Shown in pieces: positions 1 through 64,000 of a DNA stretch of 64,000 bases. Position numbers and translations under genes: made by a program. Under the pieces are notes generated by a model. The model was given only the letters and a program-made list of their open reading frames with translations. It had not been told where the DNA came from and searched no databases. Numbering within the stretch: position 1 is the first letter of the stretch; every line of letters begins with the position of its first letter. The DNA lies in contig NC_087251.1 of NCBI RefSeq assembly GCF_037042905.1, positions 2,048,001 to 2,112,000 of the forward strand, read 5' to 3'. Source of the DNA: Lytechinus pictus (lineage: Eukaryota).

Positions 1-387
1 ATGCTAGCGGTGCGTTCACGTAAGGTCTAATGTAATAAAATAGACAAGATAAATCCATACTTCAATTGTTGATATTATCTCAAGATCACGGTTACTTCAA
101 CCTCCTTGTTATCATGCCACTGACCTCTGCTTTTATTATGTAGTCAGATGTTTTTCAATTTAGGCAAGATGGCTTGAATACAACCTTTCATTTTAATAAA
201 TCAGTAAAAAGCAAGAATGCTACTATTTATCGGTGGACTAACAGCTCTAAATTCTCTTCAAGGATTTGAGGATGAATATCATATACAAATATCGCCTTCC
301 TTATGATATCAGTTTAAATAGTAACACTATGGAGAAAGTATTTTTGGTCTTTCCAGTTGTTTATATTCATTTTACTTGGGGTGTTAA

Positions 388-954
388 ATGACAAGTCAAC
401 CCAAACAAAAAGTTGACTTGAATAAAAAGAGAAAAATCCAACAAGCATAACACTCGAATGTAAAATAAGACAGTTATGACATTTTTTAAGTTTCGCTTAA
501 TTAAAAAAAACAGTGATATGCACATCCAGGCCGGTATGCGAATGAGGGGACTGATGACATCACTCACTCTTTCTTTTGTATTTTATTATTTGAAATATTC
601 GAATTTTCTCTTCATTGTCCTGTGAAACAAAGTTTTATTCCTCACAGAAAATGTGGTATTACCATTGTAATAGCATTTTATGGCTCAGTTAAGTTGGTGC
701 TTTATGTCAAATTGGTAAAAATTGAAATATTGTATATATAATTCAATAAAAAAAACAAGGAAATAGTGAGTGATGGACCCTCCAATTTGCATGTCAGTGA
801 GTTGTGCATATAACTATTTTGTTAAAAATAAGTGAAACCTTAAAATGTCACAACTTCCCTATTTTTCATCCACATTTGATGAAATTTGCAGCATTACGCT
901 TGTTTAATTTTTCTCTATTGATTCTAATCAACACTTTTGGACTTGACCTGACCT
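388..954. mobile_element. TTAA-flanked MITE (Kolobok-like), family A
   Basis: TTAA at 384-387 and 955-958; imperfect long TIRs (acaagtcaaccc / ggacttgacct); homologous to the copies at 13848, 24002 and 30164. Confidence 0.75.
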
Positions 955-1103
955 TTAATGGGTGTTATTATCTCGCTTTGCAACAACGTTTGGACCTGGG
1001 GTCTAGACATATCCCGATCTAGAGTATATATTCAGCAAACTCCTCCTATAAATAAAGGTATTCAGATATTTTGACAAAGATAAAAAACAAGAGAATGTCA
1101 TAC

Positions 1104-1367
1104 CTGGTGAATAAGTATGCTTTATCAGGAGTAAGCACACGTTGAAATTGATGTGAGTATGAAGTAGCTCCAACAACACCCACCAATGTACTGCAAGGTA
1201 AAGAAGCTGGTGTGTTGCAAACAAGTTGTGTGTGACGAAGCGCCCTCTGCGGCTGAAATATACATGCATTCGATGTCTTTCCATTGTAGCTGATCCAACA
1301 TGTTGATCTTTCCGTCAATCCCATAGAGATAAATACACCGTTCCATAGCACCTTCTCCTCAGCGTGG
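1104..1367 (-). CDS. NXPE-like: NXPE-family gene, coding exon 4 (Cys-containing); later exons not located
   Basis: tttttcctcgcag acceptor; the first base completes the Arg codon cg|c from exon 3. 264 nt open (HAEEKVLWNGVF...LVCNTPASLPCSTL...KAYLFT), gtatga donor. Confidence 0.82.
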
Positions 1368-1578
1368 CTGCGAGGAAAAAATCATACCTTATTTGTACCA
1401 ATAATGAATGCATTCAGAAGAGAACAATGAACCAAATTAAATCAAATTTGCGTACTTCGATATGACACTCAGATTTTTAAAATGCAAAGCTATTTTATGT
1501 TTACCTAAACTTATAATATATGTCAAAACGTCAAGTTAATCGCATCACCTTTTTTGTATCTCTCATTTATTTTCCTTC

Positions 1579-1614
<36 letters not shown>

Positions 1615-2766
1615 TATTTCAAATGACAGTTGGAAATTATAATTTTATTTCATTTATTGGTTTTTGCAACATTTTTCATAACAAAACTCTGGACAAGAAA
1701 ATACATATCTGAAATTTGACATCAAGATAATGAACAATAGTTTTGTATATCAATCATCAAATATATCTTACATAAATGAAAAATATTAAGTGGTATTTTC
1801 TGTTACACAATAAATAGGATGGTTGCAAGGGTCGTCACAAAAGCAAAGCTTGAAAACGTAACAGCCCACGAAAATAGCCAAAATAATTAATATCTATTGT
1901 CATTAAACGTGCAAGTGCATGAGGGACGGGGGGGGGGGGGGGTGGGCAAGGGTGGGCATGCTTGGTCCTTAGCATGGAATTTTAGAAAATAACACGTTTT
2001 GTTGTTTGATTTTTAATTTATACATGTTCTAGATAAAAGTCAATGTCTAATTAAAATAATGATAACAATGGTAATGATTTTTTTGTTGTTAGGTATTGGT
2101 TTAATTGCAATTCTTTTATAGTTCGTTTAAAGGAATAAAATGATCTTGTCAGCTTGAGTGAATCTAGCAATGCATTCCAAATATCAGGTCCATGATGTCT
2201 TAGTGTTTTATGTGCAAATAGTGTCCTGTGATTGTTTAAGTGAATATTATTGCATGTTCTTGTTGGATATGAGTGTAAATTGTTATTATAAGAAAATAAA
2301 TCCGTGAATACTGGAGGAAGCATGTCATAATTATATCTATACATAAACAGTGCTATTTGTAAAGTATTAATATCATTTATCTTAAATATTTTCAGACGAT
2401 AAAAGAGAGGGTCTGTATGTGAAAGATATGCAGATTTTGAACAAATTCTAACCGCTTTCTTTTGCAATAAAAGTATATGATTCAGCCTTGTCTTGCAGCT
2501 ATTCCCCCAAATGAGGTTACAGTAGTGAATATATGGTAAAATCAATGTATTATATATCATAACAAGAGATTTCTCTGGTAAGATTTGCTTTAGTCTACAT
2601 AGTATTCCAATTCCTTTAGCTACAGAGGAAGACACGTTGCTTATGTGCGGAGTCCATGATAAATGCTTGTCTATTGTGATACCAAGGAATGTTACGTATT
2701 CTTTTTTATCTAAAGGCACATTATCAATTTTTGTGTAAAATCTTGTGTAAAATTTTCATTTCTATG

Positions 2767-4177
2767 ATATGTATTGTAATGTCACCCACGATAATTGTGC
2801 AATAATTAAATATGCCGATGACACGGTCATCACTGGTTTCATCCTAGGAGACAGTAGGTCATATTTTAGGGAAGTTGATCAATTTGTAAACTGGTGTGAT
2901 CAACATCACCTAGTTCTTAACGTAAACAAGACTAAGGAAATGGTATTTGATTTTCGTCGTTCTTCTCAACCCCATGAACCATTACTTATTCACGATGAAA
3001 TGATTGAACAAGTTTCTGAATTTAAGTACCTTGGAACCACTATTGATGATAAACTGAATTGGAACAAGAACTCACAAATTGTAGCAGGCAAGGCATGTCA
3101 AAGGTTACACTTTTTGAGGAAACTCAAGGAGTTTCGTGTGGATAATAAGATCTTGGTTCTTTTCTACCAATCTCTTATTCAGAGTATCCTCACTTTCAAT
3201 TTTTTGTGCATTTTTGGTAATCTCTCAAATAAAAATCTGAAAAAAATCGAAAGACCAAGGAAAATCGCACAGAGACTGATTCACTCGGATCTTCCCCCCA
3301 TTAGTACTTTGTATGAAAAACGTGTGTTACTAAAAATACATACAATCATGAATGATTCATCGCATCCATTGCACAGTTTCTTTGGATTCAACCGCTCAGG
3401 CATTCGCCTCCGTGCACCCAAGAGTAACCGTTCACGATTTAGACAATCGTTTGTACCCAATGCTATTCATATGTACAATGACAAAGTTAAACGCTGAAGC
3501 TTTTGTAATCACGCATGTCAGCATTCAATCCTTGACAACGTTTTTGCCTGCCTACCCTTTATTATCATTATTTTAAGTAATTCAATTCAATTCGAACGCA
3601 CTTGCAATCGATCCCCAGCCCATTCTTGCCTCTGTCCTTCCCAGCTTGTTATGCACTCCAAAGTCGGTTTTTAATGTGTTCTTTTTTATTATGTAATTAC
3701 TTTTAACCTAATATAAAGCTGAAAATCCTTGCTTCAATTTGTAATACCTAATTATCATTCCGTTTAAGCTTTTTTGCTTTTTTGTTTCTCTCCCTCTCTA
3801 CCTCTCTCTGTCTCTCTGCTATGATTTCCCTCTATCTTCTTCGCTCACTTTCTTTCTCCACTGTGTCCACCTTTGTTTCTATCCAACTTATTCTTTCTCT
3901 TCTTGCTTGCATGGTCTTTTCCATCTATCTCTTAGTTAACTCTCAGCCGTTTCTCACTCTTTGTCTTTAATGGGTAAATTATTTGACATTTCCCTTCTAT
4001 GTTGTATTGCAATATCTGTTTGAATTGTTTATGTATATTTTCTTTCAATATATTCGCCCAATGTAGATGTCGTTGTGTTTGTATACTTTATATCATTTGT
4101 ATGTACAGCCAGTGGAGGCCAAATTTCTATGTATTTTACCATGGATCAATAATAAATGAATCTGAATCTGAATCTGA
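2767..4177 (+). mobile_element. 5'-truncated CR1-group LINE (L2/Rex-Babar-like) nested in antisense inside the older LINE
   Basis: Uninterrupted 242-aa ORF 2769-3497 (KYADD, LNVNKTKEM, FKYLG, QRLHFLRKL), about 660 bp 3' UTR, AATAAA at 4151 and a (TCTGAA)n tail. The host RT frame resumes on both sides. Confidence 0.92.
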
Positions 4178-5249
4178 TTGAAAATGCATAATATGAGTTT
4201 TACTTATGTTAAGACTTAAGAGATAACTTATTACATTTAAACCATGATGAAACTTTATTTAATTCTAAATTCATTATATTTATTAATTCTGGTAAGTTCT
4301 TGTGAGATAACAAAATATTAGTATCATCGGCGAATAAGATGAAAGAAAAAATGGAAGATGAATTTACTATATCATCAATGTATACTAAAAATAACAAAGG
4401 TCCCAGAATAGAACCCTGCGGGACGCCGCAATTGATAAACGATACAGGAGATTTAACATCATCGATAAAAAACGTATTGTTTCCTATTGGAAAGATAACT
4501 CTTAATCCATGACCAAGCAATGCCCCTTATCCCATAGTTATACAACTTATGAAGTAAAATACCATGGTCAATGGTATCGAAAGCTTTACTTAGGTCCATT
4601 ATAAAGCAATGGTGTGATTTTTTTTTAAGTGACTTTACAACTTTGTCCAGCAATTTGGTTATTGCGAAATCGGTAGATAATTTTTTTCTAAATCCAAACT
4701 GGGCCGGTGTAATAATATTATTAAAAACATGGCAAGAGGGAAATAGGCCGATAATTTGTAACTTGAGTAGGATCATCTTTTTTATAAATCGGGATTACTT
4801 TGGCTATTTTCAATAGATCAGGAAAGCATCCAGTGGAGAGTGATAAGTTAGAAATAAGTTCCAATGGAGAAACAATACATGTTACAATTTGCTTTAACAG
4901 TTTTGTACTAATACCATCATAGCCTGTTGATTTTTTTTTATGTTAAAGCTTGTACTATTTTAATTATTTCATGTCGGTCTGTGGGAGTAAAAAACATTGT
5001 ATTTTTTTGGCTGGGAAAGATATTCTGTAAAATTCGTATTGTCACTAACTATCTTGGAAGCTAAATTGGGACCGATGTTTGTAAAGAAACGGTTGAATGT
5101 GTGATTTCAGCCGATTGAGATATTTCTTCATTGTCTATCTTAAGACAGTCGCTGTTGCTATGTGGTTTGTTTTTGTTAATCAATTTGTATATAACTTTCC
5201 ACGTGACATTTAAATTTCCTTCTGCATCTTTTAAAGCCAGGGTAATAAT

Positions 5250-5340
5250 ATCCAAGTCCTTTGGAAGCGCATAGAGACGTTATTTATAATGTGTTATGCG
5301 CTATACAAGAACTGTCTATTATTATTATTATTATTATTAA
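5250..5340 (+). mobile_element. Short 3' tail of a CR1/L2-type LINE or SINE
   Basis: aagcgcatag...atgcgctatacaag stem-loop followed by (TTA)n, interrupting the host ORF2. Similar tails occur near 33244, 44058 and 51090. Confidence 0.7.
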
Positions 5341-7143
5341 TTACTTAGAATAATAATCTTTTTTGGATGAGCGGATTACACTTTTATACTTCTTGAAGCT
5401 TTGTTCAGACGGTTTAGAAATATACGATTTATAAAGTTTATTGCGTTTTTTAATTGAACGTATAATTCCTCGAGTGATCAATGGGTTTCTTTTATCATTT
5501 TTGCGTTGTTTTCTTTGAACAAGTGGTATATTTTTATTATAATAATGAGTTAGTTTGTCTATAAAATATTTGTAAGCTCTATTAACATCATGTTGAACCA
5601 TAATTTCATGCCATTCTTCTCTTTCTAAGTCTTCAATTAAAGCCGAAATAGTATTCAAGTTTTCTTTTCTATATTTTCTTTTATTCTGCTTTTTATTATC
5701 ATTAAACTTCAGAAGTGGAGAAATAAAAAATATTGGTAAGTGATCCGTAATATCATAAGTAAAAACACCATTATGATTATTATCATTAAAAGAATTGGAA
5801 AATATGTTATCAATTATTGTCGCTGACATTGGAGTTATCCTAGTAGGTACATTTATACATGGATAAAAATCATATGAAAATAGTGTTAAAAAATGTATTT
5901 ATGTTATTATCACTGCCATCATGATTTCCGATTAAATGTGACGTGCTTTGTATATGATTTGACAAGTCAATATTGAAATTGCCCATTATGCAAATATGTT
6001 TATTTTCGCGTGAAATTTTATCCAATTCACTATCTAAGTTTTCAAGAAAGTTGTTAACATTGCTACCTGGGGGTCTGTATAAAGTTCCTATGATTACATT
6101 TTTTCTAAATTTAATATATATTTCAATGAATAAACTTTCTATATCTTCAAAATGAATATCTGTTCTAAGTTTATATTTGATATTTGAATTAATATACATT
6201 GCCACCCCTCCTCCTCTTCCTTTCCTCCTATCAATGTGTATTATGTGATAATTTGGTAAATTATAGATATTTGGAGAATTTGACTTCAGCCAGGTTTCCG
6301 AAATACCAATGACTGAAAAAGAAAAATTGTCTAGAGAGGTTAAAAAAGTTTCGACAGAGTCAAAGTTTTTGCAGATACTTCTGGAATTGAAATGTAGTAA
6401 ACTTGAGTTATTATAAACATCAACATTGACATCGTTATTGTCCTTTAATTCAAAGGCTGATATGAATTCCTGTGAAGTATAATATTTGCAATTTTTTACA
6501 TTATATCATATTTGAAAAGGTATGAAGGTTAAGATAAACGAATAAATGCATACATTCAGGGTTTCAGAAAAAAATGACAGTACATTGGCCAATGTTTAAA
6601 ATATTAAGCATTTTACACAATCGAATAACACATTTCAATGAATGTTAGAATGCATAGTTTACTGTTATGTGAATATTATGACCTTAAAAAATCCTCAATA
6701 TTACATCTGTACTGCAACACGGACCCTACAGTCATGTGCACTTTGAGATGTCTGTTATATTTCATTGAATAGCTAGATGGCATGAATTCATGTTTGTGGT
6801 ATGGTGAACTATACTTCACACTGTTGAAATACATTTCTTTGTCTGGGTTTGGTTCAGGTTGTGTATTCAGTGCATGGGGGTATCAAGGATTTCATCAGAG
6901 GGGGAGACTGAGGGTAGCAGAATATTTGATTCGGATTTTTTTTTTCTTCTTGGACAACCCCAATAGCATTGAAAGGAACCGCCCAAATTATGGCATCAGT
7001 CACACCCAAATAGAACAATTCTATTTTTTAAAGACGAACAAAAAAAATGGACTTATATAAAGAGACCTAAAGAGACCTCAACAATATTTTTTCCTTGGTC
7101 ATCCCAAAAAGGTGACAAAGAACTTCGCTTTTTAATGCACCGG

Positions 7144-7375
7144 CAGTGGCATAACGAGCACATAATTTTGAGGGGGCTCGAAAAGGCATATCGCGTGAAA
7201 TTAATTTTAAAAAAATTGCGAGCGCAAAAATTTCAGTCTGTGATAGATTTCACTGATAGATGTGATCATAATTCACCCTTTTCCATTTCCTTTTTTTTTC
7301 TTGGTCGTGATTTTTTGGGGGGAGGCAAGAGCCCCCCATCCCCCCCCCCCCCCCCCCCCCATCTGTGCGCCAGTG
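7144..7375. mobile_element. hAT-type MITE
   Basis: CAGTGGC...GCCAGTG termini with an exact 8-bp TSD TGCACCGG (7136-7143, 7376-7383); about 35 bp from the exon 3 donor. Confidence 0.8.
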
Positions 7376-7409
7376 TGCACCGGTAAGTAATTTATGCGAG
7401 CGTACTCAC

Positions 7410-7552
7410 CGAAACGAGTTTCTGAGGTAATCAATAGCCGCACTGGGATGAACGAGGATGATTCTAACTCTAACTTCCCCTGCCCAACCCGCTAAGAAAT
7501 ACAGGCTGTATGTGCCGTTATGATGGTCAATAATACGAGATGCCGTGGAAGC
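7410..7552 (-). CDS. NXPE-like: NXPE-family gene, coding exon 3
   Basis: Pyrimidine tract plus cag acceptor, 143 nt, gtgagt donor in phase 2. Encodes ASTASRIIDHHNGTYSLYFLAGWAGEVRVRIILVHPSAAIDYLR, carrying the DxxNGTY and LVHPS NXPE motifs. Confidence 0.92.
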
Positions 7553-8434
7553 CTGTGGAGTGAAAGAAAGACATTTAATTGTACAAATTAATAAGAAAAT
7601 GATTTGACTCTTGGCAGTCAGTCCCCACTCCCCAGAATATTCTCTTTTCATTCAAATATCTTACCATAAAGTTTGTTTGTTTTTACTATTTTTTTAATCA
7701 CACATCACTCGGCGTGATCAAAGGGCAAGCATTATCAGCCTGAATGATAGGGCCCCATATGACCTATAATGTAAAGATAGAACATTGATTAATATGCGAT
7801 TACAATATGCATTGAAATTAATCTTGCAGTATAATTATTTACACAGAACAAGGAGGCTACACCGGCATGGATGATAAACAAAGTTGCATATTGAATGACG
7901 ATGAAAGATGATACTAAGTAAAGCAATATTTTGATACATTTATCTGTCAATTGTTGAGAGAGAAGGTAATTTAGTATTCCAGAAAAATTGAATTAAAACA
8001 AACAAGAATTAAGGACATTTTCTAATATTTCGTATGGAAAAACACTTCGGGTAATCATATTCAAAAGTGTGAACAGTAAAATTATCACAATGTTCACACT
8101 GTCATGACTGTAAACAATATCTTAGTGAAAGTAACGACCGTGAGTACTATACCTCACAATGGGTGTTATTAGTTTGCATATACCCTGTCATGCCTGTGGA
8201 AATACATGTATACTAGCTACAGTTAACTGTGTTGCCAGTGTGGAAACACAGTTAAATCATATCCTTGTATGTCTCATATAATTCTACTAGGTACGATTTA
8301 TTCACGTGATTAATGTGAACTCCAATTTCCCGTGTAATCAGTGCCCGGGACGTTATCCCTATTTTTCCTCCTTACTCTTCCCTTTTCGTTCTATTCATTT
8401 TGCTCCCATATTGTATTTCCCTGATGTTGGTTAA

Positions 8435-9080
8435 AGGGATGGTCCAGGCTGGAGATATTTATATCTAAATAAATATAATAAAATTCACAGAGCAAAATTC
8501 TGAAAATTTCATCAAAATCGGATAACAAATAATGAAGTTATGTGAAATCATGCAAAGGACGTATCCCTGCCCCTCCTGACGAGCTTGAAAGACCTTTTTT
8601 GCCCCCCCCCTAACGAGCTTGAAGACCTTTTTTTTTGCTTGTCAAATTTTTTGGCGGACGGTTTTGCCTCCCCCCCCCCCCCCCCCCCCCCCTGTGGAAA
8701 ATCCTAGGTACGCCACTGGTCTCACGACAATTTTGCCGCATCGTGAGACAACATATTATTTCCTTTACCGATAATAAATAACTAATGCACTTAATCAGTT
8801 GTCAATCCAATTGTTTTAGTTCTTGGTAGAATTTTTTTTGAATAAACCTAATTTCATAAAATAAAATACAAAAGAACAAGAGGGGATTTGACATCATCAG
8901 CCCACCTAATGAGTATTCGTTAAGACATGCCTAGAACTGTTTCACCGGAATAATGCAAATCTTTAAAATTCAATAACTTCGTTATTTGTTATCTGATTTT
9001 GATCAAATTTTCAGCATTATTCTCTGTGAATTTTAAATCATTTATTGAGATATAATTATCTCCATCCTGGACCATCCCCT
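8435..9080. mobile_element. TTAA-flanked MITE (Kolobok-like), family B, containing a hAT-like fragment (about 8550-8718)
   Basis: TTAA|agggatggtccaggctggaga ... tccatcctggaccatcccct|TTAA inverted termini. Confidence 0.8.
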
Positions 9081-10339
9081 TTAAGATTGTGCGTAAAGAC
9101 ACGCTCTGCTTGGATTGTGTAGTGACAATATGCAGCTTCAGATTTGCGACGCAACTGTAACGAACGAACGTACTGCTCTTGCGAATGCGCATGATATTTT
9201 TGCCATTATCCACCTCATGCGTCACAGAAGTTGCGTTGAAAACCAAAGTTAACAATCTATGATGGTATTTCAAATAACTAATAAGGCAAATAAATATACA
9301 AGAAAAAATAAAACTTTGACATGAAAATGTGTATTAAGACTTAAAAAATACCTTTAGGCCTACATTATTTCAATTCGAGCCATCATGGCCAATGCGATGG
9401 AGAGAAACACGGGCAAAATGGACAAAAATAACTTAAAACAATTATTTCCCTCAGTACAGGGTAATAGGGATTTGGAATTCTATTTCAATGTATACTTTAC
9501 AATGGATATATAGAACCACTATGATCCGATATACAGAGTTCCTGGGTAGCAGGCCTATACCTCTGTTGGGTTATGAACAGCTGATAGGGTTCAACAAGGT
9601 ATACTGATGATCAATTGCTGGATTCCGGAATGATCTCAGTTCATCATTGTCATTCGCATACCATAAGGTTCAACAATGAATATTATTAATAACTTTTAAC
9701 CTGAGGTATATCTATTGCACGCATACGCTTGGTTCTCGGCTTCATGCTTCATACCCAGAGCCCGATGATTTTTTTAAATGTATATATTATGTTGTCGAAA
9801 GATGAAAAACTTTGAGTTATCTGTGGATCTGTGTAGGCTTACTATACTAATATTACTGCTAAGATTGTAGGATATGGATGGGGGGACCATAAGCATGTAG
9901 GTGTGTAAGCCTTAAGCTATATTATTTCTTTTAAATATCTCAAGCGTAACTCTTGTAAATCAAAGTAAAATAAGCAGAGTTCCTGATAACTTGACCATGA
10001 ATGATGACGAGTATCTTGAGACGGCTCCATGTCATACCCGTGTTTATATACTGTGGGATGGTCGCTAAAATTGTGACTTTCCGTGGGGCAGCAAATGCAA
10101 CCACGGTTCTTGGACATGATAGTATGTAAAATATTATGAGTGAATACATGCAACATGTTGCCATCACTGAATTCTGCTCCTAAACTCAAAATTAAAATAA
10201 CAATGTGTGTCATTAATTAGAAATGAGCTACGAAAAGAATAAAATAATGTAGGCCTTAGCTTTCTTTCTATACACGGTCTCATCAATCATGGATTTGAAG
10301 ACAATAATAAAAGATTCAAAGCCGGGAGTAGAAACATAC

Positions 10340-10669
10340 CTTGAGTTTGGGACTCTCCAGGACACCAAACCAGAAGTCCCCGCCATACTTGATCCGATGT
10401 CCTTTAACATTCCTTGCTTCAATGTGAAAGTGTAAGGTATCTCCAACCCGTGGTGTCAAGGGTGATATCAGCTTGTACGTGGTCGTTTTCACGGAGGTTG
10501 GACCTACAACCACTGAAGTAGGATCAATAGCTACAAGAGTGTGGGTGTTCGATTGGTTATAGGAAGGTTGACGGACAGGATGTTGAAGTTCTCGCCATTT
10601 TGCTTCCAGTGGTGGGACTGATGAAGGTTTACATCTACTCACCCCGGGCACGTCTGGGCTGAGTCCAAC
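10340..10669 (-). CDS. NXPE-like: NXPE-family gene, coding exon 2 (start of Ig-like domain, GGDF motif)
   Basis: ag acceptor, 330 nt open, gtatgt donor in phase 0. Encodes ...GPTSVKTTTYKL...VGDTLHFHIEARNVKGHRIKYGGDFWFGVLESPKLK, typical of NXPE proteins. Confidence 0.88.
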
Positions 10670-10919
10670 CTAGTTTTAACAAGATAGGGTAGAAAAATAA
10701 AAATTCTGTTTTTTTTTTTTTAAAGGTAGACTGCAGCTTTGAATAAAATTGGGTTTCAAAAGAGAAATAGGGGAAATTTCAGAACAGATGGAGTGCTGTT
10801 CTTTTCTGGTTTTTCTTGACGATTAGAAAGACGATAAATCCGTTAATTCCGACTAATAATGTACAACAAACTTTACAGTTCCACCAACCAGTGGACTATT
10901 AAACACTATCGACAGCAAT

Positions 10920-13620
10920 TCAATGACGAAGGGATTGTAGAGGTCTTTAGAAAAGAGGTTCGGGCGTTTGAGAGTGAACACGCCGAACCCGGTAGAAAGT
11001 GATGGGTATTTCGAAAGGGCTATCCAAACCACGTGGACGCCAGGACCATAAACGGACAAGTCTTGACAGCAATCTTATCAAGCTTTAAACTTGGAAGTCT
11101 TACCATAACAAAGCCAAACACAGACTGTTGGCTCGAACGTCTATGGTTTGTTATATATTTTGAACATTTTAAGGTAAGATTTAACCGACTTGAAGAAGGA
11201 GAATGGTATATTTCATCAAAGAAGGTCAGGAGTAGTCAAAGAAAACCCAAAAGAGCAGGGATTAGCACTATTAATGAATCGTCTGTAAAGCAACAAGAGC
11301 TGACCATTCTCTCAGAAGGAATGCAATCGAATGTAGTCAAAATTAAGATCAAAAGGCAAAATTTATAAACGAAAATGTTGGGCAAATGCAGAAGATAGAA
11401 AGAGGAAAAAATAATTTAAAGATAGTGTGCAAAAACCAACAACAAGCAGAAAAGTTGAAGTCAATGACTGAGTTTACAGGAATAGCAATCAGCGCAGATT
11501 GGTGCAAACCATATAAGAAAAGAAAAGGGGTTATTAAGGTAAGTAATGATATTGAAGATGAAGAATCATTAGAGATATTGAAGAAGGACAACGTCATATG
11601 AGTCAAACGGTTCAAGAAAAGAATCGACGGGGAGTTGAAAAACACCCCGTCGGTTCTTTTGACTTTTGAGAGAAGAGAAGTGCCAAAAGAACTTTATTTT
11701 GCATAATTATGAACGTTATGAAGTACTTGACTATGTTCCTCCGCCACCGAGATGCTTCAAATGCGAAATGTTCGGACACGTGGCAGATAGTTGCAAAAAC
11801 AATGGGGGTTGTGTGCGTTGTGGAGAGGGTCTTATAGTACAATGATTGTCCAAACAAGGAGGCTGTTCACACCGCAAGGGGGGACCCGTGGGCGGACCGT
11901 GGATCGCGCTATCGTAGCGCGATCCACGGTCCGCCCATTGGCATTCGCCGGATTCACACCGCAGTGAGATAGCGCGGTCTATCGTAGCACCCCCTTTTTT
12001 GAGAGGTCCTGTTGCCATGACGCATTACTTACTATATTTCTATTTTCACGATGTTCCGACGCGTTTTACTCCATAAAATTAGGAGTGTTGAGTTGTACCG
12101 ATTCAGATTCAGATCGCACCAAAATAGAATGAGTATAAAATTCCCCGCGTGTAGATGACTTCCGGCGTGCTATCGTAGCTCGGGTTCACACCGGGTTCAC
12201 ACCGCTATCTCTGCCGGTCTGAACAGGCTCTCTGAGCCTGTTCAGACCGGCAGAGATAGCGCGATCTAGCGCGCGCTAGATCGCGCTATCTCTGCGGTGT
12301 GGAAGGTACAACGTCGTTTCGGTCCGCCCAACAGCGAGCCACGGCGAGCCAAAACGGCGTGCCACTGGAGCACCTCTTGGGGGTGGTCCACGAGAGATAG
12401 CGCGGTCTAGCGCGCGCTAGATCGCGCTATCTCTGCCGGTGTGAACCCGAGCTACGATAGCACGCCGGAAATACAAGAGTCTAGAATCTAGATTAATCAA
12501 ATTAGAAATACATGCACAATGTATACAACGCCATGAAATAAACGTAGGCCGGCTAGCATAATAGGCACAGCGATATCGAGCTCTCAACTAACTAGTACGG
12601 GTTCGTAATAGCGCGCGAAATCTTTGACCGCTCTGACCTCATGACGTCACGCGTCATGGCAACAGGACCTCTAAAAAAAGGGGGTGCTACGATAGACCGC
12701 GCTATCTCACTGCGGTGTGAATCCGGCGAATGCCAATGGGCGGACCGTGGATCGCGCTACGATAGCGCGATCCACGGTCCGCCCACGGTCCCCCCTTGCG
12801 GTGTGAACAGCAGAGATAGCGCGATCTAGCGCGCGCTAGACCGCGCTATCTCTGCGGTGTGGAAGGTACAACGTCGTTTCGGTCCGCCCAACAGCGAGCC
12901 ACGGCGAGCCAAAACGGCGTGCCACTGGAGCACCTCTTGGGGGTGGTCCACGAGAGATAGCGCGGTCTAGCGCGCGCTAGATCGCGCTATCTCTGCCGGT
13001 GTGAACCCGAGCTACGATAGCACGCCGGAAGTCATCTACACGCGGGGAATTTTATACTCATTCTATTTTGTGGAGTAAAACGCGTCGGAACATCGTGAAA
13101 ATAGAAATATAGTAAGTAATGCGTCATGGCAACAGGACCTCTCAAAAAAGGGGGTGCTACGATAGACCGCGCTATCTCACTGCGGTGTGAATCCGGCGAA
13201 TGCCAATGGGCGGACCGTGGATCGCGCTACGATAGCGCGATCCACGGTCCCCCCTTGCGGTGTGAACAGCCTCTTGGACCACCCCCAAGAGGTGCTCCAG
13301 TGGCACGCCGTTTTGGCTCGCCGTGGCTCGCTGTTGGGCGGACCGAAACGACGTTGTACCTTCCACACCGCAGAGATAGCGCGATCTAGCGCGCGCTAGA
13401 TCGCGCTATCTCTGCCGGTCTGAACAGGCTCAAAGAGACTCGTAAATGCTGTAGGCGCAAACAAAACCACTCTGCAGCACATCTGGGATGAACATCATAT
13501 AAAGAGGCTGTTAAAATAAACACAATCAAGCAAACTGAAAACATTTCCTATGCAGAAGCTACAAAGAAATTCCACACCAAAGCAGAGTCCATTCCCGCGC
13601 AAGTGTCAGATCGATGACAC
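10920..13620 (+). mobile_element. Decayed non-LTR retrotransposon 5' region and ORF1 (gag-like zinc knuckles; I/Nimb/Jockey type), split by a MITE cluster
   Basis: Fragments KGVIK..., TPSVLLTF, YVPPPPRCFKCEMFGHVADSC..CVRCG before 11860 and CCRRKQNHSA...ISYAEATKK after 13430; contains stops and frameshifts. Boundaries approximate. Confidence 0.8.
11860..13430. mobile_element. Cluster of four whole or partial copies of a GC-rich palindromic MITE (Harbinger-like termini)
   Basis: Termini aggctgttcacacc / ggtctgaacaggct. Units at about 11860-12229(-), 12235-12811(+), 12812-13272(+) and 13273-13430(-). Confidence 0.75.
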
Positions 13621-13847
13621 TGATAATACAGCAAGACAATTTCATGAAGTTTCTTTTCCAGCTTGGCTAACCTGATGGGGGGGGGGGTCCTTTTGAAGGC
13701 CCCCTGACCACACCCACCACTAAGGACCAGCCAGACGCAAATTTCCTTCATATATTGCTCAAGCAAAACAATCTATGTTCAGGCCGTGAATAGCCATGCC
13801 AGTTCGGAGTTCCATTCTGCGCATGATCAGAAGAAGGCCATTTGTAA

Positions 13848-14353
13848 AGGTCAATTCCACCCCAGAAAAATGTTGATTTGAATAAATAGAGAAAAATCAA
13901 GGAAGGATTATGCTGAAAATTTCATCAAAATCGGATGTAAAATCAGACATTTTAAATTTTCGCTTATTTTTCACAAAACAGTAATATGCACAACTCAGTG
14001 ACATGCAAATGAGACAGTCGATGATGTCCCTCACTCACTACTTCTTTTGTTTTTATTGTTCGAATTATACAATATTTCTTTTTTTACAGATTTGACAATA
14101 GGGACCAACTTGATTGAACCATATAGAAATAAACAATGCTAATTGCACATGTTCAGGGAGGAATAAATCGTTGTTTCATACCAAAAGAAATAGTGAGTGA
14201 GTGATGTCATCAGTCTCCTCATTTGCATACCGACAAGGATGTGAATATAACTTTCTTATTTTACATCCGATTTTGATGAGATTTTCAGTGTTACGCTTGT
14301 TGGATTTTTCTCTTTTTATTCGAATCAACTTTTTGTTGGGGTGGACTTGTCCA
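13848..14353. mobile_element. TTAA-type MITE (Kolobok-like), family A
   Basis: aggtcaattccaccccag ... ttggggtggacttgtcca|TTAA; homologous to 388-954. Confidence 0.78.
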
Positions 14354-14852
14354 TTAAGTGATTCAATGAGAAAAGCGCTGACTGACTTTGATGTTTTGAT
14401 TATTCATATATTCTTTTGAATTGTGTTTTGTGTTAGCTCCACAAAAAAAACAATGTATCCACTAGCGACAGGTATTTTGCATCCGGGATTTCACAGTTGG
14501 CCAAGTTATAACAACATGCTAATGCATTCAAAGTATCCCAACAATACCTTGAAAGAGCGTTCATTAGTGTGTTATTCTTGTTACCTGGTCTATTCAATTT
14601 CTGCATCCTGCTATGTAAGGCATGCTTACAGAATACCTTGCTTTGAAATCTGCCTATCATACTGAAATAAATAAAAGGTCATTTGACCAAAATTGCCCAT
14701 GAGGTAACTCCGAACTGGTCTAATGCTGTGCTTTATAGGATTCGATATGTTATTTTCATTTTTAACTGCGCTCCGGTTGAGTCTTTAGCATAAAAAATTT
14801 GTGTCTGCTTATAAACACTAAAGAAGCTTCAGCTTCAACAGGCATCATGCAT

Positions 14853-14949
14853 GGACCTGTCCACAGAGGATTATCCATTGTTACTGGGGGAGCTGTGTCA
14901 ATGCTCAGCACCCCCAGTAACAATAGAATTATCCTCCGTGGACAGGGCC
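14853..14949. repeat. About 97-bp imperfect palindrome (tiny MITE or hairpin)
   Basis: Arms cctgtccacagaggat..attgttactggggg and cccccagtaacaat..atcctccgtggacagg. Confidence 0.8.
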
Positions 14950-15015
14950 GCGAAATCTCCCCCACTGAACTGGAAATACGTATTTCCAGTTCAGTGAATC
15001 TCCCTCATGACTGTG

Positions 15016-17054
15016 TAGCCTCTTGTTGAGGCCCTGTCGGCTGCTTGCGAACATGGCCAGGCCTAATTCACTTCGCTCGGAAACTAGCAGGTCTCACGCG
15101 CGTAAAACATTCCCCATAGACTTGTGTGTTAAAATGGCACTTAAGAAAAATTCATAAAAAATAAATGTGAAATTAGAGGGTCGAATGTTTACTACCTTTG
15201 GATAGGATATATATCTGACATTCCATATCTGACCAGAGAAGGGTATCGTAGCCAGCTCATTTTAAAAATAAATCGCCATTTATGAAGATAACTATGATGG
15301 GATCAAATTCATCAACTGAAACAGTAAAATAGCCCCAATACATCCGCCAGTCAAAAAATAGTTCCAAATCATTGATATATCTTCCCAATTTGGGCAAAGG
15401 AAGTTCAGTAGTTACCATTTCTAGAATCAGTGTTGAATCATATTCATACACTTTTGTCAATCAGCAATATCAAATTAAAAAAATTCGAATGGGTTGGGTC
15501 GAACGAATATCTTTAGCCCTCCTGATGTAATTAGGCTCATGGCACCTATTTTATATGACCTATGAATTTTATTTTTTTTTAATAGCTACTTTGCTATTCT
15601 TTTATATCTGTACACTCACACTATCACGAAGAAATGCATTGAAAATGCCTATTTTCTATGCAATGACCCATTTTAATGTGTTACTCATATATGTTATATT
15701 CACTATATGGATGTCTACATATCCTACCTGCATATAGCCCAACAGTGAATACAGTGACAATATATAAAGGCCCCTATTCTCCTTGTAATATAAAGGTGTG
15801 TGTAAATTTTGTGTAGATATCAGGATACCATAACTGCCCCAAACATAATTACCAGATATACATGAGATTGAATGAGGAAACAATAAAAGAATGAGAACAT
15901 ATTACTTTAGTACATTTGCATTTGACCTATTATATCAAAATCTTCCTAGGGCTATTGCCTATCAGATGTAAGAAGGAAGAGATACATAAATAGATAGAAA
16001 GAGAGAGAGAAAGAGATAGAGAGAGAAAGAAAGAAAGATAATTTTATAGATGACATGGCTTATAAAGAGGGGGGGGGGGCTAGACTAAGATTGGAGCACA
16101 CAGCCACCCCCCTCCCTCCTTAGTTGAGCACTATTAGATACCTTACCTTACTCTGTGCCTTTTTCTAAATACCTTCTTAAAGGTACCACTGTAGTTCTCT
16201 TCAGTAAAGTTCACAAAGTTCTATTTCCTCTCTACCCCATTCCAAAGAACAATTTTAACATGAGCAATTTGTAAAGGTCTTTCTAACATTAAGTAGGTGC
16301 ATGATCATACACTAGCACAAACCAATGATGAATCAAAACATAAAGAGGCCTAGACTCTCATTGACCAGTCTATATGCATTCCTAGGCTTACATACACATA
16401 CCTACTAACTTTACCTGATATATAGCCTTGCTAAACCATTAAATCCATTTTTTGCACCACTTGATGACTAAACATATTGATATCAGTTAGAAATTGTTTG
16501 CTACTGAGGAGTTTGGGCAGGTATTCCATCCACTATAGGGAACTCGCCTGTATTACCTATAGGTCTCACGCGCGTAAAACATTCCCCATAGACTTGTGTG
16601 TTAAAATGGCACTTAAGAAAAATTCATAAAAAATAAATGTGAAATTAGAGGGTCGAATGTTTACTACCTTTGGATAGGATATATATCTGACATTCCATAT
16701 CTGACCAGAGAAGGGTATCGTAGCCAGCTCATTTTAAAAATAAATCGCCATTTATGAAGATAACTATGATGGGATCAAATTCATCAACTAAAACAGTAAA
16801 ATAGCCCCAATTCATCCGCCAGTCAAAAAATAGGTCCATATCATTGATATATCTTCCCAATTTGGGCAAAGGAAGTTCAGTAGTTACCATTTCTAAATCA
16901 GTGTTAGATTTTAAATCATATTCATACACTTTTGTCAATCAGCAATATCAAATTAAAAAAATTCGAATGGGTTGGGTCGAACGAATATCTTTAGCCCTCC
17001 TGATGTAATTAGGCTCATGGCACCAGCAGCCGCCAGGGCCTCGACAAGAGGCTA
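15016..17054. mobile_element. About 100-bp TAG...CTA palindromic MITE (Academ-like termini) split by the 15090-17024 insertion
   Basis: tagcctcttgttgaggccctg at 15016 is inverted to cagggcctcgacaagaggcta ending at 17054; no TSD recognised. Confidence 0.65.
15090..17024. mobile_element. Non-coding composite element with about 460-bp terminal direct repeats (15090-15546, 16562-17024)
   Basis: Near-identical direct repeats (a few substitutions, one 6-bp indel), each with imperfect 16-bp TIRs GGTCTCACGCGCGTAA / GGTGCCATGAGCCTAA. 4-bp TSD AGCA at 15086-15089 and 17025-17028. Confidence 0.85.
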
Positions 17055-17115
17055 CCCCATGTGCAGCTGGTAGACTGATTTCTCGGTTACATAATCAGAA
17101 GGTTCCGCGTCAACA

Positions 17116-17717
17116 ATGGGAATCCAGCCTTGGCCAAAAAATGTTGCATTGGGAAGGAGAAAAATAAATTAAACAGAATGGTGAAAGTTTGAAAGAAATC
17201 GGACAAGCAATAAGAAAGCTATAGCTGCTTTAAAATTGAGATCACTAATACTATGTAGATTTCAAATTGGCAACTGAGTAAGTAAATTATGACAGGGGCA
17301 AGGACAATTTTCCCATAGGCCATGTACAGTGTACTTTATTATCAGGGATTTGTGGTTTTCTCCTAAGTACCCAATCCCCTGGGGCAGTAATCTAAATATA
17401 ACCCAGGTAGTATATTGTTTTATGTCCTCAAGAAAGAAAAATATAATTTGAAATAAAACTTTTGGGAAAAATGACATTTTAGCCATAATATGTATTGGAG
17501 TACATGGAAGAGTAGTCCTTGCCTTACATCACTATGACATCCCATATGCGGCCAATTTGAAGTCTCCATGGGTATAGTGATTACCAATATTTACAACTTT
17601 TAAAAATTCATAACTTTCTTGTTGTTTGTCCAATATTGTTCAAACTTTCACCTATCAACTTGTCTGATTTTTCTTTTCCTTGTAAAAAACAAGTTTTCAT
17701 TTGGGTTGGATTCCACT
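17116..17717. mobile_element. TTAA-type MITE (Kolobok-like), family C
   Basis: ggaatccagcct ... gggttggattccact|TTAA inverted ends with internal inverted segments; left end degraded. Confidence 0.65.
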
Positions 17718-18264
17718 TTAATGGCTGCTTTCTCATGAAAGTAGAGCATAATGCAAGGACGCATGGCTTGGCAGTCGGATGTAATGTGGATAGAGGACTA
17801 CGTCATTTAATGATATACGTTGCGAATTAAAGAGACAAGACGAGAAGGAATAGAATATTACAAGACACGACGAAGAGAGGATAAGACAGAAGAATATATA
17901 ACCAGCAAGATGTCTAAATATAAATGATTATAAACATTACCGTCACGGTTACATGCATGACATGTGCACGGGTTGTTGTCGCAGGCCTCCCTATTAATTC
18001 ATCATTAATATTAGAGTGGCTATTGCTAAGTATATCAAAGTCAGGCAACAGTAATTGTTTGTTGGGGATAGTCGATCGAACCATAAAGGTAGAATGAAAC
18101 CATGGGGCTCAACGATTGAACAAGACTTTATATCTTGCATTGTCTTGTTTTAAACTCATATGGAATGGTAATTCTTTGGTAATTTAATGTACGTTATACA
18201 TCACCATGATCACACAGATCGATCACGTAGGCCTAGTAAAGATGATTAATATGTTGATACTCAC

Positions 18265-18390
18265 TCTACCTCTTTGAAGCCATATTTGCTGGAAGGATAG
18301 CATAAATCCCAAACAGACCAAGCAAAAGATGACCAGAGAACACGCTTTAACTAGCCTCAGTGATTTTATACTCCCGTAAGCTGCCACCAT
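18265..18390 (-). CDS. NXPE-like: NXPE-family gene, first coding exon (N-terminal signal-anchor)
   Basis: ATG at 18390 gives 42 codons, MVAAYGSIKSLRLVKACSLVIFCLVCLGFMLSFQQIWLQRGR: basic residues followed by a hydrophobic stretch. It ends at a gtgagt donor in phase 0, matching the next exon. Linkage to the downstream exons is inferred from phase and topology. Confidence 0.7.
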
Positions 18391-18689
18391 CTTGTGAGAT
18401 AGAAGACACAATTACGGACGTCTCATACATTGAGCTAGTAGTACTTGTAGCTCCATGTCTTGTGTAATCTATGACGCTGGGGGAAAATTCAAGGCTTCCG
18501 TTCGCCTCACAGTCATTGCAACTTTTAAAATCACCGTTTCCGTGTTCAAGAAGAAATATTTCTGCTTTCCTCATAATAAGTTCATGTGATGGAGTGACCG
18601 TAACTGCCTTTTAGCCGTGTCCATCATTCATTCTTCCCGGAGATGTATGCCCTATAGCGGATAGCGGTCGTCGCATGTGAACGCTGCAG

Positions 18690-18698
18690 TATATATAT
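18690..18698 (-). promoter_or_regulatory. Possible TATA-like box upstream of the NXPE-like gene
   Basis: ATATATATA about 300 bp upstream of the ATG. An ag directly before the ATG could instead be a splice acceptor, which would place the promoter further away. Confidence 0.25.
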
Positions 18699-18737
18699 GA
18701 TTTCATCATGGACCTATTCATCATGGTCACTTCGCAT

Positions 18738-18907
18738 TAGTCTGCACGCACAGACCCTGATTTAAAATTTGATCAACAAGTGTGTCTCCACACGAAGACC
18801 AGCACATACAAAACTTGCTGTGTGTGAGAGGGTATTCAGTACACAAGGCATGAGTAGGCTGCACATTCAGACCTGTAACTGTAGTGAAGGATTTGCCCAG
18901 CAGACTA
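18738..18907. mobile_element. Academ(H)-type MITE
   Basis: TAGTCTGC...GCAGACTA termini; exact 9-bp TSD ACTTCGCAT (18729-18737, 18908-18916); second copy at 55375. Confidence 0.85.
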
Positions 18908-18933
18908 ACTTCGCATGTTCCTATTATGCCATG

Positions 18934-20209
18934 CCCAGAAGGAAAAACCAGTAAGACCAGTAAGAATTTTTACTGGTTTCCAGTAGAATTTTACTGGTTT
19001 CCAGTATATTTTTACTGGGCCAGTTGATTTTTAACTGGACCAGTAAAAATCAACTGGAGACCAGTTAAAGCAAAGTAGTAATACCAGTTAAATTGTTTTT
19101 CATCAAACTGGTGTTACTGGTCCAATAAATGGTTTCCAGTAGATTTTTACTGGTTTCCAGTATATGTTTACTGGACCAGTTGATTTTTAACTGGACCAGT
19201 AAAAATCAACTGGAGACCAGTTCAAACAATTGCATACCAGTTGAAGCAAAGTAGTAATACCAGTTAATTGTTTTTCATCAAACTGGTGTTACTGGTCCAA
19301 TAAATAATGACTTTATTTCAAGTCAGATCATTTGATGAATTATGGAAAATGAATCTTGCAATTCAGAGAAAGTTATTATCGTTATCATTGTTATCATCAT
19401 TCTTCTTATAATTATCATAATTATTATTATTATGAATATTATGATCATTGTTATCATTCTTATTACTGTTATCATTGTTATCGATATTGTAATTATTATT
19501 ATTAATATTATCATAATTATCAAGTATTAACATTATCATTAAAATAATTATTTCCTTTAATCAAAGCAAGATATATTCCTCTGATGTAGTTAACTGGTCT
19601 AAAGTAATTCATTGTTTGAAATTGAACTGGTCAAGACCAGTAATACCAGTAATTCTGATGATGCTGATCACGTGGTTTACCTCATTTGCATATTTCCTAT
19701 CTTAAAAAGAAAAATCAGGATTTAGAATGGAATATCCTTGCAATGACACTCATTGTTGTTTAAAAACTTTCCAAATATGTGTGTGAACTTATTCACAATG
19801 GAAATGTGTAATTTCATATATCACATTTAAAATAACAGCAGAAAGATTAATTTACTAACCATCTTTTCCATCACATTTCACTGACCATGGTATATAACAA
19901 ACCAAATGAAAGTAATAAATTGATCTAGTAAGACCAGTACGAGGACCAGTTTGACCAGTTCGAAGACCAGTAGAAAGACCAGTGAGACCAGTAACAACCA
20001 CTGCAGAAACAAAAACCAGTATAAAATCCCAGTAATTCAAGACCAGTTTAATCTTTAACTGGACCAGTTAAATTTTAACTGGACCAGTAAAATTTAAACT
20101 GGACCCGTATGACCAGTTAGACCAGTAAACCGATGTTCCAATTTCCAGAGTTACCAGTTAAAATTCTACTGGTCTAACTGGTCCAGTGGAACTGGTTTTT
20201 CCTTCTGGG
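18934..20209. mobile_element. Non-autonomous EnSpm/CMC-like DNA transposon
   Basis: TIR CCCAGAAGGAAAAACCAGT / ACTGGTTTTTCCTTCTGGG, 2-bp TSD TG, dozens of subterminal ACTGG/CCAGT motifs, internal (ATT/ATC)n tract at about 19370-19550. Confidence 0.85.
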
Positions 20210-20211
20210 TG

Positions 20212-22868
20212 GGTTAGTGCTTCTTTGTTGAGATCCATTAACAAGAAAAACAAGCTGTATTATTCGTATAAAGTGCGTGGTACCGAATCTTCACGTAAAC
20301 GTTATGTAAATTATAAAAAAATACGCTTACTTCAGTCCTTCGTACTGCAAAGAAATCATATTATCGCACCCAATTTCAAGCAACAAGAAACGATATTAAG
20401 GGAACTTGGAAAGTGATTAAGAAAGTATTCAAGTCAAAGGAAAAGATCTCTCATGTAAAGAGTATTGAAATTAACAGTCATGTGGTGGAAGAAAGGAATA
20501 TTATAGCAGACAACTTTAACGATTACTTTTGCAGCATTGGTCCAAAAACGGGCAGTGCCACTTTCTCAGCAGACTTACAGAGATTTTATGAAAGAGCAAA
20601 ATAGTAAAAGTTTATTTTTCTTACCAGTAGTTCAGGAAGAACTGCTTACCATTGTGAAATCTCTTAAAAATGGGAAAAGTCCTGGTTATGATGGGGTTAC
20701 TAACAACTTAATTAAAGAAATTATCTTAGGAATTATTCAACCTCTACTTCATGTCTTCAATCTACCAATGTCATGTGGGAAAGTTCCTACTGACATGAAA
20801 ATTGCGAAGGTCGTACCCATTTTTAAGAAAGGAGACCCTCAATGCCTGAATAATTACAGACCTATTTCTCTATTGACTGCATTCTCAAATATTCTTGAGA
20901 AAGTGATCTATGTTAGAACTTTGAAATTTTTCAACAAGAGTAATATATTTTCTAAATTTCAGTTTGGCTTTCGCGAGAAACATACCACCACCCATGCCTT
21001 GCTACATTTTATTGATAAAGTATCACAATCCATAGACAAAAAGATGCATACAATTGGTATATTTCTTGATTATTCGAAAGCTTTTGACACAGTAGATCAT
21101 GATATTTTGATTGGCAAGTTATCACATTATGGTATCAGGGGTACAGCATTGGACTGGTTCAAGAGTTACTTAGCTGACAGGAAACAATTTGTCTCGATAC
21201 AGGATGCTGAGTCAGGTTTACAGAATGTCCCTTGTGGTGTTCCCCAGGGATCCCTCCTTGGTCCGTTATTATTTATTGTGTATATTAATGATTTTCACTA
21301 TTCCTCTGATATTTTATCGTTCATTTTATTTGCAGATGATTCAAGTTTGTATTATTCCCACAGAAATCCTGAGACCCTTTAAAAAACAGTTAATAGTGAA
21401 CTGAGGAAAGTCACTTTGTGGATTCAAGCAAATAAATTATCTCTAAATTTGCAGAAAACAAATTATATGCTCTTTAGCAACACGATTAGAGAAGTTCCAG
21501 GTGATGTTATATTTAATGATGTGTTAATAGATAGAGTAAAGACGACCAAATTTCTGGGGTTGCATATAGATGAAAAACTGATTTGGAAAACCCATATAAA
21601 TCATCTATGTAAGACATTATCAAAAAATAGTGGTGTAATATACAAATTGAAATCCCTTTTCTCTACTGATATTCTTTGTATGATGTATTCAACACTAATT
21701 CTCCCGTATCCCAATTACGGTGTTCTTGCATGGGGTAATTCTCTTAAAACCAATCTAGAAAGGGTGTACTTGATTCAGAAAAGAGTTTTAAGAATTGTTT
21801 GTAATGTTAACTATCGCTCGCATACTACCCCACTTTTTTATGAGCATAGAATTCTAAAATTACAAGATATCTATGATTTTCAACTTGGTACTCTAATGTA
21901 TGCATACAATGCAGGCATCATGCCACCAGCTCTGGTCACAATATTTATGAAAAATAGTGACATACATAACTATTATACACGAAATGCTTCTGCTTTCCAC
22001 TTACCCAAGTTACATACAAGTTTTGCTTTTAGGACAGTTGTAAATACAGGACCCAGGTTCTGGAACTCTCTCAATTCAAATATAAAAAAATCGGTAAGCA
22101 TTTATACTTGTCAGCGTGTACTTAAAGGTTATCTTCTTAATTGTTATTTGTGAGTTGATCTAGGTTAAGATATGCTTTTATATACTATGTTTTTTTTTTT
22201 TTTTTGGAGCCTATAAAAAACTGTATATAAGACTGGAGAATGTTATGATATATCAATATATATTTATCTTGTATCTTGTCTAACTGGTTTCTTCTGCAGA
22301 GGGTCAGCCCATGTTTTTTTTTCCTTTTGTATTCTTTTCATGTGTTTCTTTTACCTTTGTCATGTTTTTGTTTTTTACTTTACTATTATTATTATACATA
22401 CGATCTTCCTCTTTTTTTTCATGCCATGTTATCCATACTTATTTCTTCTTCCATCATTTATCACTTAATTATATCATATTGTTGTTAGTTTATTAGACTT
22501 CATAATTGTACATTCAAGCAATGTATTCTATTGTGTGTTTTTTGTCATTGATTAGATTTAGTTTGTCTTTTTTGTTTTATTGTTGTTGCATTTTTTAAGT
22601 TTTTTTGTTTCTTTTGTATTTCTAAAGATATTACATGTACACACTGAATACTATTCAGTCATGTACTTGAAACAAAGGAGACCCTAGCCTTACAAGCCTT
22701 GCTTTTTCAGGGGTTCTCCTTGTCTTTCTCTCAATACGTAATTAGTTATTTGCTGTGTTTTTTTTTTTCTACTGTAACAATGATTTATGGTTAATTGATT
22801 TTCATTTGTAGAATGTGAAATCACACTTGTAAGATAAAATGTATGTGCAGAAAGAAAGACGAATAAAT
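20212..22868 (+). mobile_element. 5'-truncated CR1/L2-group LINE (RT and long 3' UTR)
   Basis: ORFs 20537-21382 and 21416-22153 share one frame, separated by a single TAA. Motifs KSPGYDG, YRPISLL, QFGFR, DYSKAFD, GVPQGS, FADD; AATAAA near 22862. Confidence 0.93.
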
Positions 22869-23148
22869 ATCTTATCGCATAGTTAATTTCCCGCTATTTT
22901 CAGGACTTGGCGAGTTCAGAGCGGGGTTCAGAGTTCGTCTTATTTCTTCGCATATGCGATTCATACATTGTGATTCATCAAAATGTTCAATTTTTTTGTC
23001 TATACGTGCACAATAACCAATTAACTGGTGATAAACAGAAAACATGATAGCAGGAAACAAAGGTCAAATCCATCCCAGGCTCGGATCCAACTAAGGAAAA
23101 TGTTGATTTGAATCAATAGATGTCATCAGTCCCCTCATTTGCCGACCA

Positions 23149-23440
23149 GGGACCCGTTTCATAAAGATTCAACTGTTGTAACTTTCGCCTTTATGGCAAC
23201 TACAATGGTAACCTTGATTTTGATTGGCTACTGAGACCTGTTGCCATGGTAGTTGCCATAATGGCAAAGTTATAACAGTTGTAAGTCCTTTATGAAACGG
23301 GCCCCAGGGCCCTGTTGCATAAAAGCAACACTCTGGCAAATCTGTTGCCAAGATCGATGGCATAATTTTGTTTGTCAGAGTTTTTGTTTATTTGCCAGAG
23401 TTTTTTATGGCAATAAAGTTTCATGCAACAGATCCGAGGA
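23149..23440. mobile_element. Two adjacent short palindromic MITEs (Harbinger-like)
   Basis: ggacccgtttcataaag...ctttatgaaacgggcccc flanked by CAG, then ggccctgttgcataaa...tttcatgcaacagatcc. Confidence 0.65.
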
Positions 23441-23640
23441 TGTGCATACAACTATTTTGTGAAATTAAGCGAAATAAAGTTTAAACTTTGAAAGCTTTAT
23501 AATCTTTCATCCGATTGCAATTAACTTTTAAGTGTTATGCTTAATTTTTCTCCTTTTATTCAAGTCAATTACTCTATGTTGGGGTGTATGAAATGATGAT
23601 GATGAAGAAAAGGAGAAGAAGAAGGAGACGATGTGGATGA

Positions 23641-23672
<32 letters not shown>

Positions 23673-24001
23673 ATTGTGGTGATAAATAAAATAATAAAAT
23701 AATGAATGAATGAATAAATGAAATAATATACAAATTAAAAAAAGTAATTAATAAATGATAAAATAACTTGTGACGATAGTGGCAAAATTCCCTATGCAAT
23801 TTATATGGAATTAAATCATTTGTCGTCCTTCTTCACGAAGAGCTTTACAAACAAAAAACATGTGGTGTGAAATAAAGATGAGTCGTCGGATACCATACCC
23901 ATAAGCTGATTATAATAGACAGATGGACATTCATATGATTACGTATCAATGAAAATATCTTAGCAGCGGGAGAGAGCGATGAATCGAATGACGTCATTCC
24001 A

Positions 24002-24655
24002 AGGACAGGTCAACCCTAACAAAAAGTTGGCTTGAATAAAAGGAGAAAAATCAAATAAGCATAACAAATAAGAAAGTTATGACATTTAAAAAATTTGCTG
24101 AATTTCACAAAACAGTCACTATGCGGCTTTTGCACATCCTGGGGCCGTTTCATAAAGCTATTCGTAAGTTAAGAGCAACTTTAAGAACGACTGGGGAACC
24201 TTTCATACGCGCTTAACCATCTCAAATGATATACATTTTAAAGCTTTGCTTAATTTCACAAAACAGTGATATGCACATCCTGGTCAGTATGCAAAATGAC
24301 GGGACTGACGACGTCACCCACTCAATATTTATTTTGTATTTCATTATAAGACATATGAAATACTTCAATTTCTTCCTCATTGTCATGTGAAGAAAAGATT
24401 TATTCCTCCCTGAACATGTGGAGTACAATTGTCTTAACATTATGGGATTCTGTCAAGTTTTTCATTATTGCCAAATCTGTATAAAAAAAAGAAATATCGT
24501 ATAATTCAAACAATAGAGAGTGGAGGACATCATCGACTCTCTCATGTGCATATCACTGAGTTGTGCATAATTGTTTTGTAAAAATAAGCGAAACTTTAAA
24601 ATGTCATAACTTTTTTATTTTACATCCGATTTTGATGAAATTTTAAGTGTTGTGA
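24002..24655. mobile_element. Family A MITE copy, rearranged and right-truncated
   Basis: Homologous to 388-954 and 30164-30770, with an internal insertion near 24140-24220. Confidence 0.65.
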
Positions 24656-25467
24656 ATTTCTTAATCTTTTGCTCTCTTAGTGAAAAAAATAATTGGCTTC
24701 AAGAAAGATATTTGACTCTGGTGAAGAGCAAAAATCGAACATTCGAGAATGAAACCGGTCTTTCCTCACCGCCATGACTGTTGAAGTTGAACCAAAAGCA
24801 AATGCTAGCTCAGTGCAAACAAACAGTATGAACAGAAAACATTTACCCTTCGCTCGATATTTTTCTATTATTTTCAACAATGTTCGACGGTGTTTGTAGC
24901 AATCACAATATAGTATATAAGTACAGTACATGGAAAATGCGCAATCTAACCCAGATTTGCAAGCAATTTTTTATGCATCGGCCCTACTGACTCAAGCAAA
25001 GGATGAAATGGCATTGCCTTTTAATGGTGTCATTATAATTATCTAAACTTAGCAATTCAATCAGAGTTTCCTGTATTTTTATTTGAAAAAAAAAGTATTT
25101 TGACATTAATTTTGTTACTTCTTAATGACAAGGGAACAAGTTTCTTCCATACCAATGTTGTCGGTATATTAACTTAACTAATTACTAATACTGATTTGTA
25201 GCTTTCGGAATTTTCTTGAATACTTAGCGAATGTTTACTTTTTACCCATGCAAAACGTATGCGCGCTAAATGAAAAAAAAAATTAATTTATCAAGTTTTT
25301 GCTTGCTCAATGGCAAATAATTCGCCGTATCCAAAGTTGACCCCTTAAAAAAAATACGCCACCACTCACTTTACAATAGAACCACCAATTTCAGTTTCAA
25401 AGGATTTGTACCTCATGAAAGTGTTCTTGGATGATAAACTTTTTTTTTTTCATTTCATTTTCTTTAA

Positions 25468-26197
25468 CCCTAAAGCCGCCGCGGCGCGCCGGGAGTTGAA
25501 TCACCCCCCCCCCCCCACAAGTTCCGCGACCATTATGCTGCGCGAAATTTATAGACCGCGCCACTTGACTTTTCGCTTCAGAAGTCTTGTGAAGTCTTTT
25601 GAGACCTAATTCACGATGCCCTGCTATATGCAGTTTAATAATTACGCAACATTTTATAAGTGCATGTCGACCTAAACGTGATTTGTGTACAAAGTCAATG
25701 TAATTTGAATTTTCTCACCTTATTCATAAAGATATGGTCATTTTTATATTTCATCAGCTGAAATTAATTGATTTTAGCATAATATGCTTTATAAAGGTTC
25801 TGCTATAAATTTGGCGAAAAAACAAAGAAAAACAAAAGGTCTGAATGAAACTGTACATAAGACATTCATTTCCAAACCAGAATTTTTTTTCATTCGTAAA
25901 TGCTGACAATGGTATAAAGAATATTTACACGAATTAATTAGCTATTCATAGTGAATTTAGAGAAAAAAAGTATGATTTACGCATAAATTAGCATAATTAA
26001 AAAAATTCTGATAATTTCGGAAAAATTAGCCGTACATTAGGCCTACATCCCACACGGGTAATGCCAATGTTCACGGCGTCCGCGCGATCGGCAGCCGAGA
26101 TCCCCCGCGAGAACCCCTCGAGATCTCAAAGGGGGGGTTGATTCAACCGCCTCACCCCCCCCCCCCCCCGACCCCAAAAAGTCCGGTATGGTTAGGG
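25468..26197. mobile_element. piggyBac-type MITE
   Basis: TTAA|CCCTAA ... TTAGGG|TTAA (TSDs 25464-25467, 26198-26201), with an internal inverted repeat of the gttgaatcacccccc motif. Confidence 0.8.
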
Positions 26198-26777
26198 TTA
26201 AGTTGGAAAAATAGGAACGAAAGAACAGCAAAGACAATAACTGCAGCCTCCCCTAGATTATAGGCTAGGGTTCTCATGCAGTGCAGAGAAACGAGTGATA
26301 ACAGCCCATATGGTTTAATATCAGTCAGTGGCTAAAGACATGAAAAAGGAAGAAAAATGGGGAAAACGAGAAAAGTAGATCTGCGTCAGGTTACACTATT
26401 ATCATGATCATACCCCAATTTTTATTTGAAAAAATATTACGTCAACCTCATGTCATGATGAACCCCACCTCCCCCGCCCCCGCTCATCGATCAGATACTG
26501 CACCTATACGGCCAGTAATTGATAAAGGCCTGGTCACACCGCCCAAGCGTTGTTGGAGCGTTCGTGGAGCGGTAGGGAGAGAGGGTCGAATTTCGACAAC
26601 GCTCGTCACCGCTCACAAAATTGGGGAAAAAATCGAAAACATGGGCGTTGCCTTAGCGGTGCACCGCTGAAGCCAGCGTAGCTTTAGCGTTGGTTTAACG
26701 GAGGCGAGCGGTCGCGAGCGTTGGTTTAGCAGTGACTCGAGCGTTGATAGAGCGGAGTTCTGCGCATGCGGGCGTCG

Positions 26778-27866
26778 CACAGTGGGCCAGAATGAGTTGA
26801 AAGTGCGCCAAAATTACTTTCCGTTTTATATTTTTACTTTAACAAGTAGATTAAGGGTAGTTTTGGGCGTAGAATCGACTGAACATAATTTAAAGCCCAT
26901 ATGACGTCACGTTGATACCAAATTTTGATTGGCTGCTTAAGACCTATCTGTGAAAAGAAAAATTACGCTGAACAATGTGAAGTATATAAACTTTGTGTTA
27001 TGTGTTAATTTAAGATTGATCAGAGTGAATATTGGTTTATGCTTCTCACATGCCTAAAAAGTGTGTATGAGATCCTGAAAATAATGTTATGGCATCAAAA
27101 TGATCGATCATTAGATTTAAAAAATACTTTAAAATCTGAAAAATATTAACCGTGCTTTATCAAGCTGTGTATATAGACTTGGTTAAAACGCAGAGTATAC
27201 CCAGTTGTTGTGTGTCCGGACAGGTTGTGTGTCCGGACAATAAATTTTAGAAAGTCATTTGGAAAAATTTACAAGCGAAGTTTCATCAATTTTTAGTGCA
27301 AAATGTAAGGAAATGTTATAGAGAACAAAATGGAAGATGATAACAACTATTGAATTCATATTTTTAGTGTAATCCAAAGACAAAAAAGAAGGCTTCAAAA
27401 ATATAAAGTGTCCGGACACCCGACCCCCCATCCTATATAACACAACGAATGTTTTACTATGATGAGGGTTTTTGGCTGAAATTATTCTACAAGTAACTTT
27501 TATATCTGGAAGAGGGCTGGGTAGTCCTTATATGCGTTATCAACCTTCATTTGTTTACATTATGCCCGGAATTTCATAGAATGGAAGGGGAATCGTCCCC
27601 GCCGTGCAAAATTGCAAAAATGAACGGCAATGTACACCCCACACGGTGCGCTGCGATGACTGCACGGTATGAAAATGACCGTTTTTGAACAGGTTTTTTG
27701 GGTGATGTCTCAAGTAAAATCGGCTCTAACATAAAAACGGGCAGCTAAATGTGGTATCGACTTAAAGCTTAGACACCGGGCGAAATGATGATGATAGAAT
27801 TTAAACGGAAATCAAAACGTTTCTCATGTAAATGCAAAAAACATGGATTATCAGCCCATTTCGATT
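26778..27866 (-). mobile_element. Truncated non-autonomous Transib copy, inverted relative to 28095-29319
   Basis: Begins CACAGTGGGCCAGAATGAGTTGAAAGTGCGCCAAAATTA, the reverse complement of the 29319 end. Homology runs to about 28452 of the other copy. Carries an extra insertion at about 27200-27434. Confidence 0.8.
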
Positions 27867-28094
27867 CCAAATGAGCTCCTTATTCATTTCTACCCGTATT
27901 TATAGCCAAATTCTGATACCGCTCCGACACCTCCATACCAACGCTAAACCAAGGTTCATCACCGGAATGGATCGCTACTTTAACACCCAGCACCGTTCCA
28001 GCAATCCCGTGTCTGCTCGGAAAACGCTTACAACCGCTCCACCAAAGTTTGTGAACCGTTTGATCACCGGCCGGGCAACGCTGTCGAAGCAGCG

Positions 28095-29319
28095 CACAGT
28101 GGGCCGGGGCGAAACAAAAGTGCGCCAAAAGTCATTTTGGGCAATTTCAGATTTTTAATTTTTGTCATGCCCAGCTGAAAGACAACACTTTGAAGAATAC
28201 TTCAGCAAAATATTTCATTCTGGAATTTGCATAAAGGTTGTTAATTTCCTACCTCAAATCGTAAAATGTGACATTTTGCGAAATGCCGTGTATATGGCAA
28301 CTTAGTTGAAAAACAAGCTATTTCACAGGAAGTTTTTCATGTAGGAATCTGAAATGGCACCCACATAATTCTGATATATTCTTTTTTCGTGTGAAAGGGT
28401 TCAAAGTAGATAAAAGAGACATTTCAGGAGGTTTATAGGATAATTATTCCTCGAAATAGGTGGATAATCCATGTTTTTTGCATTTACATTAGAAACGTTT
28501 AGATTTCCGTCGATTTCCGTTTAAATTCTATCATCATCATTTTGCCAGATGTCTAAGCTTTAAGTCGATACCAAATTTAGCTGCCCGTTTTTGCCCGTTT
28601 TTATATGAGAGCCGATTTTACTTGAAACAACACCTCCAAAACCTGTTAAAAAACGGTCATTTTTATACCGCGCAGTCATCGCAGCGCACCGTGTGGGGTG
28701 TACATTGCCGTTCATTTTTGCACGGCGAGGACGATTCCCCTTCCATTCCATGAAAATGACATGAATTCCGGGCATAATGCAAACAAAATAAAGGTTGATA
28801 AGGCATATAAGGGCTACCCGCCCCTCTTCCAGACATAAAAGTTACTTGTAGAATAATTTCAGCCAAAAACCCTCCTCATAGTAAAACATTCGTGGTGTTA
28901 TATACTCTGCGTTTTACCCAAGTCTACACCGCTTGATAAAGCACGGTTAATATTTTTCAGATTTCTAAGTATTTTTTTTTAATCTTATGGTCATTTTCAT
29001 GCCATGTAATTATTTTCAGGATCTTATACACACTTTTTAGGCATGTGAGAAGCATAAACCAACATTCACTCTGGTCAATCTTAAAGTAACACATAACCGA
29101 AAGTTTATATACTGCACAGTGTTTAGCGTAATTTGTCTTTTCACAGATTTAATGTTTTAAGTAGCCAATCAAACTTTGGTATCAAAGTGACGTCATATCG
29201 GCTTTAAATTATTTTCAGTCGATTCTACGCCCAAAATTACCCATATTCAACATGTTAAAGTAATAATATAACCCGGAATATAATTTTGGCGCACTTTCAA
29301 CTCATTCTGGCCCACTGTG
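28095..29319 (+). mobile_element. Complete non-autonomous Transib-type element
   Basis: CACAGTGGGCC ... GGCCCACTGTG termini and an exact 5-bp GC-rich TSD CAGCG (28090-28094, 29320-29324); no transposase ORF. Confidence 0.9.
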
Positions 29320-30163
29320 CAGCGGTTGTCCAGCGTTCAAGATTTCTGCGTTGGCCTAGCGGACCCAAGCGCCAGTCACGAACTTTCGTCTAGCGGTGCC
29401 AAACTTTGACTGGGCGTTGTTAGAGCGGTAGTCAACTTTGCTGGAGCGGAAAATTGCCCGCTCCTCACCGCTCGCAATATTTTGAGCAGCTCAAAACTTT
29501 CGGAGCGGTAGGAGGGACCATCAGCAGTGGCCGAGCGTATTCGGCGTTGCCTTAACGGAGGCCAACTTTGGTTAAACTGTGGTGAACGGTAGCGAGCGGT
29601 GATGATTTTTTTCTCTCCGCTCCACGACCGCTCCAACAACGCTCGGGCGTTGGACAACCTAAGACCAGGCCTTAACATCAGTGAGGTGCGACTAACTGAT
29701 TGAGGTTGATAAAAACGTTCATGGAGCTTCGTCTCTTTATTGTATGTATACTATATAGGAAGTCAATGATTTACCAGCTTTCGTGGCGGATAGTTGACTA
29801 TCCCTATTGAACGCTTTGTGTTCGTTACGTAATTTCCGGAAATGAGCAATATTGACGTTTCACAAAGTACTCAAAGAACTAACACGATCTTACGTCGAAA
29901 TCAACAAATTAAATACCGAGACAACGTACATTGTGCCTAGAACGCCAAACTGCTATTATATCGTCATGATCATGAACCTAAAACAGCCTGAGATATTAAT
30001 ACAGCTCAGCCCCATTGACTCAATCATACAATAGGAAGGTTAATACAGAATATCCGGATAGACAGTGAGGATTGTCAAAGCTGGCACCCGTTAATATTAA
30101 AGTGGCTCATATTCAAGTTCTGAGAATTATGCTATTTTGCTGGTCCGTTTTGCATATCTTCAA

Positions 30164-30770
30164 AGGACAAGTCCATCCCAACAGAAAGTTGATTGAATAA
30201 AAAGAGAAAATCCCAACAAGCAAAATACTAAAATTTCATCAAAATCGAATAATAAAAAGTTATGACATTTTGAAGTTTCGCTTATTTTCACAAAACAGTT
30301 ATCTGCACATCCTGCAGGTCTGTACGCAAATGAGGGAACTGATTACATCACCCACTAACTATTTCTTTTGTATTTTATTATCTGAAATATGAAACATTAT
30401 AATTTTCCCTCATAATTCTGTGAAACAATGTTTTATTCCTTCCTGAACATGTGTAATTTTTGTACCATTACTTAAACACTTTATCATGGTTCAGTCAAGT
30501 TGGTCATTATTGCCAAATCTGTAAAAACTGAAATATTGTACAATTCAAACAATAAAAAACAAAAGAAATAGTGAGTGCTGGACATCATTGACTTTCTCAT
30601 TTGCATGTCACTGAATCGTGTTTAATAACTGTTTTGTGAAAAGTAAGCAAAATTTTAAAATGTCATAACTTTCTTATTTTACATCCAATTTTGATGAAAT
30701 TTTCAGCATTATGCTTGTTCGATTTTCTCTATTGATTTAAATAAAAAAAATTCTGGGGTGGACTTGACCT
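30164..30770. mobile_element. TTAA-type MITE (Kolobok-like), family A
   Basis: aggacaagtccatccca ... tggggtggacttgacct|TTAA. Confidence 0.8.
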
Positions 30771-31545
30771 TTAATAATGTTAAATAATCCAATCAGTGAT
30801 CTTATTCATTGAAAGTCAGGCCAGCAAAACAACGAAATTTGCCCGTTGCCCCAGTTCTTGATACCACGATAGGCCGCTTCGATTTTTAATCGTGCACAAA
30901 TCGTAACACACTCGTGGTGATCAAATCTGACGTCATCTTGGGGAGAGTCGTAGCAATAGTAATAATCAGACCTACATGTATTAGGAGTCGACGCTTTATC
31001 GGCTTGACAAGACATATGCTCCCCTATTTGAAATATAATTTGCTTTTATGACGTATTACAGATAAAAGGGTTGAAGGTGAAAGTCCGGAAAAGAAATGTA
31101 AACCTGAAGAGCCAAAAAAGTGGGAAAATAAAGCAATAAAATTACATAAACGTGGATAAAAGGCAAATAGTGCCTTGACTGTCCATCACTGTTATTTAGA
31201 TGGCGCTCTAAATTTCGATGATAACAAGTACATTGCATCCATGGTCTTCGCGACTCATGTTATCTTTATTTTGTACAAGGGATAGCATGAACAAAATCAA
31301 TTAAGTATTTCCTTCGAAAGAAATTTACACTTTTGATATATGTATTTTCTAATCCAGCATTTCTTATACTTATTCTTTTTCGTATTCTTATTGGTTTTTA
31401 AATCTAGTCCATCATAAAATGCTTTTAAAAGGAGATTATAAAACCCAACTTCTCCATTCTCAGTAAATATTCTGATAATGTATGATCAGGTTTCTTTTCT
31501 TTTTCCTCTTTCGTTTTTATAGGAATTATCGATGATAATATTAAA

Positions 31546-31550
<5 letters not shown>

Positions 31551-31602
<52 letters not shown>
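31551..31602. repeat. (TA)n microsatellite
   Basis: Directly visible; abuts the Penelope-like terminus. Confidence 0.95.
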
Positions 31603-31604
<2 letters not shown>

Positions 31605-31660
31605 CGTAAAATAATCCAGGCATTGACGATAGACGTAGCTTTCAAGGTATCTTATTTAAT

Positions 31661-31693
31661 GCTAGCTTTCGGCCAGTAGGGCCTTCATCAGGC
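31661..31693 (-). ncRNA. Minimal hammerhead ribozyme-like motif of a Penelope-like element terminal repeat
   Basis: The minus strand reads gc-CUGAUGA-a-GGCC-cuacu-GGCC-GAAA-GC-UA-gc: conserved core, 4-bp stem II and a palindromic AGCU stem III remnant. Stem I is weak. Confidence 0.6.
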
Positions 31694-34600
31694 CTATATG
31701 TATTGAAATAAACAAAACAAAATAGAACAAAACCATACAAATAAAATCGTAATGACAACAAAGTAAATAAAGGATAACAAGAGGTAAAGAACAGAAGGAT
31801 AACAGTAAAATAACAAAAGAGGGGGTAATGAATTAAACGAGATGGTTGAGTGCAATAGAAAACGATTTGGTAACTTAAACTGTGAAGAAAGACAAGGTAT
31901 TTACCGGCAATGAGATTAACTTGGGTTTCTGGGCATTTGGAGGGTGGTTAGCCTGTGTGGTATGTACTGTGAATTAAAATAAGGGATAATGTTTCATGTA
32001 AAATGACAAATCGTTTCAGTATTATATTATTCTAATATTTCATATTTAAGTACATAACTATATTGATATATTCATACGTTTACGTTTACATACATATTCA
32101 TACGTTTACAAGTAATAAAGGAATTGGTGGTACAAGTTATAGTTTGAGAGCTTGATATTAAATGTTCTATTATGTATAAATACATAAATATAAAAGTATA
32201 AAAAGTACATTGTTATGCGCAGGGAAATATATGTATAATTAATATTGATATTTGAGCGGTAAGCAACATAATAAACATAATAAACATACAGTCATAAAGA
32301 GCAAGGAAATCACAAACAACCAATGAAATAATCAGGTAATCAAGTAATCAGGATACTAAACCATGTAAACTGTGTGGGGTAAAGAGACGTAGCTATAACA
32401 CTATATGGAAGTTGTGGACTGTTGGGACGAGGGAGACTGTAAAATAAACAACGAAATGGGTCGGAGAGAGATATGTAAATGGTTCAATAAATACCAAACA
32501 TAATTATTATACATGTATATATGTCTATATATTATACAAGATCAGATCATATTAAATACAGAAATAGTTCCCTAATATTCCGGTGCCAGAGAGAGTGTGT
32601 CGAAGGTGTGAATGTATGAGGTCAAGTGAAGTGAATGAGGGTGTGGGTGTGTGTGTGTGTGAATGTGGGTGTGGGTGGATGTGTGTGTGTATGGGGGTAG
32701 TGTTGTTCTTTCAAAGTTCCAATCGCGTATTCATGTTGTTTCACTTTTAATGGTGTTTTAATGAGGAGCACTCTGGAGTCTAGGCACGTATCAGACACCT
32801 ATAAATCCTCTTTGCGATAGAAAGACAAGAAATGGCAGACAAAACATCCCACAAAGAATGATAGTCATGATCAGATAGACAATTGTCTTCGTCAAAAGGG
32901 GGAAACCCCGAGGATCTGGTCTTGACAGGAAATTAAACATTTTATACGTGACAAGGAGGAATAAAAAGAGGCCAGAGAGAGAGAAATAAAAGGTGGAGAT
33001 TGAGGGTGGGGGTGAGGAGAGGGGATAATCATTATACATCACTCAAAATGTCTTTGGTTCGAACATATTATTATACTAAATTGTCAAGTTATACAGTCAG
33101 ATAACAATCTTTAACTCTTAATTTTCATTTATTTTCATATTATATACTTTTTAGTCTCTGCCATGCATCAAAGCCCGTAATAGAGCTTGTAGTTCATTAT
33201 GTACATTTAGGAAAATAATAATATTTCATATACATTCTTTCTTGTGCGCCTCTGAATAGAATATTTCTAGATAGATGGCGTCATGTAAACGCCTATTATT
33301 ATAATTTTCATTAATATTATCATTAACACGATAAAATGTTAAGTAAAACGAAAATTCTGAGGACAAGTCTAAGGACATCAAGAGCACAAAAAGAATCTTG
33401 TATCACTGTTTCACAAAATCGGGTAACGCTTAAACAGCGCTATTAAACTCATTATTCATCGAAATGTTAAGAAAATATTTTTTGGCCTGTTTTATTGTTC
33501 TCCCTTTGGTAAACAAGTGAACTCATTCTAAAAATCATTTCAAATTCGATTATACGTTTCACTTTTTTGCACACTAGAGAATTTGTCGACTTTCACAACA
33601 TGCCTACGTTTCATTTTATATCTGCCTGACCTATATGTCACGCATGATCAGTTGATAACTGTGATCAAATCAGAATTAAGAGACAGGTGTAGAAGAAGCC
33701 ACCGTGTTATATCACAGTTAGGATCTATCTCGGATTTTAATATTCAAATCAGATCTCAATAAGAATCACGCCCCTTTAAATAATACTCACGTTCTGTTTC
33801 TATCTCTTTGCCCCTCCCTATCCATCTCTTTCCAAATGATTTATTACCATGTATCTGTCAGTGGTTGTGCCTTTATGACTTTTTTTAGTATCCCTCCCCT
33901 AACATTCAACACTCTATTTCTCTTTCTTGTTTTGTTTGTGATATACCTCTCACCTTTTGCTAAAATTGATCATTCCCCTCTCTCTATTTCAATGTGTTTT
34001 ATTCTGTTTTATTTGTGCATTTTGCTACCTATTTCCATTCCCTTTTCTCTTGTAACGCGTTTTCTTCTGTCTTTCCCCCATCATCCACAATCTCTTACAA
34101 TATGTTTATATCTTGTCCATTTGTCTGTCTATCTCCCATTTCCCCCTTCAATTTATTAGTCTGTCTAGAGGGATAGAGAGAGGGGGTGGAGGCCCGGATG
34201 GAGGGTCTGTTCTCAGTTCTTTCACCTGCAGGGACGAACTCCTTTACAAAAAAAATAGGAAAACCTTGGCAAATACGAGTTAAATCAAGGGGAATACGAT
34301 TACATAACTTATCTCCAAAATCGATGAAATCATTCCATCCTGGTTTACTCGCAAACATACTGGCAAGTAATCGAGCATTAATAGTTGCATTACCGGGAAG
34401 GATTCACATCCAAGTTATCGTCATGTTCGATCGCGGGAAAATAGTTTGGTTGATGATCTTTGGTCGATAAGCTTTCTCATTTTTTTTCTATAAAATGTGC
34501 TTCTTTGCTCAAAATGTATAATTGATGGGACAAATAGAGATTCCTGTCAGTGGAGGGAAAGTTTACACCCCTGCACAGTGTAAACACGTTGATTCTAGGC

Positions 34601-36599
34601 TTTGCTTCTCTTAAAAAAGTTCTAACACAATAGACATTCATAAATCAATAATTTTCTATTCCGAGGAGAACTTATCAACAGAAGTGTGTTCAGACCCTAT
34701 TTTCATTCAAGTATACTACAAATTTCCATCAAAAGTGTGCGGTAGATCACTTGAAATGAAATGGAAATATGCCCTTCAGATCAGCTTGGTCACTCCACTC
34801 CATTAGTTCATATAATGTGTTTAAAACTCCCAGAGAATAATGAAACGTCCACTCTGAAAACAATTTACTCATATTAAAATAGATTTATCATATCAAATAT
34901 CAGAATTAATTCAATTTTCTTGTTAAAATAAACGAGTATCTTTATTTATTCATTTTTTAATGAAAATCATATCAAGAGCCTCTCTCATTAGTTACAGGTA
35001 TCTATCTAAATTTGAATACAATCAGAACATCACTGACAGTATCGCATGCATTACGTGATTCAATATCAGAAGCAGTTTTGAGTTTTTAATTTTGTTTTCT
35101 AACAAGAGAGAAAGAGAGAAACCCCATATATCTGATAATTAAAGTTCGTTGACCTCAAAGACTACTGAATTTTGTTTAAAATCATTCATTTCAAAAGTTT
35201 CTAATTTCAAGATTGTCACTTTCATTGACCAATCACTCCCCATCAAAACATATAGGCTGTTTTACGACTTGCGAGAAAAGAAATGTTATGATAGCGATTT
35301 GCTAAACTCATTAATTCATTCTTAAACCAAAAAAAAATACAAAAGAAATGATAGAAAACGAGTAGGTATATACGATATTTTACTATTATTCCCACGTTCT
35401 ACATAACTTATATTTCGATTTCAAGAAATATAATGACATTAGTCTGGGTATGTGCAAGACTTGACACCTAACCATATTGGTACCCTGGCAAAGAGGTCAA
35501 TTTACACAACCTGAGAAATTGTTGAAAATTGCCCCGAAGGTCTGAAAATAAAGGGTATAAAGAATATAATATCAGATGAAATGCAATAAGAGACTGTCAA
35601 AATATACTCGAAACAATAGTAAACATTAGACTAGACCTTTGGCATTCAATCGAGACATCTTAACGTAAAAGAAGGCCATCTATTTTAGTTTGCATTATCT
35701 CTTCTTACTTAAATGGTAAATCCACCTCAACATAATGATTTTATTACAAAGAGGAAAATCAAACAAGCATAATGTTTAAAACACGATTAAAATCCAGTGT
35801 AAAATAGGAGAGCTATGATATTTAAAATTCACCCTATAACCCCCCCCCCCCCCTCATTTTTATTTGCACAACACAGTGGTTCACAATGGGGGAAGTCGAT
35901 GTTGTCACTCGCTCACTATTTCTCGTGTAATTTCTGCAGATTTGCAATGTTGTTATAAAAATAATGATAATGATAATTGTTGTCATTATAATTATCGTTA
36001 TTATCATTATTATATTATCATTATTATTTTACTTATCTATACAGTATTAATACTTTACAAGCAGCAAGCTTTAAGCTCAGGTAAAAAATGAAATATATCT
36101 TCACCATGTTTACCTTCAAACATGATTTGCTCTAATCCAACACGGAAATCTGAACATGAATAATATTTACAAATCAATTAGGCTGTTCGACACTGATTTA
36201 TTTATCAGACACACTTATCAAAAACTGTTATGAAGGAAAATTAATGTATATATAATGCATAAAGCGATGCATAATATAACATCCCTCTTCGGAGCCAACG
36301 AATAAGTTATGTATTTTGCACATGCACTCGCCCACACCCTTATACTTTGTATGAAACCCTTATGATTAGGGCCTTCATAGGCCTTTTTTTTTCTTTTCTC
36401 GTCTCTCGACCCCTTTTTTTCACTTTTGACAAATTTATCATTCAAGTGCCCGAATGCATTAACGAATAATAATTTCAAGTAATATACACATTTTAAGATA
36501 TGTTCGAATCCAGAAATAGTAATTTAAACCCAGATGGAGAGAGGGCCTTTGGAGAAGAGTGCAACCAACGACCGTACCTCCTTCAATCAACTAGCCTTA

Positions 36600-37913
36600 C
36601 CGTAACGAATACACATTAACCACACTCACACTGTGTTAACACTGTATTCACATAGTCACTCCACTGCGACATTTGGCATATATTTGCACACTGTGAGTGA
36701 GTGACTACATACTGAGTGAAAAAAGTGCTAGTACTTTATCGCAGTGGAATGAGTCAGAATGAGAATGTGAACACAGTGTGAAAAATACAACATAACAAAT
36801 TGACTTTTTTCCTACATAGTTCACACTGTATGAAAACGTGTTGAAATTTTGTAACAGTAGAATAAACACAGTGTTGACACACTGTATTTCACTGTATGTT
36901 TTTTTTTCTGGCATGGGTGTGTGTAAATCAGACATACAGTCAATCTGCACAAATATCGTTACCATGAAATTCGAATGTACTTGACGTTACTTTCTATCAG
37001 AATTTCAGTCAGAAAACATTTTTTCTTTCTAACCGAACTGGGCCCCTCAAACTACGGAATTGACTTTCAGTGCATATTCAATCAAAATATGCAAAATTTA
37101 TCATCACACAGTGATAGCAATGTGTTGAGCAACTGCCACACAGCGGAAATATTTTCAACAGTATGGTCTCACTATGTGAACACACTTTGCTAAACGAATG
37201 AGATTTAATAAGGAATTTCTTCAACACGGAGTTCTTTTCATCTTTTTACTGCATGGGCAGTGTGTGAACATGCGAACGTATTGTAACTGTGAATTTCACA
37301 TAGGTGCAAGAGTTTTACTACGTGAGTGCAGTTTTAAAACAGGAAACTGAATGAGTAACGTACGTGTATAATTTTCAATTTATGAATAGAAGAAAGGAAA
37401 ACAAGAAACTGATGAAACACTAATAATCTTTAGAATTATTCCCTGATATAAATCATTAAAATACTACCGATTTTTAGTTTAAAATGATGAAAATAGAAAC
37501 AGTTTTCGCTTAACACTGTTTTTCGACAGATTCAAGAACACATTAAATGTATTAAACATGTTCGCTAAATGACAAAGTCCATTTGGGAGGTACTAGTATT
37601 TGTTGAAAATTGGTGAGTCGGAACAGCAATTATACGTCCTAAGCTGACGAAAAATTGCAAATTTGTGCAGAGTCCGGGAAGAAACTGTTGTTTTGATTCA
37701 CCAGTTTTCGACAAAGAATTTTTGGTTGTTCATTATCACGTAGGGCATTTGACAATGGATGGTCTATGCTCTTGAATACGTATACGCGTCTTGGAAAGAA
37801 AACTACCTATGCGATACACGCGCTATATATCTTGTTCACATTGTGTTCACACTGTGGACACAATGTGTTCATAAATGAAATCAATACAATGTGTTTCTAT
37901 TTATCTGGCAGGG
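36600..37913. mobile_element. Probable truncated CMC/EnSpm-like element
   Basis: Many CACAGTG/CACTGTG-like motifs; right end ...tatttatctggcaGGG; no left TIR found. Confidence 0.4.
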
Positions 37914-38136
37914 AGGGAGAGAGGGGGAGAAAGAATGAGAGAGAGGGGGGAGAGAGAGAGAGAGAGAAAGGGGGATACGAGAGGAGGGGTGGGTGTGAGG
38001 GTTACAGGTGTGTTATGGTCCATATGTGAGTTTGCCTTGATGATATGATCGGAAGAGATCACTGAATACACACATCACCTGATGAGAGATCTGACCGTGA
38101 AGAACACCTGACCAGGGAAGTATTCCCTGATCTGAC

Positions 38137-38212
38137 CATGAATGTAAGCACGAGGACTGCGTTGCTTTCTCAGCCAATGAATGTAAGCACGAGGACTGCG
38201 TTGCTTTCTCAG
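38137..38212. repeat. Two-copy tandem duplication (about 39-bp period)
   Basis: atgaatgtaagcacgaggactgcgttgctttctcag occurs twice. Confidence 0.9.
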
Positions 38213-38319
38213 TCATCATCTGAAAATCAAGAGTGATTTGTCCCATCATCTTTGGCTGAGTGTAGTGGAATTCAGATTCGGAAACAATCCTATATAAGCC
38301 TAATCCCTTGTTTTATACT

Positions 38320-41300
38320 TTATTCTCGGCAAACAAAATGACAAAACAAAATAATATGCGATTATGTCGTGGCTTTATTCAATAGAGATGAACGCTTCCC
38401 GAAATTGGTGTCACAATCACATAAGTATAAAACATAGATATGAATACCTCTGATTAGAGACTTACATTCATGTATATCTGAAACCAACCGATAGCCTCGA
38501 ATTAGCTCCCCGAAGGGGGGTTAAACCCCCGGCTAGAAGGCCCCCCTCCCAGAAAATTCAACGTTAAATTTCGCGGCTGCTTTCCCACTGGTTCTCTGCT
38601 AGCCGGACAGGAATACCAGCACAGCTATGAACTACATTTATGAGCTACCGGCAAATCGGTGGATTACAGATGTCATACTTATATCATATAATATACATAT
38701 ATATATATATACCAGCCTTCCCGCATGAGAACTTGGGTGAGGCCTAAATTTCACGAAAAATATAAATGTATACAGAATACCAGCCTCCCCGCCTATGAGA
38801 TCAGGTGAGGCCTAAACTGAAAGTTCGAGCGTGACACCCTTACATAAAATATAAATGTATACAGAATACCAGCCTCCCCGCCTATGAGATCAGGTGAGGC
38901 CTAAACTGAAAGTTCGAGCGTGACACCCTTACATTCAAATCTACAATTGCGTTCTTAAAGTACTATGTAAAGTTATAAATAAATCCCCTTCGTCTAGGTA
39001 CCGAATGAGGACCCGATTCAATATGAAATATTAATCAACGTACATGGCATCAAAGTGGAAAATCTAATAACTAGAGGCGAAAATATAATTCACTGCTTTA
39101 AACACCTTGCAAAAGTGACCATTGTGGATTAAAGAACATATGCCATGACAATAATATGACAATACAATTCATGTGAATTACCAATATATAACGAACACCC
39201 AGCCACAAAAACGGGTAAGGGCGAAAACCCACCTGACCACAGTCCAAAATAGATCAGAAGGATAAAATTCCCTTACGGCCCACATTTCTAAATGCACGAC
39301 GATCTTGGTATTGTTTTGGTGTGCGACCAGGCAAACTGCCTCCGGATTTGAATTCGTGTTTCGTTATATAAATCAATATTATATTCATGTAAGTAAACTA
39401 ATTCAAATGTCCATTATCGACAGTTCTACATCCCGTTATTCCATCCTGAACGAGCTGTACATTCCAATAAAACACAAATCAACTCTGAATGATACGTATA
39501 GCGTATCTTCATTCTCGACCTTCTCCAACGCATGTGTTTAAACAATATTCCAACATCGTTTGACCCAAACGTACCGTTTACATGGGTGGTTGTTGGGGAG
39601 GAGGTGGGAAAATTACAAGCGAATATTTTGGACGTTCATCTCCGTTGAAAGCCAAGACTAAAATGAAGGATTTTTCGCGCCTTCACACCTAGGCGCGCGC
39701 GCCAAAACATGCGCGCTCCTTGCGCCCAGTACAAATTATTGTCATTGTGGGCATAAACCAAACAGGCTGGCGCGCCATTGTGACGTATCACCTCGTCAAC
39801 CGCGCCATTCCAAATTACAAATACCTTCATGACCTGGCATTGTTCACCGACTAATAAATCATTTTAAATCGCCGAGTCGTCTTTAAAATACATTATTCTC
39901 GGCAAACAAAATGACAAAACAAAATAATATGCGATTATGTCGTGGCTTTATTCAATAGAGATGAACGCTTCCCGAAATTGGTGTCACAATCACATAAGTA
40001 TAAAACATAGATATGAATACCTCTGATTAGAGACTTACATTCATGTATATCTGAAACCAACCGATAGCCTCGAATTAGCTCCCCGAAGGGGGGTTAAACC
40101 CCCGGCTAGAAGGCCCCCCTCCCAGAAAATTCAACGTTAAATTTCGCGGCTGCTTTCCCACTGGTTCTCTGCTAGCCGGACAGGAATACCAGCACAGCTA
40201 TGAACTACATTTATGAGCTACCGGCAAATCGGTGGATTACAGATGTCATACTTATATCATATAATATACATATATATATATATACCAGCCTTCCCGCATG
40301 AGAACTTGGGTGAGGCCTAAATTTCACGAAAAATATAAATGTATACAGAATACCAGCCTCCCCGCCTATGAGATCAGGTGAGGCCTAAACTGAAAGTTCG
40401 AGCGTGACACCCTTACATAAAATATAAATGTATACAGAATACCAGCCTCCCCGCCTATGAGATCAGGTGAGGCCTAAACTGAAAGTTCGAGCGTGACACC
40501 CTTACATTCAAATCTACAATTGCGTTCTTAAAGTACTATGTAAAGTTATAAATAAATCCCCTTCGTCTAGGTACCGAATGAGGACCCGATTCAATATGAA
40601 ATATTAATCAACGTACATGGCATCAAAGTGGAAAATCTAATAACTAGAGGCGAAAATATAATTCACTGCTTTAAACACCTTGCAAAAGTGACCATTGTGG
40701 ATTAAAGAACATATGCCATGCCAATATATCTTATGACAACAGTGTTTAGGCGGCATAATTTGACAAATTACCGCCAAACGAGAATATATTTTATATATAT
40801 GATCGGCCGCCAAACACTTCATTCATTTTTTAAGCCTTCGTTCATAATTTAGTCTAGTTTTGCATTAGCTGGCCAAGCTAAATCAGTTATCATGCATATG
40901 TAGTCAAGTAGGCCTCCAAGCCCTCCAATAATTTTAAATGAATTTAAAATATATCATCTTTGTATAACATCTTTGTACAGCCTTGACGTCGCTGTCTTAC
41001 ATGACACAGTTACCTGAAGGCTGGCATTCTTTGCCTCTAGCTATTCTGGCTGATATAAGAGTGATCATTTTATACGCAGTATACCTGTTTTCTATTCTTG
41101 ACCAACATACCAGCCCGTTTTAAACCAGCATGAAATGACAAATACTTTGCACCTGAATATTTCACTTATTGCATTCCAAAACCAGATAGAAAAATCCAAT
41201 TCAAGTATATGAACAAATATCCATCTCAAGTATAATGAGAGCATGAAAAACACTTCAATGTATTCAGCTGTTGGAAAAATCTCCCAATAGAAATACATTA

Positions 41301-44300
41301 AAACATAACCGTGTCAGAACTTCATTCACAATTAAAATCTGATTACCATGCGCAAAACTAAACAAAACATATGAAGGAAGACAAGATAATATGCCATTTG
41401 AAGTATCATGATTTTGATACAAATCTATTGCAATCTTCAAAATTGAAATTCATTGCATCACCAATTTTGATAAGTTATCAATGGTGGCTGAACGCCTTCA
41501 GCTTGACCATATAATTAACAAATACTGGCATCCCAACATTGCTAAACTAGCAATGCATGCCGCACTGAGGTACTGCCTCTGTCTTGTTGTCCCATTTGCC
41601 ATACATGTATAACAGTGCATAATCTAACCCTATGCACACAAATAATTCAATTGTGGACAATCGATCGATAAAAACCAAACACGGCATTTAGCTAGTCACT
41701 TCACACTTAATTCCAACAAATACGGTACATACCATACTTTATTTTATTCATTTTTTCATTATTAGTATTTATTTTTGATTTGATATACCGGTACTGTTCT
41801 GTTGGAACTGAGATAAGATAAAATCTGAAACTGAAAACTTGAGTAACATCCACAGAACAACCCCATATAACCAATGGGGTATAACCATGATAACTGAAGG
41901 CACTAAAACCAATTAGATGGCCGAAAGCCATCAGTTTGACCATATAGTTAACACATACTAGCATCCCAACATAGCTAAACCAACAATGCATGCCGCACTG
42001 AGGTACTGCCACTTTCTTGTTGTCCCATTTGCCATATAATTATAACAGTGCATGACTTAACTCCATGCACCCATATGATTCAATTGTGGACAATCGATCA
42101 ATTAAAATCCAACCACAGCATTTAGTTAGTCACCTCACTCTTAATGCCAACAAACAGACATCATACCATTCCTGAGTTATAATGGATTTTGAAAACTGTT
42201 CTGTTGGAAATGAGATAAAATAAAAACTGAAACTGAAAACTAGAGTAACATCCACAGAATAACCCCATATAACCAATAGAGTATAACCATGATAATTGAA
42301 GGCACTAAAACCAATTTGAACATGAACCCTTCCCGTCAGAACTACTCCGTTTATAGAGCTACACCCCTCATGCAGCTAAACTAAGAACCAGTGAACATAA
42401 ACTGGAATTTTACCGGGGATGTTTCATTTTTCGATTATGTATTCACATATCGACGTAAAACATGACTGACTTTTTGTCTTATCATCTTCACCACATCCAT
42501 GAAATAATTGTTTATTTCAAAATTAAAATAACATCCGACGAGTAGTCCTTCAAAGGATAATGAATAAAATTGAAGTGCCTTATACATTTATACATGCACA
42601 TATATATATATTTGTCCTGAACAATATGTTACATTCTTGTTGGCAAAAGCACAAAGAGGCAAAGGGCTTTCTTCATATGTTCAAGTTCCAATCCCTTCCA
42701 AGTGAACAATATGGAGGACCTCATAAAAAGTCTGAAAATGAAATCATAATGAACTCATCCTCATATCATGGACTCATTATTCAAGATAGCCCACTGTATC
42801 ATGATGTTTCAAACATGAAATTGTTTTCCCTGCTGCAATACTGTTCCTTGAAGGCTAAGATGTTTGTTCACCAGTTTTTTTTTACTGAAGAAAACCTCTA
42901 TTCCTTGGACTACGTATTATAAATCCACACCTGTCGGTAAATTATTAATATGAAGATGAAGACGTTGACCACTGCTCCAATTAGGGTAATTTCCGGCAGC
43001 ATAGTTCTCAGGCTATACCCAGTTCATTTCTATTTATTACAAGAGCGTATTAACGCCACAATTGACATCCATTACCATGGACTCTAGGCTATCTGGTCAG
43101 GAACTAGATCCAACCAAAGGGAAACTCTTTGGCAGCCAGACTTGGAGCGTTCTAGGTTATACTATAGTAGGTCCGATTGTCATCAAACTTTCCTGCCAGC
43201 CTACCTTGCCTCGCAGTAGTCAGCTTGAATCCATTTTATCCAAAGAGCCGGCTCTGCAAAAGAAAACAAGAAAAAAGCCTGGGCAGAACACCTAAATCTG
43301 TATCTCGTACCAAAACGGGTTTGTCCCTCTGCTTTCCCTTTCAATTTATCACTCAATTATGAGCTTAACACGAAAGGAGCAGCTTCCCGAAACATCTGAA
43401 AACCGCCTTCACGGAATAATCAGTAGTCCTGCTCCTTATGTTTCATTTTTAACTTTAATTTTCCAATTCCCTACAGTACAACCCCAACCAGCGATGCAAT
43501 ATCATCTGCATACATGTGCGTGTCGCAACTTAGAATATATTTCAAAACCAGATTAAGCTTCAAATAATCTGTTCCAAATGACTATAACTTGTATTATTTT
43601 GAAATATATTATCATTATTATATCAGTATTCAGTTTACCTCATATCACTGCAGAAATAATCGAGCCAAATTATTGCATCCAGCCCATTGGAAACATTTTC
43701 ATACTCAACGGGCCACCAACAAAATATTTCACACGCTGTACAATTCCAAAAAAGAAGATGTACTTTTGTAACCTGGTTCCTGATTGTGCAATCGGTAAAT
43801 TTCGTTTGATTGGCCAGTTTACCTACATGGCTCATTGCATTAAAGGCATCCGTATTGTGTCCCCCGAAAGCAAAGGGGGGGGGGGGTGACAGCATGGTGC
43901 ATCTACAAGATTTCAGACTTTCCCACACATGCCCATTTACATAATTACATAATTATCATTCTTTTTAAAATGATATTATCTCAGTTCAAATCATTGACCA
44001 GCCAAATAGGCCTATTTGATAAATACCTTGAACCATGAGGTGCAACTAGGTTCAATTGTGAAGCGCTTTGAGCAGTTCGACTTCGAGGTTGATATAAAGC
44101 GCTATATAACAACCAGTAATTAAATTCAATTCCAATAGGGCCTAAGCATTTCTACTTTTTTTTTTTTTTTACACAAAATAAAATCCACACAAAATCATCG
44201 CACATAAACGACTCCTATTACATAAAGGTTTCTTATTGGGAGGCCTATAATATTATAACAAACTGCTCGTTGACCACTTGACTTCAATCTAAACTAATTT

Positions 44301-47193
44301 GGGGATTCCAAGCTAGTTTGAAATTACATCCGACTATTATGTGCATGGTAAGTCCACTTTTACGTGTACCATGTTTCCTCGAAATGTGAAGCTCACATTT
44401 CCACCAAGCATCGGCATTCAATTCGTGCAAAGTGAATTCCAAAAACCAACCCGTTTCAAGGCGTAAATGTATAAACAGAACTGCTTGGTGCAAGGTGGAG
44501 GTATTTATATTTAATGTATAATCATTATCACACTGTATCATCAACATCAGCAATAAATAGTATTATTTTCAATACTTTAAACTCTAGTTATTTTCCTTTA
44601 AAAGACTGTAAGAAATCCATACAATCGCATGTCATAATGCTAAGCCACATCCGCTACTTTTCAAGTGACTGATTCAACAATAATATCATGCCCGTCGCAG
44701 TCTGTAGATGTTCATTTAAAAACTGAGTAGACGTATACATATCTAGTATAAGCTCTTCCACCACCGGTCTATCCACATAATTTTTAGACCGAGAACACAG
44801 CTCATGCTGGCCCATATCCAGAAAAAGTCACAGAGGTCAAATACTACTTTTATAGGCCTAACTGAACCAGCTGATTTATCCCCAAAACAGACATGTAAAA
44901 CCGCGTCTACTGTTAGTAGATCTAACGTTGGACTTAGCCTAATTTCCTCTGTGGTGTCACCATTAAATTGTAGTCCGAGTACCTGTACTAGTAGTAGACT
45001 ACTTGTAAATTTATAACAAAGACAAAGTGACATTTCTCACTCAGTTATTTATCAGCACCGAAAAAGTTCGAACTTTTTGCCAATCACTAGTAGACCCTCT
45101 GCTATTCTCACCATTTTTGCCAAAAACGGCGGCTTAAAATTAATCATGGTCTTAAATACATCTTAGCCTAGCCCATCACTAGGCCTAGAATAAGCTGTAA
45201 ATAATGGCTGCTAGAACCAATTTCATATCGGCCTCTATAGACTTCATTTTTCTTTGATTTTCCATCGAAAATATACATCGATTCTGGCCGAAGCTTTAGA
45301 ACCTCAATGTAGTCATATACTGAGGAGACTAACCCCAATTTCCAAACCACCGGCTGTGAAAATGTATTTACATCCATATTAACCACAGCCATGAACTAGG
45401 GCCTACACCTAATACGATACGGTAATTAACGTTAATAAAATTGTTGAACTCTTTTTAAAAATCACCATGACACACCTAGTGACCTAGTTCAGACACTAAA
45501 ACAAGTCGTCAAGTAGGAACAGGCCTAGCTAGGCCCGTGTTTGAATTATGACGACAACCCCTCCCTTTTCCATCATGATCGTATAAACCGCTTGGACCAA
45601 ATTAAAATTAATTCCAGGCCAAGTCCAAGCTGTGTCTTATTATGGCTTGACATATGACCTACATTCAAATCTAAACATTGTGTTGACAAGCCAAATAGCC
45701 CCCCCCCCCCCCCCCCCCATCGAACCATGTTTGCCTGACTACCTTAACTAGTCTTATGCCTGGCCTATGGTTGGTAATAGGATCTTCGCGTTCTAACGTG
45801 AAAACCGGGGGGGGGGGGTTGACGGGCCATGAAATTGAAATGAAAAGGACTCAGAGCCTATTAACTCCTGACCAATAAGAACATGATTTTGTTCGAAATC
45901 TAAAGCCAGGCCTAGACAGGCCTACCTGCTCGTTACAAAGCAGGCCTCTTCTACGATTCATTTAAGCCTAACTTCTACTCTAAGTTAGCACTACAGTATA
46001 CTAGGCTTAACGTTAGGCCTAACGTAGACCTACTAGGCCTAGGCCTAGGATACTATTTGACACTAAACCGTAGACCTAAATCTAGACTGAGTCTAGCCTA
46101 GATCTATTCCTGCTTCGTACTCACCGGATAGGCTAGGTCTTGTAGAGACTGAAACTTGTGAATTCTCTGGTAGTGGTACCGACCACGAGTACCCCGTTCC
46201 CCGTTCCGTCTGCCAATCCAGACCGTCGCCTCACCTCCCACAAGCAGACTCGAGAGCTCGGACTCAGGAGTAGGACCTCTGACTTCCGACAAACATTAAA
46301 TACTCATAGTCATAGTCATATCATTGGGTGATCATGATGAATCATAGTCGACTGTATCATGGCGTCGCCGACAATGTCTAACTTATGCATGATTTTGTTG
46401 CCAATGTAGGCCTAACTTAGGCCTAGTCTCTAACCTTGTGCCAGGGTCCGTGCTCAAATGTTTTGTTGGCTGGGTTGGCTGTTGCCAGTCCCAAATCCTG
46501 CACGTTAACGACAAGACTCTCAGACTCAATAAAAATTCCAGGCTTATGAAAAGCCGAATGAACTGAATTCCACCTAGCAGCTTGAGTCACATTCTCATCA
46601 TTCGTTCCCATCGTTGCTGAAACCAAACAGCTCAAAAGTTAGGGCCCAGCCGATCTGCTGACTGCTGTAATCGATACAGTCGCTCCCCGTCGTATTAAAC
46701 TTGGTTCAAAGTCAAAGCAGACGAGTTGTTGTTAATGTTAGGCCAGGCAAGAAATAGAGTATCATCAAGTAATTCGGACTGCATTTTCAGCTTCATAAGC
46801 GAAATTGTTGTGAGTCCCGATCGATGATGGTTTCAACAAAAAATTCTTGTAGATTTCGTTGCTCTTTGTAGATTACGACGTCTTCAAAAATGCAAGGTCG
46901 TAAGAAAAATTACAAGCGAATATTTTGGACGTTCATCTCCGTTGAAAGCCAAGACTAAAATGAAGGATTTTTCGCGCCTTCACACCTAGGCGCGCGCGCC
47001 AAAACATGCGCGCTCCTTGCGCCCAGTACAAATTATTGTCATTGTGGGCATAAACCAAACAGGCTGGCGCGCCATTGTGACGTATCACCTCGTCAACCGC
47101 GCCATTCCAAATTACAAATACCTTCATGACCTGGCATTGTTCACCGACTAATAAATCATTTTAAATCGCCGAGTCGTCTTTAAAATACATTAT
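38320..47193 (-). mobile_element. Non-autonomous split-direct-repeat element (PAT/Ngaro/TOC1-like tyrosine-recombinase retroelement architecture)
   Basis: Repeat B: 38320-39147 = 39893-40720 (828 bp). Repeat A: 39609-39896 = 46906-47193 (288 bp). Minus-strand order is A1-internal-B1-A2-spacer-B2, with TTAT shared at both ends and the B1/A2 junction. No gag, RT or YR ORF seen. Confidence 0.75.
41498..42316. repeat. Diverged tandem duplication, about 433-bp period, inside the split-repeat element
   Basis: gcatcccaaca..caatgcatgccgcactgaggtactgcc..ggcactaaaaccaatt occurs twice. Confidence 0.85.
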
Positions 47194-48651
47194 AATATCG
47201 ATTTGTAGATATGGAAAATGTCAATTGGAAGAAAAATAAATGTTTAGTTGAATTGAATGAAAAAAAAATCATTGTCATTTAACATTGCTCTCTATACCAC
47301 TAAAATATTGGCATCATATTTTTCTCGGGTTTTTTGTTGAATATAAGTAATATTCAATAATGATTACACAATTGCTAATAAAGTAATAAGTAATATAAGT
47401 AATAAGATTAAAGTAATAATGCTCGTACATGCATGTAGGCCTAAAGGTGCAGAAAAATGAACTATTATTTAAGTTGACGGATGGAGAGATAAATGAAGAA
47501 GGGGAGGGAGGGGGCAGGAAGGAAGGGAGGGGTGGGTAGTGAAGAGATGAAACCATGCATTTGACAAGAAAAAATCCTTATTTCATATTACTCTTTTCAT
47601 TCTGTTTAAATAATTGCTTAGCTTTGTTAAATGATATAATTTATTGTCAAAATGTACGTTTGATAACGAGATGTCATATTTGCATCACATAGGTGTTCAT
47701 GTTTTGTTCTTGTTGATCTAGACTGACAGGCAGTATAAGTGTACCATGGACATTCTGATTTGACAATTCTTTTATGACATGATATCACTAAAATCATTCA
47801 CAACTAGCCGCATGGATGAACCTTGCAATGTTCTTGAAAAACGTTTGTTTTTTGTCTGTTTTTTTTATTTCAATCTGTGAAGATTATGTGATTTCATAAT
47901 TACAAACGATTAAAAAAAAAAGATAATTATGTTTCCTTTCACGTGTTATTTTCTCTAATATGCGATTAATCTAGAACAAACGTTTTTCCTTTTCAGTTAA
48001 AGCAACGGGATTTTGAAAGTAAGGGGGGGGGGTGGGAGGCAAAAGAAAAATAATTATGGGGTCATTGGTGGTCAAGACGAATGTTCCGCAAAATTGTAAT
48101 TCAGGATCGAGGGAGATAGAGAGGGGAGAAAGATTGAGGAAATGGGAGTGAGGGAAATGGGAAGGGGGTGCGTTTACCCCCATGCCCCCTTTCATGCCTG
48201 AACTGCGTTTGCGTATTATTTATCAGAAAGATTTATCGCCCTCGTACATGGACATCCCAGTTGCCTAGCTACCTGTCACTCATAATAGACCACACCCACT
48301 TACTTGTCGACCAATCAGGAGGACTCTTACACTGACTGTGCAAGAGGTCGGTACCAGAGTGAGCCTGCGACCACCAAGATTATCAGATACCAACAAATTC
48401 ATCTCACTCATGTGAAAGTGGCTTCATTTTTCAGTTCACAGTTCCAGTGTACATGCCGAGATAAAAGTTGTTCCACGCTGCGCTGTTTGTAGCCTTTAGA
48501 ATATGCAACGTTCTTCTTTCAGACCTTAATCGTAACGGGGATATCATAGAGACTGATGACTTCTTACAGCATTCACCCTGCTAAAAAGCTAGGATACTGT
48601 GCATTAACCTAACTCATTAGAAACGTCAAATTTCTGTACAGGACATTTTCA

Positions 48652-49353
48652 ATGATAAGTCTTTATTTAATGATGGAAAAGAAGATGGAAATATGGAATT
48701 TGATCGGCCTGATGCTAGTCATCTCTACAGGAATGGTGAATTGTTCTAACTGCATAGAAAAGTTCGAGTCCTGGAGTCCTCTATCGTTTTCCACCATGTT
48801 CCGACAGCACGCTATTCATGGACTGATCCAGGGTCGTGTTACCCACATCTACCCCCCTCGACACATCCCTCATTGTGGTAGAGAGGTTATTACCGCTCAG
48901 ATTGAGATTCAGTGTGTCTTCCGTGGTAGTTCTGATCTTGAAAGACAACCAATCATCAATGTCACTGGCTTCGGTCAAAACAACGACTGTGTGGATACCT
49001 TAGTGACCTTGGGTGACTCTTATTTCATATTTCTGGAACCATTCGAGCATGACAACAACATCCAATTCGTTGTCCAAGAGCACAATCTTCAGAGAGGGGC
49101 ATACCTGGCTATCAATATTAAAATCTCAACTGTCATGAGTGTTTATGAGTGTCGACGGGTAGTTGGTGCCGGGACAACGACACTGTCCCCATGGAGGTCA
49201 ATGACACCAGTCAAACAACTACCATGGATCATCTTGCCATCAGACTCAAAACCAGTATTAGGTGTTGGGAAGCCCGAGAACAGTGCATCGTTCATTCGAC
49301 CCTCATATCTCCTCCTCTTCCTATGGACGACCACCGTCATGATATTGCTATGA
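48652..49353 (+). CDS. Secreted, probably GPI-anchored protein with one agrin N-terminal (NtA / NTR-TIMP-like) domain
   Basis: 233-aa ORF with a hydrophobic signal peptide ending near VNC-SNC. The pattern IQGRVTHIY..TAQIEIQCVFRG..INVTGFG..DCVDTLV..GDSYFIFL resembles NtA. It is followed by a Ser/Thr/Pro linker and a terminal hydrophobic tail with no cytoplasmic part. A splice acceptor (tttctgtacag) ends at 48641, implying an upstream non-coding exon. The true start could be a later Met (48670-48685). Confidence 0.8.
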   Translation: MISLYLMMEKKMEIWNLIGLMLVISTGMVNCSNCIEKFESWSPLSFSTMFRQHAIHGLIQGRVTHIYPPRHIPHCGREVITAQIEIQCVFRGSSDLERQPIINVTGFGQNNDCVDTLVTLGDSYFIFLEPFEHDNNIQFVVQEHNLQRGAYLAINIKISTVMSVYECRRVVGAGTTTLSPWRSMTPVKQLPWIILPSDSKPVLGVGKPENSASFIRPSYLLLFLWTTTVMILL

Positions 49354-52300
49354 AATAAAGAGGCATGGATGGACGAGATGTCATGATTGTTACACTGCTG
49401 CTAATTACCAATGATCATGCAAGACCAACCATTAATACTATTCTTGACCATCAACATGATCAAGACCGTGGTTACATGTGACCATGCAAGCATTTCATTC
49501 CTTAAAACAATGAGCAGTACTCTAGACTTGAAACGATTCGAGACGGTGTTCATAAATGATTCATTTGTCACGTTCTTGTTCACAGGATCCTGACGTTAAT
49601 CTGCAAAGGGATCAGTAGTTGTAATGGTAGGTCAAGATAATGTCAGGAACTTGTCCACGTGAGCAAATTACCATGGTAACGCATCCACGTATTGCTGAAC
49701 GGAGTGATGAAGGAAGGAGAAAATGCGCAGATAGATAGATATGTAGATTGATAAAAAGACAGAGAGAAAATGAAAGACAGAGAGAAATAGGGGGAAGAGG
49801 GGGAGAGAGTAAAGAAAAGATGGAATGATGGTATTGCTGATTGTATTTTCTTGCTATTGCAATGAAGATAAGATTGGGGATAACATGAATGTAAAATTCG
49901 ACATTATTCAACTTTTTAATTTGGATAATAACTTATTTTTTAATTTTACACTTGACATCTCATACAAATCGGTAATAGTAGGATCCATGGTAATATCCTG
50001 TAATTTGTCAAGATTATATGTATCTTCACATCCATATATCTGTCTTAAAATCTGTAAATAATGTTTAAACTTTTCGTTATAATGATATTCGTAAACTTGT
50101 GTATTTCAAACTATGGATTTCAAGTGTTATGTCAATAATAATGTCATCATCTTTAGGAGTCGGATTCATTCAACTATCGCATGACTGTGGATAAAGTGCG
50201 CTGGGCAATAGGGAAAAGTTGAAGGGAATTTATTTAATTCGTACAACTTTGCTAAATGCATTGCATGTTAAGCATTTTATTTTTTTGTTTGTTTATCTTA
50301 CTTTACTTATTCACGGTTAGAAAAAAATATATTACGACGATATGTGTTTGCGTAGATGTATACCTCTAGCGTAAGCGTGTGAAATATTCTCTTTCGCAAT
50401 AATGTTTTAATATAAATATTGAATCTTAGAATTTACACATTAATTCAATGAAAAATGCTGAAAAATGATCAAAAATTATTTTTGTTCAGCTAATCTGTAA
50501 TACTCATTATACATATACCATAAATAAGTCCAAGTCATATACCAAGAGTGACATATTTAAGATATAATTACAATAATTTTCCAAACAATATTGTAATAGA
50601 AGAATTTATATTATCATTGGAATTTTACTGAGTGGTTAAATAATTCATTGATTATCATAATTGCTTTCACCGTAGACAACACCCTCTTATTATGATTATT
50701 GTTAATATTTCTTCTTTTTTAACTTACATCAACTGCATGTATATAATATATTTCTTCATGAAGCGATCTGATATGCTTTTATTTGAGAATTTCAAAATTT
50801 TGTTGACTTCAAAGAAAATACTTTTTTCTGAGGAATATATAAATATTTATACTGTACATGTATACAGTATTATATTAAATTGTTTTCATGCAATGTGATG
50901 TAAAATAGTTTTTAGTTTGTTAGATGAAACAACAAAAATCGTAGAATTGTACCCAGCATTTCAAATATATTTTGATTATTTTTTAAATATCTTTTTGCTA
51001 CTGCGGAATGAGTTTTTCTAAATACATATATAGTTTCATGTTTATTTTACCTGTTAGAATTTTCCGATGTATAATTCGTATATGTTCAATGTAAAGCGCC
51101 GTGGTATACTAGCGTGACATGCTATACCGATATTATCATTATCTTATAGATAGACATCAAATGCATGATGATATACTTTTAATAGGGGCAAGCCCGGAGA
51201 GGCAATTAGCTGTAAGATTTATGATGGGATGGCTTTGAATTGATATATTTGCAGGACTACAGGGAAACATCGTATGAAGTCATTCTCATTCCAGAAAGGT
51301 TTGACATGTTTCTCGCGTTGCTCAGATGCCGCGTTTGTTCATACCATCTGGTATGAAATATAACCTTTGACCTCAGAGTGAATGCTAGTAAGGTCGAGGT
51401 CAAGTTTAGATTTGAGTGCGTTTTCATTCCTAGGATTTCTGCCTTGTATTGTTTTCTTGTTTTTTTTAAAGAAAGTGAAATAGAGTGTGCGATAGCGTAT
51501 TCATAAATATTATTATCAAACATTGCAGTTCACGTGGCCGTATTATGCATAAAATTTGGCTTTTTGTATATGCATGATACAGGCTCATTAGCATTTCAAG
51601 CGATCTCGCATCACTTGTAGTGATATATTTTTTATAGTAACATGTAACAAATGGCGTAATTATGAACAATGATGATTTGATTTTATGTGAAAAATATTTT
51701 TAAATAAAAAAAAAATACGAGAGGCCTGATGTGTATAGTAAGAAGTCACAGTGTGTGAATTTAATGGAAAAAGTACTTATGCTACTCAATTAAAAAGGAT
51801 TTTCGACGTGTTCATAAATAGTGATAAATTAGTGTTGTAGCCAAAGTATTTGAGGAGCATTTTGACATCGTGGTGTCTTTGGACTGGAAGTGGCTGAGTG
51901 TATATAGTATGTTGTGTGTTTAAGTAAAGTGTCGGAAATATTTTGATTTTTATATGGGCAGATGGGGGAGGGATATTTTTTAATCTTCATGTCAATTTGA
52001 GTTCCAAATTCATTACATAGACGTTACGATGTTGTAAGTCGTTGTGAAAATAGGGGCCTATATAAATCATATTTCTATTCCAATTTTTGCACGCCCTAAA
52101 TTAATAACGATCAAATTGGGTTAGAGGGGAAAATGACATATGTGTTTATTTAGAATTAGTAAATGTGATTCCTGGTTAATATTATGTTTCTGTATATTGT
52201 AATAAATATACATAATCAAGTGGTGTGATTGATTTATCATAGTGACATCAATGAAATATAATAAATTCTCAAAAATATTTGTGATTAAGTTCATTTATTT

Positions 52301-52477
52301 TGTCATTTTTTCTTTAAAAATCATAGAATATGAAAAATGCGTTGTGATGTTTTGTTAACACAGAGGCTATTTATAAAGTGACAGTTGTCCTCTTAATTCA
52401 AGCAATAAAAAACAACCAAACACATACATGTATTCAAATGTTCATATTTGATATAAATAGAGGCCTACAATAATATT

Positions 52478-54120
<1,643 letters not shown>

Positions 54121-55374
54121 TGCTGACAGCGAAGGTGGCGAGGCCGAGTGGTCTAGGGAGTCTGACTGCACACATGAAAATGTGGGGTTAGATTTTTTTT
54201 ATAAATGAAAAACAATGAAAATTATTCAAAGAGAGAGAGAATTAAAGAAATGGATAGCATGGATAGGGGAGGGAGAAAGGTGAGAGAGAGAGGGGGGAAG
54301 TGGTGAAAAGGAGAGGGACAGAGGGGACAGAGAGGGTGAGGGGCGAGATAAAGGTTAATGTTTCATGATGTATTTTGACTGAACCCACTCTCTGGAGAAT
54401 ATATTTCAACATTAAACGAACATTGAGTAAAATACGTGCAGCTCTTCTTATTCTCATCAAGACGTGCGTAGCGACAAAACACTCCAAGAGTTTCACTGGC
54501 GCCATAGCCGGAAGATAATTATCATAACGGGTGAAACTAGTTTAAGAGAGTACAGTTTTTAAAAAATTGATATGATATGAATACACCATGATGTTTAGTC
54601 AACACCAAAGAGTGTTTATGTATAAAAAAAAAAACACAATAAAAGAACGATATGATTAATGATAACACCACTTGATGTTTAATTAGTGTTTACTAATTTT
54701 GTAAAATGATTGTGGCGATCCTCTGGTAACACTACCTTTTGTAGTTTAATCACCGATGATTTGCAATGTAAATGGGTAAAATTTATAAGTAAATAAAAAG
54801 GCATAATACAGTAATACAAAAACATGATGATGAAAATACACACACACGCCCACCCCACACCTACACACCCCCACATAATATATACAATTTATTAGGCGCT
54901 GATTATCTATACGTATCTATTCATTGGCGCCTTATTTATTACCACTGATTTAGCTGGAGCTGGAGTGAAATAATGGAACTTAAATACATAGACTATAGAA
55001 ATAAAGATAATCCAAATTAAGAGGGAAAATATTCAAGAATTATTGGATATTACAATTTAATTTACAAGAATGTGAAATAGAAGGTCATACTTGTATTAAC
55101 AAAAAAGAAATATGTGAGTGGAGTTCCCTCCGCTCACATATTTGAAGACGTCCATTAACATAATGTATTAATTAGTTTGGAATATGTTGCGTGTCTTTGG
55201 CTTGGTTTGGTTTTATTCACGATTAAAATACATTAGAATATAAACATCACAAAGTCATGATCATAATAAAATAATTAAATTTAACAATGAATGTAATACA
55301 AAATTATATCACAGGGATAAACCCGTTTCAACTTGGCTATAAATAGTCAACCTGTTCTTCCTCAGGGTCCCTAT

Positions 55375-55529
55375 TAGTCTGCTGTGCAAACCCTTCACTC
55401 GAGTTAAGGGTCTGAATGTGCAGCCTACTCATGCCTTGTGTACTAAAGGCCCTCTCGCTCTGTGCTAGTCTTTGCGTGGAGACACACTTTCTGATCAAAG
55501 TCTCAATCAGGATCTGTGCCTGCAGACTA
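55375..55529. mobile_element. Academ(H)-type MITE, opposite orientation to 18738-18907
   Basis: TAGTCTGC...GCAGACTA termini; exact 9-bp TSD GGTCCCTAT (55366-55374, 55530-55538). Confidence 0.85.
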
Positions 55530-56520
55530 GGTCCCTATTATCAATAGATCTTCATGAAACTCATTTCCACGTATATTCTTTCATCACGTGAAGATGACGA
55601 GTTAGTCCAGTTGTTTGCAATAAATAAAGACACTTTGTGTTTAAATACTGATGCTAAACATGCTAAATTAACCTATGTACCTTCACCAAGCCGTGATAGT
55701 CCCTTTATACAATGAAACTTATGTCCTCTAAATGTCTTTCTTGAAATTAAGTATTTGGCAACCTCCTCGGAAGAATACATTAATATCTATAGCCACTTAG
55801 TTATAGGCTTAGATACTTAACCCGCCACCCCCCCCCCCCCCTTAATGTTTTTTTTTCTTTTTCTGATTGAAACTGGGTTGAATAAGGAGACAAGGTTATT
55901 TTTGTAAGGGAGTATTGTCTTTACTTCTAATCCCTTCAGTGTCTCGATCGTTCTCTCCTATGATGAAATGAACATATTTCACAAGTTTCACATACCTTGC
56001 TATGAACCAGAGTTCATCTCTCGTCTCATCGCAGTTCAAAATAATGCCTTTCAATTACTCTCTAATGTATCATTGTTTGTCCCTTGACGGTTAAATTGAG
56101 CATTTACGTTTTGGTTTATAGCCTACATCCATATGAACCCCGATAATTATTTCATGAATAACAAAATGGTAGTATGATATAGCCATTATTAAGTTAAAAT
56201 TCACCTCTATTTTGGGTAATTTCGATTTAGTTATAATAAAGCGTCAATCGTCTTTATTCCACCCAACGATCATTATCATGCACTCTCTCTCTTGTCCACT
56301 ATATATTTAGTGAACTTGTTCTTAAAGTGCATTGATTCTTTGAACGAAATTCATATAATGTTTTATCATTATAAATAAGCGCAAGTACCATATTAAGCCC
56401 AATCTGCTAAGAAATATTATTTCAATGGCAGTTGAAATGACAATAATGATGAATAATAATAAAAGAATGACAATATGAAAATAAAAAGCTATTGACTTTT
56501 CCGTGTAACACTCATAATGA

Positions 56521-56972
56521 AGGTGTACACTAGACTAAAATATTATGATTTAAACAGAGGAAGGAAAATCAGACAAACAAAACACTGTAAATGTCTTCAG
56601 ATCGGATAATTAAACCTTTTCTATATAAAATATGCAATGAGCAAGCTGATGATGCCATATCTTATACTATTCTGTATTTCATTATATGAAATCATTTTTT
56701 TTTTAATTTCATGCATAAGACTTTCATTGCTGCAACGTATTTTTTGTGATTTCATGTAAAAACATAAGACAAAAGAAAGTGAGGACATGATATCACCAGC
56801 CCACTCAATGAATATTCTTGAAGGCCTGCTTATAACTGTTTACACAAAATATTAAAATTCTAAACTTCAACACCGTTGTTATCAGATTTTGATAACATTT
56901 TCAGCGTTTTCAGCGTCGGTGAATTTTGCTCTTTTTATTTAGATGTAATTATTTTCAGCCCGGAGCTTCTCT
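56521..56972. mobile_element. Old degraded TTAA-type MITE related to family B
   Basis: Shares atcggataa / catcagcccac / atcagattttgat motifs with 8435-9080 and ends ...ct|TTAA. Confidence 0.5.
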
Positions 56973-58991
56973 TTAAGCAGGACTCTGGAAGATGTTGTAA
57001 AAATCAATTTATACGTTTTTACACCTACTGTGTTGGTCATGCTGTTTTTCTCAAATATCTAAGCCAAGTTATTGTCTAATTTTGTTCGAGTATGGTTCGA
57101 ATATCGTTCAACCGTGTTCGAGTTAATGCAAGCCCCAACTGTTTCCTCGTAGGAACACCCTGAGGATGAAAGACCACCATTCCAATCAGCCGTTATTAAA
57201 TTCACTTATACACACCCTATGTGAAATGCACATCATCACATTATCATTTCAGGAGAATAGATAGTCAAGTTGATTATAACATTGATGTGGCTATAACAAT
57301 AGTGGGACTTGAAAGATCATTTCATCTAGATTACGTCCTAGTATAAAAAAGTTTGAAAATGGGTGATTATGTAATGTTATACTTATTAAATGAACAAAAT
57401 CTGCGGATGATAGAAAATAATATTAGAACTGGATTAGACGAAGCAGTAAAAACCAAGTTTGCCATCAAATCTTCCTTTAAAATTTTATTTAAAAAATCAA
57501 ATACAAGATACTGTACTTGTCTTAAAAAAATAAGCTTTTCAGTTTGCATTAGAAATTGTCCCTCTGATTCATTTTATTCTGATAAGATATCCATTTATTT
57601 AAAATACAATAATGAAGAGTCTGATAAATGAGAATAATTCAAAGAAGATGAGCAATTAGTTTTGATATGATAATATGAAAAAGTATAATGATGACATCCC
57701 ATCTGAGACTGACACAGAGACAATGAATGATTAATTTTTGCAATGTCAGTAAATAAATAAATAAGTCTTACGCTCATAATGGAAACATCCTAAAACAATG
57801 CTCAAATTACTCCGTGAATTTTCACCCTCTAGTGATATGGATATTCTTCATTTTGACTCTAAACTCCTATGTCTTGCTACCTCTTATATATTTATAAATC
57901 TTTACGTAAAACTGGAGTCTTTTTCTAGAGTCAGTCTCCGATGATCGGAAGACAAAGCCTGTAAGGGAAGGGGTCTTGCTCTGAGATTATTATCGGCTGA
58001 TATCAGTTGTCTGCCATAATAATAGCCAAATTAATCCAACAATAGTTTTTAAAAACGAAAAAGTATAGTAACCATGATAAAAATTAGAATTTTTGTGGTC
58101 ACGTGACAGGCAATATTGTGACGTCATGTTAGTTGATTCGGAATACGTATACCGTTAATTAGATCATTACTCTCTACCTATATGAAAATAAAAGAAGAAT
58201 GTCATTTTTTTTCCACTGATTATATACAAATGAAAATTTCTTTTACTTTTACATGTATATAATTTATCAACGATTGCAATCAGTTGGAAGAAAGACTACA
58301 TGATGTAAATAAAATATTTGTTAATCGTTTGAAGAGTGTCTGATATCAACATCATTTGCAATGTATACTGGTATAGGTAGATAGCTGGTGGGTTTCCAGA
58401 AAGTTCATAATAAATCACAAAACTGACTGCTATAAAACGTTGCAAAGATTTTTGACATCATTGGCGTTTGTTATCATGATACCTATTATTTACATCTACC
58501 TCGTATAACTAGCACTCTTCGACACAAATGTTTCGTGGTGGTATTCGAATACAAAGTATAAAGGATATGGTGTTAACATGAACACACGGTGGAGTTGAAA
58601 TTGAAGTTTACCTGGAGCAGAAGAAAAAAATCACACTGTAAATTGATGGGTAAAAGAGAGGAGAGAAAGAATTATCTTGAGTGGCATGACTTTCAGCACC
58701 CACCTACATTATCGTGAAATGACCTAAATCTTGAATTGTTCCATTTTCTTTTCAATAAAATACAAACGATTGTGCTGAGGGGAATGTTACCAGAATGTGA
58801 CAGCGCAGGTTTTGAGCTGTTTGGCGTTTGTTAAAAGCTTTTATGCTGTAGGGTATATAGAATTGTAGATAAGCAGAATGAATAACTCCTCCAAACACAA
58901 GCTACCATGCAAGTCACACCAATAAAAACAACTCATGATCGATCTGTCTGTATTTCCATGGGGGGAAATCTCTCCCCAAAGGTAGGGGAAC

Positions 58992-59198
58992 CAGGGGCGG
59001 ATCCAGGATTTTCCCACGGAAAATTTGACAAGCAAAAAAAAAAGGTTATCATTTCGATTTTGAATGATGTAATTCTTTTCCATCATAAAAGACCACAAAT
59101 AGTAGGGGGGACATTTGGTATTGTGTCACCCCACCCCTTTCCAAATGGTAGGGGGACGCGTCCCCCGTCCCCCCCCCCCCCTGGGATTTCCGCCCGTG
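58992..59198. mobile_element. hAT-like MITE
   Basis: CAGGGGCGGATCCAGG ... GGGATTTCCGCCCGTG imperfect TIRs; no clear TSD. Confidence 0.55.
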
Positions 59199-59611
59199 TG
59201 TATTTCTAATTACGTACAATCTATCTGTTTGGTGTCGATCGCAGTGATATGACTGTTACTGGGCTCTCTTAAGCTAGGGTTACACCAAAACCGAATTCTC
59301 CCGAATAAATTCGGACCGATTCTGCCCGAATATTGACCGATATGATTCGGATGGATTCGGAAACTCTTCGTCTCTGATTCGCGGAGCTCTCCGAATAGAG
59401 ATAAATATAAAAAAAAGTCTGCTTAATAAAATGAAATAATAATAAGAGTACTTTACAAATTTCAGTGACATGAGCTGCACGAAATTTCAAATATCCACAA
59501 CAAAGAAATCTGTGTAAATAGACCTGCTCACTATAACATGTTAACATTCTAAGTATCCTTTTGAGCAAAGGTTGTTCTTGGCAACCCAAAAGGTTATCCA
59601 AGACCTTTCCG

Positions 59612-59845
59612 ACTTCTTCTTGTTGTTCTTGTTCTTATTATTCTTGTTCTTCTTGATCTTCTTCTTCTTGTTCTTCTTCTTATCCTTCTTCTTCTTCTTC
59701 TTCTTCTTCTTCTTCTTGTTCGTGTTCTTGTTCTTCTTGTTCATGTTCTTCTTGTTCTTTTTCTTGTTCTTCTACTTCTTCTTATTATTATTCGTGTTCT
59801 TGTTCTTATTGTTCTTCTTGTTTTTCTTGTTCTTCTTCTTCATCA
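59612..59845. repeat. (CTT/GTT)n microsatellite
   Basis: Directly visible. Confidence 0.95.
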
Positions 59846-60104
59846 ACATTTGTTAAATGTAGGGCTTCTACATTCAACCTTTATCATTCTCATTTCCTCC
59901 TAATCTATTTTCGCTTGTTCTTATTTTTTTATTCCTTCCCCATCCCTTCTCATTTCTCATTTGCATTTAAGAATATTGATAGGCCTAATATATTAAGGCC
60001 TAGAGCGGACAACATGCAATGCAATATTAAATTTCTACAGTGTTCAGGTTCAAAAATGAAAAAGAAAAACACAAATATCATGAATAAATGGCCTAATGGG
60101 AAAA

Positions 60105-60650
60105 GGCCAACAAACAAATTGGAAATTAGACCAAGTGGCATGTAGAAGAAATGAATGTTAGACTTTCTGGAAATTATACGAAGTGGGAATTAGCAGAAGT
60201 GGAAATTAGACCAAGTGTAAATTAGTCGAAATGGAAAATAGACCAACTGCGCATTAGGCCAACTACAATATAGACCAAATGAATAATAGACCAAGTGAGG
60301 GTTAGACGAACTGGTTTGAGACCAACTAGAATTAGATTAGCCGACATGTAGACGAACTATTAATAGACCAAATGCAATTAGACCAAGTGATAATAAAAAA
60401 TTAGACCAAATGGCAATTAAACAAAAAGAAAATTAGACTAAGTGACGATTAGCCCAACTGGGCATTAGACCAAATTGCAATTAGACCAATTGGCTGTTAG
60501 ACCAAGTGGTCTTAAGACCAATTGGCAATTAGACCTAGTGGTCATTAGACTAATTGGCTATTAGACCAAGTGGTCATTAGACCAAATGAGAATTGAACTA
60601 AGTGGGTTTAGCCCGAATGTTGTTAGCCCATCTGAAGATGAGCCCAACCG
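60105..60650. repeat. Minisatellite with a 20-21-bp unit (attagaccaagtgg..)
   Basis: More than 20 degenerate copies of tagaccaa at about 20-bp spacing. Confidence 0.9.
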
Positions 60651-61429
60651 TCAGTAAACCCTAGCCTGCCCCTCAAGGAGTTCATTGCTTCCCTTGCTCA
60701 GCATGCCATAACAATTCACAGCTGACGTGGTGACAAATTCCTGGTAAAAACCTTGTTAGTGATTTATGCGGATCCTTTCCAAAATTCGTAAACATACAAT
60801 TTCTATTCTCTGATCATGAAATCAATTTCTTGCGGCTGATTCGATTCAATTCTATTCAATCAAGCCATTGTAAAACAGTCTGGGGACTAACACACACAAA
60901 ATTTACAGAATATAGAAAATACATGAAACCAAGTAACAACTATCAAAATTATGAAAAATGAGACTGATGTAATGACATGATTCCTGACGAGAGAACTAAA
61001 TAAAAATTGGATATTGCTTTGCAAATCTGTTTAATATCTTGCTTATGTATCTTTAAATAATGAAGAAAAAAAAATATTTCTAGCAGAAACAAACTACTGA
61101 CACCTCTCAAGTTTTCCTTAATTTGATTTGATTTGATAGCATTTATTTCGTTCATCATAAAAACCCAGAACAAATCAAGCTACATACAAAGTTAACATGC
61201 ATTATAATTTACATGGGAAAATTGTAAAGCAATCATGGTAATTTAATGATAAAATCTGGAAAACATTTGAAAACAGGAGAGTATTTTCATACATAATTCA
61301 TAAATGAATGAGGAAGCAACTAAGCAACCTTAAAGGCACTGGGAACTGAATATTATGATGTAATAAATACTGAATACCAAATATAAACATTGAGCATAAA
61401 GGGAAAAATACAAATTTTTGACAATACTG

Positions 61430-63760
61430 TATAAGTATGTTTATAAACTCCTCAAAAAAAGTTTGGAAATCTGACTTTGATCGTTTGATCGATAATCTCT
61501 CCTCGATTCTAGTGAATATTAATAAGTGATTGATACTAATGAATAGATCATTTAATTCTCTTTAAAATGATACCCTACATGATATGATTATGGTTCACAG
61601 TGCCTTGAAATGTAGGGCAAGGTCAAAATTCAAAAGTTGCAAAATGACACACTATTGAAAGTCACTGTTCTTTTTTCCCGTGGTGATGAGTGAGTTTCTC
61701 AGCGGTTTATTTTGTTTCCATGCACCTTAACGTCAACATTAACATGGAATCAAACACACCTCTGCACAAGCAAACACATAACAAACAAACATGCATGAGT
61801 ATTTCAAACCATGACTTATACCATGTTATCTCGCAGAACCATCAATACATAAACCACATCAAACATCAACAAGTGGAGCGCCTCTGGCAGTCTCACCTGA
61901 ATCACGCGATTCAATACAGCAGCAGTGCTGACTTTGAAAACTACTATAAAATAATTATTCACAAAAACACAATTCATATAATGATACAATACTACTTTCA
62001 TTGACAATAAATGCCATTTGACCTTGATCATGCAAGACTTGTCAGTGATACTTGATTACCCCTATATCCACATTTCATAAACTAAATCTATAAACTTTGA
62101 AAGTTATGTCAACAATCTAATAATTACCTCCGAAATGGCCAAAGTTCAATGACCTTAAATGACCTTTGACTTTGGTCATGTGACCTGAAACTCACATGAG
62201 ATTTTCAATGATACTTGACTACTCTATGTCCAAGTTTTATGAACTAGATCCATACACTTTCAGAATTATGATGGTTATTCAACAAATACCCCCAATATTG
62301 CCAAAGTCCATTGACCTTTGACCTTGGTCATATGACCTGAAACTTGCACAGGATGTTCAGTAATACTTGATCAACCTTATGGCCAAGTTTCATGAACTAG
62401 ATCCATATACTTTCTAAGTTATGCTGTCATTTCAAAAACTTAACCTTCGGTTAAGATTTGGTGTTGACGCGCCGCCGTCGGAAAAGCGGCGCCTATAGTC
62501 TCACTCTGCTTCGCAGGTGAGACAAAAATGAAAAAGCAGGGGTATTTTTTAATGGATTTTCATTTCTATAAGACAAAAGAATCATGTTCTTTGTTGACCC
62601 TTCAAGACTATTTCTGCTAGTTTTGCAGTTTTTCAATTCAGACCTCATCCAACACTTTTGAATCCTGCTCTTTTCGTGATGGCATGATCATTACAAGCAT
62701 GGTATAATTCTAAAAAGAATTAATTGGTCTTTTGAATGATATCAAATATGCATAGTGAAAAATTGGGAGTTGGGAGAAATTACTGGCCAAACTCAGATTT
62801 CCAAACCTTTTTGAGGGGTTTATATATAAACTCCTCAAAATAAGTTTGGAAATCTGACTTTGATCGATAATCCCTCCTCGGTTTTAGTAAAGATCAATGT
62901 GTAATTACTATCAATAAATAGAGCATTTAATTCTCTTTAAAATGATACCCTACATGATATGATTATGGGTCACATGGAGGTGCAGTGCCTTGAAATATAG
63001 GGCAAGGTCAAATTTCAAAAGCTGAAAAATGACACAATATTGAAAGTCACTGTTCTTTTTTCCGTGGTGATGATTGAGTTTCTTAGCGGTTTCCTTTGAC
63101 TTTGATCGATGATGCCTCATCGGTTCTAGTACATATCAATGTGTAATTAATATTAATGAATAGATTATTTAATTTTCTTTAAAATGATACCCTACATGAT
63201 GTGATTATCGTTCACATGGAGGTGCAGTGCCTTGAAATGTGGGGCAAGGTCAAAATTCAAAAGTTGCAAAATGACACAATATTGAAAGTTCTTTTTTCAG
63301 TGATGATGAGTGAGTTTCTCAGCGGTTTCTTTTAATTATTTCCATGCACCTTTACATCATCATTAACATGGAATCAAACACACCTCTGCACAAGCAAACA
63401 CATAACAAACAAACAAACAAACATGCATGGGTATTTCAAACCACGACTCAAACCATGTTATCTCACAGAACCATCACCGTGACTACAGAAGCAGGGGCTT
63501 GATTTGAATGGATTTTAATCTCTATTGACACAGACAAAATAATCATGTTCTGTATTGACCCTTCATGACTATTTCTGCTCGTTTTGCAGCTTTTCAATTC
63601 AGACCTCATCCAACACTTTTGAATCCTGCTTGTTCTGCTTCGTGATGGCATGATCATGACAAGCATGGTATCATTTTAAAGAGAATCAAATGATCTTTTG
63701 AATATCAAATATGCATTGTGTAAAATTGGAAATTGGGAGAAATTAATGGCCAAACTCAGA
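61430..63760. repeat. Diverged tandem duplication with an internal sub-duplication of about 240 bp
   Basis: ataaactcctcaaaa..ggaaatctgactttgatcg occurs at 61443 and 62826; aaaatgataccctacatgat..ggcaaggtcaaa occurs three times. Confidence 0.85.
61867..62527. mobile_element. Non-autonomous Helentron/DINE-like element
   Basis: Subterminal inverted repeat gtctcacctg (61890) / caggtgagac (62514), terminal stem-loop gtctcac..gtgagac next to an A run, internal tgacctttgaccttg repeats; absent from the second tandem unit. Confidence 0.65.
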
Positions 63761-63763
63761 TAT

Positions 63764-64000
63764 ACTACCCCCTAGTAGTTACCTATGACCCCATCACAGC
63801 TAAAATCACTCGAATCATCCACAAACACAACCCTACATTATCAGAAAACCAGCTACTTCACGCCACCTTCCAGGACCCCCCCCCCCCCCCCCATGGTCGC
63901 CTTTAGGAGGGCCCGCACTTTACGTGACCTCCTCACAAAAGCGGCTGACCCCACAAAACTCAGCAGACACCAAGACAACGACAACAATAACAACATCAAC
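63764..64000 (+). mobile_element. 5'-truncated Penelope-like element fragment (RT thumb and linker before GIY-YIG)
   Basis: Translates to LPLVVTYDPITAKITRIIHKH...FQDPP..MVAFRRARTLRDLLTKA, the typical PLE PLVxTY...AxRRxxxLRDxL pattern; runs off the window. Confidence 0.8.

Follow-up and report, generated by a model that had tools for sequence, protein, structure and literature searches.

A recently active, non-coding 8.9-kb mobile element with split direct repeats in the genome of Lytechinus pictus

TOC1 is a 5.7-kb green-algal element (Chlamydomonas reinhardtii) with the layout A1-interior-B1-A2-short spacer-B2, and related coding TOC3 elements reside in the same genome. The sizes of its repeats and spacer are reportedly to be found in Day et al. 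1988. TOC1 has been termed a non-autonomous DIRS retrotransposon (PMC9940879, in the part that concerns it). For Ngaro and PAT elements, the relevant parts of three other sources describe an A1-[internal]-B1A2B2 layout, integration without target duplication, solo repeat derivatives, and young copies with identical repeat pairs (PMC8547959, PMC4157794, PMC8969392). Integration of DIRS1-like elements, also without duplication, is proposed to occur by recombination of a short junction with an identical genomic sequence, and the ends of these elements are described as AT-rich, namely NTT and mostly ATT (PMC3266345, in part).

The element studied here occupies 38320-47193 of a window of 64,000 nucleotides from the L. 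pictus genome (NC_087251.1, positions 2,048,001 to 2,112,000). A first-pass annotation of the window had described two repeat pairs, a TTAT core and a minus-strand order, and exact extension confirms both the coordinates and the 100% identity. The 828-bp B repeat is present as an outer copy, B2 (38320-39147), and an inner copy, B1 (39893-40720); the 288-bp A repeat, likewise, as inner A2 (39609-39896) and outer A1 (46906-47193). On the minus strand the order is A1-interior-B1-A2-spacer-B2. The layout is thus one of split direct repeats, with A2 and B2 set apart by a spacer of 461 bp (39148-39608). A2 and B1 overlap in a single junction core, TTAT (39893-39896), with which B1 begins. TTAT also makes up the first four bases of B2 (38320-38323) and, in this copy, the last four of A1 (47190-47193), a position that varies among insertions. 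The interior (40721-46905) is 6185 bp long, is non-coding, and contains a degenerate ~430-bp duplication at 41485-42319. The spacer has no kinship to it: the idea that the spacer is a deleted interior was rejected, as its best match to the interior scores 22 bits, the same as shuffled controls. A repeat search recovered the same A and B pairs, found two exact 89-bp tandem units in B (38757-38934, with a B1 counterpart at 40330-40507), and detected no inverted repeat of 40 nt or more.

An imperfect inverted repeat (39859-39914, 13 of 18 positions) lies across the A2/B1 junction, with the TTAT core in its loop. Its arms, TCATTTT..GCCGAG and CTCGGC..AAAATGA, also occur near both outer ends of the element, and the junction hairpin is predicted on both strands (z -2.0 and -2.2). 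An AATAAA had been reported on the minus strand about 54 nt before the end of B2. It is there, 54 nt before the outer end, but the plus strand carries AATAAA too, 38 nt before the end of A. With the motif on both strands, it cannot fix the strand of the element.

To what extent does this arrangement recur? Genome-wide, 47 internal A/TTAT/B junctions were found, compared to none for a reversed-pattern control, and the junction 33-mers are identical save for the base after the core (T in 24, A in 23). A search for the same inverted-repeat architecture returned only these 47. The best 40 of 142 B candidates and the best 40 of 138 A candidates are all 98-100% identical to B and A, respectively, and most scored matches keep the spacing of the window copy, at ~1.57 kb from B to B and ~7.3 kb from A to A. 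A long interior comes after 45 of the 47 junctions, and one junction is the first of a (B-spacer-A)x2-B-interior-A copy; the check for an interior covered every junction except C17:22813447, and none of those checked belongs to a permuted B-interior-A-B-spacer-A copy. Flanks of the copies are unrelated, the order of parts is fixed, and the copies fall into two subfamilies. Recurring as it does at dozens of loci within one genome, the layout is far beyond chance. The first pass had anticipated full linked copies elsewhere and a young element, and both expectations are borne out, the former by the 47 junctions in the same linked order. It had also held that its reading would fall if the 1.57-kb and 7.3-kb units occurred alone and never in linked order. 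They do occur alone, B-spacer-A (1.57 kb) at no fewer than 7 loci and B-interior-A (7.3 kb) at 9 or more, but "never linked" does not hold. Recombination between the repeats would be expected to produce such solo units.

Perfect repeats within 9 kb can be produced by mis-assembly, and the first pass accordingly raised the concern of an assembly artefact. An artefact, or an immobile local segmental duplication, is nonetheless hardly credible here: the structure is found at 46 loci, which have unrelated flanks and are spread over more than 20 contigs, and independent contigs from other runs cover it, one of them, from a second organism (X8), spanning spacer-A2-B1. We conclude that the 8.9-kb unit is a real, recently active, multi-copy non-coding mobile element, and we read the whole composite as the moving unit.

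The first pass described an element without gag, reverse transcriptase (RT) or tyrosine recombinase genes, and indeed no copy examined encodes a protein. In the window copy, no stop-to-stop frame exceeds 131 aa, and none of 74 frames of at least 45 aa reaches a Pfam cut-off; in the three subfamily-2 copies read, the interior has no open reading frame of 150 aa or more. Longer copies were considered as candidate autonomous elements and rejected. Those on contigs C12 (10.7 kb) and C5 (14.8 kb) are the same element with a nested foreign insertion, the C5 insert containing a 732-aa frame with no Pfam match, and the subfamily-2 copy on C3 (11 kb) carries an insert and has no frame of 150 aa or more. 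Two others among the long copies lay outside this reading: C11:2496718-2508291 (10.1 kb) and C1:33988005-33998553 (9.0 kb). A ribozyme or retrozyme was also considered and dropped, there being no Rfam match at gathering score within the window.

Comparison of the subfamilies shows how the repeats evolve. All 23 subfamily-2 loci carry a homologue of the interior, and the three copies read have the same layout as the window copy. The spacer is ~94% conserved between subfamilies, on par with A and B (identity over 38846-40418 is 93.6-94.1%), while interior identity is ~84-85% beside B1, ~83% beside A1 and 68-73% in the middle. Between subfamilies, B differs by 26-29 substitutions and ~107 indel columns, including an 89-bp indel, and A by 14-16 substitutions. 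Within one copy, B1 and B2 differ by 0-6 substitutions, and A1 and A2 by none in three of four copies. Subfamily 2 has one fewer 89-bp unit, in both its B copies. Two subfamily-2 copies are 5 substitutions apart in A, yet A1 equals A2 in each. Among 14 subfamily-1 copies, 26 minor-variant calls are shared by the two B repeats of a copy, 6 of these occurring in that copy alone, and 12 are singletons; no multi-copy variant is specific to B1 or to B2. Repeats that match within copies but diverge between subfamilies would therefore derive from one template per cycle, as LTRs do. On these alignments, the LTR-like co-evolution of A1/A2 and B1/B2 speaks for templated regeneration, though gene conversion acting on nearby direct repeats might, in principle, give the same pattern.

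Our preferred reading, to which we assign a probability of roughly 0.6, is that the element is non-autonomous and belongs with the split-direct-repeat elements of the PAT/Ngaro/TOC1 kind. Each round would rebuild both A and both B copies from a single template. Most simply, a sub-genomic RNA would be reverse-transcribed, with the internal B1/A2 junction supplying the missing ends, as proposed for tyrosine-recombinase retrotransposons. The enzymes would have to be supplied in trans. We infer the RNA/RT step, the type of recombinase and the sense strand.

We then considered the integration site. The B2-side core is TTAT in all 22 insertions with unrelated flanks. On the A1 side, the tetranucleotide is TTAT in 14, TTAA in 4 and ATAT in 2 of 20 insertions. 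This asymmetry between the ends gives P ∼ 0.007 (one-tailed hypergeometric test, calculated by hand for 22 versus 20 insertions). One copy, on contig C29, sits in a tandemly repeated flank, and two neighbouring units read ...AAACT TTAA AGGCG... and ...AAACT TCAA AGGCG.... The filled site reads ...AAACT TTAT[element]TTAA AGGCG...; the paralogous empty site has a single TTAA, and there is no target duplication. The short shared core proposed by the first pass is supported, and it stands once at an empty site. These data suggest a single, precise crossover directly 5' of plus-strand TTAT (3' of ATAA on the minus strand), in which TTAT at the B2 side would come from the element and the A1-side tetranucleotide from the target, leaving no duplication. 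The target would be a WTAW site, tending to have A or CA before it.

Two features of the insertions sit uneasily with our preferred reading. Double-strand exchange by a tyrosine recombinase over a 4-bp overlap would be expected to give variant cores at both ends, and a circle, which would carry two identical B/A junctions, would be expected to integrate in both permutations, of which one is seen. Similar expectations apply to the alternative offered by the first pass, two head-to-tail Crypton-like DNA elements (1.57 and 7.3 kb) that have common ends and move as DNA circles via a tyrosine recombinase acting on TTAT. This would account for the lack of terminal inverted repeats of 40 nt or more, for the occurrence of each unit alone at some loci, and for the short direct repeat of similar sequence at the termini of all copies, such as is described for Cryptons (PMC8969392, in part); moreover, the genome contains many PF00589 loci with open frames of ~330 aa. 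However, a composite circle with two identical junctions should likewise integrate in both permutations, no I-I or II-I pairing is seen, core variation is confined to one end, and there is neither a recombinase gene in the element nor, among the loci listed, a linked partner. Nor does movement as DNA alone make B1 and B2, or A1 and A2, alike. The fixed order and the co-evolution of the repeats make the two-Crypton reading a poor fit, and we consider it very unlikely.

The main rival is a pair of head-to-tail non-autonomous rolling-circle elements, HINE-like and of the Helitron2/Helentron kind. On the plus strand, each unit would start with TTATTCTCGG and end with ATACA, the pair would move when the first 3' end is read through, and Rep/helicase would come in trans. 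HINE/DINE-1 elements and Helentrons are described as having subterminal inverted repeats, a 3' palindrome, central tandem repeats and insertion at T without duplication (PMC4067079, in part), and plus-strand features of the element match what PMC8969392 and PMC4067079 report, in the parts concerned, for Helitron2, Helentrons and HINEs. The first base of the element is T, and in 18 of 20 cases a T follows the insertion, with no duplication. The ends carry an imperfect subterminal inverted repeat, whose 5' arm is 5 nt and whose 3' arm is 16 nt from the respective terminus; the 3' tail has a 6-bp TTTAAA palindrome, its only one, and internal tandem repeats are present. That the ends share Helitron2/Helentron features (5' T, subterminal inverted repeats, internal tandem repeats) also weighs against our preferred reading. 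An HUH nuclease would leave a joint of just this one-sided, precise type. The genome contains at least 35 Helitron_like_N loci; for 23 of these, the scores are nearly identical and the open frames span 2190-3525 aa, so the enzymes are probably active.

Several observations are hard to reconcile with such a pair. Copying the pair by rolling circle cannot keep B1 equal to B2 and A1 equal to A2 while the family diverges by 5%. Singles should outnumber the pair, and in every order, whereas we see 47 one-order junctions versus ∼16 single units. The 13/18 inverted repeat is in two blocks (7 and 6 bp) rather than a contiguous subterminal repeat of 12-15 bp. The left flank is always TTAT, which is more than a lone T. 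Published HINEs have ends >95% identical to those of their Helentron, and none of the 35 Helitron-like (PF14214) loci lies within 100 kb of the listed family ends, with contigs from C16-C17 on covered in part. Overall, we regard the rolling-circle pair as unlikely.

What, then, would mobilise a split-direct-repeat element of the preferred kind? The first pass predicted an autonomous partner with the same ends, which did not materialise: searches with patterns built from the B start, the A end and the junction returned only the family itself, and RT/RNase H plus tyrosine recombinase, either encoded or with shared ends, were not found. None of 83 PF00589 places, taken from the best 98 of 200 candidates, is inside or within ∼50 kb of the listed family ends (100 of 123 and 100 of 127). 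These recombinase loci, like the Helitron-like loci, were tied to the family by coordinates only. Conceivably, though we think it rather improbable, the family has no autonomous relative with the same ends and parasitises the enzymes of an unrelated element. The source would then be a tyrosine-recombinase retroelement whose ends differ or, at the extreme, the giant and probably active Helitron-like elements. Such a long-lived, purely non-coding element, with several sublineages whose 6.2-kb interiors are 70-97% alike, would still rebuild its split repeats each cycle and integrate through a precise one-sided crossover at WTAW, and would represent a mode of trans-mobilisation, or a replication scheme, new to description.

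RNA reads map to the element in two runs (142 and 160 reads), mostly at 95-99% identity, indicating a low level and diverged copies; among the RNA runs, X1 may be DNA. The reads cover B, spacer and A, not the interior. First mates are on the minus strand, which for the usual library type would mean plus-strand RNA, opposite to the canonical orientation; the reads settle neither the strand nor the ends of the transcript. Fourteen reads cross from a different repeat into the start of B, and the 23-mer joined to B in these reads belongs to that other repeat, present in 105 copies, which suggests read-through.

Replication and integration of split-direct-repeat retroelements are still mostly a model, and this family, one of few non-autonomous members of this kind, provides a natural data set to constrain it. 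Its very young copies number in the dozens, its two subfamilies have diverged, and one empty site is available. These data indicate that each cycle homogenises both repeat pairs fully and that integration occurs in one permutation only. The precise one-sided crossover is more readily explained by an intermediate that is linear or single-stranded than by symmetric exchange of a double-stranded circle. Annotators should assign the 1.57-kb and 7.3-kb parts to a single family that includes solo derivatives, not to two transposons.

How does the family compare with described systems? LTR retrotransposon derivatives (LARDs and TRIMs) are bounded by a single pair of identical direct repeats (TG..CA) and have a target duplication of 4-6 bp; here the ends are formed by two unrelated repeats, B2 and A1, and there is no duplication. 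SIRE, a short element of protists (trypanosomatids), is the non-autonomous partner of VIPER. The two are reported as associated (PMC7192593, in part), and our family resembles SIRE in being the putative non-autonomous partner of a split-direct-repeat tyrosine-recombinase retroelement, a likeness drawn from descriptions. DIRS1-like elements differ in having inverted terminal repeats and an internal complementary region rather than split direct repeats. HINEs resemble this family in several respects: they too lack coding capacity, carry subterminal inverted repeats, central tandem repeats and a short 3' palindrome, and insert at T without duplication. However, they are single units sharing ends with a Rep/helicase element, and paired co-evolving A/B repeats in a fixed two-unit order are not among the HINE features given in the relevant part of PMC4067079.

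Ngaro and PAT elements carry genes for Gag, RT/RNase H and a tyrosine recombinase, and PAT also for a methyltransferase; here no protein is encoded. This family differs, too, in the spacer that parts A2 from B2 and in a shared sequence of 4 nt rather than 3 nt. Its solo 1.57-kb and 7.3-kb loci match the solo AB repeats described for Ngaro (PMC8547959, in part). Compared to TOC1, the element is larger (8.9 kb), has a 461-bp spacer, and resides in an 812-Mb genome with LINE fragments in which no coding relative with these ends was found. The two are nevertheless alike in being non-coding, multi-copy and mobile, with split direct repeats and a short spacer between A2 and B2.

Exact extension of the direct repeats gave two pairs, each 100% identical: B, of 828 bp (B2, 38320-39147; B1, 39893-40720), and A, of 288 bp (A2, 39609-39896; A1, 46906-47193). 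The TTAT at 39893-39896 is common to A2 and B1, and each outer end of the element carries TTAT too, so that the identical, TTAT-overlapping pairs of the first-pass annotation stand. Read along the plus strand, the element consists of B2, a 461-bp spacer, A2, B1, a 6185-bp interior and A1. An independent repeat search of the window returned the same pairs and reported no inverted repeats of at least 40 nt. Two exact 89-bp tandem units lie inside B. The minus-strand AATAAA noted near the end of B2 is present, 54 nt from that end; because a plus-strand AATAAA lies 38 nt ahead of the end of A, the hexamer cannot be used to assign the strand. A 39-bp unit is repeated exactly in tandem (1.9 copies; 38138-38212) about 110 bp left of the element. 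Elsewhere in the window are LINE-like fragments, with RVT_1 at 2751-3497 (E 1.5e-25), Exo_endo_phos at 5870-6505 (E 1.9e-8) and RVT_1 together with ALKBH8_N at 20507-21382. GC content is 51% at 12001-14000, versus about 35% around it.

We searched the genome (812 Mb, 368 contigs) with each repeat. All 40 scored matches to B were full-length at 99-100% (142 candidates), all 40 to A were at 98-100% (138 candidates), and in both searches most matches were spaced as in the window copy. Pattern counts across the genome gave 123 B starts, 127 A ends and 47 internal A|TTAT|B junctions, compared to 0 for the reversed-pattern control in every case. The base following the core is T in 24 junctions and A in 23 and distinguishes two subfamilies, the window copy belonging to subfamily 1. 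Three subfamily-2 copies (loci L064-L069) have the layout of the window copy, with repeats and spacer 94-95% like those of the window and an interior 68-85% alike.

The linked order proposed from the window recurs elsewhere. Mapping of 60 fetched loci gave an order matching the window copy; most copies have 6.6-7.4 kb between the junction and the outer A, and the long interior comes next after the junction in 45 of the 47 (C17:22813447 was left out, and the one other, C12:3045364, is the first junction of a (B-spacer-A)x2-B-interior-A copy). The permuted order B-interior-A-B-spacer-A was seen in no copy among the 47 junctions, C17:22813447 again left out. Flanks are unrelated from locus to locus, and a contig from a second organism crosses spacer-A2-B1 with 15 differences in 710 bases. 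Copy census, unrelated flanks and this contig rule out an assembly artefact. The 1.57-kb and 7.3-kb units also occur alone: single B-spacer-A units occur at at least seven loci (e.g. L020) and single B-interior-A units at at least nine (e.g. L011, L016 and L019), both counts resting partly on coordinates only, but the linked order, with its 47 junctions, dominates. Because the spacer shows no relation to the interior, the short unit did not arise from the long one by deletion.

The main new result is that, in comparisons among copies, the A and B pairs are seen to be rebuilt each cycle in an LTR-like manner, identical at insertion and diverging later. The two subfamilies are separated in B by 26-29 substitutions and about 107 indel columns (one 89-bp unit among them) and in A by 14-16 substitutions, and every one of these differences occurs in both copies of its repeat. 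Within one copy, B1 and B2 are separated by 0-6 substitutions, and A1 and A2 show no differences in three of four copies, the fourth (about 98%) being older. Two subfamily-2 copies are five substitutions apart in A, each with A1 equal to A2. Among 14 subfamily-1 copies, B has 22 variable columns; minor variants were called in both B1 and B2 within a given copy 26 times, six of these being private to a single copy, and 12 variants were singletons. In these 14 copies, no variant common to several copies was confined to B1 or to B2. Subfamily-1 A holds singletons only, the outer core excepted. Plain DNA movement of a composite would pass on position-specific differences, and the pattern observed is LTR-like instead. 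Gene conversion between such close repeats could mimic regeneration, although it would need to be pervasive. A Helentron-like rolling-circle pair is the serious rival on end features, but it fails to account for the co-evolution of the repeats, for the one order in which the units stand and for how few units occur singly.

The core is flanked by an imperfect inverted repeat (13 of 18 positions), whose A-side arm is TCATTTT..GCCGAG and whose B-side arm is CTCGGC..AAAATGA. Both strands fold into a hairpin here (z about -2), the arms are the same in both subfamilies, and a genome-wide pattern search found this architecture nowhere else.

We then compared insertion sites. The tetranucleotide on the B2 side is TTAT in 22 of 22 insertions, whereas on the A1 side (n = 20) it is TTAT in 14, TTAA in 4 and ATAT in 2; the one-tailed hypergeometric probability of all six variants falling on one side, calculated by hand, is 38760/5245786, or ~0.007. 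The copy on contig C29 is inserted into one unit of a tandem array (period roughly 720 bp; locus L053, reverse complement 2275-3287), the neighboring units of which serve as empty sites. These had been expected to carry TTAT; a single short site is indeed there, but it reads TTAA in one unit (AAACT TTAA AGGCG) and TCAA in another (AAACT TCAA AGGCG). In the filled unit, AAACT TTAT is followed by the element, ending in ATACA, and then by TTAA AGGCG. Thus, the target tetranucleotide is not duplicated: TTAT on the B2 side is the element's, and the tetranucleotide on the A1 side is the target's. From the insertions with TTAA and with ATAT combined, the crossover maps to the 5' edge of the plus-strand TTAT. 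Counted by eye, 14 of 22 insertions have A immediately ahead of the site, 6 have T and 2 have C; CA is frequent there and is similar to the end of A. Variation limited to one side does not fit a symmetric exchange of both strands over a 4-bp overlap, from which variants would be expected at either end. One precise strand exchange would fit, with an intermediate that is linear or single-stranded. Such intermediates are reported for DIRS-1 in one study (PMC7192593).

Two stranded RNA runs contributed 142 and 160 reads on the element, covering B, spacer and A only, with first mates on the minus strand. Most are 95-99% alike to the element and so stem from diverged copies. In fourteen reads, a subfamily-2-type B is joined at its start (window 39892) to a 23-mer of another repeat, which is present in 105 copies (e.g. 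C16:795501-797807) and is arrayed at one place with an 842-bp period; these joins look like read-through. The 23-mer resembles the end of A at about 14 of 17 positions by eye. At 45698-45826, a low-complexity tract of the interior, RNA reads switch strand or end loosely in runs of G or C, probably through a library or mapping artefact.

The description of the element as non-coding is upheld. No stop-to-stop frame in it exceeds 131 aa, none of its 74 frames of at least 45 aa reaches the Pfam cut-off, and the window has no Rfam match. The copies examined elsewhere agree: the three subfamily-2 copies (L064-L069) contain no frame of at least 150 aa, and two long subfamily-1 copies prove to be this element interrupted by nested insertions of foreign DNA. 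A 2.6-kb piece of subfamily-2 interior is present at all 23 subfamily-2 junction loci (81-100% identity). A hidden coding version with these ends is therefore absent from the junction-bearing copies, two long copies, on C11 and C1, lying outside this reading. In the copy at C5:17330234, a foreign element of ~7.6 kb nested in the interior has an open frame of at least 732 aa that matches nothing in Pfam (L062:7701-9899, minus strand).

An autonomous partner with the same ends had also been predicted. Tyrosine-recombinase (PF00589) matches occur at at least 83 places (98 of 200 candidates scored). Open frames of about 330 aa are common among them, and one frame reaches 952 aa (C6:21258884). Several groups combine such frames with identical scores, and hence several DIRS/Ngaro/Crypton-type families seem intact in this genome. 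Helitron_like_N (PF14214) was found at at least 35 places, with open frames of up to 3525 aa. At least 23 of these loci (e.g. C11:24753501, C12:7852218-8276968 and C10:41325-400518) score almost identically and have frames of 2190-3525 aa without interruption, and several lie in clusters of a few hundred kb. They look like giant Helitron/Helentron-like elements of one very young family. By coordinates, neither domain lies in or near a family end among those listed (100 of 123 B starts and 100 of 127 A ends), and the predicted partner was not found there.

The family is of some use as a natural test set on how split-direct-repeat elements replicate and integrate. A search for the enzymes that define the PAT/Ngaro/TOC1 kind, or for a partner encoding them, did not find any, and membership is thus judged by behavior and not proven. 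The family behaves like a non-autonomous element of that kind, with which it has in common the layout, the shared core, the lack of target duplication and repeats that are regenerated.
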